From the NCBI GenBank assembly GCA_963740065.1, contig CAVUCS010000002.1, positions 126,858 to 190,857 of the forward strand: DNA of 64,000 bases, in the 5' to 3' direction. The DNA is from an uncultured Solirubrobacterales bacterium (lineage in GTDB: Bacteria > Actinomycetota > Thermoleophilia > Solirubrobacterales > 70-9). The position numbers and the translations under genes are program-made. Under the pieces are notes generated by a model that worked only from the letters and a program-made list of their open reading frames with translations, was not told the DNA's origin and did not search any database. Of the stretch, positions 1 to 64,000 are shown in pieces (position 1 is the first letter of the stretch; every line of letters begins with the position of its first letter).

Positions 1-120
1 CTTCAGCCCGCGCATGGTCTCGCGCACCGAGCGCCACGCCCCGCGCACTCCGCCGGGCTCCGGCCCGCGCTCGACCTGGATCACGTCCTCATCTCTCAGG
101 TAAGGGAACTCGCCTGACAT
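1..120 (-). CDS. nuoI: NADH-quinone oxidoreductase subunit I, N-terminal fragment (continues past window start)
   Basis: Own translation from ATG at 120 on the minus strand gives MSGEFPYLRDEDVIQVERGPEPGGVRGAWRSVRETMRGLK, open to the window edge. It sits directly downstream of nuoH in nuoA-N order. The fragment is too short to reach the 4Fe-4S motifs. Confidence 0.45.
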   Translation of the reverse strand, partial: MSGEFPYLRDEDVIQVERGPEPGGVRGAWRSVRETMRGLK

Positions 121-179
121 AACTGGTTCACTCTCACTCAGTCGCGAAGAACCAGACCGTGACGCTCCTTCGTTCGGGC

Positions 180-1178
180 TCACAGGACCACCACCAGTAC
201 CGCCGTGACCAGGACGTTGAGGGTCGCCAGGGGGAGGAGGACTTTCCAGCCGAGGCTCATCAGCTGGTCGTAGCGCAGGCGCGGCAGCGTCGCCCGGACC
301 CAGATGAAGAGGAGGATCAAGACGAGGATCTTGGCCAGCATCCAGATCGGGTCGAGGAAGCTTGGGCCGGGCCCCATCCAGCCGCCGAGGAACATCGCGG
401 CCGCGATCCCGGAGACGACGATCAGCTCCATGTACTCGACCAGGAGGAAGCTGCCGAACCGCATCCCGCCGTACTCGGTCATGAAGCCCTGGACCAGCTC
501 GGCGTCGGCCTCAGGCAGGTCGAACGGCGAGCGGTTGGTCTCGGCGAAGCCGGCCAGCATGAAGATCACGAAGCCGACGATCTGGGGCACGATGAACCAC
601 ATCTCGCCCTGTGACTTGACGATGTCGACCAGGGAGAGCGAGCCGCTCATCATGATCACCCCGAGCAGGGCGAGGCCCATCGCCACCTCGTAGGAGATCA
701 GCTGCGCGGCGGAGCGCATCGCTCCAAGGAAGCTGTACTTCGAGCCGGAGGCCCAGCCGCCGAGAACCATCCCGTAGAACGCGATTGAGCCGACGGCAAA
801 GAAGTAGAGGATGCCGATCGGGACGTCGATCCCGTAGAGGCCGACGCCGTCCTGCACATCGCCCCAGGGGATGATCGCGAGCGCGAGCACGCCGGAGAGG
901 ACCGGCAGCAGCGGGCCGAGGATGAACAGCGTCGGGATCGCGTTCGCCGGGCGGAAGGCTTGCTTGCCGAGGAGCTTGCCGACATCGGCGAGCGGCTGCA
1001 GGATGCCGAAGGGGCCGACGCGGTTGGGGCCGTAGCGGTGCTGGAAGCGGCCGATCAGCTTGCGCTCCAACACGGTCATCAGCGGCAAGATCGCGAAGAT
1101 CACGCCGAAGATCACCAGCGACTTGACGATCATCACCCAGGTCGCCTCGGTGTAGCTGGTGTCGGCGAACGGGATCAC
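180..1178 (-). CDS. nuoH: NADH-quinone oxidoreductase subunit H
   Basis: Polytopic membrane protein with NuoH/ND1-like sequence (LERKLIGRFQHRYGPNRVGPFGILQPLAD, EYGGMRF). I chose the GTG start at 1178 because it overlaps the nuoG stop (GTGA). The longer track ORF (to 1454) is Arg/Pro-rich read-through into nuoG. Confidence 0.9.
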   Translation of the reverse strand: MIPFADTSYTEATWVMIVKSLVIFGVIFAILPLMTVLERKLIGRFQHRYGPNRVGPFGILQPLADVGKLLGKQAFRPANAIPTLFILGPLLPVLSGVLALAIIPWGDVQDGVGLYGIDVPIGILYFFAVGSIAFYGMVLGGWASGSKYSFLGAMRSAAQLISYEVAMGLALLGVIMMSGSLSLVDIVKSQGEMWFIVPQIVGFVIFMLAGFAETNRSPFDLPEADAELVQGFMTEYGGMRFGSFLLVEYMELIVVSGIAAAMFLGGWMGPGPSFLDPIWMLAKILVLILLFIWVRATLPRLRYDQLMSLGWKVLLPLATLNVLVTAVLVVVL

Positions 1179-3703
1179 GCGTCCACCTTCTCGATCTCGA
1201 CCGCGACCGGGCCGCCGTTGAGCAGCGCGTTGGCGTTCCCTTCGGCGGTGCCCTCGGTCAAGAAGCAGACCCCTTCGCTCACGCGTTCTTTGATCGCGAC
1301 CAGGGCGCGCAAGCTTGTTCCATTCTGGGACACGCTTACTTCGTCGCCGCTCCTCAGGTCCAGGCGCTCTGCGTCCGCCAAAGACAGTTCCACTCGTTGC
1401 TGGGGTTCGAGAAAGCGGAGAGGGGGGTTCAGCTCTGTGATCGGGCCGGCCCATAGGTCTCGGTAGGTGCCCAATGCCAGAGGGGCCGGTGTCCCCGAAG
1501 AGGGGTGGGCGTTGGTCCCTGGGGCGGTGGAGGCAGGGGGGGTCGCCTCGGCGAAAGCGCAGTCTTCCGGCGAGTCGACCCCCCCTGCCTTATTCGGCTC
1601 CAGCGGCTTGCTCCCGGCGTCGGGCAGAGAAGATGCTGCCGGGCGGTCCTGCCAACGCACTCCCTTACCTGCTATTTCGGAATCTTCGATCCCGGCGTAG
1701 AAGGGGACTGCTTCCGAGATTGCCGCCAAGGCTGAAGGCTGAGAAGCGATGCCGTGTTCGTCGCCCAGAGCTGCCGAGAGTTCAGCAAGGACGAGCAGGT
1801 TGGAGAGGACTTGGTCGGGACGGGCGGCGCTGGGGCGGACTCGTTGTAGGCGGCCGTCGGGGTGGGTGACGGTGCCGTCTTTTTCGGCGTGAGACTCGAG
1901 CGGGAGGACGACATCCGAGATTGCGGTCGTGGCGTTCTCGAACATCGAGAAGGTCACTACGTGGTCGGCTGCTGTGAGAGCTCGTTTCCAAGCTTCCGTG
2001 TCCGGGAAGTCGCGCAACGGGTCGACGCCGAAGAGGATTAGGGACTTGAGCTCGCCTGATTCGAGGGCGGCTCGGATCTCCTCGGTGCTCTTGCCCGGGG
2101 CGGTTTCCTCGAAGCCGGGGCCGGCGTCCGGGAGGCAGCCGACTTCGCGCAGCCCTCGGGCGTTGGCGCTCTCCGGAATCTCCAGAAGACCCGAGCCGTC
2201 CTTCCCGGCGAGATCGAGAGCGGCGGCGAGGTCGAGCAGGGCGGCACCGGCCTTCTCCCCCTCGCGCCCGATCCGCTCCCCCCAGATGACGACGATCGAA
2301 CCTGCCCCCTTCAGAATTGCCGCGATTTCGGCGGTCTGGCTCGGCGCTGTGGACTTTTGGGTCGCAGTAGCAACCTCAAAGTCGACAGCGCGCCCGAACG
2401 CGGTCTCCAGCTCGGCGAGGAAGCGGGTGGCGCCGCCGGGGGCGTAACGGGCGACCGCGGTCGCGCCGGAGTCGAGGGCGCTGGGGCGGTCGGTCGCCAC
2501 CGCCAGCCTGGCGCCGTTGCGGCGAATCGCCTTGCGGATGCGGAGGTCGAGGATCGGGGAGCCGTGTAGGGGGTCGACGCCGACTACGAGGATCGCGTCG
2601 GCGTCGTCGATGTCGCTGACGCGGGCGGAGATGCTCGGGTCGGCGAGGCGCAGGAGCGTTTCCCGGCTCGGCCCGCGGGAGGCGCGGGAGTCGATGTGCG
2701 GAGAGCCGAGCGCCTCGCGCGTCAGCTTCTGGAGGAGGAAGCCCTCCTCGTTGGAGGCGTCGCCGACGATCGCGGCGCTTGCGGCTTCGGCGGCCTTCAG
2801 TCCCGCCGCCGCCTTCGCGATCGCGTCTTCCCAGTCGGTCTCGCCGCCCTTCAGTCGCGGGCCCATCACTCGCTCTTCGGCGGCGAACATCTCAAAGCCG
2901 TAGCGGCCGCGGTCGCAGAGCCAGCCGTCGTCGACTTCCACGTTGTCGCGCGCCACCACCCGCTTCACCTTCTCGTCGCGGACGGTGAAGCTGACGTTGC
3001 ACTGGCTCGGGCAAAGCGTGCAGACCGAGCCGGCCTGCTCGATGTCCCAGGGCCGGGCGCGGAAGCGGTAGGTGTAGCTGGTCAGCGCGCCAACCGGGCA
3101 GAGGTCGGTGATGTTGCCGTGGAAGGGGGCGATGTAGGGGCGGTCGTCGAAGGTGCCGACGAAGGTGCGGTCGCCGCGCTCCAGAAGCTGTAGCTGCTCG
3201 TCCTCGGCAACCTCCTGACTGAAGCGCACGCAGCGGTAACAGAGGATGCAGCGCTCGCGGTCGATTGCGACCAGCGGGCTCAGCTCGATCGGCTTCTGGA
3301 AGTGCCGCTTTTGGTCCGTCATCCGGCTTTTCCCAGGGCCCCATCCCATCGAAATGTCCTGCAGCGGGCATTCGCCGCCTTTGTCGCAGACGGGGCAGTC
3401 GAGCGGGTGGTTGACGAGGAGGAACTCGACCACGGCGCTCTGCGCGCCTCTGACCTGGTCGGTCTGGGTATTGACGACCATGCCGTCGCGGACGGGCGTC
3501 GAGCAGGAGGTCTGCAGCTTCGGCATTCCCTCGATCTCGACCAGGCACATGCGGCAGGCGCCGACCGGCTCACCCAGCTTCGGCTCGTAACAGAAGACCG
3601 GGATCTCGACGTCGCCGCGCTTGGCCGCGTCGTGGAGCATCTCGCCCTCGATCGCGCTTACCTCGCGCCCATCGATGATCAGGGTCACTGCTCTGGCGCT
3701 CAC
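1175..3703 (-). CDS. nuoG: NADH-quinone oxidoreductase subunit G (75-kDa Fe-S/molybdopterin-like subunit)
   Basis: N-terminal 2Fe-2S and 4Fe-4S cysteine clusters (CYEPKLGEPVGACRMCLVE, HPLDCPVCDKGGECPLQD). The GTG start at 3703 overlaps the nuoF stop (GTGA) and is in frame with track ORF 1175..3940. Confidence 0.9.
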   Translation of the reverse strand: MSARAVTLIIDGREVSAIEGEMLHDAAKRGDVEIPVFCYEPKLGEPVGACRMCLVEIEGMPKLQTSCSTPVRDGMVVNTQTDQVRGAQSAVVEFLLVNHPLDCPVCDKGGECPLQDISMGWGPGKSRMTDQKRHFQKPIELSPLVAIDRERCILCYRCVRFSQEVAEDEQLQLLERGDRTFVGTFDDRPYIAPFHGNITDLCPVGALTSYTYRFRARPWDIEQAGSVCTLCPSQCNVSFTVRDEKVKRVVARDNVEVDDGWLCDRGRYGFEMFAAEERVMGPRLKGGETDWEDAIAKAAAGLKAAEAASAAIVGDASNEEGFLLQKLTREALGSPHIDSRASRGPSRETLLRLADPSISARVSDIDDADAILVVGVDPLHGSPILDLRIRKAIRRNGARLAVATDRPSALDSGATAVARYAPGGATRFLAELETAFGRAVDFEVATATQKSTAPSQTAEIAAILKGAGSIVVIWGERIGREGEKAGAALLDLAAALDLAGKDGSGLLEIPESANARGLREVGCLPDAGPGFEETAPGKSTEEIRAALESGELKSLILFGVDPLRDFPDTEAWKRALTAADHVVTFSMFENATTAISDVVLPLESHAEKDGTVTHPDGRLQRVRPSAARPDQVLSNLLVLAELSAALGDEHGIASQPSALAAISEAVPFYAGIEDSEIAGKGVRWQDRPAASSLPDAGSKPLEPNKAGGVDSPEDCAFAEATPPASTAPGTNAHPSSGTPAPLALGTYRDLWAGPITELNPPLRFLEPQQRVELSLADAERLDLRSGDEVSVSQNGTSLRALVAIKERVSEGVCFLTEGTAEGNANALLNGGPVAVEIEKVDA

Positions 3704-4971
3704 GCCGGCACCGCCTCGCGCCCGGCTTCGACGATTACGTCTTCGAACTCCTGCCGGAACTTGCGGACCATCGCGCCGACCGGCATCGCCATCGAGTCGC
3801 CGAGCACGCAGAGGCAGTGGCCGATGATGTTCTCCTGCACCGAAGCGACTATGTCGAGGTCCATCGGCGTCGCCTCGCCGCGGACGACGCGCTCGAGCAT
3901 CTTCACCGTCCAGTTGGTCCCCTCGCGACAGGGAGTGCACTTGCCGCAGGACTCGTGGTGGTAGAAGCGCGCCGTGCGCAGCGCCATGTGCGGGATCGAC
4001 ACCTCGTCGTCGGCGACGATGATTGAGCCGGAGCCGAGCATCGAGCCCGCCTCGGCCATCGCCTCGAAGCTGTAGGGGAGGTCCAGTTCGGCCGGGGTCA
4101 GGACTGGGGAGGAGGAGCCGCCGGGATAGAAGGCCTTCACATCGCGACCGTCAGCCGGCCCGCCCGCCAGGTCGTAGATCAACTCCCGCGTCGGCACGCC
4201 GAGCTCGACTTCGTAGTTGCCGGGGCGCTGGACGCAGCCGGAGACCGAGACGACCTTGGTGCCCGGCGACTGTTCGGTGCCAAAGCCCTTGAACCAGTCG
4301 GAGCCGTTGGCGACGATCCCCGGCACGTTGGAGAGCGTCTCGACGTTGTTGATCAGTGTCGGCCCGCCGTAGAGGCCCTGCACGGCGGGGAACGGAGGCT
4401 TCAGCCGCGGGTTGCCGCGCTTGCCCTCGAGCGCGTCGAGCAGCGCCGTCTCCTCGCCGCAGATGTAGGCGCCGGCGCCGCGGTGGACGACCAGCTCCAG
4501 ATCGCGGTGGGTGCCGAGAATGTCTCTGCCGAGGTAGCCCGCCTGGTAGGCCTCGGCGACCGCGGCGTCGAGGATGTCGGCCTGCAGGTCGTACTCGCCG
4601 CGGATGAAGATGAAGGCATGGCCGGCGTCGGCGGCAAGGGCGGCGATCGCGATCCCCTCGATCAGCTGGTGTGGGTTCTTCTGCATCAGCTCGCGGTCCT
4701 TGAAGGCGCCGGGCTCGGACTCGTCGGCGTTGCAGCAGAGGTACTTCTGCATCTCCCCGCGGGGCAGGAAGGAGGCCTTTTTGCCCATCGAGAAGCCGGC
4801 GCCGCCGCGGCCGCGCAAGCCGGAGTTCTCCAGCTCGGTCAGCACCTCGTCGGCCTCCATCTCGCGGTAGGCCTTTTTCAGGGTGGCGTAGCCGCCGTAT
4901 CTCTCGTAACCGGCGAGCGTGCGTAGCGCCGGGTCGTCGGCGTGCTTGAGCAGTACCCGCGTCTCAGGCAT
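3700..4971 (-). CDS. nuoF: NADH-quinone oxidoreductase subunit F (NADH/FMN-binding)
   Basis: Carries GLRGRGGAGFSMGKK, the FMN/NADH site sequence CNADESEPGAFKDR, and the C-terminal ESCGKCTPCREG 4Fe-4S motif. Confidence 0.95.
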   Translation of the reverse strand: MPETRVLLKHADDPALRTLAGYERYGGYATLKKAYREMEADEVLTELENSGLRGRGGAGFSMGKKASFLPRGEMQKYLCCNADESEPGAFKDRELMQKNPHQLIEGIAIAALAADAGHAFIFIRGEYDLQADILDAAVAEAYQAGYLGRDILGTHRDLELVVHRGAGAYICGEETALLDALEGKRGNPRLKPPFPAVQGLYGGPTLINNVETLSNVPGIVANGSDWFKGFGTEQSPGTKVVSVSGCVQRPGNYEVELGVPTRELIYDLAGGPADGRDVKAFYPGGSSSPVLTPAELDLPYSFEAMAEAGSMLGSGSIIVADDEVSIPHMALRTARFYHHESCGKCTPCREGTNWTVKMLERVVRGEATPMDLDIVASVQENIIGHCLCVLGDSMAMPVGAMVRKFRQEFEDVIVEAGREAVPA

Positions 4972-5560
4972 CGGGGCCTCCCGCCAACGGCCGCTTGCCC
5001 AGCGCCTTCTCGGGCAGCACCTCGCCGCCCGCCGCCAACTGCTCGATCGCCGTCGCCGCGTCCTCGCCCTCCAGCGGGCCGAAGTAGCGCTCGTTGATCG
5101 AGGCCATCGGGGCGATGTCGCAGGCGCCCAGGCACTCGAACCCGGTGACGAAGACGTCCTGCTGCCCCTCGGCGGCGGCGCGGAAGGCGTCGAGCAGCTC
5201 GTCCCCGCCCCGCATCCAGCAGCTGATGTTGGTGCAGACCGCGACCTTGTGGGTGCCGACCGGCTCGGTGTGGAGCAGGTCGTAGAAGCTGGCGACCGAC
5301 TCCAGGTAGGCGGGAGTCACCCGCATCACCGCGGCTGCCTGGCGGATCCCTTCCGGCGTGCACCACCCGTACAAACGCTGCACGGCCCAAAGAGCGGGGA
5401 TCGAGGCGGATCTGCGGTCGGGATAGCGCCCCATCAGCGTCTCGATGTGCTCGCGCAGCTCGTCGGGGCACGCAACCTCATGAAGCTCGGGAACACCCTC
5501 GGGATTGCGATCCGGAACTCGTCCCTCGGTCAGCGCCTTGTCGATCGGCAGCTCGCTCAC
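4964..5560 (-). CDS. nuoE: NADH-quinone oxidoreductase subunit E (2Fe-2S)
   Basis: Thioredoxin-like 2Fe-2S subunit pattern (VCTNISCWMRGG ... CLGACDIAPM), positioned between nuoD and nuoF. Confidence 0.9.
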   Translation of the reverse strand: MSELPIDKALTEGRVPDRNPEGVPELHEVACPDELREHIETLMGRYPDRRSASIPALWAVQRLYGWCTPEGIRQAAAVMRVTPAYLESVASFYDLLHTEPVGTHKVAVCTNISCWMRGGDELLDAFRAAAEGQQDVFVTGFECLGACDIAPMASINERYFGPLEGEDAATAIEQLAAGGEVLPEKALGKRPLAGGPDA

Positions 5561-6747
5561 CGGTCCACCCCGCCGAGGATCGGGTCCAGCATTCCGAGGC
5601 TGGCGATCATGTCGGCGACGTAACTGCCGACCGCCATCTCTCTGAACGCCTGCAGGTTGACGAAGGAGGGGTCGCGGAAGTGCACACGGGCGGGCTTCGA
5701 GGAGCCGTCGGCGAGGACGAAGCAGCCCAGCTCCCCGCGCGGCGACTCGATCGAGTAGTAGATCTCGCCCGGGCCGACCCGGAAGCCCTCGGTAACCAGC
5801 TTGAAGTGGTGGATCAGTGACTCCATCGAGGTCGACAGCTCCGAGCGCGGCGGCAGCACGTACTTACGGTCGTCAGCGATGTGCGGCCCCTCGGGCAGTC
5901 CGTCGAGCGCCTGCTCGATGATCCGCGTCGACTCGACCATCTCCGCCATCCGCACCCGGTAGCGGTCGTAGCCGTCGCCGACCGTGCCGACCGGGATCTT
6001 GAAGTCGAAATCGGGATAGGCGAGGTAGTCGAAGGCCTTGCGCAGGTCCCAGGGCTCGCCCGCGGCGCGCAGCAGCGGCCCGGTCACGCCCAGCTCCAAG
6101 AGCCGCTCGCGCGGGACGGTGCCGACGCCTTTCGTCCGCTGCAGGAAGATCTCGTTGCGGTCGAGCATCGCCTGGTACTGCTCCACGCGCGTCGGCATGT
6201 CCTCGACGAAGGCGCGCAGTTTGGCCTCGAAGCCGAGCGGAATGTCCTCGACCACCCCGCCGACCTGAAAGTAGCGGGTGTGCATCCGCTGTCCGGCCGC
6301 CATCTCGAACAGGTCGAGGATCTTGTCGCGCTCGCGGAAGCAGTACCAGAGCATCGAGATCGCGCCGAGGTCCAGCGCCGTCGTCCCCAGCCAGACCAGG
6401 TGGGAGTGGATCCGGTTCAGCTCGAGGAAGATCACCCGCAGGTATCTCGCCCGCTCCGGGATCTCCAGCTCGACCAGCCGCTCGACCGCGCCGCAGAAGG
6501 CCTCCATCTGGAAGAAGTAGGAGAGGTAGTCCATCCGCTCGACGAAGGGGATGACCTTCCAGTAGCTCTTGTCCTCGCAGGACTTCTCGATCCCGGTGTG
6601 GACGTAGCCGATCACCGGCTTCAGGTCTCGGACCACCTCACCTTCGAGATCGACGATCAGCCGCAGCACCCCGTGGGTCGCCGGGTGGTGCGGCCCGATG
6701 TTGACCGTCATTACCTCGGTGGTGCGATCCTCGACCAGTTCAGCCAC
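5557..6747 (-). CDS. nuoD: NADH-quinone oxidoreductase subunit D
   Basis: 49-kDa subunit signature (NIGPHHPATHGVLRL, ERMDYLS, HRGELGC-like end), with the expected operon position and size (396 aa). Confidence 0.95.
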   Translation of the reverse strand: MAELVEDRTTEVMTVNIGPHHPATHGVLRLIVDLEGEVVRDLKPVIGYVHTGIEKSCEDKSYWKVIPFVERMDYLSYFFQMEAFCGAVERLVELEIPERARYLRVIFLELNRIHSHLVWLGTTALDLGAISMLWYCFRERDKILDLFEMAAGQRMHTRYFQVGGVVEDIPLGFEAKLRAFVEDMPTRVEQYQAMLDRNEIFLQRTKGVGTVPRERLLELGVTGPLLRAAGEPWDLRKAFDYLAYPDFDFKIPVGTVGDGYDRYRVRMAEMVESTRIIEQALDGLPEGPHIADDRKYVLPPRSELSTSMESLIHHFKLVTEGFRVGPGEIYYSIESPRGELGCFVLADGSSKPARVHFRDPSFVNLQAFREMAVGSYVADMIASLGMLDPILGGVDR

Positions 6748-7258
6748 GATCGCCCTCGTTGTGAGTGAAGGTCACGGGCTCTCCGCCCACCGGGAAGTCC
6801 CGCCGTTGCGGCCAGCCAACGTAATCGTCTGGGAGCAGGATGCGAGTCAAGTCGGGGTGACCTCTGAAGACAATCCCAAAGAAGTCGTAGGCCTCCCGCT
6901 CCTGAAACTCAGCGGTCGGGAACAACTCCACACAGGAGTCGATCTCCGGGAGGGCGTCCTCGCCGGGGTCAGCCAGCATCGCTTTTACGCGGAGCCGTTC
7001 CACTCGATCGCGGTTCAGGAGCTCGTAGTGGACGCCGAAGCGAGGGGAGGCCGGCAGGTAGTCGGCGGCGTGGAGGCTTGAGAGGAAGGCGTAGCCCTGG
7101 CCCGGGGCGTCGCGGAGCCAGCGCAGGACGTCCAGCACCTGCGCCGGGTCGACGACAAGCGTTGCTCCGCCGCGATCGAAGACGGTGTCGAGCACGGCGC
7201 CAGGGTGGTCCTGCTCGATTTCCCCCCGGATCAGCTCGAGACCCGGAGCATCAGGCAC
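6740..7258 (-). CDS. nuoC: NADH-quinone oxidoreductase subunit C
   Basis: 30-kDa subunit-like ([18 protein letters not shown]), located between nuoB and nuoD. Confidence 0.85.
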
Positions 7259-7922
7259 GGATCAACCCCCTGGCCCTCTCGTAAGCCTCTGCCGCTTCGG
7301 GACTTGGCTCGCTCGTCGGCCCGCCGCGCGCCCATTCCTCGGTACCGGCGGCGTTGTAGCGCTGCCGCCAGCCCTGGTCTGGATTGCCCTGGATCTTGCG
7401 CTGCAGCTTGTTGAAGCCGTAGAGGACCGCCTCCGGCCGCGGCGGGCAGCCGGGGACGTGGATGTCGATCGGCATGAACTTGTCGGCGCCCTGCACAACC
7501 GCGTAGTTGGCGAACATGCCGCCACTGGAGGAGCAAGCGCCCATCGACATCGCCCACTTCGGCTCCAGCATCTGGTCGTAGAGGCGGCGGATGACCGGCG
7601 CCATCTTGATCGAGACCCGGCCCGAGAGAATGATCAGGTCCGCCTGGCGCGGTGAGGCGCGTCCGGCCTCCGCGCCGAAGCGGCCAATGTCGTATCGGGC
7701 CGTAACGGCCGCCATCGGTATGCCCTCAATCGCACAGCAGGCAAGGCCAAAAGTGAGCGGGAAGATCGCGTTCGAGCGCGCCAAGTTGAGCATGTCCTCG
7801 AAGCGGGTGGTCACGACCCGTTCCTCGACGTAGCGCTCCAGCTCCTCTCCCTCGAGGTCGCCGCGCAGCATGTCGCGGGCGCGCAGTCCCTTCCCTCTAA
7901 GTGTCTGGCGTTCTATTTCCAA
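7251..7922 (-). CDS. nuoB: NADH-quinone oxidoreductase subunit B (N2 cluster)
   Basis: Carries [19 protein letters not shown] and VPGCPPRPE motifs. The track start at 7922 is a TTG overlapping nuoA; an ATG at 7871 is an alternative start. There is a roughly 40-aa C-terminal extension after KLQRKI. Confidence 0.88.
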
Positions 7923-8323
7923 TCGAGGGCTCCCTTGCGCCAGACGTAGACGAAGGCGACCATCAGCAGGACGACGAAGGTGATCAGCTCGCCGAGGATG
8001 AAGACGCTGTCCGCACCCTTGAGGATCACCCCGACCGGGTAGAGGAAGACGACTTCGATGTCAAAGAGGATGAAAAGCATCGCGACCAGGTAGAAGCTGA
8101 TCCCGAAGCGGAAACCGCGCATCGCCTCGACCGGGATCCCCGACTCGTACGGTTCGTCCTGGCGGCGGCTCGCTGCCGTCGGGCGCTTCGGGCGCTTCGG
8201 CCCGATCACGTGGTTGAGCATCGCGAAGGCGCTCCCGACCGTGAGGCCGAGGAATCCGAAGACGAGTATCGGTAGGTAGCTCTTGAGCACCGCAGGGTGC
8301 GTTATACACCCACCTTGTGACAA
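7913..8323 (-). CDS. nuoA: NADH-quinone oxidoreductase subunit A
   Basis: Small 3-TM protein with a NuoA-like core (YESGIPV...[10 protein letters not shown]) and the first gene of the operon. The start is uncertain: TTG at 8323 or GTG at 8290. Confidence 0.85.
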
Positions 8324-8386
8324 CTTGCTACATAGTGTTATTCCGCATCAGGAAGCCGAATTCCGACCCTTTAAGGCGGATATAGG

Positions 8387-8824
8387 ATGGCCGAAGTCCA
8401 CCTGGTCACCGGCGTCGCGGTTCTGGTATTGAACCTCGCTGCCGGTGCGGTTGGCGGAATCGCTTGGTTTCGCGACCGCGCTTCGGTCCCGTTCTGGTAC
8501 CTGCTCCGTGCCGCCCAGGCCTCGGTCTTCCTCCAGGTGATGTTGGGAGGCCTGCTGGTCTTCACCAACCACGAGGCCCCCGACGACCTCCACTACCTGT
8601 ACGGGATCCTCCCCCTCGTCGTCTCCTTTATTGCCGAGGGCGCCCGTGCCGGCGCCGCCGAGCGGGAGCTTGGCGACGTTGACTTCGAGTCGCTTCCCTC
8701 CGAGACCCAACAGTCCCTCGCCCTCGCCATAGTCCGGCGTGAGATGGGGATCATGGCCGTCAGCTGCGGAGTTATCTTCTTTCTCGCCCTGCGAGCGGCG
8801 GGCACCAGCGGGCACCTCTTTTAG
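8387..8824 (+). CDS. hypothetical integral membrane protein (about 4 TM)
   Basis: ATG-initiated ORF with hydrophobic segments and coding-like composition. I recognise no family. Confidence 0.5.
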   Translation: MAEVHLVTGVAVLVLNLAAGAVGGIAWFRDRASVPFWYLLRAAQASVFLQVMLGGLLVFTNHEAPDDLHYLYGILPLVVSFIAEGARAGAAERELGDVDFESLPSETQQSLALAIVRREMGIMAVSCGVIFFLALRAAGTSGHLF

Positions 8825-8826
8825 CC

Positions 8827-9597
8827 ATGCGCACGTTCGCCGTTCACGAGGATGTCGTCGTCGCGGTTGGGGCGATCTGGCAGACGACCTGCACCGCCGT
8901 CCGCGCCGGCGATGAAGCGTTCCTGATCGACTCGCCGATCCTGCCGGAGGAGCTGGAGGCGCTGCCAAAGATCCTGGAGGGGGCCGGCTTCCCGATCGCG
9001 GGGTTGCTCGTCACCCACGCCGACTGGGACCACCTGCTCGGACGATACGCCTACCCGGAGGCCTCGATCGGCTGCGGTGAGACCACCGCGGCCCGCCTCG
9101 CCGCCGAGCCCGGCGCCGCCCAGCGCGAGCTGCGCGACTTCGACGAGGAGTACTTGATCGAGCGTTCGCCGCTCTCGCTCTCCGGCGTGCAGGCGCTGCC
9201 CGTGCCCGGCCGTTGCGAGCTCGGCGAGCGCGAGTTGGAGCTGCACCCGGCCGACGGGCACACCTCCGACGGCACGGCGATCTGGATCCCCTGGGCGAGC
9301 GTTCTCGTCTGCGGCGACTACCTCTCACCCGCTGCGATCCCGGAGCTGTCGCCGAGCAGCTCCATCGACGGATTCCTCGAAACCCTGCATCGGCTCGAGC
9401 CTTTCGTTGAGAAGTCCGAGTCCGTCGTCCCCGGCCACGGCGAGCCGCTCGATTCCGCCCGCGCCGCGGCGGTCCTGCGCGAGGACATCGCCTACATCGA
9501 GGCGCTCAAGAGCGTCGGCATCGACGCCCCGCTTCCACCCAGCCGCCGAACCGCGGGGCAGAAGAGACTGCACGAGTACAACGTCTCTCTTCTCTAG
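8827..9597 (+). CDS. MBL-fold metallo-hydrolase
   Basis: H-x-D-x-D-H type metal motif (LLVTHADWDHLLG) with later His/Asp ligands (PADGHTSDG, VPGHG). Confidence 0.7.
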   Translation: MRTFAVHEDVVVAVGAIWQTTCTAVRAGDEAFLIDSPILPEELEALPKILEGAGFPIAGLLVTHADWDHLLGRYAYPEASIGCGETTAARLAAEPGAAQRELRDFDEEYLIERSPLSLSGVQALPVPGRCELGERELELHPADGHTSDGTAIWIPWASVLVCGDYLSPAAIPELSPSSSIDGFLETLHRLEPFVEKSESVVPGHGEPLDSARAAAVLREDIAYIEALKSVGIDAPLPPSRRTAGQKRLHEYNVSLL

Positions 9598-9924
9598 TCA
9601 GCGTCGGCGCCGGTCGCGTTGGCCGGACTTCTTTCGCCCGCGGGCTTCGAGCTTGGAGCGGGAGGACTCGGCGGCGGGGACTTTCCGCAAGCCGATCAGC
9701 TGCGGGATGAGGATCTCCTCGGCGCAGCGGCTGTGCCAGTGGTGGTGGTCGGTGCCGCCGAGGCGGCGGACGTACTGGACGATCGTGTGGTCGGCGCCGA
9801 TCTCAACCTCGCCGTGGCAGCCGGGGCAGCGATAGAGCTTCTGGGAGATGCCTCGGATCAGCCAGGCTTCGTCGCCTTCGTCGTTGCGCCCGCTCAAACT
9901 CCAGCGCTTGCTCGGCCCGTCCAT
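9598..9924 (-). CDS. small conserved CxxC/HxxC zinc-ribbon-like protein with a basic tail
   Basis: 108-aa product from the ATG at 9924 (MDGPSKRW...YRCPGCHGEV...HHHWHSRCAEE...RKKSGQRDRRRR). Its ATG overlaps the stop of the upstream flavin reductase (ATGA). The longer track ORF is read-through. Confidence 0.55.
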   Translation of the reverse strand: MDGPSKRWSLSGRNDEGDEAWLIRGISQKLYRCPGCHGEVEIGADHTIVQYVRRLGGTDHHHWHSRCAEEILIPQLIGLRKVPAAESSRSKLEARGRKKSGQRDRRRR

Positions 9925-10406
9925 CAGCCCGGAGGGAGGGGGCGGTAGCGGCCTTCGTGGAAGACCAGTGGCGCGCCTTCGCTGGTTGTCAGGGCGGTCA
10001 CCTCGCCGGTGACGATGACGTGATCGCCGCCGGCGATCACGTCGCGCAGGTCGCAGGCGACCCAGGCGAGGGCGTCGTCGATCGCCGGGATGCCGTCGCG
10101 GTCGCCCCACTCGACCCCCGCCCACTTGTCGGCCGGCGGGGCCTTTGTGGCGAAGGCGCGGGCGATGCTCTCCTGTCCTGCATGAAGGACATTGACGGCG
10201 AATCGGTTGGCCGCCTGCACCGCCAGCAGGGTGCGTGAGCCACGGTCCAGACAGGCCAACATCAGCATCGGGTCCAGGGAAAGTGAGCTGACCGCGTTGG
10301 CGGTTGCGCCGGCTGGACCGGCGGGTCCGTTGGCGGTCACCACGGTGACGCCGGTGGGCAGTGAGCCCATCGCCGCGCGGAAGCGATTGGGGTCGGGGGG
10401 ACTCAT
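9924..10406 (-). CDS. flavin reductase family protein (HpaC/NADH:FMN oxidoreductase-like)
   Basis: 160 aa from the ATG at 10406. The sequence FRAAMGSLPTGVTVVTA...NAVSSLSLDPMLMLACL is typical of the flavin reductase domain. Confidence 0.8.
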   Translation of the reverse strand: MSPPDPNRFRAAMGSLPTGVTVVTANGPAGPAGATANAVSSLSLDPMLMLACLDRGSRTLLAVQAANRFAVNVLHAGQESIARAFATKAPPADKWAGVEWGDRDGIPAIDDALAWVACDLRDVIAGGDHVIVTGEVTALTTSEGAPLVFHEGRYRPLPPG

Positions 10407-10436
10407 CGCTGGTCGGGACAATATGATGCGCGCCGC

Positions 10437-10832
10437 GTGCGCCCAGTTTGGATCACAGCTCTGGCGGTTTCCTCCGCTCTCGGGCTCGCTGCCTGTGGCT
10501 TCGGGGAGGAGGGAATCACCGTTTCCTCCAGCGACCCGAACCACAACGGGGCGGTCCTCTTCGCCACCCACTGCTCCGGTTGCCACACGCTGAGCGCCGC
10601 GGGAACGCAGGGAAGCGGCAATCGCGGCGAGCGGGTGCAGGGGCCGAACCTCAATCAGCGAACCGAGACCTATGAGGATGCCCTCTTCGCGATTCAGAAC
10701 GGTGGTTTCTCCGGAGCGATCATGCCCCAGAACATCGTCGTCGGCCGCGAGGCCGAGGAGCTGGCGCGCTTTGTCGCCAAGTACGCGGGGCAAGACGCCG
10801 AGACTTCACCGCGCCCAGGCGACTCTCCCTAG
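10437..10832 (+). CDS. class I c-type cytochrome, lipoprotein
   Basis: Signal peptide with lipobox (LGLAAC) plus a CSGCH haem-binding motif and a distal Met (GAIMPQ). Confidence 0.75.
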   Translation: MRPVWITALAVSSALGLAACGFGEEGITVSSSDPNHNGAVLFATHCSGCHTLSAAGTQGSGNRGERVQGPNLNQRTETYEDALFAIQNGGFSGAIMPQNIVVGREAEELARFVAKYAGQDAETSPRPGDSP

Positions 10833-10844
10833 TCCGGGGGCACC

Positions 10845-12113
10845 ATGCTTGACCTGAAGCTGATCCGCTCCGAACCTGAGCGGGTCAAGGCGGCCCTGGC
10901 GCGGCGTGGAGCCGCCGACCGCGTCGATGAGCTGCTGGCGCTGGACGCGCGCCGGCGCGAGCTGTTGCCGCAGATCGAGAACGCGCAGGCCGAGCGCAAG
11001 TCCCTCTCAAAGAAGGTCGGCGAGGCGAAGCAGGCAGGCGGCGACGCGCCGGAGCTGATCGAAGAGGTCGCGGCCCTGAAGGAGAAGATCGAGTCCGGCA
11101 GAGCCGAGCTGGAAAAAGTGGACGTAGAGCTTGAGCGGGTCGTCGCATCGCTCCCCAACCTGCCTGATCCCGCCGCCCCCGACGGCGAGGCCGAGGAGGA
11201 TGCGGTCGCCCTGCGCGAGGTGGGGGAGCGTCCGGAGTTCGACTTTGAGCCGCGCGACCATCTGGACATTGGGGCCGCTCTGGGTCTGATCGACATGGAG
11301 GCCGGCGCGAGGCTTTCCGGCTCTCGCTTCGCTTACTTGAAGGGCGACCTGGTGATGTTGGAGCTGGCCCTCGTCCGCTTTGCGATGGACCGTCTTTCGG
11401 CCCAAGGTTTCGAGCCGGTGATCCCGCCGGTGCTGGTTCGCGAAGAGGCGCTCTTCGGCACCGGATTCCTGCCAGACACCGAGCAGCAGATCTACTCCAT
11501 CCCTGAAGATGGTCTCTACCTTGCGGGCACCTCAGAGGTGGCGCTTGCCTCCCTGCACGCGGGCGAGATCCTCGAGCCGGGGGCGCTGCCCCGCCGCTAC
11601 GCCGGCTTCTCATCCTGCTTCCGCCGCGAGGCGGGCGCCGCCGGGCGCGACACGCGCGGCATCTTCCGCGTCCACCAGTTCGACAAGGTGGAGATGTTCT
11701 CTTTCGTCGAGCCGGGCGACTCGGCGGCGGAGCACGAGCGCATCCTCGCGATCGAGGAAGCGTTGCTCAGCGAGCTGGAGATTCCCTATCGCGTGGTCGA
11801 CATCCCGATCGGTGACCTTGGCCCCTCCGCCGCGCGCAAGTTTGACTGCGAGGCGTGGATTCCCAGCCAGGGGCGCTATCGCGAGCTGACCTCCTGCTCC
11901 AACACGACCGATTACCAGGCGCGTCGCCTCGGTTGTCGGTATCGGCCGGCTGACGGAGAGCCCCCCCTCGCGGCGCATACGCTGAACGGCACCGCGGTGG
12001 CCGTGGGCCGGACGATGATCGCCCTGATCGAGAATCGCCAGGAACGGGACGGCGGATTCACGCTACCCAATATTTTGCATTCGTACGGTGCTCCTGAGAG
12101 GATCGCGCCGTGA
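10845..12113 (+). CDS. serS: seryl-tRNA synthetase
   Basis: N-terminal coiled-coil (MLDLKLIR...) and class II core (FRREAG...TRGIFRVHQFDKVE, TLNGTAVA). Confidence 0.95.
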   Translation: MLDLKLIRSEPERVKAALARRGAADRVDELLALDARRRELLPQIENAQAERKSLSKKVGEAKQAGGDAPELIEEVAALKEKIESGRAELEKVDVELERVVASLPNLPDPAAPDGEAEEDAVALREVGERPEFDFEPRDHLDIGAALGLIDMEAGARLSGSRFAYLKGDLVMLELALVRFAMDRLSAQGFEPVIPPVLVREEALFGTGFLPDTEQQIYSIPEDGLYLAGTSEVALASLHAGEILEPGALPRRYAGFSSCFRREAGAAGRDTRGIFRVHQFDKVEMFSFVEPGDSAAEHERILAIEEALLSELEIPYRVVDIPIGDLGPSAARKFDCEAWIPSQGRYRELTSCSNTTDYQARRLGCRYRPADGEPPLAAHTLNGTAVAVGRTMIALIENRQERDGGFTLPNILHSYGAPERIAP

Positions 12114-12760
12114 GCACGGGCGTCCGAGAAGCGAGACGGGTGGTCCTTTGCGACGACCATGAAATCGTCCGCGAAGCGATCAAGGGCCGCATGGCCAACT
12201 CAAGCATCGTTGAGATCGTCGGCGAAGCCGGCGACGGTCGCGATGTCGTCGATGTCGTCAAGGAGCTGGAGCCCGACGTCCTGATCATTGACGTCGAGCT
12301 GCCCAAGCGCGATGGGATCGAGGCGACCAAGGAAGTGCTCAAGGTCCGACCGCGAACCAAAGTGATCATCTTCACCGCCCACGCTCAGCCGGACCTGCTG
12401 GCGCTGGCGCTGCGGGCCGGCGCCTCCGGCTACGTATTGAAGTCGGCGCCCGCGGAGGACATCGCCAAGGCGGTGAAAGCGGTTACGGGAGGGGGAACCT
12501 TCCTCGGCGGCGACTTCGCCGGCGGTAAGCCTTCGGAGGTCGAGAAGCTGCTCGATCTCTCGCCGCGTGAGCGTCAGATTCTCGAGTTGCTGGCCGAGGG
12601 CCTACGAGTGAAAGAGATCGCGGAGCGCCTCTCGCTCAGCCCGGCCACGGTTCACACCCACGTCCGCAACGCGATCGCCAAGCTCGAGGTCGACACCCGG
12701 ACCGAGGCGGTCGCGCTGGCGGTGAAGTTCAGTTACTTGGGCGCCGGTGGCTCGGCCTGA
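12110..12760 (+). CDS. NarL/LuxR-family response regulator
   Basis: Receiver domain (VVLCDDHEIV..., DVLIIDVELPKRDG) plus a C-terminal LuxR HTH (LSPRERQILELLAEGLRVKEIAERLSLSPATVHTHV). The start overlaps the serS stop. Confidence 0.85.
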   Translation: MSTGVREARRVVLCDDHEIVREAIKGRMANSSIVEIVGEAGDGRDVVDVVKELEPDVLIIDVELPKRDGIEATKEVLKVRPRTKVIIFTAHAQPDLLALALRAGASGYVLKSAPAEDIAKAVKAVTGGGTFLGGDFAGGKPSEVEKLLDLSPRERQILELLAEGLRVKEIAERLSLSPATVHTHVRNAIAKLEVDTRTEAVALAVKFSYLGAGGSA

Positions 12761-13152
12761 GAGCCGGGCTTTAGCTCCAAGGCGCAGCCGTTGATGCAGT
12801 AGCGCTGCCCGTTTGGTCCCGGCCCGTCGTCGAAGACGTGCCCCAGGTGGGCGTCGCAGCTCTTGCAGACGACCTCGGTGCGGCGCATGAAAAGGCTGTT
12901 GTCGGGGCGCAGCTCGACCTGCTCCAAGTTGGCCGGCTCGGTGAAGCTGGGCCAGCCGGTACCGGAGTCGAACTTCGTGTCCGAGGAGAACAGCTCGGTA
13001 CCGCAGCAGACGCAGCAATACATGCCGTCGGACTTTTCTTCGACATAGGGGCCGCTGAAGGCACGTTCGGTGCCGGCCTTGCGGGTCACCTCGTATTGCT
13101 CAGGCGTGAGCTGGTCGCGCCATTCCTGATCGGATTTCTCGATTCTGGACAT
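12733..13152 (-). CDS. msrB: peptide-methionine (R)-S-oxide reductase
   Basis: SelR domain with two CxxC pairs (CCVCCGTELF, CKSCDAHLGHVFDDGP) and a catalytic Cys (RYCINGCAL). Confidence 0.9.
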   Translation of the reverse strand: MSRIEKSDQEWRDQLTPEQYEVTRKAGTERAFSGPYVEEKSDGMYCCVCCGTELFSSDTKFDSGTGWPSFTEPANLEQVELRPDNSLFMRRTEVVCKSCDAHLGHVFDDGPGPNGQRYCINGCALELKPGSQAEPPAPK

Positions 13153-13243
13153 ATGTCAAGGGTAGGGCAAGCCCTCACTCATACAAGCGTCCAATACGAG
13201 CAGCAGCCGCAAAGGATGCGGTGGATGTGGCGAGAGAAGAAGC

Positions 13244-13915
13244 GTGGAACGCAAAACTCTCACAGCCATCCTTCTCGCCACCACGGCTCTTCTGCTCGCC
13301 GTGTTCGCGCCCACCGCAGGCGCGGTGGATCTGCAGCAGCTGATGGCTCCCCCGTCGGTGTGCCCCAACCAGGACGAGCTCAACGCTCCCGCGCTGGTCC
13401 AGGAAGAGGCGATGAACTGCATGACCAACTTCGCCCGTCGCAGTGTCGGCCGCGGGACTCTCGGCGACACCACCTCGCTCGATCGATCGGCCTCCGCGAA
13501 GTCGGATGACATCCTTCGTTGCAACAGCTTCAGCCACTCCGCGTGCGGCCGGGACTTCACCTTCTGGATGGACCGGACCGGATACCTCTCGGGGCATTGC
13601 TGGCGGGTCGGCGAGAACCTTGCCTGGGGGACCGGCGACCTCGGAACGGTTCGGGCGATCTTCAAGGCTTGGATGCTGTCCCCCGCCCACCGGGAGAACA
13701 TCCTCGGCTCGTTCACCCAGATCGGGATCGGCCTTCAGGTGGGCAATCTCGCCGATCGCTCCAGCACCCACGTTTGGACGCAGCACTTCGGCTCGCACTG
13801 CGGCAGCACTCGCAGCCGCCCGGTCGCGCGGGGTCGCGCGGGGCTCGCGGGTGCCTCCGTCGTCTCCGCCGAGACTCAGCTCGCGGGCGCTTCCGCCGCC
13901 ACGCCGGCCGGCTGA
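13244..13915 (+). CDS. secreted CAP/SCP (YkwD-like) domain protein
   Basis: Signal peptide and CAP-domain sequences (GENLAWG, WMLSPAHRENIL). GTG start. Confidence 0.7.
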   Translation: MERKTLTAILLATTALLLAVFAPTAGAVDLQQLMAPPSVCPNQDELNAPALVQEEAMNCMTNFARRSVGRGTLGDTTSLDRSASAKSDDILRCNSFSHSACGRDFTFWMDRTGYLSGHCWRVGENLAWGTGDLGTVRAIFKAWMLSPAHRENILGSFTQIGIGLQVGNLADRSSTHVWTQHFGSHCGSTRSRPVARGRAGLAGASVVSAETQLAGASAATPAG

Positions 13916-13952
13916 ACCGCTTGGGGGGTCGGCCGCGGCTTAGGATGCCGCC

Positions 13953-14744
13953 GTGTCCGAGTCTTTCTATGTGTTCGATGACGACCGCTGGGCAGCGACC
14001 GAGCTGACCCGCGGTCCATGGGACCCAGGCGCCCAGCATGCCGGCCCCCCCGCTGCGCTGCTCGGTCGCGAGATTGAGCAGCTGCCTGACGCCGGCGAGT
14101 TCCAGGTCGGCCGCGTTACCTTCGAGATTCTCCGCTCGGTGCCGATCGCGCCGCTGCGGGTGAGTGCCAAGATCCTGCGCCCCGGTCGCCGGGTGCAGCT
14201 GATCGAGGCCTCCCTCAGCGACGACTCCGGCGAAGAGCTGATGCGCGCCACCGCCTGGCGGCTTCGCACGGCGGCGGTCGATCTGCCCGCTGAGGTCGCA
14301 GAGCTGCCTCCACCGCCCCCCGGCCCCGAGCATGGCTCGGGCGTCGGCTTCTTTCCCACCGGTCAAGACGTCGGCTACCACACGGCGATGGAGGTCAGCT
14401 TCATCGAGGGCGGCTTTCTCGAGTCCGGCCCGGCGCTCGCCTGGCTGCGGATGCGCCACCCGCTGGTCCCTGGGGAAAAGCCCTCTCCCTTGCAGCGCAC
14501 CCTGATCGCCGCCGACGTCGGCAACGGGATCAGCGCGGTCCTCGACTATCGCCGCTACCTCTTCATCAATGTCGACTTGACCGTTCACCTCGAGCGCATG
14601 CCCCAGGGGGAGTGGATCTGCGTCGACGCGGTCACCCGGCCTCGTGAGAACGGGATCGGCTCCGCCGAGTCAGAGCTCTCCGATGGTCGAGGTCGGCTTG
14701 GCCGTGCCGTGCAGACGCTGCTGGTCAGCGAGCGCGGCGGCTGA
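13953..14744 (+). CDS. thioesterase-superfamily protein (TesB-like double hotdog)
   Basis: The size and the N-terminal pattern (W..TELTRGPW.....HAGPPAALL) resemble acyl-CoA thioesterase-like proteins. This is a family-level call only. Confidence 0.55.
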   Translation: MSESFYVFDDDRWAATELTRGPWDPGAQHAGPPAALLGREIEQLPDAGEFQVGRVTFEILRSVPIAPLRVSAKILRPGRRVQLIEASLSDDSGEELMRATAWRLRTAAVDLPAEVAELPPPPPGPEHGSGVGFFPTGQDVGYHTAMEVSFIEGGFLESGPALAWLRMRHPLVPGEKPSPLQRTLIAADVGNGISAVLDYRRYLFINVDLTVHLERMPQGEWICVDAVTRPRENGIGSAESELSDGRGRLGRAVQTLLVSERGG

Positions 14745-15897
14745 TCGCCAGCGCGATCGTCGCCGCTGAAACCAGCCCGAAGAGCGAGGCAAAGAGGAAG
14801 GCTCCTTCGTAGCCGACCAGCGCCGCAGCGATACCGGCCAGCGGCGCGCCGAGGCCGACGCCCGCGTCGAAGAAGGCAGTGAAGGTGCCGAGCGCCGCCC
14901 CGCGCCGCGTCTCCGGCACGCGGCCGACGACGATCAGCGACAGCGAGGGGTAGAGGAGGGAGAAAGCGGCACCCATCGCGAGTGCTCCCAGCAGCGCGAC
15001 CGGCAGGCTGTGGGCGAGCGCGATCGTCGCCAGTCCCACCGCCTCGACCAGGGCGGCGACGAACGCGACCCGCTTGGGGCCAATCCGATCCGGGAGGTCA
15101 CCGCCGATCAGGCGGGTCAAGACAACCATCGTCGCGAAGGCTCCGAACACCGTCGCCCCGTGACCGACGTCGCGAGCATCCAAGTGGAGGACGACGAAGG
15201 CGGCGACGGTCGCGTAGCCGATCGAGGCGAGGGCGAGGGCGATGCCGGGGCGCACCGCCTCACGCGCAATCAGCGGGTGGTGCTCGTGCTCGGCGATTGG
15301 CGCCGGGCGAAACGGGTCGGGAAGCCGGAAGGCGAGCAACGCCCCAAGCAGGGGCACCGCGCCGGCGAAGAGCCAAACTGCGGTGTAGCTGCCCGCATGA
15401 AGGATCAGCTCGCCGACCAGGGGGCCGACGCTGAGTCCCGACCAGACCGCCAGGCCGTAGAGGCCGATCACGCGTCCGCGCCGTTCGGGCGGGGCGATGT
15501 CGACGATCCAGGCTGAGCCGGCGGTGAACACCGTTCCCTCACCGGCGCCAAGCACCAGGCGAGAGGCGATCAGTCCCCCGACTCCCAGCGGCAGCAGGTA
15601 CATGAAGCCGGCCACCGCGACCAGGATCGATCCGACCAACACCGCGGGCTTGCGACCTCGTCGGTCGGCAAAGCGGCCGGCGAAGGGCCTCAGCAGCAGG
15701 CCGGTGACGGCGTAGGACCCAACCACGACGCCGACCGCGATGTTGCCTGAGTCGAGCGGCCCGTGCACGTAGCGGGGCAACACCGGCAGGACGGCGCCTA
15801 CCGCGAGCAGGCCGCAGAAGGTGACGGCGAAGATGCCGGCGAAGGCGGCGCCGGGCCTGGCGACGACGGGGGGCGCCGCTTCAGCGGTGGCGCTCAC
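14725..15897 (-). CDS. MFS transporter (12 TM)
   Basis: Highly hydrophobic 390-aa product with an MFS loop motif (GRFADRRGRKP). Confidence 0.8.
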   Translation of the reverse strand: MSATAEAAPPVVARPGAAFAGIFAVTFCGLLAVGAVLPVLPRYVHGPLDSGNIAVGVVVGSYAVTGLLLRPFAGRFADRRGRKPAVLVGSILVAVAGFMYLLPLGVGGLIASRLVLGAGEGTVFTAGSAWIVDIAPPERRGRVIGLYGLAVWSGLSVGPLVGELILHAGSYTAVWLFAGAVPLLGALLAFRLPDPFRPAPIAEHEHHPLIAREAVRPGIALALASIGYATVAAFVVLHLDARDVGHGATVFGAFATMVVLTRLIGGDLPDRIGPKRVAFVAALVEAVGLATIALAHSLPVALLGALAMGAAFSLLYPSLSLIVVGRVPETRRGAALGTFTAFFDAGVGLGAPLAGIAAALVGYEGAFLFASLFGLVSAATIALAISRRAR

Positions 15898-16715
15898 CGA
15901 ACCAGCGCGGCGAGATCGTCGATGACGTGATCGGGGGGCGGGTCGGCGGCCTCCGCGTCCGCCCGCGAGGAGGCGCCGCTGAGAACGAGGATCGTCTCCA
16001 GCCCGGCCCTGCGCCCACCCTCGATGTCGGAGGCGATCCGATCGCCGACCATCGCCACCCTCGCGTTCCGCTGCGACTTACCTCTGTCATGCATAGATAA
16101 GTCGCAGCGGAGCGAGTTGAGGGCGAGGTCGAAGAGGTGGCGTTCGGGCTTGCCCCCGATTGCGGCGCGTTTCCCGGAGGCGGTTTCGACGGCCGCCAGG
16201 GTCGCTCCCGTGCCCGGCAACGCACCCCCCGGCATCGGCAGGGTCGGGTCGCGGCTGGTGGCGAACAGGGCCGCGCCGCCCTGCAGGGCGCGGGTCGCGG
16301 TCGCCAGCTCCGCGTAGTCGAATTCGCGGTGGCCGGAGACGAGCACCGCGTCGGCGCCGTGGGCTTCCTCCCCCTCCAGCAACCTCAGCCCGGTCCCCGC
16401 AATGACCTCCTTGAAACCGGGCGCCCCGATCACGAAGGCCGTGCCGTCGTGCCCGGTTGCCTCCGCGGCGAGTCTGGCGGTCGCGGCCCCCGCCGTCACA
16501 ACCCGATCGTCCGCAATCTCAACTCCCGCATCGCGCAGGCGCGCGGCATAGGCGGAGGGCTTCTTCACCGAGTTGTTGGTGACGAACACAATCTCCGTCC
16601 CCTCCGCAAGCAGCTTCCCCAGGGCCTCGACAGCTCCCGGCACCATCTCGGAGCCTTCCCACACCACACCGTCTAGGTCGACCAGAAACCCGTCGAAGTT
16701 GTCCGCGAGCGCCAT
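15894..16715 (-). CDS. HAD-IIA family hydrolase (NagD-like phosphatase) carrying an in-frame hairpin-repeat insertion
   Basis: Carries the FLVDLDGVVW (DxD), VTNNS, GKP and MVGDRIASDIEGG motifs. The GKP-to-GD spacer contains repeat copy A1 (see findings). Confidence 0.8.
   Translation of the reverse strand: MALADNFDGFLVDLDGVVWEGSEMVPGAVEALGKLLAEGTEIVFVTNNSVKKPSAYAARLRDAGVEIADDRVVTAGAATARLAAEATGHDGTAFVIGAPGFKEVIAGTGLRLLEGEEAHGADAVLVSGHREFDYAELATATRALQGGAALFATSRDPTLPMPGGALPGTGATLAAVETASGKRAAIGGKPERHLFDLALNSLRCDLSMHDRGKSQRNARVAMVGDRIASDIEGGRRAGLETILVLSGASSRADAEAADPPPDHVIDDLAALVR
16064..16114. repeat. family A hairpin repeat, copy A1 (inside the HAD-IIA CDS)
   Basis: CCGCTGCGACTTA (16068-16080) pairs with TAAGTCGCAGCGG (16098-16110), plus outer pairs. 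The apex is CCTCTGTCATGCATAGA. Confidence 0.8.
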
Positions 16716-16731
16716 TCGGCGGCTCAGGCTA

Positions 16732-16847
16732 TTGGGCCTATCCCGGTAGGGGTGGAGCGTCTTGTACTTTTTCGTAGCCGGTCATCGCGGACAGCCGCAA
16801 ACGCGGCTCGAAAAAGTTAAGCGGAACCCCTGCCGGGATAGGCCCAA
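16732..16847 (+). repeat. family B structured intergenic element, copy 1 of 3
   Basis: Direct reading: TTGGGCCT-ATCCCGGTAGGGGTGGAGCGTCTTGTACTTTTTCG...CGAAAAAGTTAAGCGGAACCCCTGCCGGGAT-AGGCCCAA. It lies between the divergent HAD-IIA and ABC ATPase genes. Confidence 0.85.
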
Positions 16848-16873
16848 CGCACCGCTCTCGATACGGTGCGCAA

Positions 16874-17614
16874 ATGAGCGAGACACAGACAGCGACGCAG
16901 GTAGTGACCGCGAGCGAGGTGACCCGCCGCTACGGCGAGGGTGCCGCCGCGGTCGACGCGCTGGCGGGAGTCAGCACCAATTTCCAGCGTGGGCGCTTCA
17001 CCGCGATCATGGGCCCGTCGGGCTCGGGCAAGTCGACTCTGATGCACATCCTCGCTGGGCTCGACAAGCCAACCTCCGGCACCGTCACCCTCGATGGCGT
17101 CGAGGTAACCGCGCTCGACGACGGTGAGTTGACCCAGCTGCGCCGCGACAAGCTCGGCTTCGTCTTCCAGTTCTTCAACTTGCTGCCGGTGTTGACCGCG
17201 GAAGAGAACCTGGTGCTGCCGCTCTCGATCGCCGGTCGCAAGCCCGACGACGCCTGGGTGGATCAGCTGATCGGCACGGTCGGGCTCGAGGACCGGCGCA
17301 CCCACCGTCCCTCTGAGCTGTCCGGAGGCCAGCAGCAGCGGGTCGCGGTCGCCCGCGCCCTCGTCTCCAGACCCGCGGTCGTCTTCGCCGACGAGCCGAC
17401 CGGCAACCTTGACTCGAAGGCGAGCGGCGATGTTCTGAACTTGCTGCGGGGGGCGGTCGATGAGTTCGGCCAGACGGTGGTGATGGTCACCCACGATCCG
17501 GTTGCCGCCGCCCACGCCGACCGGCTGATCACCCTCCGCGACGGGCAGCTCGTCCACGACGAGGCGCCCGGCTCCGCGGACGAGGTGATCGAGCTGATGA
17601 AGCAGATCGATTAA
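16874..17614 (+). CDS. ABC transporter ATP-binding protein (MacB/LolD/FtsE-like)
   Basis: Walker A GPSGSGKST, signature LSGGQQQRVAVARAL and Walker B VVFADEPTGNLD. Confidence 0.9.
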   Translation: MSETQTATQVVTASEVTRRYGEGAAAVDALAGVSTNFQRGRFTAIMGPSGSGKSTLMHILAGLDKPTSGTVTLDGVEVTALDDGELTQLRRDKLGFVFQFFNLLPVLTAEENLVLPLSIAGRKPDDAWVDQLIGTVGLEDRRTHRPSELSGGQQQRVAVARALVSRPAVVFADEPTGNLDSKASGDVLNLLRGAVDEFGQTVVMVTHDPVAAAHADRLITLRDGQLVHDEAPGSADEVIELMKQID

Positions 17615-17618
17615 GCAG

Positions 17619-20168
17619 GTGACCGGCCTCGCGGTCAAGAGCCTCTGGGCGCGCAAGTTCCGCGCCTTCACCACGACCCTGGCGGTCGTGATCGGCGTCG
17701 CCTTCGTCGCCGGCACCTACATCCTCACCGACACCACCTTCGCCGCCTTCGACGAGATCTTCAGCGACTCGCTGAAAGGGACGAGCGTCGTCGTCACGGC
17801 CAGAGATGCGGTGGAGCAGGATACGGGTGAGATTCCAAGTTTCAGCGCCGCCCTGTTGCCGAAGGTAAGAAGAACCCCGGGGGTGAGACTCGCCGCCGGC
17901 GCGATCTTCACTCCGGGCGGGTTCTTTGACGCCAGAGGCGATGCGATCGGCTCGAGATTTTCACCGAAGTTCATCTCTTCGACCATGCCCGGCGAATTGG
18001 AGTCGCTCACATATGTAGAGGGGAGATCGCCACGCTCACCCGACGAGGCCTCGTTGGACCAGTCGGCGGCGGATGAAGCCGGGATCGGGGTCGGTGACAC
18101 GATCAGACTCGCCTCGGTCAGCCGCGTCAAGAGCTATCGCCTGGTCGGCCTAACCAAGCTCGGCGACACTTCCTTTGGCGGCGCCAGCATCGCCCAGGTG
18201 ACCCTGGGGGAGGCGCAGCGGATCACCGGCAAGCGCGGGCGCTTCGACCAGATCTCGGTTGCGGCCCAGTCGGGCGTTTCGGCGGCGACGCTCAAAGAGC
18301 GGATCCAGCGCGTCGTTCCCCCCTCCGTCCGAGTCGAAACCGCAGAGGAGAACGCCAACCGCTCCTCTGACCAGATCCGCGACAACCTCGGCTTCCTCCG
18401 CATCGCCCTGCTGGTCTTTGCCTTCGTGGCCCTTTTCGTCGGCGCCTTCTTGATCTTCAATACCTTCTCGATCACCGTCGCCCAGCGGATCACCGAGTTC
18501 GGGATGCTGCGCACGCTCGGCGCCGGGCGCGGGCAGATCCTCACCACGGTCGTGGTCGAGGCGCTGGCGATTGGCCTGCTTGGCGCCGTGCTCGGACTCG
18601 CCGCCGGCTTCGGCATCGCCAAGGGGCTGAACGCTCTCTTCGTAGCGATCGGCATCGACCTGCCGACGACGGCGCTGGTGCTGAAGGACCGAACCATCGT
18701 CGCCGCCTTCACGATTGGCATTCTCGTCACTCTCGTCTCCTCGTTCGTGCCGGCGCTGCGCGCCACCCGGGTGCCGCCGATCGCGGCGCTGCAAGCGCTG
18801 GAGATTCCGGTCAGTCGCCGCCGCCGGGCCGTCTACGCGGGGCTGGCGGTCCTGCTCGGTGTCGCCGGCATGGCGATGGTCCTGATCGGACTCTTCGGTG
18901 GCGCCGGCGGAGGCGAGGCGGCGGGGTTGATGGGTGCCGGCGCGGTCGCGGTCGTCCTCGGCGTCTCCCTCTTCAGTCCGCGGCTGGTGCGGCCGCTCGC
19001 CTCAATCGCCGGCTGGCCGCTGCAGCGCATGCGCAAGCTGACCGGGCGCCTCGCTCGCGAGAACACCCAGCGCAATCCCGCTCGCACGGCGGTTACCGCG
19101 GCGGCGCTGATGATCGGCCTCGCCGTGGTCGCCTTTGTCACCGTTTTCGCCGCCGGAATCAAGGGCTCGATCGCCAGCGCGATCGACGACAGCTTCCAGG
19201 GGGAGTTGGTGATCCAGAACAGCGACGGCTTCTCGCCGATCTCCCCTGGCGCCGCGGCGACGGCTCGTCATATTCCCGGGGTGGAGACGGTCTCCACCCT
19301 GCGCGCCACCCAGGCGAAGGTGGAGGGCGCTTCGGGCAAGCCGCGGATTTCGGCACTTGGCCGCGACGCCGGCAGAGTGCTGACCATCGACTGGACGGAG
19401 GGAAGCCCGGCGACGCTGCGTCGCCTCACCGACGGAGAGGTGATCCTCGACAAGTCCTTCGCCTCCTCCAACGGCTTCGAGCTGGGGGACCGGGTCCGTT
19501 TCCTCACCCAGATCGGCAAGCGCCCCACTCTCAGAGTGGTGGGCGAGTTCGAGGACAACGCCGACCTGCTCGGCAGCGCCCTCGTCACGCAGCGCTTGAT
19601 GGCGACCGAATTCGACCAGACCGATGATGTCTTCGATTTCGTCAAGCTGGCGCCGGGAGCGGACGCGAACAGAGTGCAGGCGGCGATCACAGCGGCAATG
19701 GATCGCGCTTTCCCGACCGCGGACGTTCTCAACCAAGCGGAGCTGAAGCAGAATCAGGAAGACCAGGTCAACCAGCTGTTGGGGTTGATCTACGCCCTGC
19801 TCGGGTTGGCCGTGATCGTCTCCCTGTTCGGAATCGCCAACACGCTGGCGCTCTCTATCCATGAGCGCACTCGGGAGCTGGGGATGCTGCGCGCGATTGG
19901 AATGTCCCGCCGCCAGGTGCGGACGATGATTCGCTACGAGGCGGTGATCACGGCCCTGATCGGCGCGATCCTCGGCATGGTGCTCGGCGTGATCTTCGCG
20001 GCGTTGATCGCCCAGCCGCTGAAGGACGAGGGCTTCACCCTCTCCTACCCGATCGGGACGCTGATCGGCCTGCTCGTCTTCGCCGCGATAGCCGGCGTGA
20101 TCGCGGCAATTGCCCCGGCTCGTCGCGCCTCGCGCCTAGATGTCCTGGAGGCGCTGCAGTACGAGTAA
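17619..20168 (+). CDS. ABC transporter permease with two FtsX/MacB-type domains
   Basis: 849 aa with two repeats, each a large extracytoplasmic domain followed by FtsX-like TM bundles. Adjacent to the ATPase. Confidence 0.85.
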   Translation: MTGLAVKSLWARKFRAFTTTLAVVIGVAFVAGTYILTDTTFAAFDEIFSDSLKGTSVVVTARDAVEQDTGEIPSFSAALLPKVRRTPGVRLAAGAIFTPGGFFDARGDAIGSRFSPKFISSTMPGELESLTYVEGRSPRSPDEASLDQSAADEAGIGVGDTIRLASVSRVKSYRLVGLTKLGDTSFGGASIAQVTLGEAQRITGKRGRFDQISVAAQSGVSAATLKERIQRVVPPSVRVETAEENANRSSDQIRDNLGFLRIALLVFAFVALFVGAFLIFNTFSITVAQRITEFGMLRTLGAGRGQILTTVVVEALAIGLLGAVLGLAAGFGIAKGLNALFVAIGIDLPTTALVLKDRTIVAAFTIGILVTLVSSFVPALRATRVPPIAALQALEIPVSRRRRAVYAGLAVLLGVAGMAMVLIGLFGGAGGGEAAGLMGAGAVAVVLGVSLFSPRLVRPLASIAGWPLQRMRKLTGRLARENTQRNPARTAVTAAALMIGLAVVAFVTVFAAGIKGSIASAIDDSFQGELVIQNSDGFSPISPGAAATARHIPGVETVSTLRATQAKVEGASGKPRISALGRDAGRVLTIDWTEGSPATLRRLTDGEVILDKSFASSNGFELGDRVRFLTQIGKRPTLRVVGEFEDNADLLGSALVTQRLMATEFDQTDDVFDFVKLAPGADANRVQAAITAAMDRAFPTADVLNQAELKQNQEDQVNQLLGLIYALLGLAVIVSLFGIANTLALSIHERTRELGMLRAIGMSRRQVRTMIRYEAVITALIGAILGMVLGVIFAALIAQPLKDEGFTLSYPIGTLIGLLVFAAIAGVIAAIAPARRASRLDVLEALQYE

Positions 20169-20175
20169 CTCCGCC

Positions 20176-20218
20176 CCGCTGCGACTTATCCCTGTATGTC
20201 AGAGATAAGTCGCAGCGG
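20176..20218. repeat. family A hairpin repeat, copy A2
   Basis: CCGCTGCGACTTATC / GATAAGTCGCAGCGG with inner CTG/CAG and a TATGT loop. It lies between the convergent ABC permease and esterase genes. Confidence 0.85.
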
Positions 20219-20222
20219 AACG

Positions 20223-21284
20223 TTAGGCCAGGCCCATGCGCAGGGCGCCCGCGGCCTCTGACATAGCCGCCCGGGCTGAGCGGCTGACCGCCGTCATGTT
20301 GGCGAAGCCGTGGATCAGGCCCGAGTGGCGCCGTAGCGCGACGTGTGTGCCCGCCTCCCGCATCCGCTTCGCGTAAGCCTCGCCTTCGTCGCGCAGGGGG
20401 TCGAAGCCGGCCGTGGCGACGTAGGCGGGGGCGAGGCCGGAGAGGTTTTCGGCCCGCAGCACCGAGACTCGTGGGTCCGATCCGTCCTCCTCATTGGGCA
20501 GGTAGTTGTGGTCGAACCAGTCCATGTCGCCCGCCGTAAGCAGGAACCCATTGGCGAACAGCCGCCGTGAGTCTCCACCCGTGAAGTCGGCCACGGGGTA
20601 GATCAAGAGCTGCATCGCCGGAGTCGTTCCGCCGTCGTCGCGGGCGAGCAGGCTGGTGACCGCCGCTAGGTTGCCGCCGGCGCTGTCGCCGCCGACGGCG
20701 ACGCGGTTTGGGTCGACTCCCAGGTCCCCGGCGTTCGCGGTTGCCCAGCGGAAGGCAGCCAAGGCGTCGTCCACGGCGGCGGGGAACGGGTGCTCCGGGG
20801 CCAGCCGGTAGTCGACGGAGAGGACTGGGAGCTCCGCGTTGGCGGCGAGGAAGCGGGCGGTGGAATCGTGGGTGTCGAGGTCGCCGATCACCCAGCCTCC
20901 GCCATGGAAGTAGACGAATAGCGGCGAGGGTCCCGCGGCGGAGTTGCTCGGCGTGTACAGCCGGGCGGGGATCGCCCCCGCCGGCCCCGGAATATCCAAG
21001 CGCTCGACTCGATCCATCGGCAGGGGAAGCCCGGCCACTGTTGCCGCTCCGCGCCGGTTTTCCGCCCGCGCCCTCTCTGGACTCCTGCGCCCCTCTCCGG
21101 TTACGGAAGCGTCGCCCGCCGCGGCCGACAATCGTAAGAAGGCATGGATGTCGCTTTCCAACACCTGCCCGTCGATTTCCGGGGGCGCCCCAAACAACAA
21201 TCGTTGGGCCCCGGCCGGCAACCCGCACGCGGCCCGCAGGATCCGATGCTCCGTGCGCACGGAGAGGCGAGGGAGGGCGGCCAC
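20223..21284 (-). CDS. alpha/beta hydrolase, hormone-sensitive-lipase-type esterase
   Basis: HGGGW oxyanion motif, GDSAGG nucleophile elbow and a C-terminal HGF. The exact start is uncertain. Confidence 0.8.
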   Translation of the reverse strand: MAALPRLSVRTEHRILRAACGLPAGAQRLLFGAPPEIDGQVLESDIHAFLRLSAAAGDASVTGEGRRSPERARAENRRGAATVAGLPLPMDRVERLDIPGPAGAIPARLYTPSNSAAGPSPLFVYFHGGGWVIGDLDTHDSTARFLAANAELPVLSVDYRLAPEHPFPAAVDDALAAFRWATANAGDLGVDPNRVAVGGDSAGGNLAAVTSLLARDDGGTTPAMQLLIYPVADFTGGDSRRLFANGFLLTAGDMDWFDHNYLPNEEDGSDPRVSVLRAENLSGLAPAYVATAGFDPLRDEGEAYAKRMREAGTHVALRRHSGLIHGFANMTAVSRSARAAMSEAAGALRMGLA

Positions 21285-21385
21285 GACGGGTGCAGGCTAT
21301 CCGCAAATCACGCGCTTGGGCTGGATCCGCCTACGGGAAACCTTCACACAACGGTGGTCGAGGCCACGGATACCCTGCATGAGGC

Positions 21386-22735
21386 ATGGAGGCGGCAACC
21401 ACCAGCGTCGGACCACGGCCGGTCGTTCGGCCGGCTCGCCGGCAGCTTCCACCCGGGCCACCCCTTCCGCGAGTTGCGCAGACGGCGATCTGGTCTCGCC
21501 AGGCACGGCGGATGCTTTACGCGTGCAACGACCGCTACGGCGACATGTTCACGCTGAAGATCGCCTACGAGGGCAAGTGGGTAATGCTCGCCGACCCCGA
21601 GGCCGTGAGACAGGTCTTCACCGGCGACCCGCGCGTCTTCCACGCGGGGGAGGGGAACCAAATCCTCGCGCCGGTCCTCGGCCGCAACTCGATTCTCGTC
21701 CTCGACGAGAAGCCCCACATGAGCCAGCGCAAACTGCTGTTGCCGCCCTTCCACGGCGCTCGCATGCAGGGCTACGAACGGACGATGAGTGAGATCGCCG
21801 CGGCCGAGATCGCGAGATGGCCAACCGGCGAGCCCTATGAGCTGCGCCCGCGGATGCAGGCGATGACTCTGGAGATCATTCTGCGAACGGTGTTCGGCGT
21901 GGGGGAGGAGGCGCGACTCGCTCCGCTGCGCGAGGCGCTGCGCGACTTCCTCGACTTGACGACCAACCCCAGAATGCTGTTTCCGCTGGTTTTGCTGGGC
22001 CCCAAGCGCATCCGCCGCTTTCCGGCCTTTCGACGCCGCATTGACCGCGTCGACGAACTGATCTATCGCGAGATATCTGAGCGACGTCAGGTCGGCGATC
22101 TCGAGGAGCGCGACGACATCCTTTCGATGCTGGTCGCCGCCCGGCACGAAGACGACAGTCCAATGAGCGATGAGGAGATGCGCGACGAGCTGCTGACGCT
22201 GCTCGTCGCCGGCCACGAGACCACCGCTACCTCCCTTTCCTGGGCGGTCGAGCGCCTCGCTCGCCATCCCGAAAAGCTCGAGCGGCTACGCGAGGAGGCG
22301 GTTGCCGGTGAGGACGACTCCTATCTGACCGCGACGATCCAGGAGACGCTGCGCCTGCGGCCGGTGATCTCGATCGTCATCCGCCGCCTCACCGAGCCGG
22401 TGGAGATCGGCGGTTACGAGCTGCCGGCCGGCGTCTCGGTTACGCCCTCGGTCTACCTCGTCCACCGCAACCCGGAGATCTATCCCGACCCGGAGAGCTT
22501 CAAGCCCGAACGTTTCCTCGACAACCCGCCGGGCACCTACAGCTGGATTCCGTTCGGCGGCGGCGTCCGCCGCTGCCTCGGCGCCTCCTTCGCCCAGTTC
22601 GAGATGGCTGTCGTCCTCAGGGAGCTGGTCAAGCGCCACGGCATCAGGCCGGCCGACCCAAAGCCCGAGCGCGTATTCCGCCGCGCGATCACCGAAACCC
22701 CACGCCACAACGCAAAGGTAATTCTCGGCAGCTGA
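21386..22735 (+). CDS. cytochrome P450
   Basis: LPPGPP near the N-terminus, AGHETT I-helix, ETLR and the FGGGVRRCLG haem-thiolate loop. Confidence 0.9.
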   Translation: MEAATTSVGPRPVVRPARRQLPPGPPLPRVAQTAIWSRQARRMLYACNDRYGDMFTLKIAYEGKWVMLADPEAVRQVFTGDPRVFHAGEGNQILAPVLGRNSILVLDEKPHMSQRKLLLPPFHGARMQGYERTMSEIAAAEIARWPTGEPYELRPRMQAMTLEIILRTVFGVGEEARLAPLREALRDFLDLTTNPRMLFPLVLLGPKRIRRFPAFRRRIDRVDELIYREISERRQVGDLEERDDILSMLVAARHEDDSPMSDEEMRDELLTLLVAGHETTATSLSWAVERLARHPEKLERLREEAVAGEDDSYLTATIQETLRLRPVISIVIRRLTEPVEIGGYELPAGVSVTPSVYLVHRNPEIYPDPESFKPERFLDNPPGTYSWIPFGGGVRRCLGASFAQFEMAVVLRELVKRHGIRPADPKPERVFRRAITETPRHNAKVILGS

Positions 22736-22753
22736 GGCGACGGCGGGGGAGAG

Positions 22754-23017
22754 TTGGATCGGCCGAGGTCTTGTCCTCGGATGCGACTAAAAGCGATGCT
22801 CTCGACTGTCCTGGTCCTCACGACGCTAGTCCTCGGTGTCGTGTCGACGAAATCCACTGCTGCGACGGCGATCTTTGGCGCCGCCAAGGCATTCCCCGGC
22901 TCGCTGCGCATGCATTGCGGCGAGCCTCAGTCCCTCCATTTGACCCGCTACGAAGACGGCTCCGCCCAGCTCAAGTGCGCCGGCCGCGTCCTGGTCCGAG
23001 TGTCCGTACCCGGCTGA
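22754..23017 (+). CDS. hypothetical small secreted protein
   Basis: The ORF has a signal-like hydrophobic segment and two Cys residues. No recognisable family, so it may not be real. Confidence 0.3.
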   Translation: MDRPRSCPRMRLKAMLSTVLVLTTLVLGVVSTKSTAATAIFGAAKAFPGSLRMHCGEPQSLHLTRYEDGSAQLKCAGRVLVRVSVPG

Positions 23018-23019
23018 GC

Positions 23020-25836
23020 TCAGCCGCAGCCGGTGTTGTTGCCGCACGACGAGCACGTGTAACAGGAGCCGGTGCGCTGCATCATGCCGCCGCACTGCTC
23101 GCAGGCGGGGCCGAGGTCTAGGCCGGACATTTTGGCCGGGACCACCGGCGGGGTGTCGGTGAAGGCCGCTGCGGCGGGGACGGCTTCGCCGCCTGTCTTC
23201 TTCGCCTTATCGGCACCGTTGCCGTGCCCATTGCCGCCGTTGGCCGGTCCGGCCGTGTCGGTGGCGATGCCGAGCCCCAGCTGGCTCGTCTCCGCGTCCT
23301 TTTTCGCCCGCACCTCTTGGGTGAGGATGCCGAGTTCTTCCAGCTCGTCGATGTCGTCGATGAAGCGGCTGGCCAGCCAGCGCATGATGTAGTCGGGCAT
23401 CGATTTGGCGAACGGGATCTCCGGGTTGCCGGTAATCCCCTCCGGCTCGAAGCGCATGTAGCTGAACTTGCGCACGAAGACATCGAGCGGGACGCCGTAC
23501 TGGAGGCCGATCGAGATCGCCGTCGCGAAGGCGTTGAGCAGCCCGCGCATAGTCGACCCTTCCTTGCCGATGTCGGTGAGGAAGATCTCCCCGACCGTGC
23601 CGTCCTCGTACTTGCCGGCGGTGATGTAGCCCTCGTGCCCGGCGATCGAGAACTTATGGGTGATCGACTCGCGCTCGCGCGGCATCCGCTTGCGCTCCGG
23701 GGGCGCCGCGACGACCTCCGCCTCGGCCCCCTTCTCCTCCTGGGCGTCGGTGCGCAGCGCCTGCGCCGTCTTCGAGCCGTCGCGGTAGATCGCAAGCGCC
23801 TTCAGACCACCCTTCCATCCGCGCGTGTAGGCGTCGGCGATGTCCTCGATGGTCGCCGTCTGCGGCAGGTTGACCGTCTTGGAAATCGCGCCGCTGATGA
23901 ACGGCTGGGTCGCGGCCATCATGTCGATGTGGCCGGTGTGGGAGATCGCCCGCTCACCGACCGCGACGTCGAAGATCGGCAGGTGCTCGTCCTTGAGGCC
24001 GGGGGCGCCGATGATCGTCGCGTTCTCGGTGATGTGGGCGTCGATCTGCTCGACCTGGGGTTCGGCGTATCCGAGCGTGCGCAGCGCCAGCGGCACCGAT
24101 CTGTTGACGATCGTCATCTGGCCGCCGCCGACCAGCTCCTTGAACTTGACCAGGGAGAAATCGGGCTCGATCCCAGTCGTATCGCAGTCCATCAGGAAGC
24201 TGATCGTCCCGGTCGGCGCCAGCACCGTCGCCTGCGCGTTGCGGTAGCCATGCTCTTCGCCGAGCTCGACCGCCTCATCCCAGGAGCGCTGCGCCGCTTC
24301 CAGCAGCTCGCCCTTGATTCCGGTCGGGTCGATGTCATAGGAGGCGTCGCGATGCATCCGCATCACCCCGTTGTGAGGCTCGCGGTTCTTTTCGTATTCG
24401 TCGTAAGGCCCGGTTGCGCCGGCGGCGATAAGCGCTGACTGGCGGTATGCCCGCCCGGTCATCAGCGCCGTGATCGCGGCGGCGACGTTGCGGCCCTCAT
24501 CGGAGTCGTAGGGGAGACCGTCGGACATCAGCAGCGCGCCGAGGTTGGCGTAGCCGAGCCCGAGCTGGCGGAAAGAGTTGGCGTTGGCGGCAATCTCCTC
24601 GGTCGGGTAGCTGGAGTTGCCGACGACTATCTCCTGGGCGAGGAAGACGACATCGACCGCGTGCTCGAAATCCTCGGTGTCGAAGGAGCCGTCCTTGCGG
24701 CGGAACCTCATCAGGTTGAGCGAGGCCAGGTTGCAGGCCGAGTCATCGACGTGCATGTACTCGCTGCAGGGATTCGAGGCATTGATCCGACCCGACTCCG
24801 GGCAGGTGTGCCAGCGGTTGATGATCGTGTCGTACTGGACGCCGGGATCGGCGCAGCGCCAGGCGGCGTCGGCGATCTGATTCATCAGGTCGCGGGCCGG
24901 CAGCGTCTTCACCGCCTCGCCGGTGGTGCGGGCGGTCAGGCCCCAGTCCTCGCCGGCCTCGACCGCCTCCATGAAGTCATCGGTCACTCGCACCGAGTTG
25001 TTGGCGTTTTGGTACTGGATCGAGGTAAAGCCCTCACCGTCGATCGACATGTCGAAGCCGGCGTCGCGCAGGGCCTCCGCCTTCTTCTCCTCATCGGCCT
25101 TGCACCAGATGAAGTGTTCGATGTCCGGATGGTCGACATCGAGGACGACCATCTTCGCCGCGCGCCGGGTCTTGCCGCCGGACTTGATCGTCCCGGCCCA
25201 GGAGTCGGCGCCGCGCATGAAGCTGACCGGTCCGCTCGCCGTCCCGCCCTTCTTCAGGGGCTCCATCGAGCCGCGGATGTTGGAGAGGTTGATCCCCGAG
25301 CCGGAGCCGCCGCGGAAGATCTTTCCCTCCTTGGTGTTCCAGCCGAGAATCGACTCCATGTTGTCCTCGACGCTGAGGATGAAGCAGGCGGAGCACTGCG
25401 GCCGCTCTTCGAAGCCGACGTTGAACCAGACCGGCGAGTTGAAAGCCGCCTTCTGGTTGAGCAGGATCGAAGTCAGCTCCGCCTCGAAGGCGTCGGCGTC
25501 TTCCTCGGAGGCGAAGTAGCCCCCCTCGCGTCCCCAGTTGGAGATCGTCCCCGCGACCCGTCCGATCATCTGTCTCACCGAGGACTCGCGCTCGGCGCTG
25601 CCGAGCTGTCCGCGGAAGTACTTCTGGGCGACGATGTTGGTTGCGTTTTGCGACCAGGACTTGGGGAACTCGACCCCGCGCTGCTCGAAGGCCGGGCTCT
25701 CCGGATTGCCGATCACCGCATCGCGGATCTCCCACTCGATTTCGTCGAAGGGGTGTATCCCCGGAGAGGAAAAGCGGCGTTCGATGGCGAGGCCCTTAAG
25801 ACCGTTTTTCGGAGCGCTGGTGGCGGTCTGGGACAT
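23020..25836 (-). CDS. nrdJ: adenosylcobalamin-dependent (class II) ribonucleoside-diphosphate reductase
   Basis: Long RNR catalytic core (NPCSEY, AISKTVN-type segments) with the Cys-rich C-terminal tail CEQCGG...CYTCSSCGNNTGCG. Start taken at ATG 25836 (MSQTATSAPK), preceded by GAGGAG. Confidence 0.9.
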   Translation of the reverse strand: MSQTATSAPKNGLKGLAIERRFSSPGIHPFDEIEWEIRDAVIGNPESPAFEQRGVEFPKSWSQNATNIVAQKYFRGQLGSAERESSVRQMIGRVAGTISNWGREGGYFASEEDADAFEAELTSILLNQKAAFNSPVWFNVGFEERPQCSACFILSVEDNMESILGWNTKEGKIFRGGSGSGINLSNIRGSMEPLKKGGTASGPVSFMRGADSWAGTIKSGGKTRRAAKMVVLDVDHPDIEHFIWCKADEEKKAEALRDAGFDMSIDGEGFTSIQYQNANNSVRVTDDFMEAVEAGEDWGLTARTTGEAVKTLPARDLMNQIADAAWRCADPGVQYDTIINRWHTCPESGRINASNPCSEYMHVDDSACNLASLNLMRFRRKDGSFDTEDFEHAVDVVFLAQEIVVGNSSYPTEEIAANANSFRQLGLGYANLGALLMSDGLPYDSDEGRNVAAAITALMTGRAYRQSALIAAGATGPYDEYEKNREPHNGVMRMHRDASYDIDPTGIKGELLEAAQRSWDEAVELGEEHGYRNAQATVLAPTGTISFLMDCDTTGIEPDFSLVKFKELVGGGQMTIVNRSVPLALRTLGYAEPQVEQIDAHITENATIIGAPGLKDEHLPIFDVAVGERAISHTGHIDMMAATQPFISGAISKTVNLPQTATIEDIADAYTRGWKGGLKALAIYRDGSKTAQALRTDAQEEKGAEAEVVAAPPERKRMPRERESITHKFSIAGHEGYITAGKYEDGTVGEIFLTDIGKEGSTMRGLLNAFATAISIGLQYGVPLDVFVRKFSYMRFEPEGITGNPEIPFAKSMPDYIMRWLASRFIDDIDELEELGILTQEVRAKKDAETSQLGLGIATDTAGPANGGNGHGNGADKAKKTGGEAVPAAAAFTDTPPVVPAKMSGLDLGPACEQCGGMMQRTGSCYTCSSCGNNTGCG

Positions 25837-25966
25837 CAAACTTCTCCTCTCGAAGGCTTTAAAGGGGGAGCTGTTCAGGATCGTCAACCAGTCGGACAGA
25901 CTTTGCGATGGCAGTTTCCGCAAACGCCGCGAATTTCTCGCCCTCATCCCCTATGGTGACAAGACG

Positions 25967-26671
25967 ATGATGCGGGCGAGGGCCGCCGCAAAGGCGGAAT
26001 CTGCAAAAGAAGTTGCAGGCGATGCGATCGCCGCGGTCAAGCCGAAGCTGCGCGGCGTCTCCCATGAGTGGGCCTTCTTCGTCTCACTCTTCCTTGGCGG
26101 CGGGCTGATTGTCGCTGCCGACAGCCCAACGGCGACCGTCGCGGTCGCCATCTACGCCGCCAGCCTCTCCGCCCTGCTCGGCACCAGCGCCCTCTACCAC
26201 CGGGTCAACTGGAGACGCCCCAGCGTGCGCCTTTGGATGCGCCGCCTCGATCACTCGATGATCTTTTTCCTGATCGCCGGGACCTATACGCCTTTCGCTC
26301 TACTCGTCTTGAACGGCCCGCTCGCCGACGCCGTCCTCGCGGTCGTCTGGATCGGCGCGATCGCCGGCGCGATCGTCGAGATGGTTTGGATAGAGCACCC
26401 GAAATGGGTTGCGGCGCTCATATATGTGTCTTTGGGATGGGTGGCGATCATCGCCTTCCCCGGACTGTGGGATGAGATGGGGATGACGGGAACCATGCTG
26501 GTCGCCGCCGGAGGCCTTCTCTACACCGCCGGCGCGATCGTCTACGCGACCCAGCGCCCCAATCCCTTCCCGCGCGTCTTCGGCTATCACGAGGTATTCC
26601 ACGCCCTCGTCATCCTCGCCGCCGCCGCCCAGTTCGCCGCCATCGCCTTCTACGCCCTCCCCGCTGAATAG
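25967..26671 (+). CDS. hemolysin III / PAQR-family membrane protein
   Basis: 7-TM protein with YHR..W....R.LDHS and HxxxH-type (HEVFHALV) motifs. Start at ATG 25967; the upstream part of the track ORF is antisense to nrdJ. Confidence 0.8.
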   Translation: MMRARAAAKAESAKEVAGDAIAAVKPKLRGVSHEWAFFVSLFLGGGLIVAADSPTATVAVAIYAASLSALLGTSALYHRVNWRRPSVRLWMRRLDHSMIFFLIAGTYTPFALLVLNGPLADAVLAVVWIGAIAGAIVEMVWIEHPKWVAALIYVSLGWVAIIAFPGLWDEMGMTGTMLVAAGGLLYTAGAIVYATQRPNPFPRVFGYHEVFHALVILAAAAQFAAIAFYALPAE

Positions 26672-26786
26672 AGCCCCATCCCGGTAGGGGTGGAGCGTCT
26701 TGTGCTTTTTCGGCGCAGCGGCTCGCGGTAAGCCGGAAACGCTCCTCGAAAAAGTTAAGCGGAACCCCTACCGGGATGGGGCTCTA
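26669..26786 (+). repeat. family B structured intergenic element, copy 2 of 3
   Basis: TAGAGCCCC-ATCCCGGTAGGGGTGGAGCGTCTTGTGCTTTTTCG...CGAAAAAGTTAAGCGGAACCCCTACCGGGAT-GGGGCTCTA. It fills the whole gap between two convergent genes. Confidence 0.85.
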
Positions 26787-27530
26787 CGCCAACGCGGCAG
26801 CGGCGCGCTCTTTGGCCGCTTCGATCAACGCCAGGACCTGTGTCTCCTTGCCCTCGCGCAGGAGGACGACCGGGTCGGGGTCGCCGTTGACGATCCCCTC
26901 GAAGAACTCCTTGCGGTCCTGGTAGGTCGGCAGTGTCCCCTTCGCCCAGCCGCGGGCATCGTTGAGGACGATCGCCAGGCGCGCGTACTCCTCGCCGAAC
27001 AGCTCGGAAACCTCGCGCTTCATCCGCTTTGCCAGGGCGGGGGAGGCGCCGGCGGTCGAGATCGCGATCGCCAGCGGCCCGGTGCGGACGATCGCCGGCA
27101 GGATGAAGTTGCATAGCGGCGGCACGTCGACGACGTTGACCAGCATCGCCCGCTTCTCGGCGTCGTCGTAGACGCCGATGTTGACCTCGCTGTCGTCGGT
27201 CGCGGCGATTGCCATGAAGATGCCCTCGAGGTCGGGCGCTCCGGCATAGGGGCGCTTCTCCCACTCGATCGATCCCTCCTTGGCAAGGTCCTCCAGCTCT
27301 GGGTGGGCGACCGGCGCGATCAGCGTCACGTCGGCGTCGCAGGCGAGCAGTCCCTCGACCTTCTCCAGGCCGATGTCGCCGCCGCCGATCACGACGCAGC
27401 GCCGCCCTCTCAGCTTCAGGCAGGCGATGTAGAAGGGGGTCTCCAACATGTCCCGCACGCAGGACTGGTCGCAGATCCCTTTGCGGAGCTGACAGACGCA
27501 CTCCTTGCCGGCATAGGCCTGGGCTGGCAC
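26784..27530 (-). CDS. precorrin-2 dehydrogenase / sirohydrochlorin ferrochelatase (siroheme synthase N-terminal type)
   Basis: Rossmann motif [16 protein letters not shown] and CysG-N/Met8-like length. The start may be the internal Met (MLETPFY). Confidence 0.72.
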
Positions 27531-27540
27531 GGTCAGAAGG

Positions 27541-28473
27541 TTAGAGGGACTGCAAGGTCAGGCGGAGCCCGTCCTCCAGCTCCACCTGCGCCCGCCAACC
27601 CAGCTCGCTCTCAGCGCGGGACGGATCGACCGCGATTCGCTGCACCTCGCCGGTGCGCGCGGGGGCCAGCTCCGGCTCGAATCCGGCGGCTTCACCGAGC
27701 TCCCCGAGCAGTCGCGCCAGCTCCAGCACGTCGGTCTCCTGTCCTGTGCCGACGTTGATCGGCCCGGTCGCGTCGGACTCCGCCGCGGCCAGCGCCGCCG
27801 CGACCACGTCTCCCACATATATGTAGTCACGGGTCTGCTTGCCGTCGCCGTAGACGGTTGGCCGCTCGCCTTCGCGCAGTCGCCCGCAGAAAATCGCGAT
27901 CACACCCGCCTCGCCCAGCGGGTCCTGCCGTGGCCCGTAGACGTTGCCGAGGCGCAGGCTCACCCCGGATAGCCCGTAGAGGCGCTCGTATAGGGCCAGA
28001 TAGCCCTCGGCGGCGAACTTGCTCTGCCCATAGGGAGAGAGCGGCGCGATCGGCGCGCCTTCCGGTAGGGGCAGCTCTTGACCGGCTCCCTCGCCGTAGA
28101 TGGCCCCGCCGGTGGAGACGAAGACGAAGCGACTCGTGCCCGCCAGTCGCGCCGCTTCCAGCACGTTGGAGGTCCCTCCGACATTGATCGCGGCGTCGAA
28201 GGCTGGATCGACGATCGACTTGCGGACATCGATCTGGGCGGCCAGGTGGAAGATCGTCTCCGGCTTCGAGTCGCGGGCCAGCGCCGCTACGGCGTCGGCA
28301 TCGCGGATGTCCAGCTCGACCAGTTCAGCCCCCGCCGCGAGCGCCCCGTCGAGGTTTTCCCGTCGCCCGGTCGAGAGGTCATCGAGCACGGTCACCTCAT
28401 CCCCTCGGGCCAACAACGAGTCGACCAGGTTGGAGCCGATGAACCCCGCGCCGCCTGTCACCAAAGTCCTCAT
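27541..28473 (-). CDS. NAD-dependent epimerase/dehydratase (UDP-glucose 4-epimerase-like)
   Basis: [16 protein letters not shown] Rossmann motif with the SDR catalytic YGQSK. ATG at 28473. The remaining N-terminal part of the 720-aa track ORF is antisense to topA. Confidence 0.85.
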
Positions 28474-28551
28474 TCGGTCGCCGATCCTAGGGGGATCGGC
28501 GCGCGCGAGGCCGTCGGGCCAGCCGAACGCCCCTGCTACCCTCGCCGACCC

Positions 28552-30822
28552 ATGAGGCTGATAGTCACCGAGAAGAACAACTCCGCCAAGAAGATTGCCG
28601 AGATCCTCGGTCGCGGCGACGTTTCCTCGGACAGAACCTTCAGAGTCCCGTTCTACACCTGGAGCGACGCCGACGGCGACCATATGACGATCGGCCTCAA
28701 GGGCCACGTGCTCGGTCCCGCCTTCCCCGAGGGCTACTCGAACTGGCAGAGAACCGATCTGCACGACCTGATCGACGCCGAGCTGATCAAGGAGCCGACC
28801 GACAAAAACGTCGTCAGAGCGATCAAAAAAGTGGCCAGAGGCGCCGACGAGCTGGTGATCGCAACCGACTTCGACCGCGAGGGTGAGCTGATCGGCCTCG
28901 AGGCGCTGGAGGAAATGCTTGACGCCAACCCGGAGCTGGGCTCGCGCGAGGGCACCGCCGACGGGACGTTGAGAATCCAGCGCGCCCGCTACTCGGCCCT
29001 GACCAAAGAGGAGATCGAGCGCGCCTTCGGCGAGCTTGACGAGCTCTCCTACCCGCTTGCCAACGCCGGCGCCGCGCGCCAGGACATCGACCTGCTTTGG
29101 GGGGCGACGCTGACCCGCGCGGTCTCCCTCGCCAGCCGCCGCTTCGGCTCCAACTTCCTCTCGGTCGGCCGCGTGCAGAGCCCCACCCTGGGCCTGATCG
29201 TCGAGCGTGAGATGGAGCGCCGCGCTCACGTCGCCAGACCGTTCTGGGAACTGTTCGCCAAGTTTGAGCACGCCGACGGAAGCTTCGAGACTCATCACAG
29301 CGTCGACAAATTCTGGGATAAGGCGGAGGTCGACGCGGCGCTGGCGGGCACCGCCGGCCCCGGCACCGTCAAGTCGGTCACCGCGCGCAAGAACACGCGC
29401 CGCCCGCCGACTCCTTACAACACGACGGCCTTCAGCACCGACGCCTCCAGTCGACTTGGCATCACCCCCGCCAGCGCGATGCGGATCGCCGAAGACCTCT
29501 ACATGGACGGCTTCATTTCCTACCCGCGCACCGACAACACGGTCTACCCGTCCTCGTTGCCGGTCCGCGAGCTGGTCGCCTCGTTGGTGCGGGTCAGAGA
29601 GTTTTCCGCGGCCTCCGGCTTGCTCGATGGCGAGTTGACGCCGACGCGCGGCAGAAAAGAGACGACCGACCACCCGCCGATCTACCCGACGCAGGCAATT
29701 CACCCCGGCGCCCTCGAAGGCCCTAAGCGCCGCGTCTACGAACTGGTCGTGCGCCGCTTCCTCGCCACCTTCAGCCCGCCGATGATCACCGAGTCGACCC
29801 GGGCTGACATCGAGGCCGGCTCGGAGACTTACTTCGTCCGCGGCTCGGTCGTCGTCGATCCCGGCTACGCCGGCATCTACACCTACGCTCGCTCCGCCGA
29901 CGAGGAGATCCCGGCGCTACAGGAGGGCCAGCAGCTCGACCTCGCCGGAGAGCCCTGGATCGTCGACAAGGAGACTCAGCCGCCGTCGCGCATCTCCCAG
30001 GCGAAACTGATCGAGATGATGGAGGAGCGCGGCCTCGGCACAAAAGCGACCCGGGCCGACATCATCCAGAAGCTCTTCGACCGCGGTTACGTCTACGGCA
30101 ACCCGCCGGTCCCTTCGGAGACCGGGATCGCCCTCTATGAGGCCTTCAAGAACTTCGTGCCGGCGATGGCGACGCCGGAGATGACCGCCCAGTTGGAGGC
30201 GGAGATGGACCGGATCGCCGCCGGCGAGATGACCAAGGGCTCCGTCGTCGGCGAGAGTCGCGACTTGCTGCACAGAACCTGGACCGAGATCGACGCCAGT
30301 AGAGAAGACCTGGCCAAAGTGATCTGGAAAGGGATGGACGAGGACCGCATTCTCGGCCCGTGCAAGGCCTGCGAGGAGGCCGGCCGTAAGAAGGAAGACG
30401 GCTCGCCGCACATGCTGCGGATCATCCGCGCGAAAAAATCGGGCAAACGATTCGTCGGCTGCACCGGTTGGACGCTCGACGATCCCGAGTCATGCGATCA
30501 GACTTTCCCGCTGCCGCAGCGTGGCGACGTCTTCCGCCTTGAGGAGCGCTGCAGCATCTGTGAGCGGACCCCGCGCCTCAAAGTCGTCCCCTTCCGCGGC
30601 CGTCCCTGGAACCTCTGCCTCAACGACGACTGCGAGTCGATGCAGGAGATGAAGAAACGCCGCGCCGAGCGCGAGGCGGCCAAAGCCGCGAAAGCGGCGA
30701 TGGCGAGAAAGCCGCCGGCCAGAGGCGATGAGGATGCGGCGCCGGCAAGGGGCAGAAGAGCCTCCAAAGCGGACACAGCCACGCGGGGCCGCAAACGCGC
30801 TAAAGCCGCGTCCAAAGGCTGA
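28552..30822 (+). CDS. topA: type IA DNA topoisomerase (housekeeping topoisomerase I by synteny)
   Basis: TOPRIM (MRLIVTEKNNSAKKIA, VIATDFDREGELIG), catalytic Tyr region (GFISYPRTD), C-terminal Cys4 zinc ribbons and a Lys/Arg-rich tail. Followed by tmk-holB. Confidence 0.85.
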   Translation: MRLIVTEKNNSAKKIAEILGRGDVSSDRTFRVPFYTWSDADGDHMTIGLKGHVLGPAFPEGYSNWQRTDLHDLIDAELIKEPTDKNVVRAIKKVARGADELVIATDFDREGELIGLEALEEMLDANPELGSREGTADGTLRIQRARYSALTKEEIERAFGELDELSYPLANAGAARQDIDLLWGATLTRAVSLASRRFGSNFLSVGRVQSPTLGLIVEREMERRAHVARPFWELFAKFEHADGSFETHHSVDKFWDKAEVDAALAGTAGPGTVKSVTARKNTRRPPTPYNTTAFSTDASSRLGITPASAMRIAEDLYMDGFISYPRTDNTVYPSSLPVRELVASLVRVREFSAASGLLDGELTPTRGRKETTDHPPIYPTQAIHPGALEGPKRRVYELVVRRFLATFSPPMITESTRADIEAGSETYFVRGSVVVDPGYAGIYTYARSADEEIPALQEGQQLDLAGEPWIVDKETQPPSRISQAKLIEMMEERGLGTKATRADIIQKLFDRGYVYGNPPVPSETGIALYEAFKNFVPAMATPEMTAQLEAEMDRIAAGEMTKGSVVGESRDLLHRTWTEIDASREDLAKVIWKGMDEDRILGPCKACEEAGRKKEDGSPHMLRIIRAKKSGKRFVGCTGWTLDDPESCDQTFPLPQRGDVFRLEERCSICERTPRLKVVPFRGRPWNLCLNDDCESMQEMKKRRAEREAAKAAKAAMARKPPARGDEDAAPARGRRASKADTATRGRKRAKAASKG

Positions 30823-30834
30823 GGCCCGCGGGCC

Positions 30835-31422
30835 TTGTTCGTCTCGCTTGAAGGCATAGACGGGTCAGGCAAGAGCACGCAGGCGAAGCTTCTTGCCAAA
30901 GCGCTTGGCCCCGAGACGCTCCTGATCCGCGAGCCCGGCGGCACCGCCGCCGCCGAGCGCATCCGCGAGCTGCTCGCCGACCCCGATCTGGAGTTGGACC
31001 CATACGCCGAGCTGCTGCTCTTCCTCGCCGCCCGCGCCGACCTCACCGCCCGGGTCATCCGCCCGGCGCTGGAGGCGGGGCTCGACGTCGTCTCCGACCG
31101 CTTCGCGGACTCGACCGTCGCCTACCAGGGGGCCGCGCGAGGCCTCGGGGTGGGGGAGACGATTTCCCTCACCGATTCCGCCAGCGACGGTCTCTGGCCC
31201 GACCTGACGATCCTGCTGCGGCTTGACCCCGAGGTAGGGCACGAGCGCGCCGAAGGCAAGGACCGCTTCGAGTCCGAGGGTCTGGAGCTGCAGAGGGCGG
31301 TGGCTGAGGCCTACGAGGAGATCGCCCAGATCGCTTCGGACCGGGTGGTGGTGGTCGACGCCGGCGGCAACGTCGAACAGGTCCATCAGCAGGTAATGGA
31401 GGCGGTCGAGTCTCGTCGTTAG
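30835..31422 (+). CDS. tmk: thymidylate kinase
   Basis: P-loop FVSLEGIDGSGKST, the DRF motif and the LID region. Confidence 0.9.
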   Translation: MFVSLEGIDGSGKSTQAKLLAKALGPETLLIREPGGTAAAERIRELLADPDLELDPYAELLLFLAARADLTARVIRPALEAGLDVVSDRFADSTVAYQGAARGLGVGETISLTDSASDGLWPDLTILLRLDPEVGHERAEGKDRFESEGLELQRAVAEAYEEIAQIASDRVVVVDAGGNVEQVHQQVMEAVESRR

Positions 31423-31437
31423 GGACGCTGCGCCCCG

Positions 31438-31518
31438 GCCCGCGGGTCCTGTCATGGGGGGAGGGGGCGCTGCGGGCGGGGTCGTCCTCGACCCCCCTCC
31501 CCCCATGCCACCCGCGGG
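31438..31518. other. G-run/C-run long imperfect hairpin between tmk and holB
   Basis: CATGGGGGGAGGGGG (31453-31467) pairs with CCCCCTCCCCCCATG (31493-31507). It is flanked by two CCCGCGGG boxes (31438-31445, 31511-31518). Confidence 0.7.
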
Positions 31519-31539
31519 AGAGGCGAATAGGCTCAGAGC

Positions 31540-32598
31540 GTGAGTCTCGCCGGCCTCGAAAAGTGCACCGAGCATCAGCCGCGGGTGCGGGTGGCGTTGA
31601 GCGCGGCACTACAAGCCGGCCCCACACACGCCTACCTGTTCCGCGGGCCACGCGGCTCGGGGAAGAGGGCCGCGGCCCGCGCCTTCGCCGCTGAGATTCT
31701 CGCCGGCTCCTCCGAAGACGCCGACGATGCCCGCCGCCGCGCCCTGCTCGACCCTTCGCCTCACCCGGACCTCGTCTGGATCGCCCCGCGCGGCGCCCAG
31801 CATCTGGTCGAGGAGGTGCGAGAGGGGGTGATCCGCGCCGCCGCCTACCGCCCCTTCGAAGGGGGCAAGCGCGTCTTCGTGATCGAGGCCGCCGAGGCGA
31901 TGAGAGACGAGAGCCAGAACGCGTTGCTCAAGACCTTGGAGGAGCCCCCCGATTACGCCCACCTGATCTTGCTCAGCGCCGAGCCGGAGCTCCTCCTCGA
32001 AACGGTCGCATCCCGCTGCCAGACGGTCGACTTCGCTCCGCTTCCGGTCACGGCGGTCGAGACGGCGCTCGAAGGGGTCGCTGACCCGCATGAGGTCGCC
32101 GCCGCCGCTCGCCTGTCGGCCGGCGACCTCGAACGCGCCCGCTTCTTGCTCACTGCACCAGGAAGGAAGCTGCGCGCCGCGGCTGAGCGCTCGGCTTGGA
32201 AGCAGCTGCTCAAATCCGCGGAAGAGGTGGGCGAGGATGCCGAGGCGGCGACTCGTGAGGCGTTGGAGGAGGAGAGAGCGGCCGGGGTGAAGCGTTCCGC
32301 CAGAGACGTCAACGACGAGGCGCGGCGCGCGGCGCGGCGCCGCCGCACGGAGGTCCTCGACCTCGGGTTGGAGTTGGCCGCCGCCTGGTTCCGCGACTTG
32401 GCCGTCATCGCTTCCGATGCTCCCGAGGTCGCCTACAACCAGGACCGCCTCGACCAGCTTCAGGCCCGGGCGGAGGAGATCGACCTGGCGGAAGCCCGCC
32501 GCGCCGCCGAGCTGATCCAGGACACCCGTCGCCGCCTCGACCTCAACGTCTCCGAGGAGCTGGCCTTAGAGGCGCTATCGGTTCGCCTTATGGGGTGA
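31540..32598 (+). CDS. holB: DNA polymerase III subunit delta prime
   Basis: AAA+-like HAYLFRGPRGSGKR, the NALLKTLEEPP box, and position downstream of tmk. Confidence 0.8.
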   Translation: MSLAGLEKCTEHQPRVRVALSAALQAGPTHAYLFRGPRGSGKRAAARAFAAEILAGSSEDADDARRRALLDPSPHPDLVWIAPRGAQHLVEEVREGVIRAAAYRPFEGGKRVFVIEAAEAMRDESQNALLKTLEEPPDYAHLILLSAEPELLLETVASRCQTVDFAPLPVTAVETALEGVADPHEVAAAARLSAGDLERARFLLTAPGRKLRAAAERSAWKQLLKSAEEVGEDAEAATREALEEERAAGVKRSARDVNDEARRAARRRRTEVLDLGLELAAAWFRDLAVIASDAPEVAYNQDRLDQLQARAEEIDLAEARRAAELIQDTRRRLDLNVSEELALEALSVRLMG

Positions 32599-32640
32599 GT
32601 GAGGTTGACCACCCATAGCGGGGGTCAACCTCACTCACCC
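32593..32640. repeat. hairpin H1 (18-bp perfect stem) between convergent holB and the DUF2304 gene
   Basis: GGGTGAGTGAGGTTGACC-ACCCATAGCGGG-GGTCAACCTCACTCACCC. Both stop codons lie in the arms, so it is a plausible bidirectional terminator. Confidence 0.8.
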
Positions 32641-33038
32641 TCCGGGCCCTTCGCCTGCTCGCGGGCCTTCTCCAGCGCCCGCTCTTGCGCCAGCCTGGTG
32701 ATCTGGGCCGCCTGGCGGGACATGATCACGCTGAAGTTGAGCGCCAGTCCGAGCAGCAGGAGCAGGACGATGGAGAAGAGGGCGACGTTGGTGTCGCGGA
32801 CGCCCATCAGATCGGCGACGGCGCCCAACAGGCCTGGGAACGCGGCACCGGCCAGCATCCCGAGGCCGGCCACGAACCAGACCACGCTGTAGCGCTCCTG
32901 CAGGCGATCGCGACGGATCAGCTCGAGGATCATCACCATGAAGGCGATCGCGATGATCGCCGCCAAGATTCGCGTTTGCGAGGTCAGGTGGACCTTCGGC
33001 CCCTCGGCGGCCGCGCGGATGAGCGCCGTCGCGATCAC
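32631..33038 (-). CDS. DUF2304-like small membrane protein
   Basis: 4-TM protein with a charged C-terminal helix, overlapping the upstream GT2 gene (a typical pairing). Confidence 0.6.
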   Translation of the reverse strand: MIATALIRAAAEGPKVHLTSQTRILAAIIAIAFMVMILELIRRDRLQERYSVVWFVAGLGMLAGAAFPGLLGAVADLMGVRDTNVALFSIVLLLLLGLALNFSVIMSRQAAQITRLAQERALEKAREQAKGPEGE

Positions 33039-33766
33039 CGCTCGACCTCCGCCCGACGCGGCCGGAACTGCCCCACCATCAGCACGATCAGTCCCTTGAA
33101 GATGAAGAACGCTGAGCGCAGCGGGGTCAGGAAAGAGCTTCCGCCGGCCCGCTCGAGCATCCGCACCGGCACCTCCTCCACCCGTAGGCCCTGTCGCACC
33201 GCCAGCTGCAGGGACTCGATCTCGGCGAAGTCGGGCGAGTAGTTCTCGCTGAACAGAGCCATCACCCTTCGGTTGGCCGCGCGCATTCCGCTCGTCGTGT
33301 CGGTGAAGCGCTGCCGCGTCGCCAGGGTGAGGAAGAAGCGGAACACGCCCGAGCCGATTCGCCGGGAGATGGTCGGCTTGTAGTCGTCGCTCCCCGCGTC
33401 GGCCGCTTCCGGATCCCGGTAGCGCGAGCCGATCACGAGGTCCGCCCTCCCGGCGACCACTTCGTCGAGCAGGCGCGACACCTCGCCGGCCGGGTGCTGC
33501 CCGTCGGCATCCAGGTGGGCGCAGAAGTCGTAGCCCTCGCGCAGCGCGAAGAGGTACCCCGTCTGTAGCGCTGCGCCGAGGCCCTGGTTGAAGGGCAGGG
33601 ACGCCACGGTCGCACCCGCTGCGCGGGCCCGCGCCACTGTCCCGTCGGTCGATCCGTCGTCGACAACCAGCACGTCAGCCGTAGGCAGGTGCTCTCGAAC
33701 GTCGCGGATCACCTCCGCGATGGCGTCCTCCTCGTTCCATGCTGGGATGAAGACAAGCGTGCGCAC
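33035..33766 (-). CDS. family 2 glycosyltransferase (polyprenol-phosphate sugar transferase-like)
   Basis: VFIPAWNEE...VVDDGSTDGT...LDADGQH motifs. GTG start at 33766 preceded by GGGAGAA. The rest of the 690-aa track ORF is antisense to the kinase gene. Confidence 0.85.
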   Translation of the reverse strand: MRTLVFIPAWNEEDAIAEVIRDVREHLPTADVLVVDDGSTDGTVARARAAGATVASLPFNQGLGAALQTGYLFALREGYDFCAHLDADGQHPAGEVSRLLDEVVAGRADLVIGSRYRDPEAADAGSDDYKPTISRRIGSGVFRFFLTLATRQRFTDTTSGMRAANRRVMALFSENYSPDFAEIESLQLAVRQGLRVEEVPVRMLERAGGSSFLTPLRSAFFIFKGLIVLMVGQFRPRRAEVER

Positions 33767-33817
33767 GCGGCGATTCTCCCATGCTCGCCCGGCGCCGCTT
33801 TGTGTTACTAAGCCACG

Positions 33818-35127
33818 ATGAGACAAATCGATGTGCGCGTGGGCATGCGCCTCTGGCTGACGGGAGCCTTCGCCGCGGTCAGCTTGATCACCGCGGTCGC
33901 GGTCGATCTCTTCGGCGACGATCGCCGCGCGCTGCTGGTCGCGGTCGCGATCGGCTTCCTCGCCGGCTTCCTGATCGCCGTCGCCATCGCCCATCGGGTC
34001 ACTCGTCTCGCCGAATCCGCCGGTCGCATGGCCTCCGGTTCTTTCGATGCCCCCCTTGGCGTTTATGGCCCCGATGAGATCGGCGATCTCGCTCGTGCCT
34101 TGGAGTCGATGCGCGCCTCGCTGAAAGAGAGCTTCGGCGTGCTCACCGCCGACCGCAACAAGCTCGCGGCCATTTTCGACGGACTGGGCGAAGCGGTGAT
34201 GGTCGTCGACGACGGCGGCGACGTCCGCTTCTCCAACAGCGCCGCCGCTGAGTTGCTCGACACCTCCGGCCTTCCCGCAGATGTCCTTCGACCCCACCTC
34301 CACCGGGCTGCCGAAGTCGGCTTCGCCGCCCACCCGGCGCTGCGGATCGGCGACCGGGCCTACTCGATGCAGGCGCGGGCGTTGCCCGACGAGCGCGCCG
34401 TGCTCGCCGTCGTCCGCGACCGCACTGACGAGATGCGCCGGGAATTCGCCGAGGCGGACTTCGTCTCCAACGCCGCCCACGAGTTGCGCAACCCGTTGGC
34501 CGGCATCTCCAGCGCGATCGAGGTTCTCCAGGACGGGGCCAAGGACGATCCCGAGGCCCGCGACCACTTCCTCGACCGCCTCGCCGGCGATGCCGAGCGG
34601 ATGAACCGGCTGACCCAGGCGCTGCTCACCCTCGCCCGAGTCGATTCGATCGGCGTCGGGGAGACGGAGGTCGTCGATGTCCCGATTGCAGTGCGCGACA
34701 TTGTTGCCGCGGTAGAGCGCCCAAGACACATCGAACTTCACGTCGAAGTCGAGTCCGACCTGGCGGCAAATGGAGACCCGATGCTGCTGCGCCAGGTGAT
34801 GATCGGCCTGCTCACCAACGCCTTCAAGAACACGCCACCCCCCGGTGCCGTTACCGTTCGCGGCCGCCGCGACGGCAAAGAAGGGGTTGTCTTGGAAGTG
34901 ATCGACACAGGAACGGGGATACCGGCAGCTGAAGTGGAGCGCGTCTTCGAGCGCTTCTACCGACGCAGCGAGACCCGCAAACAGGAGGGGTTTGGCCTTG
35001 GCCTGGCCATCGCTCGGCGTATGGTCGACGTAATGGGCGGGGAGATCGGCGCTACTTCCGTCGAGGGGGAAGGCAGCACCTTCTGGGTCCGCCTCCCGCT
35101 CGCCCAACCCAATCCCACGCTGGTCGC

Positions 35128-35131
<4 letters not shown>
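33818..35131 (+). CDS. sensor histidine kinase (HAMP-PAS-HisKA-HATPase)
   Basis: Two TM segments, H-box FVSNAAHELRNPL, N-box LLTNAFKNT and G-boxes DTGTGIP / GFGLGLAI. Confidence 0.85.
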
Positions 35132-35829
<698 letters not shown>

Positions 35830-35832
35830 GGC

Positions 35833-36429
35833 CTACGCCTCGAGCCAGGTGCCGACCGGCCCGAGGTTGTGCACCGGCGTCTCCCCGACCCGGCTCTCGC
35901 AGCCCCAGGACTCGTGGATGTGACCGCAGACCGCGAGGCGGGGTGCCTTCTCCTCGATCGCTCGCAACAGCGCCTCGCTGCCGAAGTGCATTCCATCGCC
36001 GGCCGCGTCGCAGTGCCCCTTCGGCGGTGAGTGAAGGACGAGAATGGCGCCCTCGGGACAGGGGGCGAGCATCGCGGCGGCGGCCTCGTCGTCGAGGTCG
36101 AAGCTCCACTCCCAAGGGGTGACCGGAATTCCGGCGCCGAGGCCGAAGAACTCAACGCCCGCGATCGTTGTGCCGCCACCGTGCAGGACGGTCGCCGCCC
36201 TCCAGTCGGCGGACGCCGCTCGCAGCGCAGCCTCGGTCTCGTTGTTGCCCGGGACGAGAACGGTGGGGGTCTCGATTTCAGAGAGGGCTTCGATCGTCTC
36301 CTCAAGCCCCTCATGCACGGCGGCGAAGTCGCCCGCGCCAATCACGACATCGGCATCGGCAGACATCTCGACCAGATCCGCCGCCCGCGGCAGGTCCCGG
36401 TGCAGGTCGCTGAAAGCGAGAACTCTCAC
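35833..36429 (-). CDS. metallophosphoesterase family protein
   Basis: MRVLAFSDLHRD, GAGDF, PGNNE and GHIH motifs of the calcineurin-like fold. Confidence 0.7.
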   Translation of the reverse strand: MRVLAFSDLHRDLPRAADLVEMSADADVVIGAGDFAAVHEGLEETIEALSEIETPTVLVPGNNETEAALRAASADWRAATVLHGGGTTIAGVEFFGLGAGIPVTPWEWSFDLDDEAAAAMLAPCPEGAILVLHSPPKGHCDAAGDGMHFGSEALLRAIEEKAPRLAVCGHIHESWGCESRVGETPVHNLGPVGTWLEA

Positions 36430-36492
36430 GCTCCAAACTTAACCGAGGAGGAACCTCGTCGACGGGTGGTTTCGGTAGGCTCCCCGCCGCTT

Positions 36493-36666
36493 ATGCCTCC
36501 TGTCTTCTGGCTCGGTTTCGGCATCGCCGTCTTCTGCCTCCTCGTGGGGCTGATAGCCGGTGCCAAATCTCGCACTACCGGCGCTCGCACCGGCCTCGCG
36601 ATCGGCGCCTACCTCGGCTTGATGGCGGGCTTCCCGCTGCTCGCTATCGGCCTGGCGACCAGCTAG
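36493..36666 (+). CDS. hypothetical 57-aa two-TM peptide
   Basis: An ATG at 36493 within track ORF 36031..36666 gives MPPVFWLGFGIAVFCLLVGLIAG.... Only hydrophobicity supports it. Confidence 0.3.
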   Translation: MPPVFWLGFGIAVFCLLVGLIAGAKSRTTGARTGLAIGAYLGLMAGFPLLAIGLATS

Positions 36667-38234
36667 ACGGGCTTTGCCGCCGCTTCGTCGGTGGCGCGGT
36701 ACTCGGCCAGCAGCGCCTGCTCCTGCTCCTTCTTCGGGAAGCGGAAGAAGACGAGGGTGGCTCCAAGGACAATCGCGATGATGCCCGCCGCGTAGGCCCA
36801 TCTGTCGCCCTGCAGGAACGACGACTTGGCGGCGGCGATGATTTGGTCTGAATATCTCGGGTACTGCTCGGCGAGATTGGCGGCGCTGCCGAAGGACTTG
36901 GTCAGCTCGCTCTGGACGTTCTCGGAGACCTTGTCGGCGTTAGGTGAGGCGGCGATTTGCGACGAGGCCGCCGCCGCGTAGCCCGCCGTCAGCAGGGCAC
37001 CGAGGATCGACTGCATGATCGCTCCGCCGAGGTCACGTTGCAGGTCGGCCGTGCCCGATGCCATGCCGGCCCGTTTGACCGGCACCGAGCCGGTCAGCGA
37101 GTGCGAGGCGGGTGTCCCGGCGAAGCCGACGCCGATGCCGACGAAGGCGTAGCCGAGGCCGACCTTCCAGTAGGCCGCCCCGTCCGTCCACAGCAGCAGC
37201 ATGGTGAGGAAGCCGAGTACGCAGAAGACGTAGCCGATCAACAGGGTGAAGCGCGCGCCACGGCTCTCGACCAGCTTCGCCGAGCGAGGGGCGACGAGGA
37301 CCATCAGCACCGCCGCCGGCATGATCGCCAGGCCGGAGTCCAGAGTCGAGTAATCGAGCACGTTTTGCAGGTACTGCTGGCCGATGAACATCGCTCCCAT
37401 CAGCGAGCCGAAAACGATGATCCCGGCGCAGGCGGCGACCCAGAAGATCCGGCGCGAGGCGACCTCGAGGTCGTAGAGGGGGGAGCGGGCGCGCCGTTCC
37501 CGCAGGACGAAGCCAATGATCGCTGCCAGCGCCACCAGGCCGAGGCCGAGCGCCAGCATTCCCTTGCCCGGGACCGGCGCCATGTTGATTGCCAATACCA
37601 GCGACGCCACCAGCAGGATCGAGATGATGCCGCCGAGGTTGTCGACCGGGTTGGTCGTTTCATTGACGTGAGCGGGAACGTAGCGCCAGGCGAGGTAGAG
37701 GGCGATCGCCGCCAGTGGCAAGGTGACGAGGAAGACCGAGCCCCAGTCGAAGTGCTCCAGCAGCGCCCCGGACAGCAGTGGGCCGAGCGCGGCGATCGCG
37801 CCTCCGATCGCCGACCAGAGCGCGATCGATCTCGTGCGCGCCGGCCCGTCCCAGAGTGCGGTGATCAATGCCAAGGTGGTGGGAAAGGCCATTCCGGCGG
37901 CGACGCCGCCGAGCACCCGGGCGACGAAGAGGACGCCGATCGAAGGCGCAAGGCCGGCCAGCAACGAGGCCGGGATCGACAGTGACATGCCGAGTACCAG
38001 CATCCCCTTGCGCCCGTAGCGGTCGCCGAGGGCTCCCAGGTAGAGGACCGAGGCCGCTAATCCCAGCGAGTAGCCGACGGCGACTAGGTTGAGCGTCGTT
38101 TGGCCCGCATCGAAGTCTTTGCCGATGTCCGGTAGGGCGACATTGGCCACCGCAAGGTTGAGGTTGGCGACCGCCGCGACCAGGATCAGTGCGGCGAGGA
38201 CAAGCGGCGCGCGCTGCGGAGCGGCGGATCTCAT
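36663..38234 (-). CDS. MFS transporter, DHA2/EmrB-like (14 TM)
   Basis: Carries the GALGDRYGRKG motif with a 14-TM length. Start set at Met 38234 (MRSAAPQRAPLV); the track start at 38300 would run into hairpin H2. Confidence 0.8.
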   Translation of the reverse strand: MRSAAPQRAPLVLAALILVAAVANLNLAVANVALPDIGKDFDAGQTTLNLVAVGYSLGLAASVLYLGALGDRYGRKGMLVLGMSLSIPASLLAGLAPSIGVLFVARVLGGVAAGMAFPTTLALITALWDGPARTRSIALWSAIGGAIAALGPLLSGALLEHFDWGSVFLVTLPLAAIALYLAWRYVPAHVNETTNPVDNLGGIISILLVASLVLAINMAPVPGKGMLALGLGLVALAAIIGFVLRERRARSPLYDLEVASRRIFWVAACAGIIVFGSLMGAMFIGQQYLQNVLDYSTLDSGLAIMPAAVLMVLVAPRSAKLVESRGARFTLLIGYVFCVLGFLTMLLLWTDGAAYWKVGLGYAFVGIGVGFAGTPASHSLTGSVPVKRAGMASGTADLQRDLGGAIMQSILGALLTAGYAAAASSQIAASPNADKVSENVQSELTKSFGSAANLAEQYPRYSDQIIAAAKSSFLQGDRWAYAAGIIAIVLGATLVFFRFPKKEQEQALLAEYRATDEAAAKPV

Positions 38235-38301
38235 GCGCAACCCTCGGCCTTCATGCCCCCAACCTACCCGAGCCGCGGGCATCGTTTTCACGTCTCGCAA
38301 C

Positions 38302-38350
38302 GGTGAGTTCGTCTTTGTTCCCGGTATGCGGGAACAAAGACGAACTCACC
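38302..38350. repeat. hairpin H2 (21-bp perfect stem, GGTATGC loop) in a divergent promoter region
   Basis: GGTGAGTTCGTCTTTGTTCCC-GGTATGC-GGGAACAAAGACGAACTCACC, between the MFS (minus) and MBL hydrolase (plus) genes. Confidence 0.85.
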
Positions 38351-38385
38351 GGGCGGCGGGCGGCGGGGATTGAGAGGATGGGTGG

Positions 38386-39381
38386 GTGAGTGGGGATCGC
38401 AAGGCAGAGGTGCGTGGGGAGCGGACGCTGCCCGGTGTGTGGCGACTGCGCATGCCCCTGCCCTGGCCTGGGGTGCCGCATGGCAACGCGTGGGCGGTCG
38501 CCGCCGGCGACGGCATCGTCCTCTTCGACACCGGGATCGGTGGGAAGGACCGTCTGCGCCAGCTCGATCTCGCCCTCGCGCAGACGGGGCACAGCGTCGC
38601 TGACGTGCGCCTGCTGGTCTGCACTCACTCCCACATCGACCATTACGGGCTCGCTGCGCCGATCGTCGAGGCGGCCGGCTGCGAGTTGTGGATGCACCCG
38701 GCCTGGGGGCACGTTCGCATCCTCGCCGACGACCCTGCCGCGGCCTTGGAGCAGCGGCTCGAAGTCGCCCGCCAGAGTGGCGTCCCGCCCGCCGCCCTGG
38801 AGCGCTATCGCGAGTCACGGGAAGACGACGATCCCGGGATCAACGCGATCGTCGAGCCCGACCGCGACCTGCTCCCCGGGGTCGAGGTGGAGACCGACCT
38901 CGGCGCCTGGCAGGTGTATGAGACCCCCGGTCACGCGCCCTCCCACGTTGTTTTGCACCAGCCCGAGCGCAAACTGATGATCTCCGGCGACCATCTGCTC
39001 GGCCGCACCGTCCTCTTCTTCGACCACGGGCACACGGCCGATCCGATCGGCGAGTTCCTGCGCAGCCTCGACGAAGTGGAGCCGCTGGAAGTGGACCTCG
39101 TCCTCCCCGGCCATGGACGGCCTTTCCGCGATCCGGAGGCGAAGATCGCCGAGAGCCGCCGCCAAGTCGACGAGCTGCTCGGCAAGGTCCGCGACTCGCT
39201 TGTGGGGGGGAAGAAGACTGCTTTTGAGATCGTCGGCGACATCGTCGGTGCCGAGAACCTCAACACCCCGGTCAGCGCCTGGATTTTGCAGATCGTCCTC
39301 TCTTGCCTCGATCACCTGGCGATCTTGGGTGAGGTTGCGGTGGTCGAGGAAACCGATCCGCAGCAGTGGGCTAGCCTCTAG
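38386..39381 (+). CDS. MBL-fold metallo-hydrolase
   Basis: HSHIDHYG motif, later TPGHAPSH and LPGHG. GTG start. Confidence 0.75.
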   Translation: MSGDRKAEVRGERTLPGVWRLRMPLPWPGVPHGNAWAVAAGDGIVLFDTGIGGKDRLRQLDLALAQTGHSVADVRLLVCTHSHIDHYGLAAPIVEAAGCELWMHPAWGHVRILADDPAAALEQRLEVARQSGVPPAALERYRESREDDDPGINAIVEPDRDLLPGVEVETDLGAWQVYETPGHAPSHVVLHQPERKLMISGDHLLGRTVLFFDHGHTADPIGEFLRSLDEVEPLEVDLVLPGHGRPFRDPEAKIAESRRQVDELLGKVRDSLVGGKKTAFEIVGDIVGAENLNTPVSAWILQIVLSCLDHLAILGEVAVVEETDPQQWASL

Positions 39382-39386
39382 CGTCA

Positions 39387-39833
39387 ATGGCCAGCTTCAC
39401 TTTTGTACGCGAGGTTGCGGCGCCCCCCGAGGTGGTGTTCGATGTCCTCACCGACCACCGCGGCTATGCCGACATCACGCCGATGCGCAAATCCGAGCTG
39501 GAGCGAGAGGGGGAGCCGGCCCCTAACGGAGTAGGGGCAATCCGAGCCCTGCACTCGGTCGGGCCGCCGCTGCGCGAGGAGGTCGTCTCCTACCAGCGCC
39601 CCAGCCGCTTCTCCTACAAAGTCATCTCCGGGATCCCGGTGCGCGATCACCTCGGCACAGTCGTGCTCACTTCGGAAGGATCGGGCACGAGAGTGACCTA
39701 CGCGGTCAAGACCACGCCGACGCTGCCACTCGTTGGCGGCGCTGTCGTCGCCGTTACCAAGCTGGCGATCAGACAGCTGCTGAGCGGCATCTCAACCGAG
39801 TCGGAACGGCGGGCCGCCGCGGAGAATGGTTGA
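39387..39833 (+). CDS. SRPBCC (START/polyketide-cyclase-like) family protein
   Basis: 148-aa protein with typical SRPBCC N-terminal wording (FTFVREVAAPPEVVFDVLTDH). Family-level call. Confidence 0.6.
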   Translation: MASFTFVREVAAPPEVVFDVLTDHRGYADITPMRKSELEREGEPAPNGVGAIRALHSVGPPLREEVVSYQRPSRFSYKVISGIPVRDHLGTVVLTSEGSGTRVTYAVKTTPTLPLVGGAVVAVTKLAIRQLLSGISTESERRAAAENG

Positions 39834-41343
39834 GAGCGGGCCCAAGGCCCGCTGGTGGAAGCACCCAGAGCGCCTCCTGCGGGATCGCAAGCGGTTGGCG
39901 ATCGTCCTAAGCATCACCACCGCCGTGCTCGTCCTCGGCGGCGCACTTGCCTACAGCCTGTTGAAGCGCCCCGCCGACGTCCACAACGCCGACGTCCCGT
40001 TCAAGGCGCAGAAGCCGCCGAAGGCAAAGGCGAAGACGGTCAACTGGCCGATCTTCGGTCTCAACCCCGCCCGCACCCGCTACCTGCCGGCGAAAGGCGT
40101 GAAGCCTCCCTTCCGCAGACTTTGGCGCTACACCGGCCGGCCGCTGTTGGAGTTCCCACCGATCTTCGTCGGCGGCAAGCTCTACTTCGTCAACAACAGC
40201 GGCAGAGCGATCGCCCTCGATGCTGACACGGGAAGAGTTCTCTGGCAGCGACGGATCGGCCTCCTCAACGCTTCCTCTCCGGCCTACTATCGCCACCGCC
40301 TCTACATCGTCAACCTCGTCCCTGGCCACATCGTCAAGCTCGACGCGAGAACGGGCAAGACGATCTGGAAGCGATCGTTGCCGGGGCGCGCCGAATCCTC
40401 GCCGGTGGTGATTGACCGCACCGTCTATTTCGGTTGCGAGAACGGCGAGCTGTTCGCACTGAGCACGGTCAGCGGCAACGTGCGCTGGTCGACCAGTCTC
40501 GGCGGCCCGATCAAGTCGGCACCCGCCTACTACGGCGGGACCCTCTTCGTCGGCGATTACGGCGGATACATGAACGCGGTCGACGCGAAAAGCGGCGCCG
40601 TGAAGTGGCAGAGCGGCTCGCTCGGGCCCGGGTTCGGCGGTTCCGGCGCCTTCTACTCGACCCCCGCCGTCGCCTTCGGGCGCGTCTACGCCGGCAACAA
40701 CGACGCCCGCGTCTACAGCTTCGACATCCACAGCGGGGAGTTGGCTTGGAGCTACTCGACCGGCGGCTACGCCTACTCCGGCCCCACCGTCTCGACTACT
40801 CGGCACGCGCCGCCGACCGTATATATCGGCTCCTTCGACGGCAACGTCTACGCGCTCGACGCCAAGGACGGCGACGTGCGCTGGAGTCGCTACACCGGCG
40901 GCCAGGTGATCGGTTCCCTATCCGCGGTCGGCGACATCGTCTACGCCGCCGAGTTCACCAACGAGACGACGACCGGCTTCATGATGCGCAGTGGTCGGCG
41001 GGTCTTTCACTACCCGCGCGGCACCTACTCGGCGGTGATCTCCGACGGACGCCGGATCTACCTGACCGGCTACTCGAGCATCACCGCTTTGCAGCCCTTC
41101 CGCTACAGAACGGCGATCGCGCCTAACGTGCCTGCGCCGCGACCCCGCCCGGGGGCGGGGGCAGCGCTTTCGGCGGGGAAGGGGCGAAAGGCGGGAAGCG
41201 CGGCGAGTGCAGCCAACTCCGCACCACGGAGAGGCTCGCGGGGTTGTTCTGCAGCCGGTAAGAACTCGTCGCGCCAAAGTCCTGGTAATAGACGAGCATC
41301 TTGCAGCGAGGGTGGCGGTCGACCCAAGTCAGCAGGCGGCTGA
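39826..41343 (+). CDS. membrane-anchored PQQ-like beta-propeller repeat protein (BamB-like fold)
   Basis: N-terminal TM followed by repeated G..Y....G.L.ALD..TG...W motifs. The last ~70 aa are low-complexity and overlap the convergent gene. Confidence 0.7.
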   Translation: MVESGPKARWWKHPERLLRDRKRLAIVLSITTAVLVLGGALAYSLLKRPADVHNADVPFKAQKPPKAKAKTVNWPIFGLNPARTRYLPAKGVKPPFRRLWRYTGRPLLEFPPIFVGGKLYFVNNSGRAIALDADTGRVLWQRRIGLLNASSPAYYRHRLYIVNLVPGHIVKLDARTGKTIWKRSLPGRAESSPVVIDRTVYFGCENGELFALSTVSGNVRWSTSLGGPIKSAPAYYGGTLFVGDYGGYMNAVDAKSGAVKWQSGSLGPGFGGSGAFYSTPAVAFGRVYAGNNDARVYSFDIHSGELAWSYSTGGYAYSGPTVSTTRHAPPTVYIGSFDGNVYALDAKDGDVRWSRYTGGQVIGSLSAVGDIVYAAEFTNETTTGFMMRSGRRVFHYPRGTYSAVISDGRRIYLTGYSSITALQPFRYRTAIAPNVPAPRPRPGAGAALSAGKGRKAGSAASAANSAPRRGSRGCSAAGKNSSRQSPGNRRASCSEGGGRPKSAGG

Positions 41344-42202
41344 CGAAGGTCGGGTCGTCGCCGTCGGCGACGCCCCACTCAGGCAGCGCGAAGGGCTTAT
41401 TGGAGAAGCGCCGATAGATGCCGGTCAGCGCTTTCCAGTCCTGGTTGTCGGAGTAGTAGTCGGTGCCGACCCAGTCGACGTAGTCGTCCCCGGGATAGAA
41501 AAAGCGTGGACGGTTGCGGGGGGCGGTGGGGGAGCCGGCGGGGAGGGTGCTCCACACCAACGCGACCGGAGCGCGCGGCAGGCCGCCGAGGTCGCTGCGC
41601 AGCCGTGGCACGCCCGCCTTGGCCAGACGCGCGTTGATCGCCCTGCGCTTGCCGCCCCCGTGCACGATCACGTAGATGCGCCTGAAGGCGCGCCTGTACC
41701 AGCGCATGGCGTGGTCGCCTCCGCGGGGCTTGCCCGCGCAGTCGTTGGCGGCGTAGACGTTGAGGCAGCGGTTGGGCTCACCCAGCGGCCGGATGTAAGC
41801 GCGCATTCTCTTCGTCCAAAACAGTCTGTTGAGGCGGACCAGATAGTCGTCGCCATAGCCCTGGGCAATCGCGCGTGGCGTGATCAGCTCGTGCCCATCG
41901 CCGGGGTCGGCGGTGGTGATGTGGAGCATCGGCCGCGCTCGCGCCGCCTGCCAGCGCTCGATCGACTCCGGGAAGTCCGATCCCCAGGAGCGGAAGCTCT
42001 GGATCAACGCCGGGTGCTTTCGCATGATTCTGCTGAGCTCGCCGAAGTCGGCCGGGTCGCCGGTATCGGATACGCCGAAGAAGACCTTTCTCCCCCGCGG
42101 CTGCAACGTCCCGGCGCTCGCGCTCGCCGTGCCCGCCAGACAGGCGAGAACCGCGGCAAGCAGGCAGGCGACGAAGGCTTTCTCGCGGTAGGCGTAGATC
42201 AC
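41123..42202 (-). CDS. secreted glycoside-hydrolase-like protein (GH26-like TIM barrel)
   Basis: Signal peptide, then PLGEPN, DYVDWVGTDYY and ALPEWG segments reminiscent of GH26. Weak family call. Confidence 0.5.
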   Translation of the reverse strand: MIYAYREKAFVACLLAAVLACLAGTASASAGTLQPRGRKVFFGVSDTGDPADFGELSRIMRKHPALIQSFRSWGSDFPESIERWQAARARPMLHITTADPGDGHELITPRAIAQGYGDDYLVRLNRLFWTKRMRAYIRPLGEPNRCLNVYAANDCAGKPRGGDHAMRWYRRAFRRIYVIVHGGGKRRAINARLAKAGVPRLRSDLGGLPRAPVALVWSTLPAGSPTAPRNRPRFFYPGDDYVDWVGTDYYSDNQDWKALTGIYRRFSNKPFALPEWGVADGDDPTFVSRLLTWVDRHPRCKMLVYYQDFGATSSYRLQNNPASLSVVRSWLHSPRFPPFAPSPPKALPPPPGGVAAQAR

Positions 42203-42217
42203 TCGGGGTCCTTCGAC

Positions 42218-42240
42218 CGGAAGGTGTCGAACACCTTCCG
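42218..42240 (-). terminator. short hairpin downstream of recQ (possible tail-less terminator)
   Basis: CGGAAGGTGT-CGA-ACACCTTCCG, a 10-bp stem located 10 nt after the recQ stop. There is no U-tract on the recQ strand. Confidence 0.3.
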
Positions 42241-42249
42241 AAAACAGGC

Positions 42250-43809
42250 TCAGGCAGCGATTGTTGCCGTGCCGCCGCCGCCGCTGACGATCCCGAGCAC
42301 GGAATCGGCGTGTTTGGCGATGAAGCTCGGACCTATCCCTCTTATCTCCAGTAGGCGCTCGGGGGTCGACGGCCTCGTCGCGGCAATCGCCCGCAAGGTG
42401 CTGTCGTGGGCGATCGTGAAAGCCGGTTTACCGGCGGCCACCTCTTTGCGCCACGCGCGCAGCGCCTCAAACAGCGGCTCGTCTTCTGGAGAGATGTCGA
42501 CGGGCGCGGTGGCCTTCGCGCCGCTTCGCTTCGGGCGGATCTGGATCGTTTCGGGATCCGGCAGCCAGCCTCCGGGGTCGCATACATCGCAGCAGCGACC
42601 CTCCGGCCTGGGCGGCGTGGAGTCGCCGAAGTGGCTGAGCAGGCGCCGTCGCCGGCAGGACTCCGAGTAGACGAACGATTTGACCACCCGGAAGGCGCGC
42701 CAACCGCGCTCGTGGGCGACGGCAAGCTCGGGATCTCCGCTGCGCTGCTCGTTGAAGCGGACCAGGCGGCCGAGGTCGGAGCGCATCGCCAGCAGCGCCG
42801 CTCGCGCCGGAAGTCCGTCGCGTCCGGCGCGCCCCGCCTCTTGGTAGTAGGCCTCGACGCTGGTCGGGATCGTCAGGTGCCAGACCGAGCGGACATCCGC
42901 CTTGTCCACTCCCATTCCGAAGGCGTTGGTGGCGACGACGACGTCCTCCTCTCCGGCCATGAAGCGTCGCTGGGCATCGGTCCGAGCCTCCGGCGACATG
43001 CCGGCGTGGTAGGGAACGGCGGCGAGCCCCCCGGCGCGTAGCGTTTCCGCCACCTCGTCGGTGTCTCTGCGAGTGCCGCAGTAGACGATCGCCGGCCGGT
43101 TCTCAGCCTCCGCCAGCCCGTGCTCCAACAGCGCCATCTTGCGGGCCTTTGCGCCGCGACCTTCGAGCGCGACCACATCGAAGGAGAGGTTAGGTCGGTC
43201 GAAGCCGGAGCGGATCATCAGCGGGTCGCGCAGCCCCAGCCGCTCCACCACTTCGCGCGCCACTTCGGTCGTCGCCGTCGCGGTGCAGGCCATCACCGTC
43301 GGGCGCCCCAGCCGCTCCACCACCTCGGGCAGTCGCAGGTAGTCGGGACGGAAGTCGTGTCCCCACTCCGAGAGGCAATGGGCCTCGTCGATCGCCATCA
43401 GGTCGACCCGCCGCTGCGCCACCGCCGCTTGAAACGAAGGCGCCCCGAAGCGCTCCGGGGAGCAGTAGACGATCCGCGCCGCGCCGCCGCGCACGTCGTC
43501 CAACGCGTCCCGCGCGGCCTCGTCGCTCATCCCCGAGGAGATCATCGCCACCGGATGCCCCCCGGCTCTGAGTCGGCGCCACTGGTCCGTCATCAGCGCG
43601 ATCAGCGGCGTGACCACGATCGTCAGGTCTTCGGTTGCCAGGCCGGGAAGCTGGTAGCAGAGGCTCTTGCCACCGCCGGTGGGCATCACGATCAACGAGT
43701 CGCGCCCCGCCAGCCCCGCCTCAACCGCCTCCTTCTGCCCCGGCCGCCAGTGCTCGAATCCGAGCTTCCCAAGCAGTGCATCGGCACGATCTTCGGCGAC
43801 GGAAGTCAT
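42250..43809 (-). CDS. recQ: ATP-dependent DNA helicase RecQ
   Basis: PTGGGKSLCYQLP, DEAHCLSEWGHDFRP, the zinc-binding CRRR...C..CD region and a C-terminal HRDC. Confidence 0.9.
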   Translation of the reverse strand: MTSVAEDRADALLGKLGFEHWRPGQKEAVEAGLAGRDSLIVMPTGGGKSLCYQLPGLATEDLTIVVTPLIALMTDQWRRLRAGGHPVAMISSGMSDEAARDALDDVRGGAARIVYCSPERFGAPSFQAAVAQRRVDLMAIDEAHCLSEWGHDFRPDYLRLPEVVERLGRPTVMACTATATTEVAREVVERLGLRDPLMIRSGFDRPNLSFDVVALEGRGAKARKMALLEHGLAEAENRPAIVYCGTRRDTDEVAETLRAGGLAAVPYHAGMSPEARTDAQRRFMAGEEDVVVATNAFGMGVDKADVRSVWHLTIPTSVEAYYQEAGRAGRDGLPARAALLAMRSDLGRLVRFNEQRSGDPELAVAHERGWRAFRVVKSFVYSESCRRRRLLSHFGDSTPPRPEGRCCDVCDPGGWLPDPETIQIRPKRSGAKATAPVDISPEDEPLFEALRAWRKEVAAGKPAFTIAHDSTLRAIAATRPSTPERLLEIRGIGPSFIAKHADSVLGIVSGGGGTATIAA

Positions 43810-43851
43810 CCAAGCACCCTAAGCCCGCGCGCGGATGAGCCTCTCCCCCCA

Positions 43852-43902
43852 CGTTCCGCTGCGAGTTATGACTGCTATGCAGAGATAACTCGCAGCGGAA
43901 CG
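43852..43902. repeat. family A hairpin repeat, copy A3
   Basis: CGTTCCGCTGCGAGTTAT / ATAACTCGCAGCGGAACG (18 bp), inner CTGC-TAT-GCAG. It begins 2 nt after the efeB stop, upstream of recQ. Confidence 0.85.
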
Positions 43903-43903
43903 G

Positions 43904-45130
43904 TTAGGAGAGGAGGGACTCGCCGACGTAGCTGCTGCGCCGCGCTCCCGGGGGAACCGCGAAGACGGCGCTTCCCACGTGCTTGATGTACTCGTTGAGG
44001 GCGTCGGAGGAGCCGAGCCGCCGCTGGATCGCGATGAACTGCCGCGGATCTCGCTGGAAGGCGATGAAGAAGAGCCCGGCCTCCAGTTCGCCGAGGCTCT
44101 CGTCGACTCCGTCGGTGAACGAGTAGCCGCGGCGCAGAATGCGCTCGCCGCGGTTCGCCGAGGCCGAGGCAAGCCGAACGTGGGCGTCGACCGGGATCGT
44201 CGGCTTCCCGCCGCTCGTCTCCTCCAGCGGCAGTGGCTCGAACTCGTCCTCGCCGCCCAGCGGCGCGCCGCTGTACTTGCGGCGGCCGATCGTTCCCTCC
44301 TGGTCGGCGAGGGGAGAGCGATCCCAGACCTCCAGCAGCATGCGGATGCGGCGGGTGACCAGGTAGCTGCCGCCCCGCAGCCAGGCCGGCCCTTCGCCTC
44401 CGACCCAGACGAAGCGGCGCATCGCCTCGCTGTCCTCGGCGCGGATGTTGGCGGTGCCGTCCTTGAAGCCCATCAGGTTGCGCGGTGTGTCCTGGGAGCG
44501 GCTGGTGGAGGAGGTGCGGCCGAAGCCGAGCTGGGACCAGCGCATGACCACCGTGCCGCGGCCGATCCGCGCCAGGTTGCGGACCGCGTGGAAGGCGACC
44601 TGGGGATCGTCGGCGCAGGCCTGGACGCAGAGGTCTCCGCCGCTCTGAGCCGGGTCCAGTTCATCGGCGGGCAGCGGCGGAATCTCCCGCAGCGGCGCCG
44701 GCCGGCGCCGTCTCAAGCCCATTCCGCGCTGCTCGAAGAGGCTCGGGCCGAAGCCGAAAGTGACGGTGAGGCGAGAAGGGAGGAGGCCGACCGTCTCGCC
44801 GGTGTCGTCGGGGGGCGCCGGCGGGACGCCGTTCGCGTCGCCGACCAACTCCCCGGCGGTCATCTCCGCCGCCGCCGCCGACCACTCCCGCATCAGCCCG
44901 CGCAGGTCGCTTCTCCTCGCCCCGTCGACCAGGTCGAAGGCGGCGAAGTGGAGGCGATCCTGGGCCGCGGTCCCGATCCCCGCCTGGTGGGGGCCGTGGA
45001 ACGGAACCGAGCCGGTGCCGGCGGCATCCGCCTCAGCGGTCTCCCGCCCGACCAGGAAGCCGCCGGCGCTGAGCCCGACGCCGGCGACGCCCGCGGTCGT
45101 CAGGAGTCGGCGTCGGGTCAGCGGGGTCAC
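43904..45130 (-). CDS. efeB: Dyp-type peroxidase, Tat-exported (EfeB-like)
   Basis: Twin-arginine signal (TRRRLLTTAGVAG), a GFKDGT-type motif (MGFKDGTANI) and RRGYSF. Overlaps the efeO stop. Confidence 0.85.
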   Translation of the reverse strand: MTPLTRRRLLTTAGVAGVGLSAGGFLVGRETAEADAAGTGSVPFHGPHQAGIGTAAQDRLHFAAFDLVDGARRSDLRGLMREWSAAAAEMTAGELVGDANGVPPAPPDDTGETVGLLPSRLTVTFGFGPSLFEQRGMGLRRRRPAPLREIPPLPADELDPAQSGGDLCVQACADDPQVAFHAVRNLARIGRGTVVMRWSQLGFGRTSSTSRSQDTPRNLMGFKDGTANIRAEDSEAMRRFVWVGGEGPAWLRGGSYLVTRRIRMLLEVWDRSPLADQEGTIGRRKYSGAPLGGEDEFEPLPLEETSGGKPTIPVDAHVRLASASANRGERILRRGYSFTDGVDESLGELEAGLFFIAFQRDPRQFIAIQRRLGSSDALNEYIKHVGSAVFAVPPGARRSSYVGESLLS

Positions 45131-46254
45131 TGGACTATCTGGGCCGGGACCTGGGAGAGCGGCTCGGCGAGGGCGTCGATCGCGCGCGCCAGCGCCCGCG
45201 TGTCGGCGTTGCTCAGCTCCGTGTAGGGGACGAAGCCGTCGCCGCGTCGGTAGGGGGCGAGCGCCGCGTAGACCTCGTCGAAGCGACTCTCGATCTCGTC
45301 GGCCAGCTCCGGATCCTCCCCCCGCAGCAGAGGTTCCACCGCTTCGAACGCCGCTTGGGAGCCCTCGACGTTGGCCTCGAAGTCGACCAGGTCGATGTGG
45401 GAGTAGCGCTCCTCCTCGCCGGTGATCTTCGAGGCGGAGACTTCGCCGAGCAGCTCGTTGGCGCCGTTGGCGATCGCCGCTGCCTGCAGCGTGACTGTCC
45501 GCGCCTTGACCCGCAGCTCCTTCACGTCAGCCAGCAGGCGGCGGGCGACGGGGGCCATCCCCGCGGTTGTGTCCTTGACCCACAGCGCCTGTTCGATTTT
45601 GTGAAAGCCCGCGAACTCCTCCGCCGGCACGTCGTTGGCGCGGGCGTCGATCCGGGGGTCCAGCTCACCGAAGGCCTCGGCCACCGGCTCGACCCGCTCG
45701 TAGGGGATGCGCGCCGCCGGGTACAGCGCCTTGGCGCGGGCGACGTCGCCCGCGATCACGGCGGCGACGAAGGGCTCGGTCGCCGCGACCAGCTCATCGG
45801 TGTTGCGCTCGACGTATGCGCGGTAGCGGGCGACCGCCGCGTCCAACTTCGGGTTGGACTGCGCCGCCCCCGCGCCGGTGACCGTGAGAATGCCCCGCTC
45901 TCGCTCGCCGCCGGGGCAGAAGAGAACGTACTTGCCGGCCTTCAGGTTGAGGGAGAAGCTGCCGGTTTCGCCGTCGTCGAGGTCCTCCGCCTCGGCGAGG
46001 ATCTGGTCCACGCCCAGCACCTCCAGCTCGCGGACCTTTGCGGCGCCGGCGTTGGTGACCTCGAAGTTGACGGGGCCGGCGACGACCGTTGCTTCGGCCG
46101 GCGAGCAGCCGGCGTCGGTCAACTTGAAGGAGAGGGTGCGGGTATCGCTTCCCCCACCGGCGGCGGGGGACTCGTCATCGGAAGAGCCGCAGCCCGAGGC
46201 GAGAAGGCCGACCGCGACGAGGGCCGGCAGGGACGAGAACAGGAGCTTCTTCAC
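45127..46254 (-). CDS. efeO: iron-uptake lipoprotein EfeO-like (cupredoxin-like N-domain plus imelysin/M75 domain)
   Basis: Lipobox LLASGCG, an N-terminal beta domain and a C-terminal imelysin-like region (GFHKIEQALW). GTG start at 46254 with GGAGGA upstream. Confidence 0.8.
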   Translation of the reverse strand: MKKLLFSSLPALVAVGLLASGCGSSDDESPAAGGGSDTRTLSFKLTDAGCSPAEATVVAGPVNFEVTNAGAAKVRELEVLGVDQILAEAEDLDDGETGSFSLNLKAGKYVLFCPGGERERGILTVTGAGAAQSNPKLDAAVARYRAYVERNTDELVAATEPFVAAVIAGDVARAKALYPAARIPYERVEPVAEAFGELDPRIDARANDVPAEEFAGFHKIEQALWVKDTTAGMAPVARRLLADVKELRVKARTVTLQAAAIANGANELLGEVSASKITGEEERYSHIDLVDFEANVEGSQAAFEAVEPLLRGEDPELADEIESRFDEVYAALAPYRRGDGFVPYTELSNADTRALARAIDALAEPLSQVPAQIVQ

Positions 46255-46270
46255 TTATTCCTCCAGGTTG

Positions 46271-46294
46271 AATTAGGGCGCCCTAATTAGGGCG
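46271..46294. promoter_or_regulatory. overlapping palindromes (three alternating TTAGGGCG / CGCCCTAA half-sites) upstream of efeO; candidate operator
   Basis: AATTAGGGCGCCCTAATT (46271-46288, perfect 18-bp palindrome) overlaps CGCCCTAATTAGGGCG (46279-46294, perfect 16-bp palindrome). It lies 17-40 nt upstream of the efeO GTG. Confidence 0.4.
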
Positions 46295-46320
46295 GCCGAA
46301 AACCTAGCAGGATGGTCGGG

Positions 46321-47715
46321 TTACGAGTGTCTTGGCAGCCAGGGCTCGTACCACTGGCAGATCCCGCGGGTGAGGTCGTTGGCCTGCTTCGGGCCCCAGG
46401 TGCCGGGTTCGTAGGGGTGAACCGGGCCGGGCTCGTCGAGCAGGGGCTGCACTATGCGCCAGGTTTCCTCGACCGCGTCTTCGCGGGTGAAGAGCTGGTC
46501 GCGGCCGGCGAGCGCGTCGCTGAGCAGCCGCTCGTAGGGCTCGGGGTCCTCACCGGGGACTTTCTCGAAGAGGACCTCGAGGTCGGCAGGTTCGAACGCC
46601 TCCTCTCCCGCCTGCTTGGCGAATAGGCGCAGCCGCGCGCCGGGTTCGGGCTCGATCCGGATTGTCAGCTGGTTCTGCTCCGGCAATTTGCCCGGCCCCA
46701 CGCCCAATCGCGGCGGCCGCTTGAAGACGACGCTCACCTCGGAGGCCTTGACCGGCAGGCACTTGCCCGCCCGGACGAAGAACGGGACCCCGCTCCAGCG
46801 CCAGTTGTCGACCTCAAGCTCGATCGCGGCGTAGGTCTCGGTGGTCGAGTCGGCGGCCACATCTCTGACCTCGAGGAAGCCGTCGTACTGGCCGCGGACG
46901 TAGCGCGCCGGGTCGGCCGTGCGGATTGCCTTGAACAGCTCCAGCTTCTTGTCCCGCACCGAGTCGGGGTGGTTGCCGGCCGGCGGCTCCATCGCGATCA
47001 GCGAGAGCACCTGGAGGGCGTGGTTCTGGATCACGTCGCGCATCGCCCCGACCGCGTCGTAAAAGCGCCCGCGGTCATCGACGCCGAAGTTCTCGGCGAT
47101 CGTCATCTGCACGTGGGAGACGTGCTCGCGGTTCCAGACCGGCTCCAGCATCGAGTTGGCGAAGCGCAGGTAGGCGATGTCCATCACCGGTTCCTTGCCG
47201 AGGTAATGGTCGATCCGCAGGATCTGCTCTTCGGTCAGCACCTCATGCAGGTCGGCGTTGAGGGATCGCGCCGACTCCAGGTCGTGGCCGAAGGGCTTCT
47301 CGATCACCACCCTGGTGTCCTCGGCCAGGCCCGCCGCGCCGAGGCCGTGCACGACGGTGGCGAAGAGGGACGGCGGAACCTCCAGGTAGAAGACCGGCCG
47401 CTTGGCGTCGCCGACGGCGTCGGCGACGCGCTCGAAGGTGGCGGCATCGGCGTAGTCCCCCTGGACGTAGGAGATGCGGGCCGCGAGGCGGGAAAAGACG
47501 TCCTCGTCGGGGTCCTCGATCGTCGCCGCGATCGCCTCGCGGGCGTGCCCGCGCAGTCGCTCGATGTCCCAGTCGTCGATCGCGACGCCGACGATCGGGC
47601 AGTTGAGCATGCCCCGCGCCTCAAGCCGGTACAGCGCCCGGAAGGTCATTTTCTTCGCCAGGTCCCCGGTGATGCCGAAGATGACGAGCACGTCCGCTGT
47701 GGCATCGTCACTCAT
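46321..47715 (-). CDS. zwf: glucose-6-phosphate dehydrogenase
   Basis: FGITGDLAKK NADP site and the RIDHYLGKE active-site motif. ATG at 47715; the upstream part of the track ORF is not G6PD-like. Confidence 0.9.
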   Translation of the reverse strand: MSDDATADVLVIFGITGDLAKKMTFRALYRLEARGMLNCPIVGVAIDDWDIERLRGHAREAIAATIEDPDEDVFSRLAARISYVQGDYADAATFERVADAVGDAKRPVFYLEVPPSLFATVVHGLGAAGLAEDTRVVIEKPFGHDLESARSLNADLHEVLTEEQILRIDHYLGKEPVMDIAYLRFANSMLEPVWNREHVSHVQMTIAENFGVDDRGRFYDAVGAMRDVIQNHALQVLSLIAMEPPAGNHPDSVRDKKLELFKAIRTADPARYVRGQYDGFLEVRDVAADSTTETYAAIELEVDNWRWSGVPFFVRAGKCLPVKASEVSVVFKRPPRLGVGPGKLPEQNQLTIRIEPEPGARLRLFAKQAGEEAFEPADLEVLFEKVPGEDPEPYERLLSDALAGRDQLFTREDAVEETWRIVQPLLDEPGPVHPYEPGTWGPKQANDLTRGICQWYEPWLPRHS

Positions 47716-47757
47716 CGCGCTGCAGGCTATCGACCCCTGCCGCCCCGCCCGCCGAGA

Positions 47758-47810
47758 CCCAGGTGAAACGCATACGCCGGCTATTTCACCGCGTATGCGT
47801 TTCACCTGGG
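47758..47810. repeat. hairpin H3 (20-bp perfect stem) between divergent zwf and gnd
   Basis: CCCAGGTGAAACGCATACGC-CGGCTATTTCACC-GCGTATGCGTTTCACCTGGG. Confidence 0.85.
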
Positions 47811-47832
47811 TGGTGGCCAGTAGGGTTGGGGC

Positions 47833-48849
47833 ATGGAGCTTGGGATCGTCGGGCTGGGCCGCATGGGCGCGAACATCGCTCGCCGCTTGATGCGCGATGG
47901 CCACCGCTGCGTCGTCTACGACGTCAACCCGGCTGTGGTGAAGGAGCTCGAGGGGGAGGGGGCCGACGGCGCCGCCTCACTTGAGGAGCTGGCTTCGAAG
48001 ATGAGCGCTCCGCGCGCCGTCTGGGTGATGGTCCCGGCCGGGGAGATCACCGAGAAGACGGTCGCCGCGGTTGCCGAGGTCCTCGATGCCGGCGACGCGA
48101 TCATCGACGGCGGCAACTCCTACTACCGCGACGACATGCGCCGCGCCGCCGAAGTCGGCGAGAAGGGGATCGACTACATCGACTGCGGCACCAGCGGCGG
48201 AGTCTTCGGCCTCGAGCGCGGCTACTGCCTGATGATCGGCGGGCCGGATGGGGCGGTGCGGCGGCTGGACCCGATCTTTGGGGCGCTCGCCCCGGGCGTC
48301 GAGTCGGCCGAGCGCACGCCCGGACGCGGTGGTGACCCGACTCCGGCCGAGAACGGCTACCTGCACTGCGGTCCAAGCGGCGCTGGGCACTTCGTGAAGA
48401 TGGTCCACAACGGAATCGAGTACGGGGTGATGGCCGCCTACGCCGAGGGTCTGAACATCCTCAAGAACGCCAACGCGGGCAAGGTGCAGCGCGAGGCCGA
48501 CGCCGAGACGGCGCCGCTCGAGAACCCCGAGAACTACCAGTTCGACATCGACATTCCCGAAGTCGCTGAGGTATGGCGGCGAGGCAGCGTGATCGGCTCC
48601 TGGCTACTCGATCTGACCGCCGCGTCGCTGCAGGAGTCATCGGACCTCTCGGACTTCTCCGGTCGCGTCTCCGACTCCGGCGAGGGTCGTTGGACCTCGA
48701 TCGCCGCGATTGAGGAGGGCGTGCCCGCGCCCGTGCTCACCTCCGCTCTCTATGAGCGGTTCTCCTCACGCGGCCTCGACGACTTCGCCGACAGAGTGCT
48801 CTCGGCGATGCGCAAGCAGTTCGGTGGGCACGACGAGAAGAGCTCGTGA
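47833..48849 (+). CDS. gnd: 6-phosphogluconate dehydrogenase, decarboxylating (short Gnd/YqeC type)
   Basis: IVGLGRMGANIARRL Rossmann motif, GHFVKMVHNGIEYG, ~340-aa short form. Confidence 0.85.
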   Translation: MELGIVGLGRMGANIARRLMRDGHRCVVYDVNPAVVKELEGEGADGAASLEELASKMSAPRAVWVMVPAGEITEKTVAAVAEVLDAGDAIIDGGNSYYRDDMRRAAEVGEKGIDYIDCGTSGGVFGLERGYCLMIGGPDGAVRRLDPIFGALAPGVESAERTPGRGGDPTPAENGYLHCGPSGAGHFVKMVHNGIEYGVMAAYAEGLNILKNANAGKVQREADAETAPLENPENYQFDIDIPEVAEVWRRGSVIGSWLLDLTAASLQESSDLSDFSGRVSDSGEGRWTSIAAIEEGVPAPVLTSALYERFSSRGLDDFADRVLSAMRKQFGGHDEKSS

Positions 48850-48868
48850 AGCGCAAATCGGTGCTCTA

Positions 48869-49540
48869 GTGGGCATCGACCTCGAGGTGGTCGCCGACGA
48901 TCGCGCGGCCGCTCACCGGGCCGCTGAGTTGATCGCGGAGGCGGGGCAGGCGGCCGTACGCGAGCGTGGTTTCTTCGCTTTGGCGATGAGCGGTGGGCGG
49001 ACGCCGTGGGCGATGCTGGCGATCCTCGGCGACAACGAGGAGATGCCGTGGGGGGAGACCGAGTTGTTCCAGGTCGACGAGCGGATCGCTTCGCCCGGCA
49101 GTCAGGAGCGCAACCTCACTCACATGGTCTTGGGGCTGTCGATGGACCATCAGGCTTCTCTGCGCCCGATGCCGGTCACTCAGCGCGACCTCGAGGCGGC
49201 GGCGAGCGAGTACGAGTCTCAGCTGCCCGACCCACTCGATCTGGTTCACCTCGGTCTCGGCGCCGACGGCCACACCGCCTCCCTGGTCCCTGGCGACCCG
49301 GTTCTGAAGGTGGACGACCGCCGCGTCGCCTTGACCGAGACTGCCTATCAGGACCATCGCCGTATGACCCTCACCTATCCGGCGATCGACGCTGCCCGCC
49401 AGATCGTCTGGATGGTCACTGGCGAGGAGAAGCGCGACGCGTTGAGCCGGTTGCTGGACGCCGATGCTTCGATCCCCGCGGGTCGGGTCCGCAACGAGTC
49501 GATGACCGTGGTCGCCGACGAAGCCGCCGCGGGCTCCTGA
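48869..49540 (+). CDS. pgl: 6-phosphogluconolactonase
   Basis: ALSGG-type motif (LAMSGGRTP), FQVDER and LGLGADGHTASL. GTG at 48869, 20 nt after the gnd stop; the start is approximate. Confidence 0.75.
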   Translation: MGIDLEVVADDRAAAHRAAELIAEAGQAAVRERGFFALAMSGGRTPWAMLAILGDNEEMPWGETELFQVDERIASPGSQERNLTHMVLGLSMDHQASLRPMPVTQRDLEAAASEYESQLPDPLDLVHLGLGADGHTASLVPGDPVLKVDDRRVALTETAYQDHRRMTLTYPAIDAARQIVWMVTGEEKRDALSRLLDADASIPAGRVRNESMTVVADEAAAGS

Positions 49541-49559
49541 TTAGAAGGAAACTTCGCTG

Positions 49560-50252
49560 CTAGGCGGCGATTGAGCAGAGGGTCTTCTGCTCGGCGCCGG
49601 CGGCCTTCAGCTTTGCCTTCGCGACTTTGACCGCGTGGCGTGCCTTGGACTTGCGTCGGTGGGAGCCACTCTTCAATGCCCGTTTCAGCTGCCGCTTGGC
49701 CTTGCTGAGCGCAGCTTGGGCCTTAGAAGTGTCGGCCGTCGCCGTCCGGCATTGCGCCTGAATCGCGGCGGGGGAACTGAACGAGCCTGCCCCGGAGCCC
49801 GAGGTTCTTATCGCGTAAGTCTCGTCGAACTGGTCGAACTCTTCGGTCTCGAGCGAGAGGTAGTACACGCCGGGGTCGAGGGTTTCGTCGAGGGTGTCAA
49901 AGCCGTCGTCGAGGAAGCCGTCGGCGGGGAAGACATCGATGCTGTCGACCTCTGTACCTTCGGAGTCGTCCAGCTCGGCGTAGAGACCACCGCCATCGAC
50001 GGTCGGGTCGCTGATCGTGAGCTCGACCCGGGAAGCCGGTTTTGTCACGTAGAAGAAGTAGGTGTCGACGTCGGCGTCGTTCTCGAGGACGCCGCTGTAA
50101 GTGGCGCCGGAGGCCAGCGGCCCGTTTGCCGTCTCGAAGCTGTCGTTTGGCTCCGACTCGGCTTGGGCGATGGAGGCGAAGCAGAGCGCCAGGGTGAGGA
50201 CGGCGCCGGCGGCGATGGATGCAAGCTTTGAGAGCGTCGAAGTCATGGCCAC
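49560..50252 (-). CDS. secreted protein with pre-peptidase C-terminal (PPC) domain and a basic coiled tail
   Basis: Signal peptide, an EPNDSFETAN..DVDTYFF PPC signature and a Lys/Ala-rich C-terminus. Confidence 0.55.
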   Translation of the reverse strand: MAMTSTLSKLASIAAGAVLTLALCFASIAQAESEPNDSFETANGPLASGATYSGVLENDADVDTYFFYVTKPASRVELTISDPTVDGGGLYAELDDSEGTEVDSIDVFPADGFLDDGFDTLDETLDPGVYYLSLETEEFDQFDETYAIRTSGSGAGSFSSPAAIQAQCRTATADTSKAQAALSKAKRQLKRALKSGSHRRKSKARHAVKVAKAKLKAAGAEQKTLCSIAA

Positions 50253-50290
50253 TGTGATCGGCCAAACTCGCGGAAAGTTGAGCCCGACGA

Positions 50291-50959
50291 TCAGGACAAC
50301 GTCAAATGTTCCACGGCGCTCCCACGTCCAACCAGGACTTCACTGACCATAGCCGCTGGGAAGAGGCCGTGTGCGGCTATGCCGGGATCCGCTTCCAGCC
50401 GCGCGGCGAGCGCGGTGGGGTCGCCGACTTCGCCGTTGAAGTCGGCGATCACGCCGGCGTCTGGGCTACGCGGAGCGTCGCGCAGGGCAACCGCGTCGCC
50501 GAGGCGGGCCAGGGTGGAGCGCAAGCCGAAGGCGAACAGCTCCAGCGGGACGGGTGAAACCAGCGCGTCGACCGGCTTGCTGGAATCGGCGATCACGACG
50601 AAGCGGTCGGCCGCCGCGGCGACGATCTTCTCGCGCAGGTGGGCGCCGCCGCCGCCCTTGATCAGCCAGCCGTCCGGAGTCACCTGGTCGGTGCCGTCGA
50701 TCGCGATGTCGAGCCGCTCCAACGTTCCGAACTCCTCGACTGGGATGCCGAGCTCCTTCGCCTGCTCCTCGGTGGCGATCGAGGTGGCGACGCAGCGGAT
50801 GCCGTTCAGCCCTCGGGCGGCGATCGCCGGCAGCAGCAATTCAACGGTTGAGCCGGTCCCCAGCCCGACGGCCATCCCGTCTTCGACCAGCTCCGCCGCG
50901 GCCTCCGCCGCGATTTGCTTCTCTTCGATCGCCGCGCACTCACCGGTGAAACGCGTCAC
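50291..50959 (-). CDS. rpiA: ribose-5-phosphate isomerase A
   Basis: VGLGTGST, IDGTDQV and KGGGGAHLREK motifs. Confidence 0.85.
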   Translation of the reverse strand: MTRFTGECAAIEEKQIAAEAAAELVEDGMAVGLGTGSTVELLLPAIAARGLNGIRCVATSIATEEQAKELGIPVEEFGTLERLDIAIDGTDQVTPDGWLIKGGGGAHLREKIVAAAADRFVVIADSSKPVDALVSPVPLELFAFGLRSTLARLGDAVALRDAPRSPDAGVIADFNGEVGDPTALAARLEADPGIAAHGLFPAAMVSEVLVGRGSAVEHLTLS

Positions 50960-50991
50960 ATAGGACGCTTTGCGTCTATGCTCGCGAGACG

Positions 50992-51570
50992 ATGGATGCG
51001 CGGGTTTGGCTGACGGGAAGCGATGGGGCGCCGATCTCGGTGGCGCTCGCTGAGCGGACGGTGGTCGGCCGCGATCCCGAGGCGGACATCTCCCTCGATG
51101 ACGAAGCGGTTTCCTGGCACCACCTCGAGATTGAGGATCGCGGCGGTGTCTTGATGGCGACCGATCTCGACAGCCGCAACGGCACTGTGTTGAACGGCGA
51201 GCCGCTCGACCGGCCGCGGCGGCTGCGCGACGGTGACGTCCTCACCCTTGGCGAGCACCGCCTGGAGGTCTCGGACAAGCTGCCCGGGCGGGCCGGCGCC
51301 ACCGTGCCCGTCGCCGAGCCTTCCGTTCCGCTCAGCGAGGAGGAGCGGGCAACGGCCACGGCGCTGGTCGCCCCCTACCGCAGTGAGGGCGCCTTCGCCG
51401 GTCGCCCCGCCACCCGAGCCGAGATCGCCGAAGCGCTGCACGTCAGCGAGCGGACCGCCCAGCGCCGCCTCGACGCCCTCGCCGCAAAGCTCGACATTCC
51501 CGGCGACTCCGGTCGCGAGCGCCCCCGCCTGATTGCCGCCCGCGTGATCGAGCTCGGCCTGGACCGCTGA
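50992..51570 (+). CDS. FHA-domain protein with a C-terminal HTH
   Basis: FHA core (VGRDPEADISLDDEAVSWHHLEI...SRNGTVLNG) and a C-terminal HTH-like segment (RAEIAEALHVSERTAQRRLDAL). Confidence 0.75.
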   Translation: MDARVWLTGSDGAPISVALAERTVVGRDPEADISLDDEAVSWHHLEIEDRGGVLMATDLDSRNGTVLNGEPLDRPRRLRDGDVLTLGEHRLEVSDKLPGRAGATVPVAEPSVPLSEEERATATALVAPYRSEGAFAGRPATRAEIAEALHVSERTAQRRLDALAAKLDIPGDSGRERPRLIAARVIELGLDR

Positions 51571-51616
51571 GTTTGTCGTTTGGGGTCATATTGCCCTCCA
51601 AACGACAAACTCAGCG
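51565..51616. repeat. hairpin H4 (19-bp stem) overlapping the FHA-gene stop codon
   Basis: CGCTGAGTTTGTCGTTTGG-GGTCATATTGCCCT-CCAAACGACAAACTCAGCG. The TGA of the FHA gene is at 51568-51570, in the left arm. Confidence 0.85.
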
Positions 51617-51737
51617 TGGGGTAGTGGCTCGGAGCGGGCCAAACGTGGCCCGATGGGCGTCGCCGTTGTCGTTGGCGCGCCCGCCTTGGGCCAGCAGCAT
51701 CGGTTGAGCAACCGCAACCGACCCGAAAGGGACCTCA

Positions 51738-52817
51738 ATGCTCAACCGAACGCTTCTCATCTCGCTTCTTGCCCTCTGCGCGCTGGCGATTCCCGCCGGC
51801 GCCTCGGCGGCGTCCGCCGATTCCGGCGCGGTCGTCTTCTCTCGCGCGGTCGTCGATGCCGACGGCGTCGAGGGTGGTCTCTATGCCGCTCGCAACCACC
51901 ATCTCAACCAGCTCACCGAAGACCCGACCGACAGCCAGCCCAATTTCTCCGCCGATGGCCGCACGATCGCCTTCGTTCGCGGTGGCGACATCTGGGCGAT
52001 GCGGGCCGACGGCTCCGGGCAGCATGTCCTGACCTCCGGCGCCGACCTCGACGGGCGGCCGCTGGTTTCGCCAAATGGTCGCTACGTCGTCTTCGAGCGC
52101 CGCTCGGCCGCGGACGCGCCGCGCGACCTCTACACGGTGCGGATCGGTGGCGGCGAAGCTCGCTCGCTCGCTTCCTCGCCGGTCGACGAGCGCGAGGCGA
52201 CATTCGCCCCCGACGGCTCCGCGATCGCCTTCGTCCGCGCCGTCGCAGCCGCCGACGGCAGCGCACGGGACGATGTCTTCTCGGTTCGCCCGACGGGATC
52301 TCGTTTGCGGCGGCTTACGCGCACCGCCGGGATCGACGAGTTCGCGCCGCGCTGGTTCGCCCGCGGCAGAGGCATCGTCTTCAGCCGCGGCAAGTCCGGC
52401 GACGGGCCCGGCGCCTACGCCGACGTCTACATCATGCGCAGCAACGGTCGCAAGGTCCGCCCGCTGGTTCGTGGCGCCGGCTCGGCTTTCGTCGAGGACG
52501 TCGGCAACAACGGCAGGGGGATGCTCCTCTTCCGCCGCGACCAGGGTCTCTGGGTTAAGCGGATCGGATATGGGCGCGCCCGCAAACTGACCGAGGTCGC
52601 CGACGGCTCCGCCACCAACGCCGTCTTCTCCTCGGACGGCCGCAGGGTCGCCGCTTTCGTCGCCACAGATGAGGACGAGTCGCTCTCCTCGCTCGACGTC
52701 CGCACCGGTCGCGCCACCAACCTCGCCTACGGCTTCCACCTGGCCGACGGCGAGGTCGCGTCGACGGTCGGCCCGGTGATCGCCTGGCAGCCGGTTCGCC
52801 AGGCTCGCCGCCACTAA
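51738..52817 (+). CDS. secreted TolB-like PD40 beta-propeller protein
   Basis: Signal peptide and repeated P.FS.DG..IAF / SP.G..VVF PD40 motifs. The equal-length antisense ORF has no motifs. Confidence 0.7.
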   Translation: MLNRTLLISLLALCALAIPAGASAASADSGAVVFSRAVVDADGVEGGLYAARNHHLNQLTEDPTDSQPNFSADGRTIAFVRGGDIWAMRADGSGQHVLTSGADLDGRPLVSPNGRYVVFERRSAADAPRDLYTVRIGGGEARSLASSPVDEREATFAPDGSAIAFVRAVAAADGSARDDVFSVRPTGSRLRRLTRTAGIDEFAPRWFARGRGIVFSRGKSGDGPGAYADVYIMRSNGRKVRPLVRGAGSAFVEDVGNNGRGMLLFRRDQGLWVKRIGYGRARKLTEVADGSATNAVFSSDGRRVAAFVATDEDESLSSLDVRTGRATNLAYGFHLADGEVASTVGPVIAWQPVRQARRH

Positions 52818-52900
52818 GCGCGGATATGCCGGGAGCCGGGCGCGGCGACGCGCCCGGCTCCCGCGCTTCGCGTGCGCGGCCTATAGCCTGCGCTCGCCCA

Positions 52901-53644
52901 ATGCCGTCCCAGCCGAAGATCGTTCTCCACGCCGTCCCCTTCTCGCACCCGGTCCTTGCGGTGAGCGGCGCCCTCGACTATCTCGACCTTGAGTACGAGA
53001 CGGTGCAGCTGGTCCTCGGCAAGCAGGCCGAGGAGGTTGAGCGCATCTATGGCGAGGGGCGCAAGACCGTGCCCGGGCTGTTGGTGGACGACGAGCCGGC
53101 GCACGGTACGGCTGCGGTTTTCTCGCGCATCGACGAGTTGCGGCCGGACGGCGGTCTCTATCCGGCCGCGGTCGCGGATGCCGTGCGCGAGGCGGAGGCC
53201 GGCCTCGCGCAGGAGATTCAGCAGACCGCGCGGGTGCTCTCCTTCGGGGCGCTGTATTTCCGCCCGGAGTCGATGGGCACGTTCTCGGGAATTGACCAGC
53301 TCGACCCGCGCGGGGTCGACTTCGCGATCAAGTCGGTGCGCGCCGCCTGGCGCTACCTCGGAATCACCGCCGAGCTGGTCCACGCCACCCTGCAGGAGCT
53401 TCCGAAGCAGCTCGACGCGGTGGACGCCCTCGCCGACATTGGAGCGATCGGCGGCGAAGTCCCCACCGCGGCCGACTTCCAGCTCGGCTCCACGCTGCAC
53501 CTGCTCGATCAGATCGCCGATCTGCGCCCGCTGCTCGCCGACCGCCCCGCGGGCGCGCTCGCTCCCGCCTGGTTCGAGAAAGGCGCGGGCGACATCACGG
53601 CCGGCGCTTTCCCGCCCGGCTGGGTCCCGGCGCCCGGTCGATAG
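52901..53644 (+). CDS. glutathione S-transferase-like (thioredoxin-fold N-domain) protein
   Basis: From Met 52901: IVLHAVPFSHPV...LEYETVQL...KTVPGLLVDD matches the GST N-domain pattern. Weak call. Confidence 0.5.
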   Translation: MPSQPKIVLHAVPFSHPVLAVSGALDYLDLEYETVQLVLGKQAEEVERIYGEGRKTVPGLLVDDEPAHGTAAVFSRIDELRPDGGLYPAAVADAVREAEAGLAQEIQQTARVLSFGALYFRPESMGTFSGIDQLDPRGVDFAIKSVRAAWRYLGITAELVHATLQELPKQLDAVDALADIGAIGGEVPTAADFQLGSTLHLLDQIADLRPLLADRPAGALAPAWFEKGAGDITAGAFPPGWVPAPGR

Positions 53645-53678
53645 CCGCTCCAGCCCCGGGCGAAGGTATAACCGCCTC

Positions 53679-55493
53679 GTGGCGGAACCCGCAATCGGCT
53701 CGGCGCTCGGCGGCTATCGCATCGATGCGCTGATCGCGCGCGGCGGGATGGGGGTCGTCTACCGGGCTACGCACCTGGCGCTGGACCGGCCGGTGGCGCT
53801 GAAGGTGATCGCCGCACATCTCGCCGCCGACGACGGGTTTCGCAGTCGCTTTCTGCGCGAGTCGCGCCTCGCCGCGCGCCTCGACCACCCCAACGTGGTG
53901 CCGGTTTTCGACGCTCGCGAAGAGGACGGCGAGCTGATCGTCGCGATGCGCCTGGTCGAGGGCGGCGACCTGAAGAGAGCGATCGACCGTGAGGGACCGC
54001 TGGCGCCCGATCGCGCGATCGAACTTCTGGGGCAGATCGCCGCCGCGTTGGACGCCGCTCACGCCGCCGGGATCGTCCATCGTGACGTCAAGCCGCACAA
54101 CATCCTCGTCGATGGCGACCGCGCCTACCTCTCCGACTTTGGCCTCGCCAAGGCCGCCGGCGACTCCGGCCTGCTCAGCGAGGCCTCGGTGGTCGGCACC
54201 GCCCAGTACATGTCGCCCGAGCAGTGGCGGGGTGAGCAGATCGGCCCCGCCGCCGACGTCTACTCGCTCGGTTGCGTCCTCTATGAGGCACTGACGGGGG
54301 TCGTTCCCTACGCGCGTCGCGAGGGCGATGCTGAGCCGCGCATGCCGAGAGGGTTGGACCAGGTGATCGAGCGGGCGGTCTCACCCGACGCCGATGCTCG
54401 CTACCAGAGCGCGGGGGAGTTGATCGAAGCCGCCCGCGAGCATCAAGGGGCTACGCCGGCCCCGACGCTCGTCCTTTCCGAGACTCCCGGCAGGAAGACC
54501 GCGGTGCTCTCTGAGGAGAGCGGTCGGCGCGGCTTTCGCGAGTGGCTTGGCGCGAAGGCGAAGAGCGCGGCGATCACCGTCGGCGGCATCCTCGTCGTGA
54601 TCCTCGTGGCCTTCGTTGCCCAGAAGCTCTTCGGAGGCGGCGATGTCTCCGTTTCCGACCCGATTCCGATCGGCAAGGGCCCACTGAGGGTCGCGGTCGG
54701 CGCCCGCTCTGTCTGGGTGACCAGCGCCGGCGACGGAACTCTTTCCCGGATCGATCTTGCGACCGAGGGAGTCGCGGGAAGACCGCTGCACCTCGGACGG
54801 GGAATCGCCGGTGTTGCCGTCGGCGAAGGCTCGGTCTGGGTCACCAGTTCCCGCACCGGCGAAGTCCTGCGGGTCGACGGGGATGCCGGCGCCGTTGAGG
54901 ACCGGATCGATGTAGGCGGGCGCCCGGGCGCGATTGCCTTTGGCGGCGGCAGGGTTTGGGTCGCCGACCAAGCCGGCGGGGGAATAGTCGCGATCAACGC
55001 AGTCGGCGGGCGAGTGTTCAAGCGCGGCATCGCTCCCCACGTCGCGCCCCTGCGGCTCGCCGTCGGCGCGGGCGGCCTCTGGGTCAGCAGCGCCGAGACC
55101 GGCAACGTGCGCCGGGTCGACCTTGGCGACGCCCTCGCCGCCGACCCGATCGCCGTCGGGCGCGGCCCCTCGGGAGTCACCGTCGGCGGCGGCGTGGTCT
55201 GGGTCGCCAACAGCCGCGGCGACAGCGTCACCCGCGTCGATCCGGCGACGAGGACGCTGCTCGGAGAACCGATCGCCGTCGGCGATCGCCCGGGGGGCAT
55301 CGACGCCGGCACCACCGCGGTCTGGGTCGCCAACTCCGCCGACGGCACCGTTACCCGGATCGATATCGAAAACGGAGAAACCGAGGGCGACCCGATCTCC
55401 GTCGGCGCCGATCCTGGCGCAATCGCTGTCGGCTCGGAAGCGGTCTGGGTAGCCAACAATGGCGACGGCACCGTTACCCGGATCGAACCGTAG
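53679..55493 (+). CDS. Ser/Thr protein kinase with a TM segment and an extracellular beta-propeller (NHL/YVTN-like repeats)
   Basis: GGMGVVYRA, ALKV, HRDVKPHNIL, DFGLAKA and SPEQ motifs, then a TM segment and ~6 repeats of G..P.GVAVG.G.VWV. GTG at 53679; the upstream part of the track ORF overlaps the GST-like gene. Confidence 0.85.
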   Translation: MAEPAIGSALGGYRIDALIARGGMGVVYRATHLALDRPVALKVIAAHLAADDGFRSRFLRESRLAARLDHPNVVPVFDAREEDGELIVAMRLVEGGDLKRAIDREGPLAPDRAIELLGQIAAALDAAHAAGIVHRDVKPHNILVDGDRAYLSDFGLAKAAGDSGLLSEASVVGTAQYMSPEQWRGEQIGPAADVYSLGCVLYEALTGVVPYARREGDAEPRMPRGLDQVIERAVSPDADARYQSAGELIEAAREHQGATPAPTLVLSETPGRKTAVLSEESGRRGFREWLGAKAKSAAITVGGILVVILVAFVAQKLFGGGDVSVSDPIPIGKGPLRVAVGARSVWVTSAGDGTLSRIDLATEGVAGRPLHLGRGIAGVAVGEGSVWVTSSRTGEVLRVDGDAGAVEDRIDVGGRPGAIAFGGGRVWVADQAGGGIVAINAVGGRVFKRGIAPHVAPLRLAVGAGGLWVSSAETGNVRRVDLGDALAADPIAVGRGPSGVTVGGGVVWVANSRGDSVTRVDPATRTLLGEPIAVGDRPGGIDAGTTAVWVANSADGTVTRIDIENGETEGDPISVGADPGAIAVGSEAVWVANNGDGTVTRIEP

Positions 55494-55606
55494 GGGACCA
55501 TCCCGGTAGGGGTGGAACGTCTTGTACTTTTTCGCGACAGCCGCTCGCGGTAAGCCGCAAACGTTCCTCGAAAAAGTTAAGTGGAACCCCTACCGGGATG
55601 GTCCCC
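55493..55606 (+). repeat. family B structured intergenic element, copy 3 of 3
   Basis: GGGGACC-ATCCCGGTAGGGGTGGAACGTCTTGTACTTTTTCG...CGAAAAAGTTAAGTGGAACCCCTACCGGGAT-GGTCCCC. It lies between the kinase stop and tkt. Confidence 0.85.
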
Positions 55607-55644
55607 CCGAGCGACGCTTGAATCGCTAGGGTCGGAACTCGGTC

Positions 55645-57684
55645 ATGGCCCGCGACACCGACCAACTCTGCATCAACACGATCCGCACGCTGTCGATCGA
55701 CGCGATCCAGAAGGCGAACTCCGGCCACCCGGGCACTCCGATGGCGTTGGCGCCGACCGCCTACACGCTCTGGCAGCGCTTCCTCCGCTTCGACCCGGCA
55801 GATCCGATCTGGCCCAACCGCGACCGCTTCGTCCTCTCCGCCGGGCACGCCTCGATGCTGCTCTACGCGCTGCTGCACCTGGCGGGGGTGAGAGCCGTCG
55901 ACCCCGATTACGAGGTGGTGGGCGAGCCGGCGGTCTCCCTCAAGGACATCGAGAGCTTCCGCCAGCTCGACTCGCGCGCACCGGGCCATCCCGAGTACCG
56001 CTGGACCTCGGGGGTGGAGACGACGACCGGCCCGCTGGGCCAGGGGATCGCGACTTCGGTCGGGATGGCGATCGCCTCAAAGTGGCAGGGCGCCCGCTAC
56101 GGCGCCGACCTCTTTGACTTCGACGTCTACGCGGTCGCCGGCGACGGCTGCTTCATGGAAGGGGTCTCGAACGAGGCTGCCTCCATCGCCGGTCACCTCA
56201 AGCTGGACAACCTCTGCTGGATCTACGACAACAACCACATCACGATCGACGGCAGAACCCACCTCGCCTACGACGACGACGTCTCCGCTCGCTTCATGGG
56301 CTACGGCTGGAACGTGACCCGGGTTGGCGACGCCAACGACACCGAGTTGATCGCTCGCGCCTTCGAGGAGTTCAAGGCCGAGGAGGGTCGCCCGACGCTG
56401 ATCGTCGTCGACAGCCACATCGGCTGGGGGTCTCCGCACAAGCAGGACACCGCCGCCGCGCACGGAGAGCCGCTCGGCGAGGAGGAGGTGCGGGAGACCA
56501 AGCGCGCCTATGGCTGGCCCGAGGACGCGCAGTTCCTCGTCCCCGACGGCGTCAAGGAGCACTTTGCCGCCGGGATCGGGGCGCGCGGCGGCGAGCTGAA
56601 CGCCGAGTGGGAGTCGAAGCTGGCCTCATACGCGGGGGACAACGCCGACCTCGCCGCCGAGATCGAGGCGATGGGGAAGCGTGAGCTGCCCGACGGCTGG
56701 GACGCCGCGATCCCCTCCTTCGAGCCCGACGAGAAGGGGCTCGCGACCCGCAAGGCCTCCCAGAAGGTGGAGAACGCGATCGCCGAGCGACTGCCCTGGC
56801 TACTCGCGGGCTCCGCCGACCTCACCGACTCGACCTCGGTCCGACTCGACTTCGACGGCGCCGCCGACTTTGAGCCCGGCGCGTTCGCCGGTCGCCAGCT
56901 CCACTATGGGATCCGCGAGCACGAGTCGGCGGCGATCTCCAACGGCCTCTCGCTCTCCAAGCTGCGGCCGCTCTGGTCCACCTACCTCACCTTCTCCGAC
57001 TACGCCCGCCCCGCGATTCGCCTCTCGGCGCTGATGGAGCTGCCGGTGATCCATCTCTTCACCCATGACTCGATCGGTCTCGGCGAGGATGGGCCGACCC
57101 ACCAACCGGTTGAGCAGCTCGCCTCGCTGCGGGCGATCCCCGGCCTCGACGTGATCCGCCCCGCCGACGCCAACGAGGTCGCCGAGGCTTGGCGGGTGGC
57201 GATCGACCGCAGCCGGCAGCCGGTCGCCCTCGTCCTCACTCGTCAGAACGTGCCGGTGCTGGACCGCTCGCGCTATGCCTCCGCCGAGGGCACCCGCCGC
57301 GGCGGCTACGTGCTCGCCGACGCTGAGGGCGGCGATCCGGAGGTAATCCTGATTGCCACCGGCAGCGAGGTCGCGCTGGCGATCGCAGCACACGAGGAGC
57401 TGAGCGCCGACGGCGTTCGCTCCCGCGTGGTGAGTCTCCCCTGCTGGGAGCTGTTCGACCGCCAAGATGCCGCCTACCGCGACGAGGTCCTGCCGCCGAG
57501 CGTTACGGCACGGGTCTCCGTCGAGGAAGCGTCGACCCTCGGCTGGGATCGCTACGTTGGCCTTGAGGGAACGAAGATCGGGATGCACACTTTCGGCACT
57601 TCGGCCCCGCTGAAGGACGTCCAAACCAAGTTCGGCTTCACCCCCGACCGGGTGGCCGAAGCCGCAAAGGAGCTGCTGACATGA
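55645..57684 (+). CDS. tkt: transketolase
   Basis: SGHPGTPM, GPLGQGI, GDGCFMEG and GEDGPTHQP motifs. Confidence 0.95.
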   Translation: MARDTDQLCINTIRTLSIDAIQKANSGHPGTPMALAPTAYTLWQRFLRFDPADPIWPNRDRFVLSAGHASMLLYALLHLAGVRAVDPDYEVVGEPAVSLKDIESFRQLDSRAPGHPEYRWTSGVETTTGPLGQGIATSVGMAIASKWQGARYGADLFDFDVYAVAGDGCFMEGVSNEAASIAGHLKLDNLCWIYDNNHITIDGRTHLAYDDDVSARFMGYGWNVTRVGDANDTELIARAFEEFKAEEGRPTLIVVDSHIGWGSPHKQDTAAAHGEPLGEEEVRETKRAYGWPEDAQFLVPDGVKEHFAAGIGARGGELNAEWESKLASYAGDNADLAAEIEAMGKRELPDGWDAAIPSFEPDEKGLATRKASQKVENAIAERLPWLLAGSADLTDSTSVRLDFDGAADFEPGAFAGRQLHYGIREHESAAISNGLSLSKLRPLWSTYLTFSDYARPAIRLSALMELPVIHLFTHDSIGLGEDGPTHQPVEQLASLRAIPGLDVIRPADANEVAEAWRVAIDRSRQPVALVLTRQNVPVLDRSRYASAEGTRRGGYVLADAEGGDPEVILIATGSEVALAIAAHEELSADGVRSRVVSLPCWELFDRQDAAYRDEVLPPSVTARVSVEEASTLGWDRYVGLEGTKIGMHTFGTSAPLKDVQTKFGFTPDRVAEAAKELLT

Positions 57685-58760
57685 AGCCGACCGAGCAACT
57701 GCATGAGATCGGACAGAGCCTCTGGCTCGACAACATCACCCGCGCGATGCTCGCCGACGGGACGCTCGCTCGTTACATCGACGAGCTCTCGGTCACCGGC
57801 CTCACCTCCAACCCGACGATCTTCGACAAGGCGCTCGCCGGCGGCGATTCCTACGACGAGCAGATTGCCGCCGACGGCCCGGCCGCCGCTTCCCCCGAGG
57901 AGCTCTTTTTCGAGCTGGCGATCGCCGACCTGCGCGGCGCGGCCGACCTCTTCGCGCCGGTCCACGCCCGCACCGACGGCGTCGACGGCTTCGTATCCCT
58001 CGAGGTGTCGCCGCTGCTTGCCGACGACACCGCGGGGACGATCGAGCAGGCGGCGCAACTCCACGCCAAGGCCGATCGCGACAACCTCTTCATCAAGATC
58101 CCCGGCACCGAGGCCGGTCACGCCGCGATCGAGGACTCGATCTTCGCCGGCATCCCCGTCAACGTCACCCTGCTCTTCTCGACTGAGCATTACATCGGCG
58201 CCGCCGAGGCTTACATGCGGGGAGTGGAGCGCCGGATCGAGGCCGGGCTCGACCCCAACGTCGCCTCAGTCGCCTCGCTCTTCGTCAGCCGCTGGGATGT
58301 CGCCGTGGCCGACGAGGCCCCCGGGGAGCTGCGCAACCGGCTCGGCATCGCTGTCGGCGGTCACTGTTTCCGCGCCTACCACCAGCTGCTCGACTCCGAA
58401 CGCTGGCAGCGCCTGCTCAATGAAGGCGCCCGTCCGCAACGGTTGCTCTGGGCCAGCACCGGGACCAAGGACCCCGACGCATCGGACACCCTCTACATCG
58501 AGGGGCTCGCCTCACCGCTGACCGTCAACACGATGCCGGAGCCGACCCTGCTCGCCTTCGCCGACCACGGCAGCCTCGGCGATTTGGTCCCGCCCGATGG
58601 CGGCGACGCCGACGATCTCCTCGCCCAGTTCGAGGCGGCGGGCATCGGCATCGACGCCCTCGCCGCGCGCCTCCAGGAAGAGGGCAAGGAGAGCTTCGTC
58701 AAGTCCTGGCGGGATCTGCTCTCGACGATCGAGTCGAAGACGGGGGCGCCGAGCGCATGA
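57681..58760 (+). CDS. tal: transaldolase (actinobacterial long type)
   Basis: GQSLWLDNI, TSNPTIF and IKIPGT (Schiff-base Lys). Overlaps the tkt stop by 4 nt. Confidence 0.9.
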   Translation: MKPTEQLHEIGQSLWLDNITRAMLADGTLARYIDELSVTGLTSNPTIFDKALAGGDSYDEQIAADGPAAASPEELFFELAIADLRGAADLFAPVHARTDGVDGFVSLEVSPLLADDTAGTIEQAAQLHAKADRDNLFIKIPGTEAGHAAIEDSIFAGIPVNVTLLFSTEHYIGAAEAYMRGVERRIEAGLDPNVASVASLFVSRWDVAVADEAPGELRNRLGIAVGGHCFRAYHQLLDSERWQRLLNEGARPQRLLWASTGTKDPDASDTLYIEGLASPLTVNTMPEPTLLAFADHGSLGDLVPPDGGDADDLLAQFEAAGIGIDALAARLQEEGKESFVKSWRDLLSTIESKTGAPSA

Positions 58761-58771
58761 CCCAACCGACG

Positions 58772-58818
58772 TTCCGCTGCGACTTATCCCTGTATGTCAG
58801 GGATAAGTCGCAGCGGAA
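58772..58818. repeat. family A hairpin repeat, copy A4
   Basis: TTCCGCTGCGACTTATCCCTG-TATGT-CAGGGATAAGTCGCAGCGGAA, a 21-bp perfect stem between tal and pgi. Confidence 0.9.
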
Positions 58819-58824
58819 GGCTTC

Positions 58825-60453
58825 ATGACGTTGCGGGAAGGCGCCGCCTGGCGGGCCCTGGAGGCCCACCACGGAGAGCTGAAGGACCGCCGGCTGCGCG
58901 ATCTCTTCGACGCCGACCCCCAGCGCGGCGAGCGCCTCGTCGCCGACGGCGCCGGCCTCCACCTCGACTTCTCCAAGAACCGGATCACCGACGAGACGGT
59001 GATGCTGCTCGGTGAGCTGGCGCGGGAGCGCGGGGTCGAGGCGCGACGCGACGCGATGTTCGCGGGGGAGCACATCAACGTCTCCGAGGATCGCGCCGTC
59101 CTTCACGTGGCGCTGCGGATGCCGCGTGAGCGCTCGCTCGTCGTCGATGGGGTGGACGTGGTGAGAGAGGTGCACGAAGTGCTCGACCGGATGGGCCACT
59201 TCGCCGAAGCGGTGCGCTCGGGCGAGTGGACCGGCCACACCGGCCGGCCGATCCGCAACGTTGTCAACATCGGCATCGGCGGTTCCGACCTCGGCCCGGT
59301 GATGGCCTACGAGGCGCTGCGTCACTACAGCCGCCGCGAGATGACCTTCCGCTTCGTCTCCAACGTCGACGGCACCGATTTCGCCGAGTGCACCCGCGAC
59401 CTCGACCCCGAGGAGACCCTCTTCGTCGTCGCTTCGAAGACCTTCACCACCCTGGAGACGATGACCAACGCGCGCACCGCGCGGGAGTGGTCGCTCGCCG
59501 GCCTCGGCGGGGATGAGTCCGCCGTCGCCAAACACTTTGTCGCCGTCTCCACCAATGCCGAGGAGGTCTCCAAGTTCGGCATCGACACCGACAACATGTT
59601 CGGCTTCTGGGAGTGGGTGGGGGGCCGTTACTCGATGGACTCCGCGATCGGCCTCTCGACCATGCTGGCAATCGGCCCCGCTCGCTTCGCCGAGATGCTC
59701 GCCGGCTTTCACGCCATGGATGAGCACTTCCGCACCGCGGCGCCGGCCACCAACCTGCCGATGCTGATGGGCTTGCTCAGCGTTTGGTACGCCGACTTCT
59801 TCGGCGCCCAGACCTGCGGCGTCTTCCCTTACGACCAGTACCTGCACCGCTTTCCCGCCTACCTCCAGCAGCTGACGATGGAGTCGAACGGCAAGCATGT
59901 GACGCTGGACGGCGCCCGCGTCGACTACGACACCGGCGCGATCTTCTGGGGTGAGCCGGGAACCAACGGACAGCACTCCTTCTACCAGTTGATTCACCAG
60001 GGGACGCGACTTATCCCTTGCGATTTCATCGGCTTCATGCATACGCTGAATCCGATCGGCGACCACCATGACCTGTTGATGTCAAACGTTTTCGCCCAGT
60101 CCGAGGCACTCGCTTTCGGCAAAACCCCGGAGCAGGTGCGGGCCGAGGGCACCCCAGACGATGTCGTCCCGCACCGGGTGATGGAGGGCAACCGGCCCTC
60201 CAACACGATCCTCGCCGATCGCCTCACCCCGGCGACCCTGGGGTCGCTCGTCGCTCTCTATGAGCACAGCGTCTTCACCCAAGGGGCGATTTGGGGAATC
60301 GACTCCTTCGACCAGTGGGGGGTCGAGCTGGGTAAGGCCCTGGCCGTCGCGATCATCCCCGAGCTGCAGGCGGGCCGGGAGCCGAAGCTGCGCCACGACA
60401 GCTCCACCAACGCGCTGATCCGCCGCTACCGCCAGGCGAGGCGCGAGGAGTAA
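58825..60453 (+). CDS. pgi: glucose-6-phosphate isomerase
   Basis: [18 protein letters not shown] and ESNGK motifs; 542 aa. Confidence 0.95.
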
Positions 60454-60455
60454 GC

Positions 60456-61838
60456 GTGCCCTTCGACGCCCTACCGCTGGCGGCGTCGGAGTCCAACCTG
60501 CTCGCCGCGCGCGAGCTGATGGCGTTCACCCTCGCCTTCCACATCATCCTCTCCTGCATCGGCGTTGCCTTCCCGGCGATGGTCCTCACCGCAAACTGGA
60601 TCGGGCTGAAACGCGGCGACGCGGACGCGATTCGCCTGGCGAAACGCTGGTCCAAAGCTCTCGCCGTCACCTTCGCCGTCGGCGCCGTCACCGGCACCGT
60701 GCTCAGCTTCGAGTTCGGCTTGCTCTGGCCGCGCTTCATGGAGCGCTTTGGCGACGCCTTCGGGATCGCTTTCGCGATTGAGGGCCTCTTCTTCTTCACT
60801 GAGGCGATCTTCCTCGCGATCTACATCTACGGCTGGAAGCGGCTTAGCGGCTGGGCGCACTTCTGGGCGGGCGTGCCGATGTTGGTCACCGGCATCGGCG
60901 GCGCCTTCTCCGTCGTCACCGCCAACGCGTGGATGAACCAGCCGCAGGGCTTCACGCTCGACGCCGCCGGCAAGGTGATCGATACCGAGCCGCTCAAGGT
61001 TCTCTTCAACTCCGCCTGGAGCTACGAGGTCCCCCACATGATCCTCGCCGCCTACATGGTCGTCGGCTTCCTCGTTGCCTCGATCTACGCGGTCGGGATG
61101 CTGCGCGGGCGGCGCGACCGCCTGCACCGGCTCGGGCTGTTGATCCCGTTGACAATCGCCTCAATAGTCACTCCGGTCCAGCTTTTCGTCGGCGACACCG
61201 CGGCGCGCGCCGTCGCCGACCACCAGCCGGCCAAGTTCGCCGGGATGGAGTGCATCGAGAAGACCGGCACGGACCAGACTGAGTACATCGGCGGCATCTG
61301 CACCAGCGACGGTGTGAAGGGGGCGATCCCGATCCCCGGGCTCGACTCTTTCCTGGTCGGCTTCAGCACCGACACGGAGGTCACTGGGCTAAACGACATC
61401 CCCGCCGACGAGCGCCCCCCGGCGAACACCCTGCTGCACCTTTCCTTCGATGCGATGGTCGGGATCGGCACAGCGCTGATGGGTCTCGCTCTCTGGCTGG
61501 CGTACGTCTGGTGGCGCCGCCGCGACATCCCGAGAACGCCCTGGTTCCTGCGCGCGGTGGCGATCTCCGGCGTCGGCGCGATCGTCGCCCTCTGGGCCGG
61601 TTGGATCGTCACCGAAGTCGGTCGCCAGCCCTGGATCGTGCAGGGCTATATGAGGACATCGGAAGCGGTCACCGAGGCGAAGGGGATCTGGTTCGTTTTC
61701 GCCGCCGTCTTGATTCTCTACGCGGCGATCGGCACCGGAGCCGTCCTCGTCCTGCGCGCGATGTCGCGGCGCTGGCGCGAGGAAGGCGATGGAGAGGCCG
61801 ACGTCCCCTACGGCCCCCCCGCGGAGGCATCCCGATGA
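60456..61838 (+). CDS. cydA: cytochrome bd ubiquinol oxidase subunit I
   Basis: Carries FH..L....V.FP, GWKRL and the Q-loop, with a WIV.E.GRQPW motif (WIVTEVGRQPWIVQG). GTG start 2 nt after the pgi stop. Confidence 0.9.
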   Translation: MPFDALPLAASESNLLAARELMAFTLAFHIILSCIGVAFPAMVLTANWIGLKRGDADAIRLAKRWSKALAVTFAVGAVTGTVLSFEFGLLWPRFMERFGDAFGIAFAIEGLFFFTEAIFLAIYIYGWKRLSGWAHFWAGVPMLVTGIGGAFSVVTANAWMNQPQGFTLDAAGKVIDTEPLKVLFNSAWSYEVPHMILAAYMVVGFLVASIYAVGMLRGRRDRLHRLGLLIPLTIASIVTPVQLFVGDTAARAVADHQPAKFAGMECIEKTGTDQTEYIGGICTSDGVKGAIPIPGLDSFLVGFSTDTEVTGLNDIPADERPPANTLLHLSFDAMVGIGTALMGLALWLAYVWWRRRDIPRTPWFLRAVAISGVGAIVALWAGWIVTEVGRQPWIVQGYMRTSEAVTEAKGIWFVFAAVLILYAAIGTGAVLVLRAMSRRWREEGDGEADVPYGPPAEASR

Positions 61839-61842
61839 CCGG

Positions 61843-61885
61843 CTGTGTCGCCTTTGTATCGGTATGCGAAACAAAGGCGACACAG
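61843..61885. repeat. hairpin H5 (15-bp stem, GGTATGC apex) between cydA and cydB
   Basis: CTGTGTCGCCTTTGT-ATCGGTATGCGAA-ACAAAGGCGACACAG. Homologous to H2 (shared CGYCTTTGT..GGTATGC..ACAAAGRCG). Confidence 0.85.
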
Positions 61886-61896
61886 AGGTGGGCGCG

Positions 61897-62901
61897 ATGA
61901 GCCTCGCCGACGTCTCCGCAGTCATCCTCTGGGCCGGGGCCACCCTCTACGCGCTCTTCGGCGGCGCCGACTTCGGCGCCGGCCTCTGGGATCTGATCGC
62001 CGGGGACGATCAGCGTGGAGAGCGACCCCGCGCCTTGATCCAGCGCTCCCTCACTCCCGTTTGGGAGGCGAACCACGTTTGGCTGATCTTCATCCTGGTT
62101 GTCCTCTGGACCGCCTTCCCCGAGGCCTTCAGCGCGGTGATGACGACGCTGTACGTGCCGCTGACGCTGGCCGCGTTCGGGATCGTCTTGCGCGGCGCGG
62201 GCTTCGCCTTCCGCAAGTCGATCCACTCCTTCCAGGCGCGGCGGGCGATGGGGGCAACCTTCGCCCTTTCCTCGGTGCTGACCCCGTTCTTCATGGGGTG
62301 CGTCGTGGGGGCAATCGCATCCGGCAACGTCCCCGCCGCCGGTGACGGCGACGCCTTCGCAAGTTGGATTGAGCCGCTGCCGTTGCTGACCGGGGCGCTG
62401 TTCGTCGCCAGCGGCGCCTATCTGTCGGCGATCTTCCTGATCGGCGACGCTCGCCGGGCCGGCGCAAGCGACCTCGAGGATTACTTCACTCGCCGCGCCC
62501 TCGCCGCTTCGCTGGTCGCGGGCGCCTTTGCCGTCGCCGGCATCTTCGCCCTGCGCGCCGACGCCCGCTACATATACGACGGCCTCACCAGCGAGGGCCT
62601 GCCGCTGGTGATCCTCTCGGCCCTCTGCGGCCTGGCGGTCGTGGTTCAACTGCTGCGCCGCGATCGCCGCGGGCTGCGCCCGCTCGCCGCCGGCGCGGTC
62701 GTCGCCGTGATCTGGGGCTGGGGCGTCGCCCAGTTCCCCTACCTGCTTCCGACTTCGCTGAAGATCTCCCAGTCGGCGGCTCCCTACGACACCCTGCTGA
62801 TCGTGCTGATCGTCTTCTGCATCGCCGCGGTGATCGTGCTGCCATCGCTCGGGCTCCTCTACTGGCTCACCCAGCGTGATTTGCTCGAGGCCGAGCACTA
62901 G
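61897..62901 (+). CDS. cydB: cytochrome bd ubiquinol oxidase subunit II
   Basis: Typical CydB N-terminus (LYALFGGADFGAGLWDL) and 8 TM. ATG at 61897 after a GAGGTG SD; the upstream part of the track ORF spans hairpin H5. Confidence 0.85.
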   Translation: MSLADVSAVILWAGATLYALFGGADFGAGLWDLIAGDDQRGERPRALIQRSLTPVWEANHVWLIFILVVLWTAFPEAFSAVMTTLYVPLTLAAFGIVLRGAGFAFRKSIHSFQARRAMGATFALSSVLTPFFMGCVVGAIASGNVPAAGDGDAFASWIEPLPLLTGALFVASGAYLSAIFLIGDARRAGASDLEDYFTRRALAASLVAGAFAVAGIFALRADARYIYDGLTSEGLPLVILSALCGLAVVVQLLRRDRRGLRPLAAGAVVAVIWGWGVAQFPYLLPTSLKISQSAAPYDTLLIVLIVFCIAAVIVLPSLGLLYWLTQRDLLEAEH

Positions 62902-62902
62902 C

Positions 62903-62953
62903 CGTTCCGCTTGGCCTTTTCCCGGACATACAGGGAAAAGGCAAAGCGGAACG
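62903..62953. repeat. family A-related hairpin repeat, copy A5 (same outer stem, different inner stem)
   Basis: CGTTCCGCTTGGCCTTTTCCC-GGACATACA-GGGAAAAGGCAAAGCGGAACG, 20 of 21 positions paired, directly after the cydB stop. Confidence 0.8.
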
Positions 62954-62975
62954 AGGATCGCTATACGCTCGGCGC

Positions 62976-63641
62976 ATGATCGAGGCTGTTCTCTTTGACA
63001 TAGACGGGACCCTGATTACGACCGGCGGCGCCGGCGCGGTCGCCTGGCGGCGCGCCTTCGAGGAGCTGCACGGGACGCCGCTGGACATCCGCGAGGTGAC
63101 CGAGTCGGGGATGACCGATCCCGAGGTCGGCCGCGTCGCCTTGCGCAACATCCTCGGCCGCGATCCCGACGGCCGTGAGCTGGCGACGGCGATGGCCCAC
63201 TATCTGCGCCACTTGCACGCCGCGATCGACGCATCCGACGGCTACGAGGTGATGACCGGCGTCGAGGACCTGCTTGAGCGCCTCGTCGACGACGGCCACC
63301 TGCTCGGCCTCACCACCGGCAACATCGAGGCGGCCGCCCACATCAAGCTCGCTCGCGGGGGCCTCAACCGCTTCTTCAGCTTCGGCGGCTATGGCTCCGA
63401 CTCGAACGAGCGCACCGAGTTGACTCGCCGCGCCCTGGAGCGGGCCGGCTTCGTCTCCGGCGGCACCTTGATCGAGTCCGCCTGCATCTCCGTCGGCGAC
63501 ACCCCCCGCGACGTCGCCGCCGGCCACGGCGCCGGCATCCAGGTCGTCGGCGTCGCCACCGGCAACTTCAGCGTCGACCAGCTCAGAGAGGCCGGCGCCG
63601 ACTACGCGATTTCCACCGTCGAGGCCGGCTTCCCGGTTTAG
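62976..63641 (+). CDS. HAD-IA family hydrolase (phosphoglycolate-phosphatase-like)
   Basis: VLFDIDGTL, LTTGN and VGDTPRDVAAG motifs. Confidence 0.75.
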   Translation: MIEAVLFDIDGTLITTGGAGAVAWRRAFEELHGTPLDIREVTESGMTDPEVGRVALRNILGRDPDGRELATAMAHYLRHLHAAIDASDGYEVMTGVEDLLERLVDDGHLLGLTTGNIEAAAHIKLARGGLNRFFSFGGYGSDSNERTELTRRALERAGFVSGGTLIESACISVGDTPRDVAAGHGAGIQVVGVATGNFSVDQLREAGADYAISTVEAGFPV

Positions 63642-64000
63642 CTAAGTCTGCCGGAGTTCCGCCAGCTCCCCGAGACGATGGACTCGGGGGTCGGATTCGC
63701 CGACCATACGGACCAGCCACTCTCTTATCTCATCGAGTTTCAAGTAGTCGGCGCAGACGAAGATCTGCTCAATGTCGAGCCAGTCCTTGGGACGGTCGAA
63801 CATCGCCTTGCAGACAACCAGATGCTCGGGGCTGAGAACGGGCAACTTTCCATCTCCGAAGGGGACCTGCCTTGCCTCTTGGCGCATCGCCTCGTGGATC
63901 TCGTCATAGGCGAAGAAGAGGTCTAACGGAGTTCGGCCCCAGCGCAGGCGGCACTGGCCATCTCGGTTCAGAGCAGTACGGTCGACATCGTCCGCCACGC
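63642..64000 (-). CDS. hypothetical protein, C-terminal part only (possibly nucleotidyltransferase-fold); runs off the window
   Basis: The ORF is open to the window end. The C-terminal wording (LPVLSPEHLVVCKAMFDRPKDWLDIEQI) is reminiscent of small nucleotidyltransferase-like proteins. This is a recollection, not a motif proof. Confidence 0.3.
   Translation of the reverse strand, partial: VADDVDRTALNRDGQCRLRWGRTPLDLFFAYDEIHEAMRQEARQVPFGDGKLPVLSPEHLVVCKAMFDRPKDWLDIEQIFVCADYLKLDEIREWLVRMVGESDPRVHRLGELAELRQT

Follow-up and report, generated by a model that had tools for sequence, protein, structure and literature searches.

A 51-nt palindromic repeat between tal and pgi of a Solirubrobacterales genome, probably a copy of a lineage-restricted selfish DNA element

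The genome analyzed here (G000) is a MAG of a Solirubrobacterales bacterium, 95.6% complete, with 2.26 Mb and 67% GC in 10 contigs, and the window, that is, the whole stretch of 64,000 nucleotides under analysis, lies on its contig C2. Pfam matches identified genes for transketolase (tkt, 55645-57684), transaldolase (tal, 57681..58760, plus strand, 359 aa, with its stop codon TGA at 58758-58760), and glucose-6-phosphate isomerase (pgi, 58825..60453, plus strand, 542 aa, phosphoglucose isomerase family, with its ATG at 58825), followed downstream by cydA and cydB. A pentose phosphate/glycolysis cluster adjoining cydAB is an unusual gene order. Along tkt-tal-pgi-cydA-cydB (55645-62901), the junctions without a hairpin were tight, tkt and tal sharing an ATGA overlap and pgi and cydA being separated by 2 nt, and the only long junctions were the two that carried hairpins, namely, tal-pgi (64 nt) and cydB-HAD (74 nt).

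The tal-pgi spacer (58761-58824, 64 nt) is largely occupied by copy A4 (58770..58820) of a 51-nt palindromic repeat, designated family A, which fitted the consensus CG-TTCCGCTGCGACTTATCCCTG-N5-CAGGGATAAGTCGCAGCGGAA-CG save that its last two bases were GG. On the plus strand, the left arm TTCCGCTGCGACTTATCCCTG (58772..58792) is followed by the loop TATGT (58793..58797) and the right arm CAGGGATAAGTCGCAGCGGAA (58798..58818). The stem described in the initial annotation (58772-58818; 21 bp, perfect, closed by a loop of 5 nt) was evident in the sequence and was recovered by an inverted-repeat scan (21-nt arms, 100% complementary) and in the RNA fold. Nine bases after the tal TGA are followed by CG, so that the stem starts 11 nt past the stop codon, while GGCTTC and then the pgi ATG come after the right arm. 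The last four bases of that arm, GGAA, are also the first four of GGAAGG (58815..58820, plus strand), the sole candidate Shine-Dalgarno (SD) sequence of pgi; four of its six bases (58815-58818) were paired in the stem, in agreement with the earlier statement that two-thirds of it was buried. The ribosome binding site of pgi in G000 is therefore the element's terminal GGAA plus GG from the flank, and in the sister species (G002) the SD was likewise built on the element's end. No alternative in-frame start was available to pgi: a TAA occurs upstream at 58804-58806, the sister species has the same ATG only, and this ATG is backed by a conserved N terminus (M-T-L-R-E) in relatives. A 6-nt direct repeat, CATGAC, surrounds the insert on the plus strand, its left copy (58756..58761) containing the tal stop codon and its right copy (58824..58829) the pgi start codon.

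A search of the window with the arm pattern (up to three mismatches) returned eight arm matches, which formed four hairpins, compared with 0.01 expected by chance. Besides A4, these were copy A1 (16064..16114), in frame within a minus-strand gene for a HAD-IIA phosphatase and translated as SLRCDLSMHDRGKSQRN; copy A2 (20172..20222), between two convergent genes, with one stop codon 3 nt away from an end of the element and the other directly adjoining (0 nt); and copy A3 (43852..43902), a GAGTTAT/ATAACTC variant with a compensated C-G to G-C pair, located 1 nt past a minus-strand stop codon (all palindrome coordinates are given without strand). Five dispersed copies had originally been counted in the window. 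Four of them proved to be family A proper, while the fifth (62903..62953), between cydB and the HAD gene, shares the termini and size of family A but belongs to a sister subfamily with a different compensated inner stem (CGTTCCGCTTGGCCTTTTCCC...). Hairpins of unrelated families were also seen in the window at 38301-38351, 47757-47811, 51565-51616, and 61843-61885.

Genome-wide pairing of arms revealed 66 true copies in G000, and the repeat was thus not restricted to the five loci first noticed. Column statistics defined the conserved unit as 51 nt, CG-TTCCGCTGCGACTTAT-CCCTG-N5-CAGGG-ATAAGTCGCAGCGGAA-CG, with a consensus stem of 23 bp, in which the outer 17 bp were almost invariant (information content of 1.5 to 2.6 bits per position in the arms) and the inner 5 bp together with the loop formed a variable 15-nt apex. 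A perfect 21-bp stem occurred in only 8 of 63 copies of standard length, most having 18 to 20 pairs. Variable pairs were found in compensated states (C-G in 48 copies and G-C in 4) as well as in hybrid mismatches (G/G in 8 and C/C in 2). The loop was present in both orientations, TATGT in 13 copies and ACATA in 12, and the consensus ends were symmetric (CGTTCC...GGAACG). Extension of the stem into the flanks did not exceed the expectation from composition; the 5' flanks were rich in C and the 3' flanks rich in G, in part owing to SD-like G runs abutting many copies.

The distribution of family A was narrow. The exact pattern gave 46 matches in G000, 43 in G002 (same GTDB genus), 2 in G015 (another genus), and none in 38 other relatives, among them a third congeneric species (G001). 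Among 185,579 species, each represented by one genome, exact matches were confined to Solirubrobacterales/Thermoleophilia MAGs and nearly all of them fell in the G002 assembly, and no copy was detected in viral contigs. Sister subfamilies of equal length with TTCCGCT...AGCGGAA termini and compensated inner stems (GCTGTTCCTTT... and GCTTTGCCTTTT...) were recognized, as were at least three unrelated families of near-perfect 45- to 51-nt hairpins in G000 (GCCGAGTTCGTCCTTGTTCCCG..., GGTGCAACGCAAACG..., and CCTGTGTCGCCTTTGTTTCG...). All of the unrelated families had T-rich left arms and loops with TAT or ATA. In addition, the 86-kb contig C3 carried 11 of the 66 copies, three of which followed successive ∼1-kb genes of a cluster of TetR-family paralogues (e.g., C3:62868-64994), and the element's left end (17 nt, CCGTTCCGCTGCGCGGG) was tandemly duplicated twice ahead of a full copy at C3:62868.

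Based on a simple GC3-based ORF model, 13 of the 66 copies, including that at tal-pgi, were assigned to operon junctions of the type stop-element-start, with a start codon 3 to 22 nt downstream. The arrangement at pgi is thus typical of the family rather than special. Another 21 copies lay after a stop codon only, 3 between convergent stops, 4 before a start codon only, and 3 in divergent positions, while 9 were unclear; the remaining 13 (∼20%) were inside ORFs, in frame, in long high-GC3 reading frames. In total, 37 of the 66 copies were located no more than 25 nt past a stop codon, often at a distance of 0 to 5 nt. Such positions, some of them between convergent genes, would suit an intrinsic (factor-independent) terminator copied to many gene ends, as would the strength of the GC-containing hairpin and a slight enrichment of T 4 to 6 nt past the stem. 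We consider this reading extremely unlikely, given that no U-tract abutted the stem (the 3' flank being G-rich), that promoter and terminator scans around the operon made no call at the element, that the copies at the 13 operon junctions precede nearby start codons, including that of the essential pgi, and that the 13 intragenic copies reside in intact ORFs conserved across species, where a true terminator would silence the downstream sequence.

On either strand, the element has two of its three frames open, reading ...RSAATY..ISRSG.. or ..FRCDLS..DKSQR..., and an intragenic copy amounts to 17 codons. A single Pfam match ran across the insert in KsgA/RrnaAD (residues 1-257 aligned to profile positions 8-255), in hydantoinase B (HyuB; residues 2-458 to profile positions 15-470), in YfiH/Cu-oxidase_4, and in the HAD-IIA hydrolase with copy A1 of the window, whereas the domain matches of NTP_transferase and PMT_2 were broken in two by the insert. 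For seven of the nine genes compared, the orthologues in G001, G015, and G003 were shorter by 11 to 22 residues at exactly the insertion points. Several intragenic copies (L011, L024, L036, and L041) were common to G000 and G002, indicating tolerance by the proteins ever since these species diverged. Two intragenic sites were more than merely vacant in relatives. The linker of a 3-hydroxyacyl-CoA dehydrogenase (C1:352463-352513) contained family A in frame in both G000 and G002, a different 47-nt hairpin (GGTGTTACGCG..., GGTGTTACGCGTTT...AAAACGCGTAACACC) at a position equal within a few bases in G001 (L054), and only a short CCTCG-ATGC-CGAGG hairpin in G015. In the isochorismate synthase gene, the element took the place of a segment of similar length in relatives.

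Comparison of the tal-pgi junction among relatives placed the hairpin in an evolutionary context. A GTGA stop/start overlap was found in G001 (same genus), G041, G047, G064, G017, and G014, a TTGA overlap in G053 and G048, and an ATGA overlap in G058, while the spacers of G004, G073, G003, G066, and G044 measured 1 to 7 nt. Since tal and pgi overlap or nearly abut in these relatives, the hairpin can be regarded as an insertion that broke translational coupling. In G000, the tal stop codon is in the left CATGAC and the pgi start codon in the right one, in contrast to the relatives, in which a single NTGA does both. A hairpin at this junction was present in four genomes only, as family A in G000 and G002 and as a decayed GCTGTTCC subfamily (subfamily B) in G015 and G042. 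The G002 hairpin contained a single mismatch and, relative to that of G000, a single compensated change from T-A to G-C, and the short stretch separating the hairpin from the tal stop codon was homologous in all four genomes (xCxAACCxx). From sequence comparison, these patterns suggest one old invasion of the junction with a later subfamily swap and loss of the hairpin in G001 and G053; alternatively, the element may have been inserted at the junction independently. The N terminus of Pgi in G001 was about five codons shorter than those of its relatives, which fits an imprecise deletion of a former hairpin (locus L048).

The role of the hairpin as DNA or RNA was evaluated across the copies of the family. 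Under selection as RNA, G.U mismatches are expected to be tolerated in a hairpin, in contrast to A.C mismatches. On the sense strand of the 51 copies with a clear direction of transcription, 25 G.U and 28 A.C mismatches were counted, and the loop read TATGT in 9 and ACATA in 8 of these copies relative to transcription. With G.U about as frequent as A.C and the loop orientation unbiased, nothing points to a selected RNA role for the family. A search of Rfam returned no family at the gathering threshold, the only sub-threshold matches being microRNA-precursor-like and directed to a generic hairpin. Strand symmetry, intragenic copies, and the missing U-tract together argue that the family as a whole is maintained as DNA rather than as a dedicated terminator or riboregulator.

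At the level of the single transcript, the A4 hairpin was predicted to be very stable. The 47-mer RNA had a predicted folding energy of -41.1 kcal/mol, and its 101-nt context a z score of -7.7 against shuffled sequences. The two A residues of the SD had predicted unpaired probabilities of 0.007 and 0.045, and the predicted opening cost was 3.4 kcal/mol for AAGG, 10.1 kcal/mol for GGAAGG, and ∼36 kcal/mol for the full ribosome footprint. A terminating ribosome covers ∼12 to 13 nt downstream; a ribosome at 58758-58760 would therefore extend no farther than the base of the stem at 58772, and coupling through unwinding is not expected. A perfect 21-bp duplex is a classical minimal substrate of RNase III, the gene for which was present in G000. 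The cleavage of Correia/nemis hairpins by RNase III in Neisseria transcripts provides a published precedent (PMC10969869).

Several features could be read as signs of a domesticated cis-regulatory RNA hairpin, that is, a processing or stability signal between tal and pgi (an RNase III site or a 3'-exonuclease barrier) or a translational throttle setting tal relative to pgi. The hairpin is kept at the junction in the four lineages, its stem is perfect in G000 although few copies of the family have a perfect stem, the change between the A4 orthologues of G000 and G002 is compensated, the outer arms are better conserved than the flanks, and the SD sits on the element's end in both species; furthermore, a 21-bp duplex coincides with the presence of an RNase III gene, and the preference for sites shortly past stop codons resembles that of E. 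coli REPs. We nevertheless judge this explanation rather unlikely. G001 and G053, relatives at the same distance as G002, lack the hairpin and have the NTGA overlap restored, the hairpins of G015 and G042 have decayed, no U-tract is present, neither the mismatches nor the loop orientation showed the expected asymmetry relative to transcription, and the stems of the 13 copies within ORFs would be melted by translating ribosomes. A regulatory reading may be plausible for tal-pgi; for the whole family, it was not supported by the strand-symmetry test.

Turnover of the element was seen between the sister species. Roughly 36 copies of G002 were mapped onto G000, and at these sites family A was present in both species at ∼13, another hairpin family or subfamily occupied G000 at 6 to 7, and ∼16 were empty in G000. 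Subfamily replacements had identical boundaries (L014, L037, L045, and L044). Some hairpins of unrelated families also occupied sites that hold family A in the sister species. In six exactly projected G000/G002 pairs, the 36 outer-arm bases differed at 0 to 1 positions in four pairs and at 4 to 6 positions in the other two, in which the changes were compensated. The 15-nt apex differed by ∼30% between orthologous pairs and the flanks by 12%. The outer arms, differing less than the flanks, are either constrained or homogenized, whether by selection, gene conversion, or re-insertion, as a neutral relic should have diverged more. In one orthologous pair (C6:97389-97439 versus L040 of G002), the central 15 nt were inverted between identical arms, which would be the expected product of recombination between the arms; the apex is free and can flip. 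The copy distribution and the presence or absence of copies between species ∼12 to 15% apart, in which empty sites were rarely clean, suggest that the element is mobile.

Constant arms around a free center are also what a DNA-level binding site might look like, with two inverted half-sites of 17 bp (CGTTCCGCTGCGACTTAT) that lie 15 bp apart and are bound by a dimeric host protein (nucleoid associated, gyrase-like, or a recombinase). The near invariance of the outer arms against the variable central 15 nt, their conservation between species beyond that of the flanks, and the orientation independence of the element are compatible with such a site, and binding of gyrase, IHF, and Pol I by E. coli REP/BIME sequences has been described (PMC2817692). 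We find this very unlikely, as the copies are found not at promoters but within ORFs and past stop codons, the congeneric G001 and nearly all relatives lack the family and have other hairpin families instead, and the sister subfamilies alter the half-site in a compensated manner that keeps pairing rather than sequence.

Concerning the enzyme that could move the element, the RAYT/Y1 transposase family (PF01797) was absent from G000 and from all 25 genomes of its taxonomic family, including G002, with control genomes scoring positive; this profile search bore out, and extended to the whole genome and family, the initial observation that no RAYT/HUH transposase gene is present in the window. Neither IS110 (PF01548) nor TnpB (PF07282) had a match in any of the three congeneric genomes (G000, G001, and G002). 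Neither solo arms nor a longer element with the same ends was found in the G000 MAG by a search that was not exhaustive, all 145 arm matches being paired in hairpins or attributable to chance or degenerate sequence. The multicopy segments examined in G000, only one of which was at least 600 bp, encoded no transposase and were not IS elements. No signal of a target-site duplication was seen at two candidate boundaries or at any offset, and the longest words shared between flanks were barely above the control (12 versus 7 expected at ≥6 nt). The mobilizer is not a RAYT/IS200-type Y1 transposase; given that the genomes are MAGs, a transposase could lie in the missing part.

Other readings were also rejected: REP-RAYT, for the lack of a RAYT in the genome and family and of a GTAG or CGTC tag; MITE, for the lack of a target-site duplication and a parent IS; a DNA-uptake-like sequence, as the arms almost never occur singly; and an operator of a regulon, on the basis of position after stop codons and inside ORFs. 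A more unusual scheme is a transposase-less cassette, in which resident hairpin sites would be reused and their occupants swapped by a structure- or terminus-specific enzyme of the host or another source, even inside essential genes and at tal-pgi. Its members would be family A, the TTCCGCT/AGCGGAA sister subfamilies, and the unrelated GCCGAGTTCG..., GGTGCAACGC..., and CCTGTGTCGC... families, all of 47 to 51 nt. We hold this scheme to be unlikely; if true, hairpin-for-hairpin replacement would represent a new mode of mobility for small elements, distinct from ordinary transposition.

Taking the locus and the family together, A4 is probably a copy of a lineage-restricted, nonautonomous palindromic DNA repeat that is selfish and tolerated by its host. 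Such a 51-bp element would spread within the genome, or be exchanged there, at the DNA level and regardless of orientation, and its copies would survive where harm is small, i.e., past stop codons, in very short spacers of operons, and, in frame, in protein loops that tolerate them. At tal-pgi, the element entered a junction with an ancestral shared NTGA; the genes are now 64 nt apart, and an ATGA stands on both sides, of which the left keeps the tal stop codon and the right the pgi start codon. In a tkt-tal-pgi(-cydAB) transcript, a 21-bp duplex of -41 kcal/mol would abolish translational coupling and might tax the initiation of pgi translation by ∼3 to 10 kcal/mol. With two helical turns, the duplex would also be a plausible RNase III substrate and 3'-exonuclease barrier and could give tal and pgi different mRNA fates; cleavage by RNase III would part the two messages and, at the same time, free the SD. 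Most likely, such RNA effects are side effects of a tolerated selfish insertion and not the reason for its existence.

Among known systems, family A is closest to the Rickettsia palindromic elements (RPEs) and to intragenic REPs on account of its in-frame copies, and the original classification as a REP- or RPE-type repeat without a RAYT was right and is now much more firmly based, with 66 dispersed copies and the absence of PF01797 from 25 family genomes. RPEs are likewise dispersed palindromes found between genes and in frame in unrelated housekeeping genes, where they are translated as a short extra peptide (Ogata et al. 2000/2002; PMC10969869), and they share with family A a lineage-restricted distribution and the lack of a known transposase (PMC10969869). 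In contrast to family A, with its 51-bp, almost perfect hairpin, RPEs are ∼100 to 150 bp long (PMC10969869), and nearly half of the copies are intragenic in some RPE families compared with ∼20% in family A (PMC10969869). Moreover, the RPE host is an obligate intracellular alphaproteobacterium, while that of family A is a high-GC, free-living soil actinobacterium (Thermoleophilia), and family A has no sequence relationship to RPEs and falls outside the ten Rickettsia sequence families.

REPs and REPINs are also short hairpin repeats, present in tens to hundreds of copies that usually lie shortly past genes and, on occasion, within them (PMC3116915, PMC2817692, PMC3733652). They are, however, defined by a GTAG or CGTC tag and an asymmetric tail (PMC3733652), both of which are missing from family A with its symmetric ends; their stems are 8 to 15 bp compared with 21 to 23 bp, and they have a RAYT, typically flanked by REPs, whereas no RAYT was found in the 25 family genomes. 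The closest published situation with regard to mobilization is that of CGTC-tagged REPs, including some RPEs, which have no dedicated transposase either and can likewise be intragenic (PMC3733652), although their 8- to 9-bp stems and asymmetric tag are unlike family A and the survey lists no Actinobacteria (PMC3733652). Actinobacteria were likewise absent from the published REP surveys consulted (PMC3116915, PMC2817692, PMC3733652). Correia/nemis elements and other bacterial MITEs resemble family A in being nonautonomous, with inverted ends that fold into a long mRNA duplex (PMC10969869), and inversion of an internal part has been reported for Correia/nemis (PMC10969869). Correia elements are nonetheless 100 to 200 bp long, with TA target duplications, promoters, and IHF sites (PMC10969869), whereas family A lacks target duplications and a parent IS and, with a loop of 5 nt, carries no internal cargo. 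Family A is a new family of a known kind, namely, small palindromic dispersed repeats with intragenic in-frame copies.

These comparisons extend selfish palindromes inside protein genes, hitherto typical of Rickettsia, to soil actinobacteria that are free-living and high in GC, in a form of only 17 codons that is easy to study. The tal-pgi junction offers a clean natural experiment, in which an ancestral stop/start overlap in a central-carbon operon has been replaced and the ribosome binding site rebuilt from the end of the element, and the effects of insertion on operon expression can be tested directly by comparing sister species that have this hairpin, a different one, or none. The absence of a known hairpin transposase also provides a lead to how transposase-less palindromes, such as CGTC-type REPs and RPEs, move.

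With respect to the assembly itself, contig C6 contained three tandem copies of ∼6.5 to 7 kb each with 98 to 99% identity (C6:62670-85982), and two small contigs were 96% identical to parts of larger ones (C4:159022-173260 versus C9, and C1:4959-10405 versus C7), which suggests strain heterogeneity or unresolved assembly duplications.
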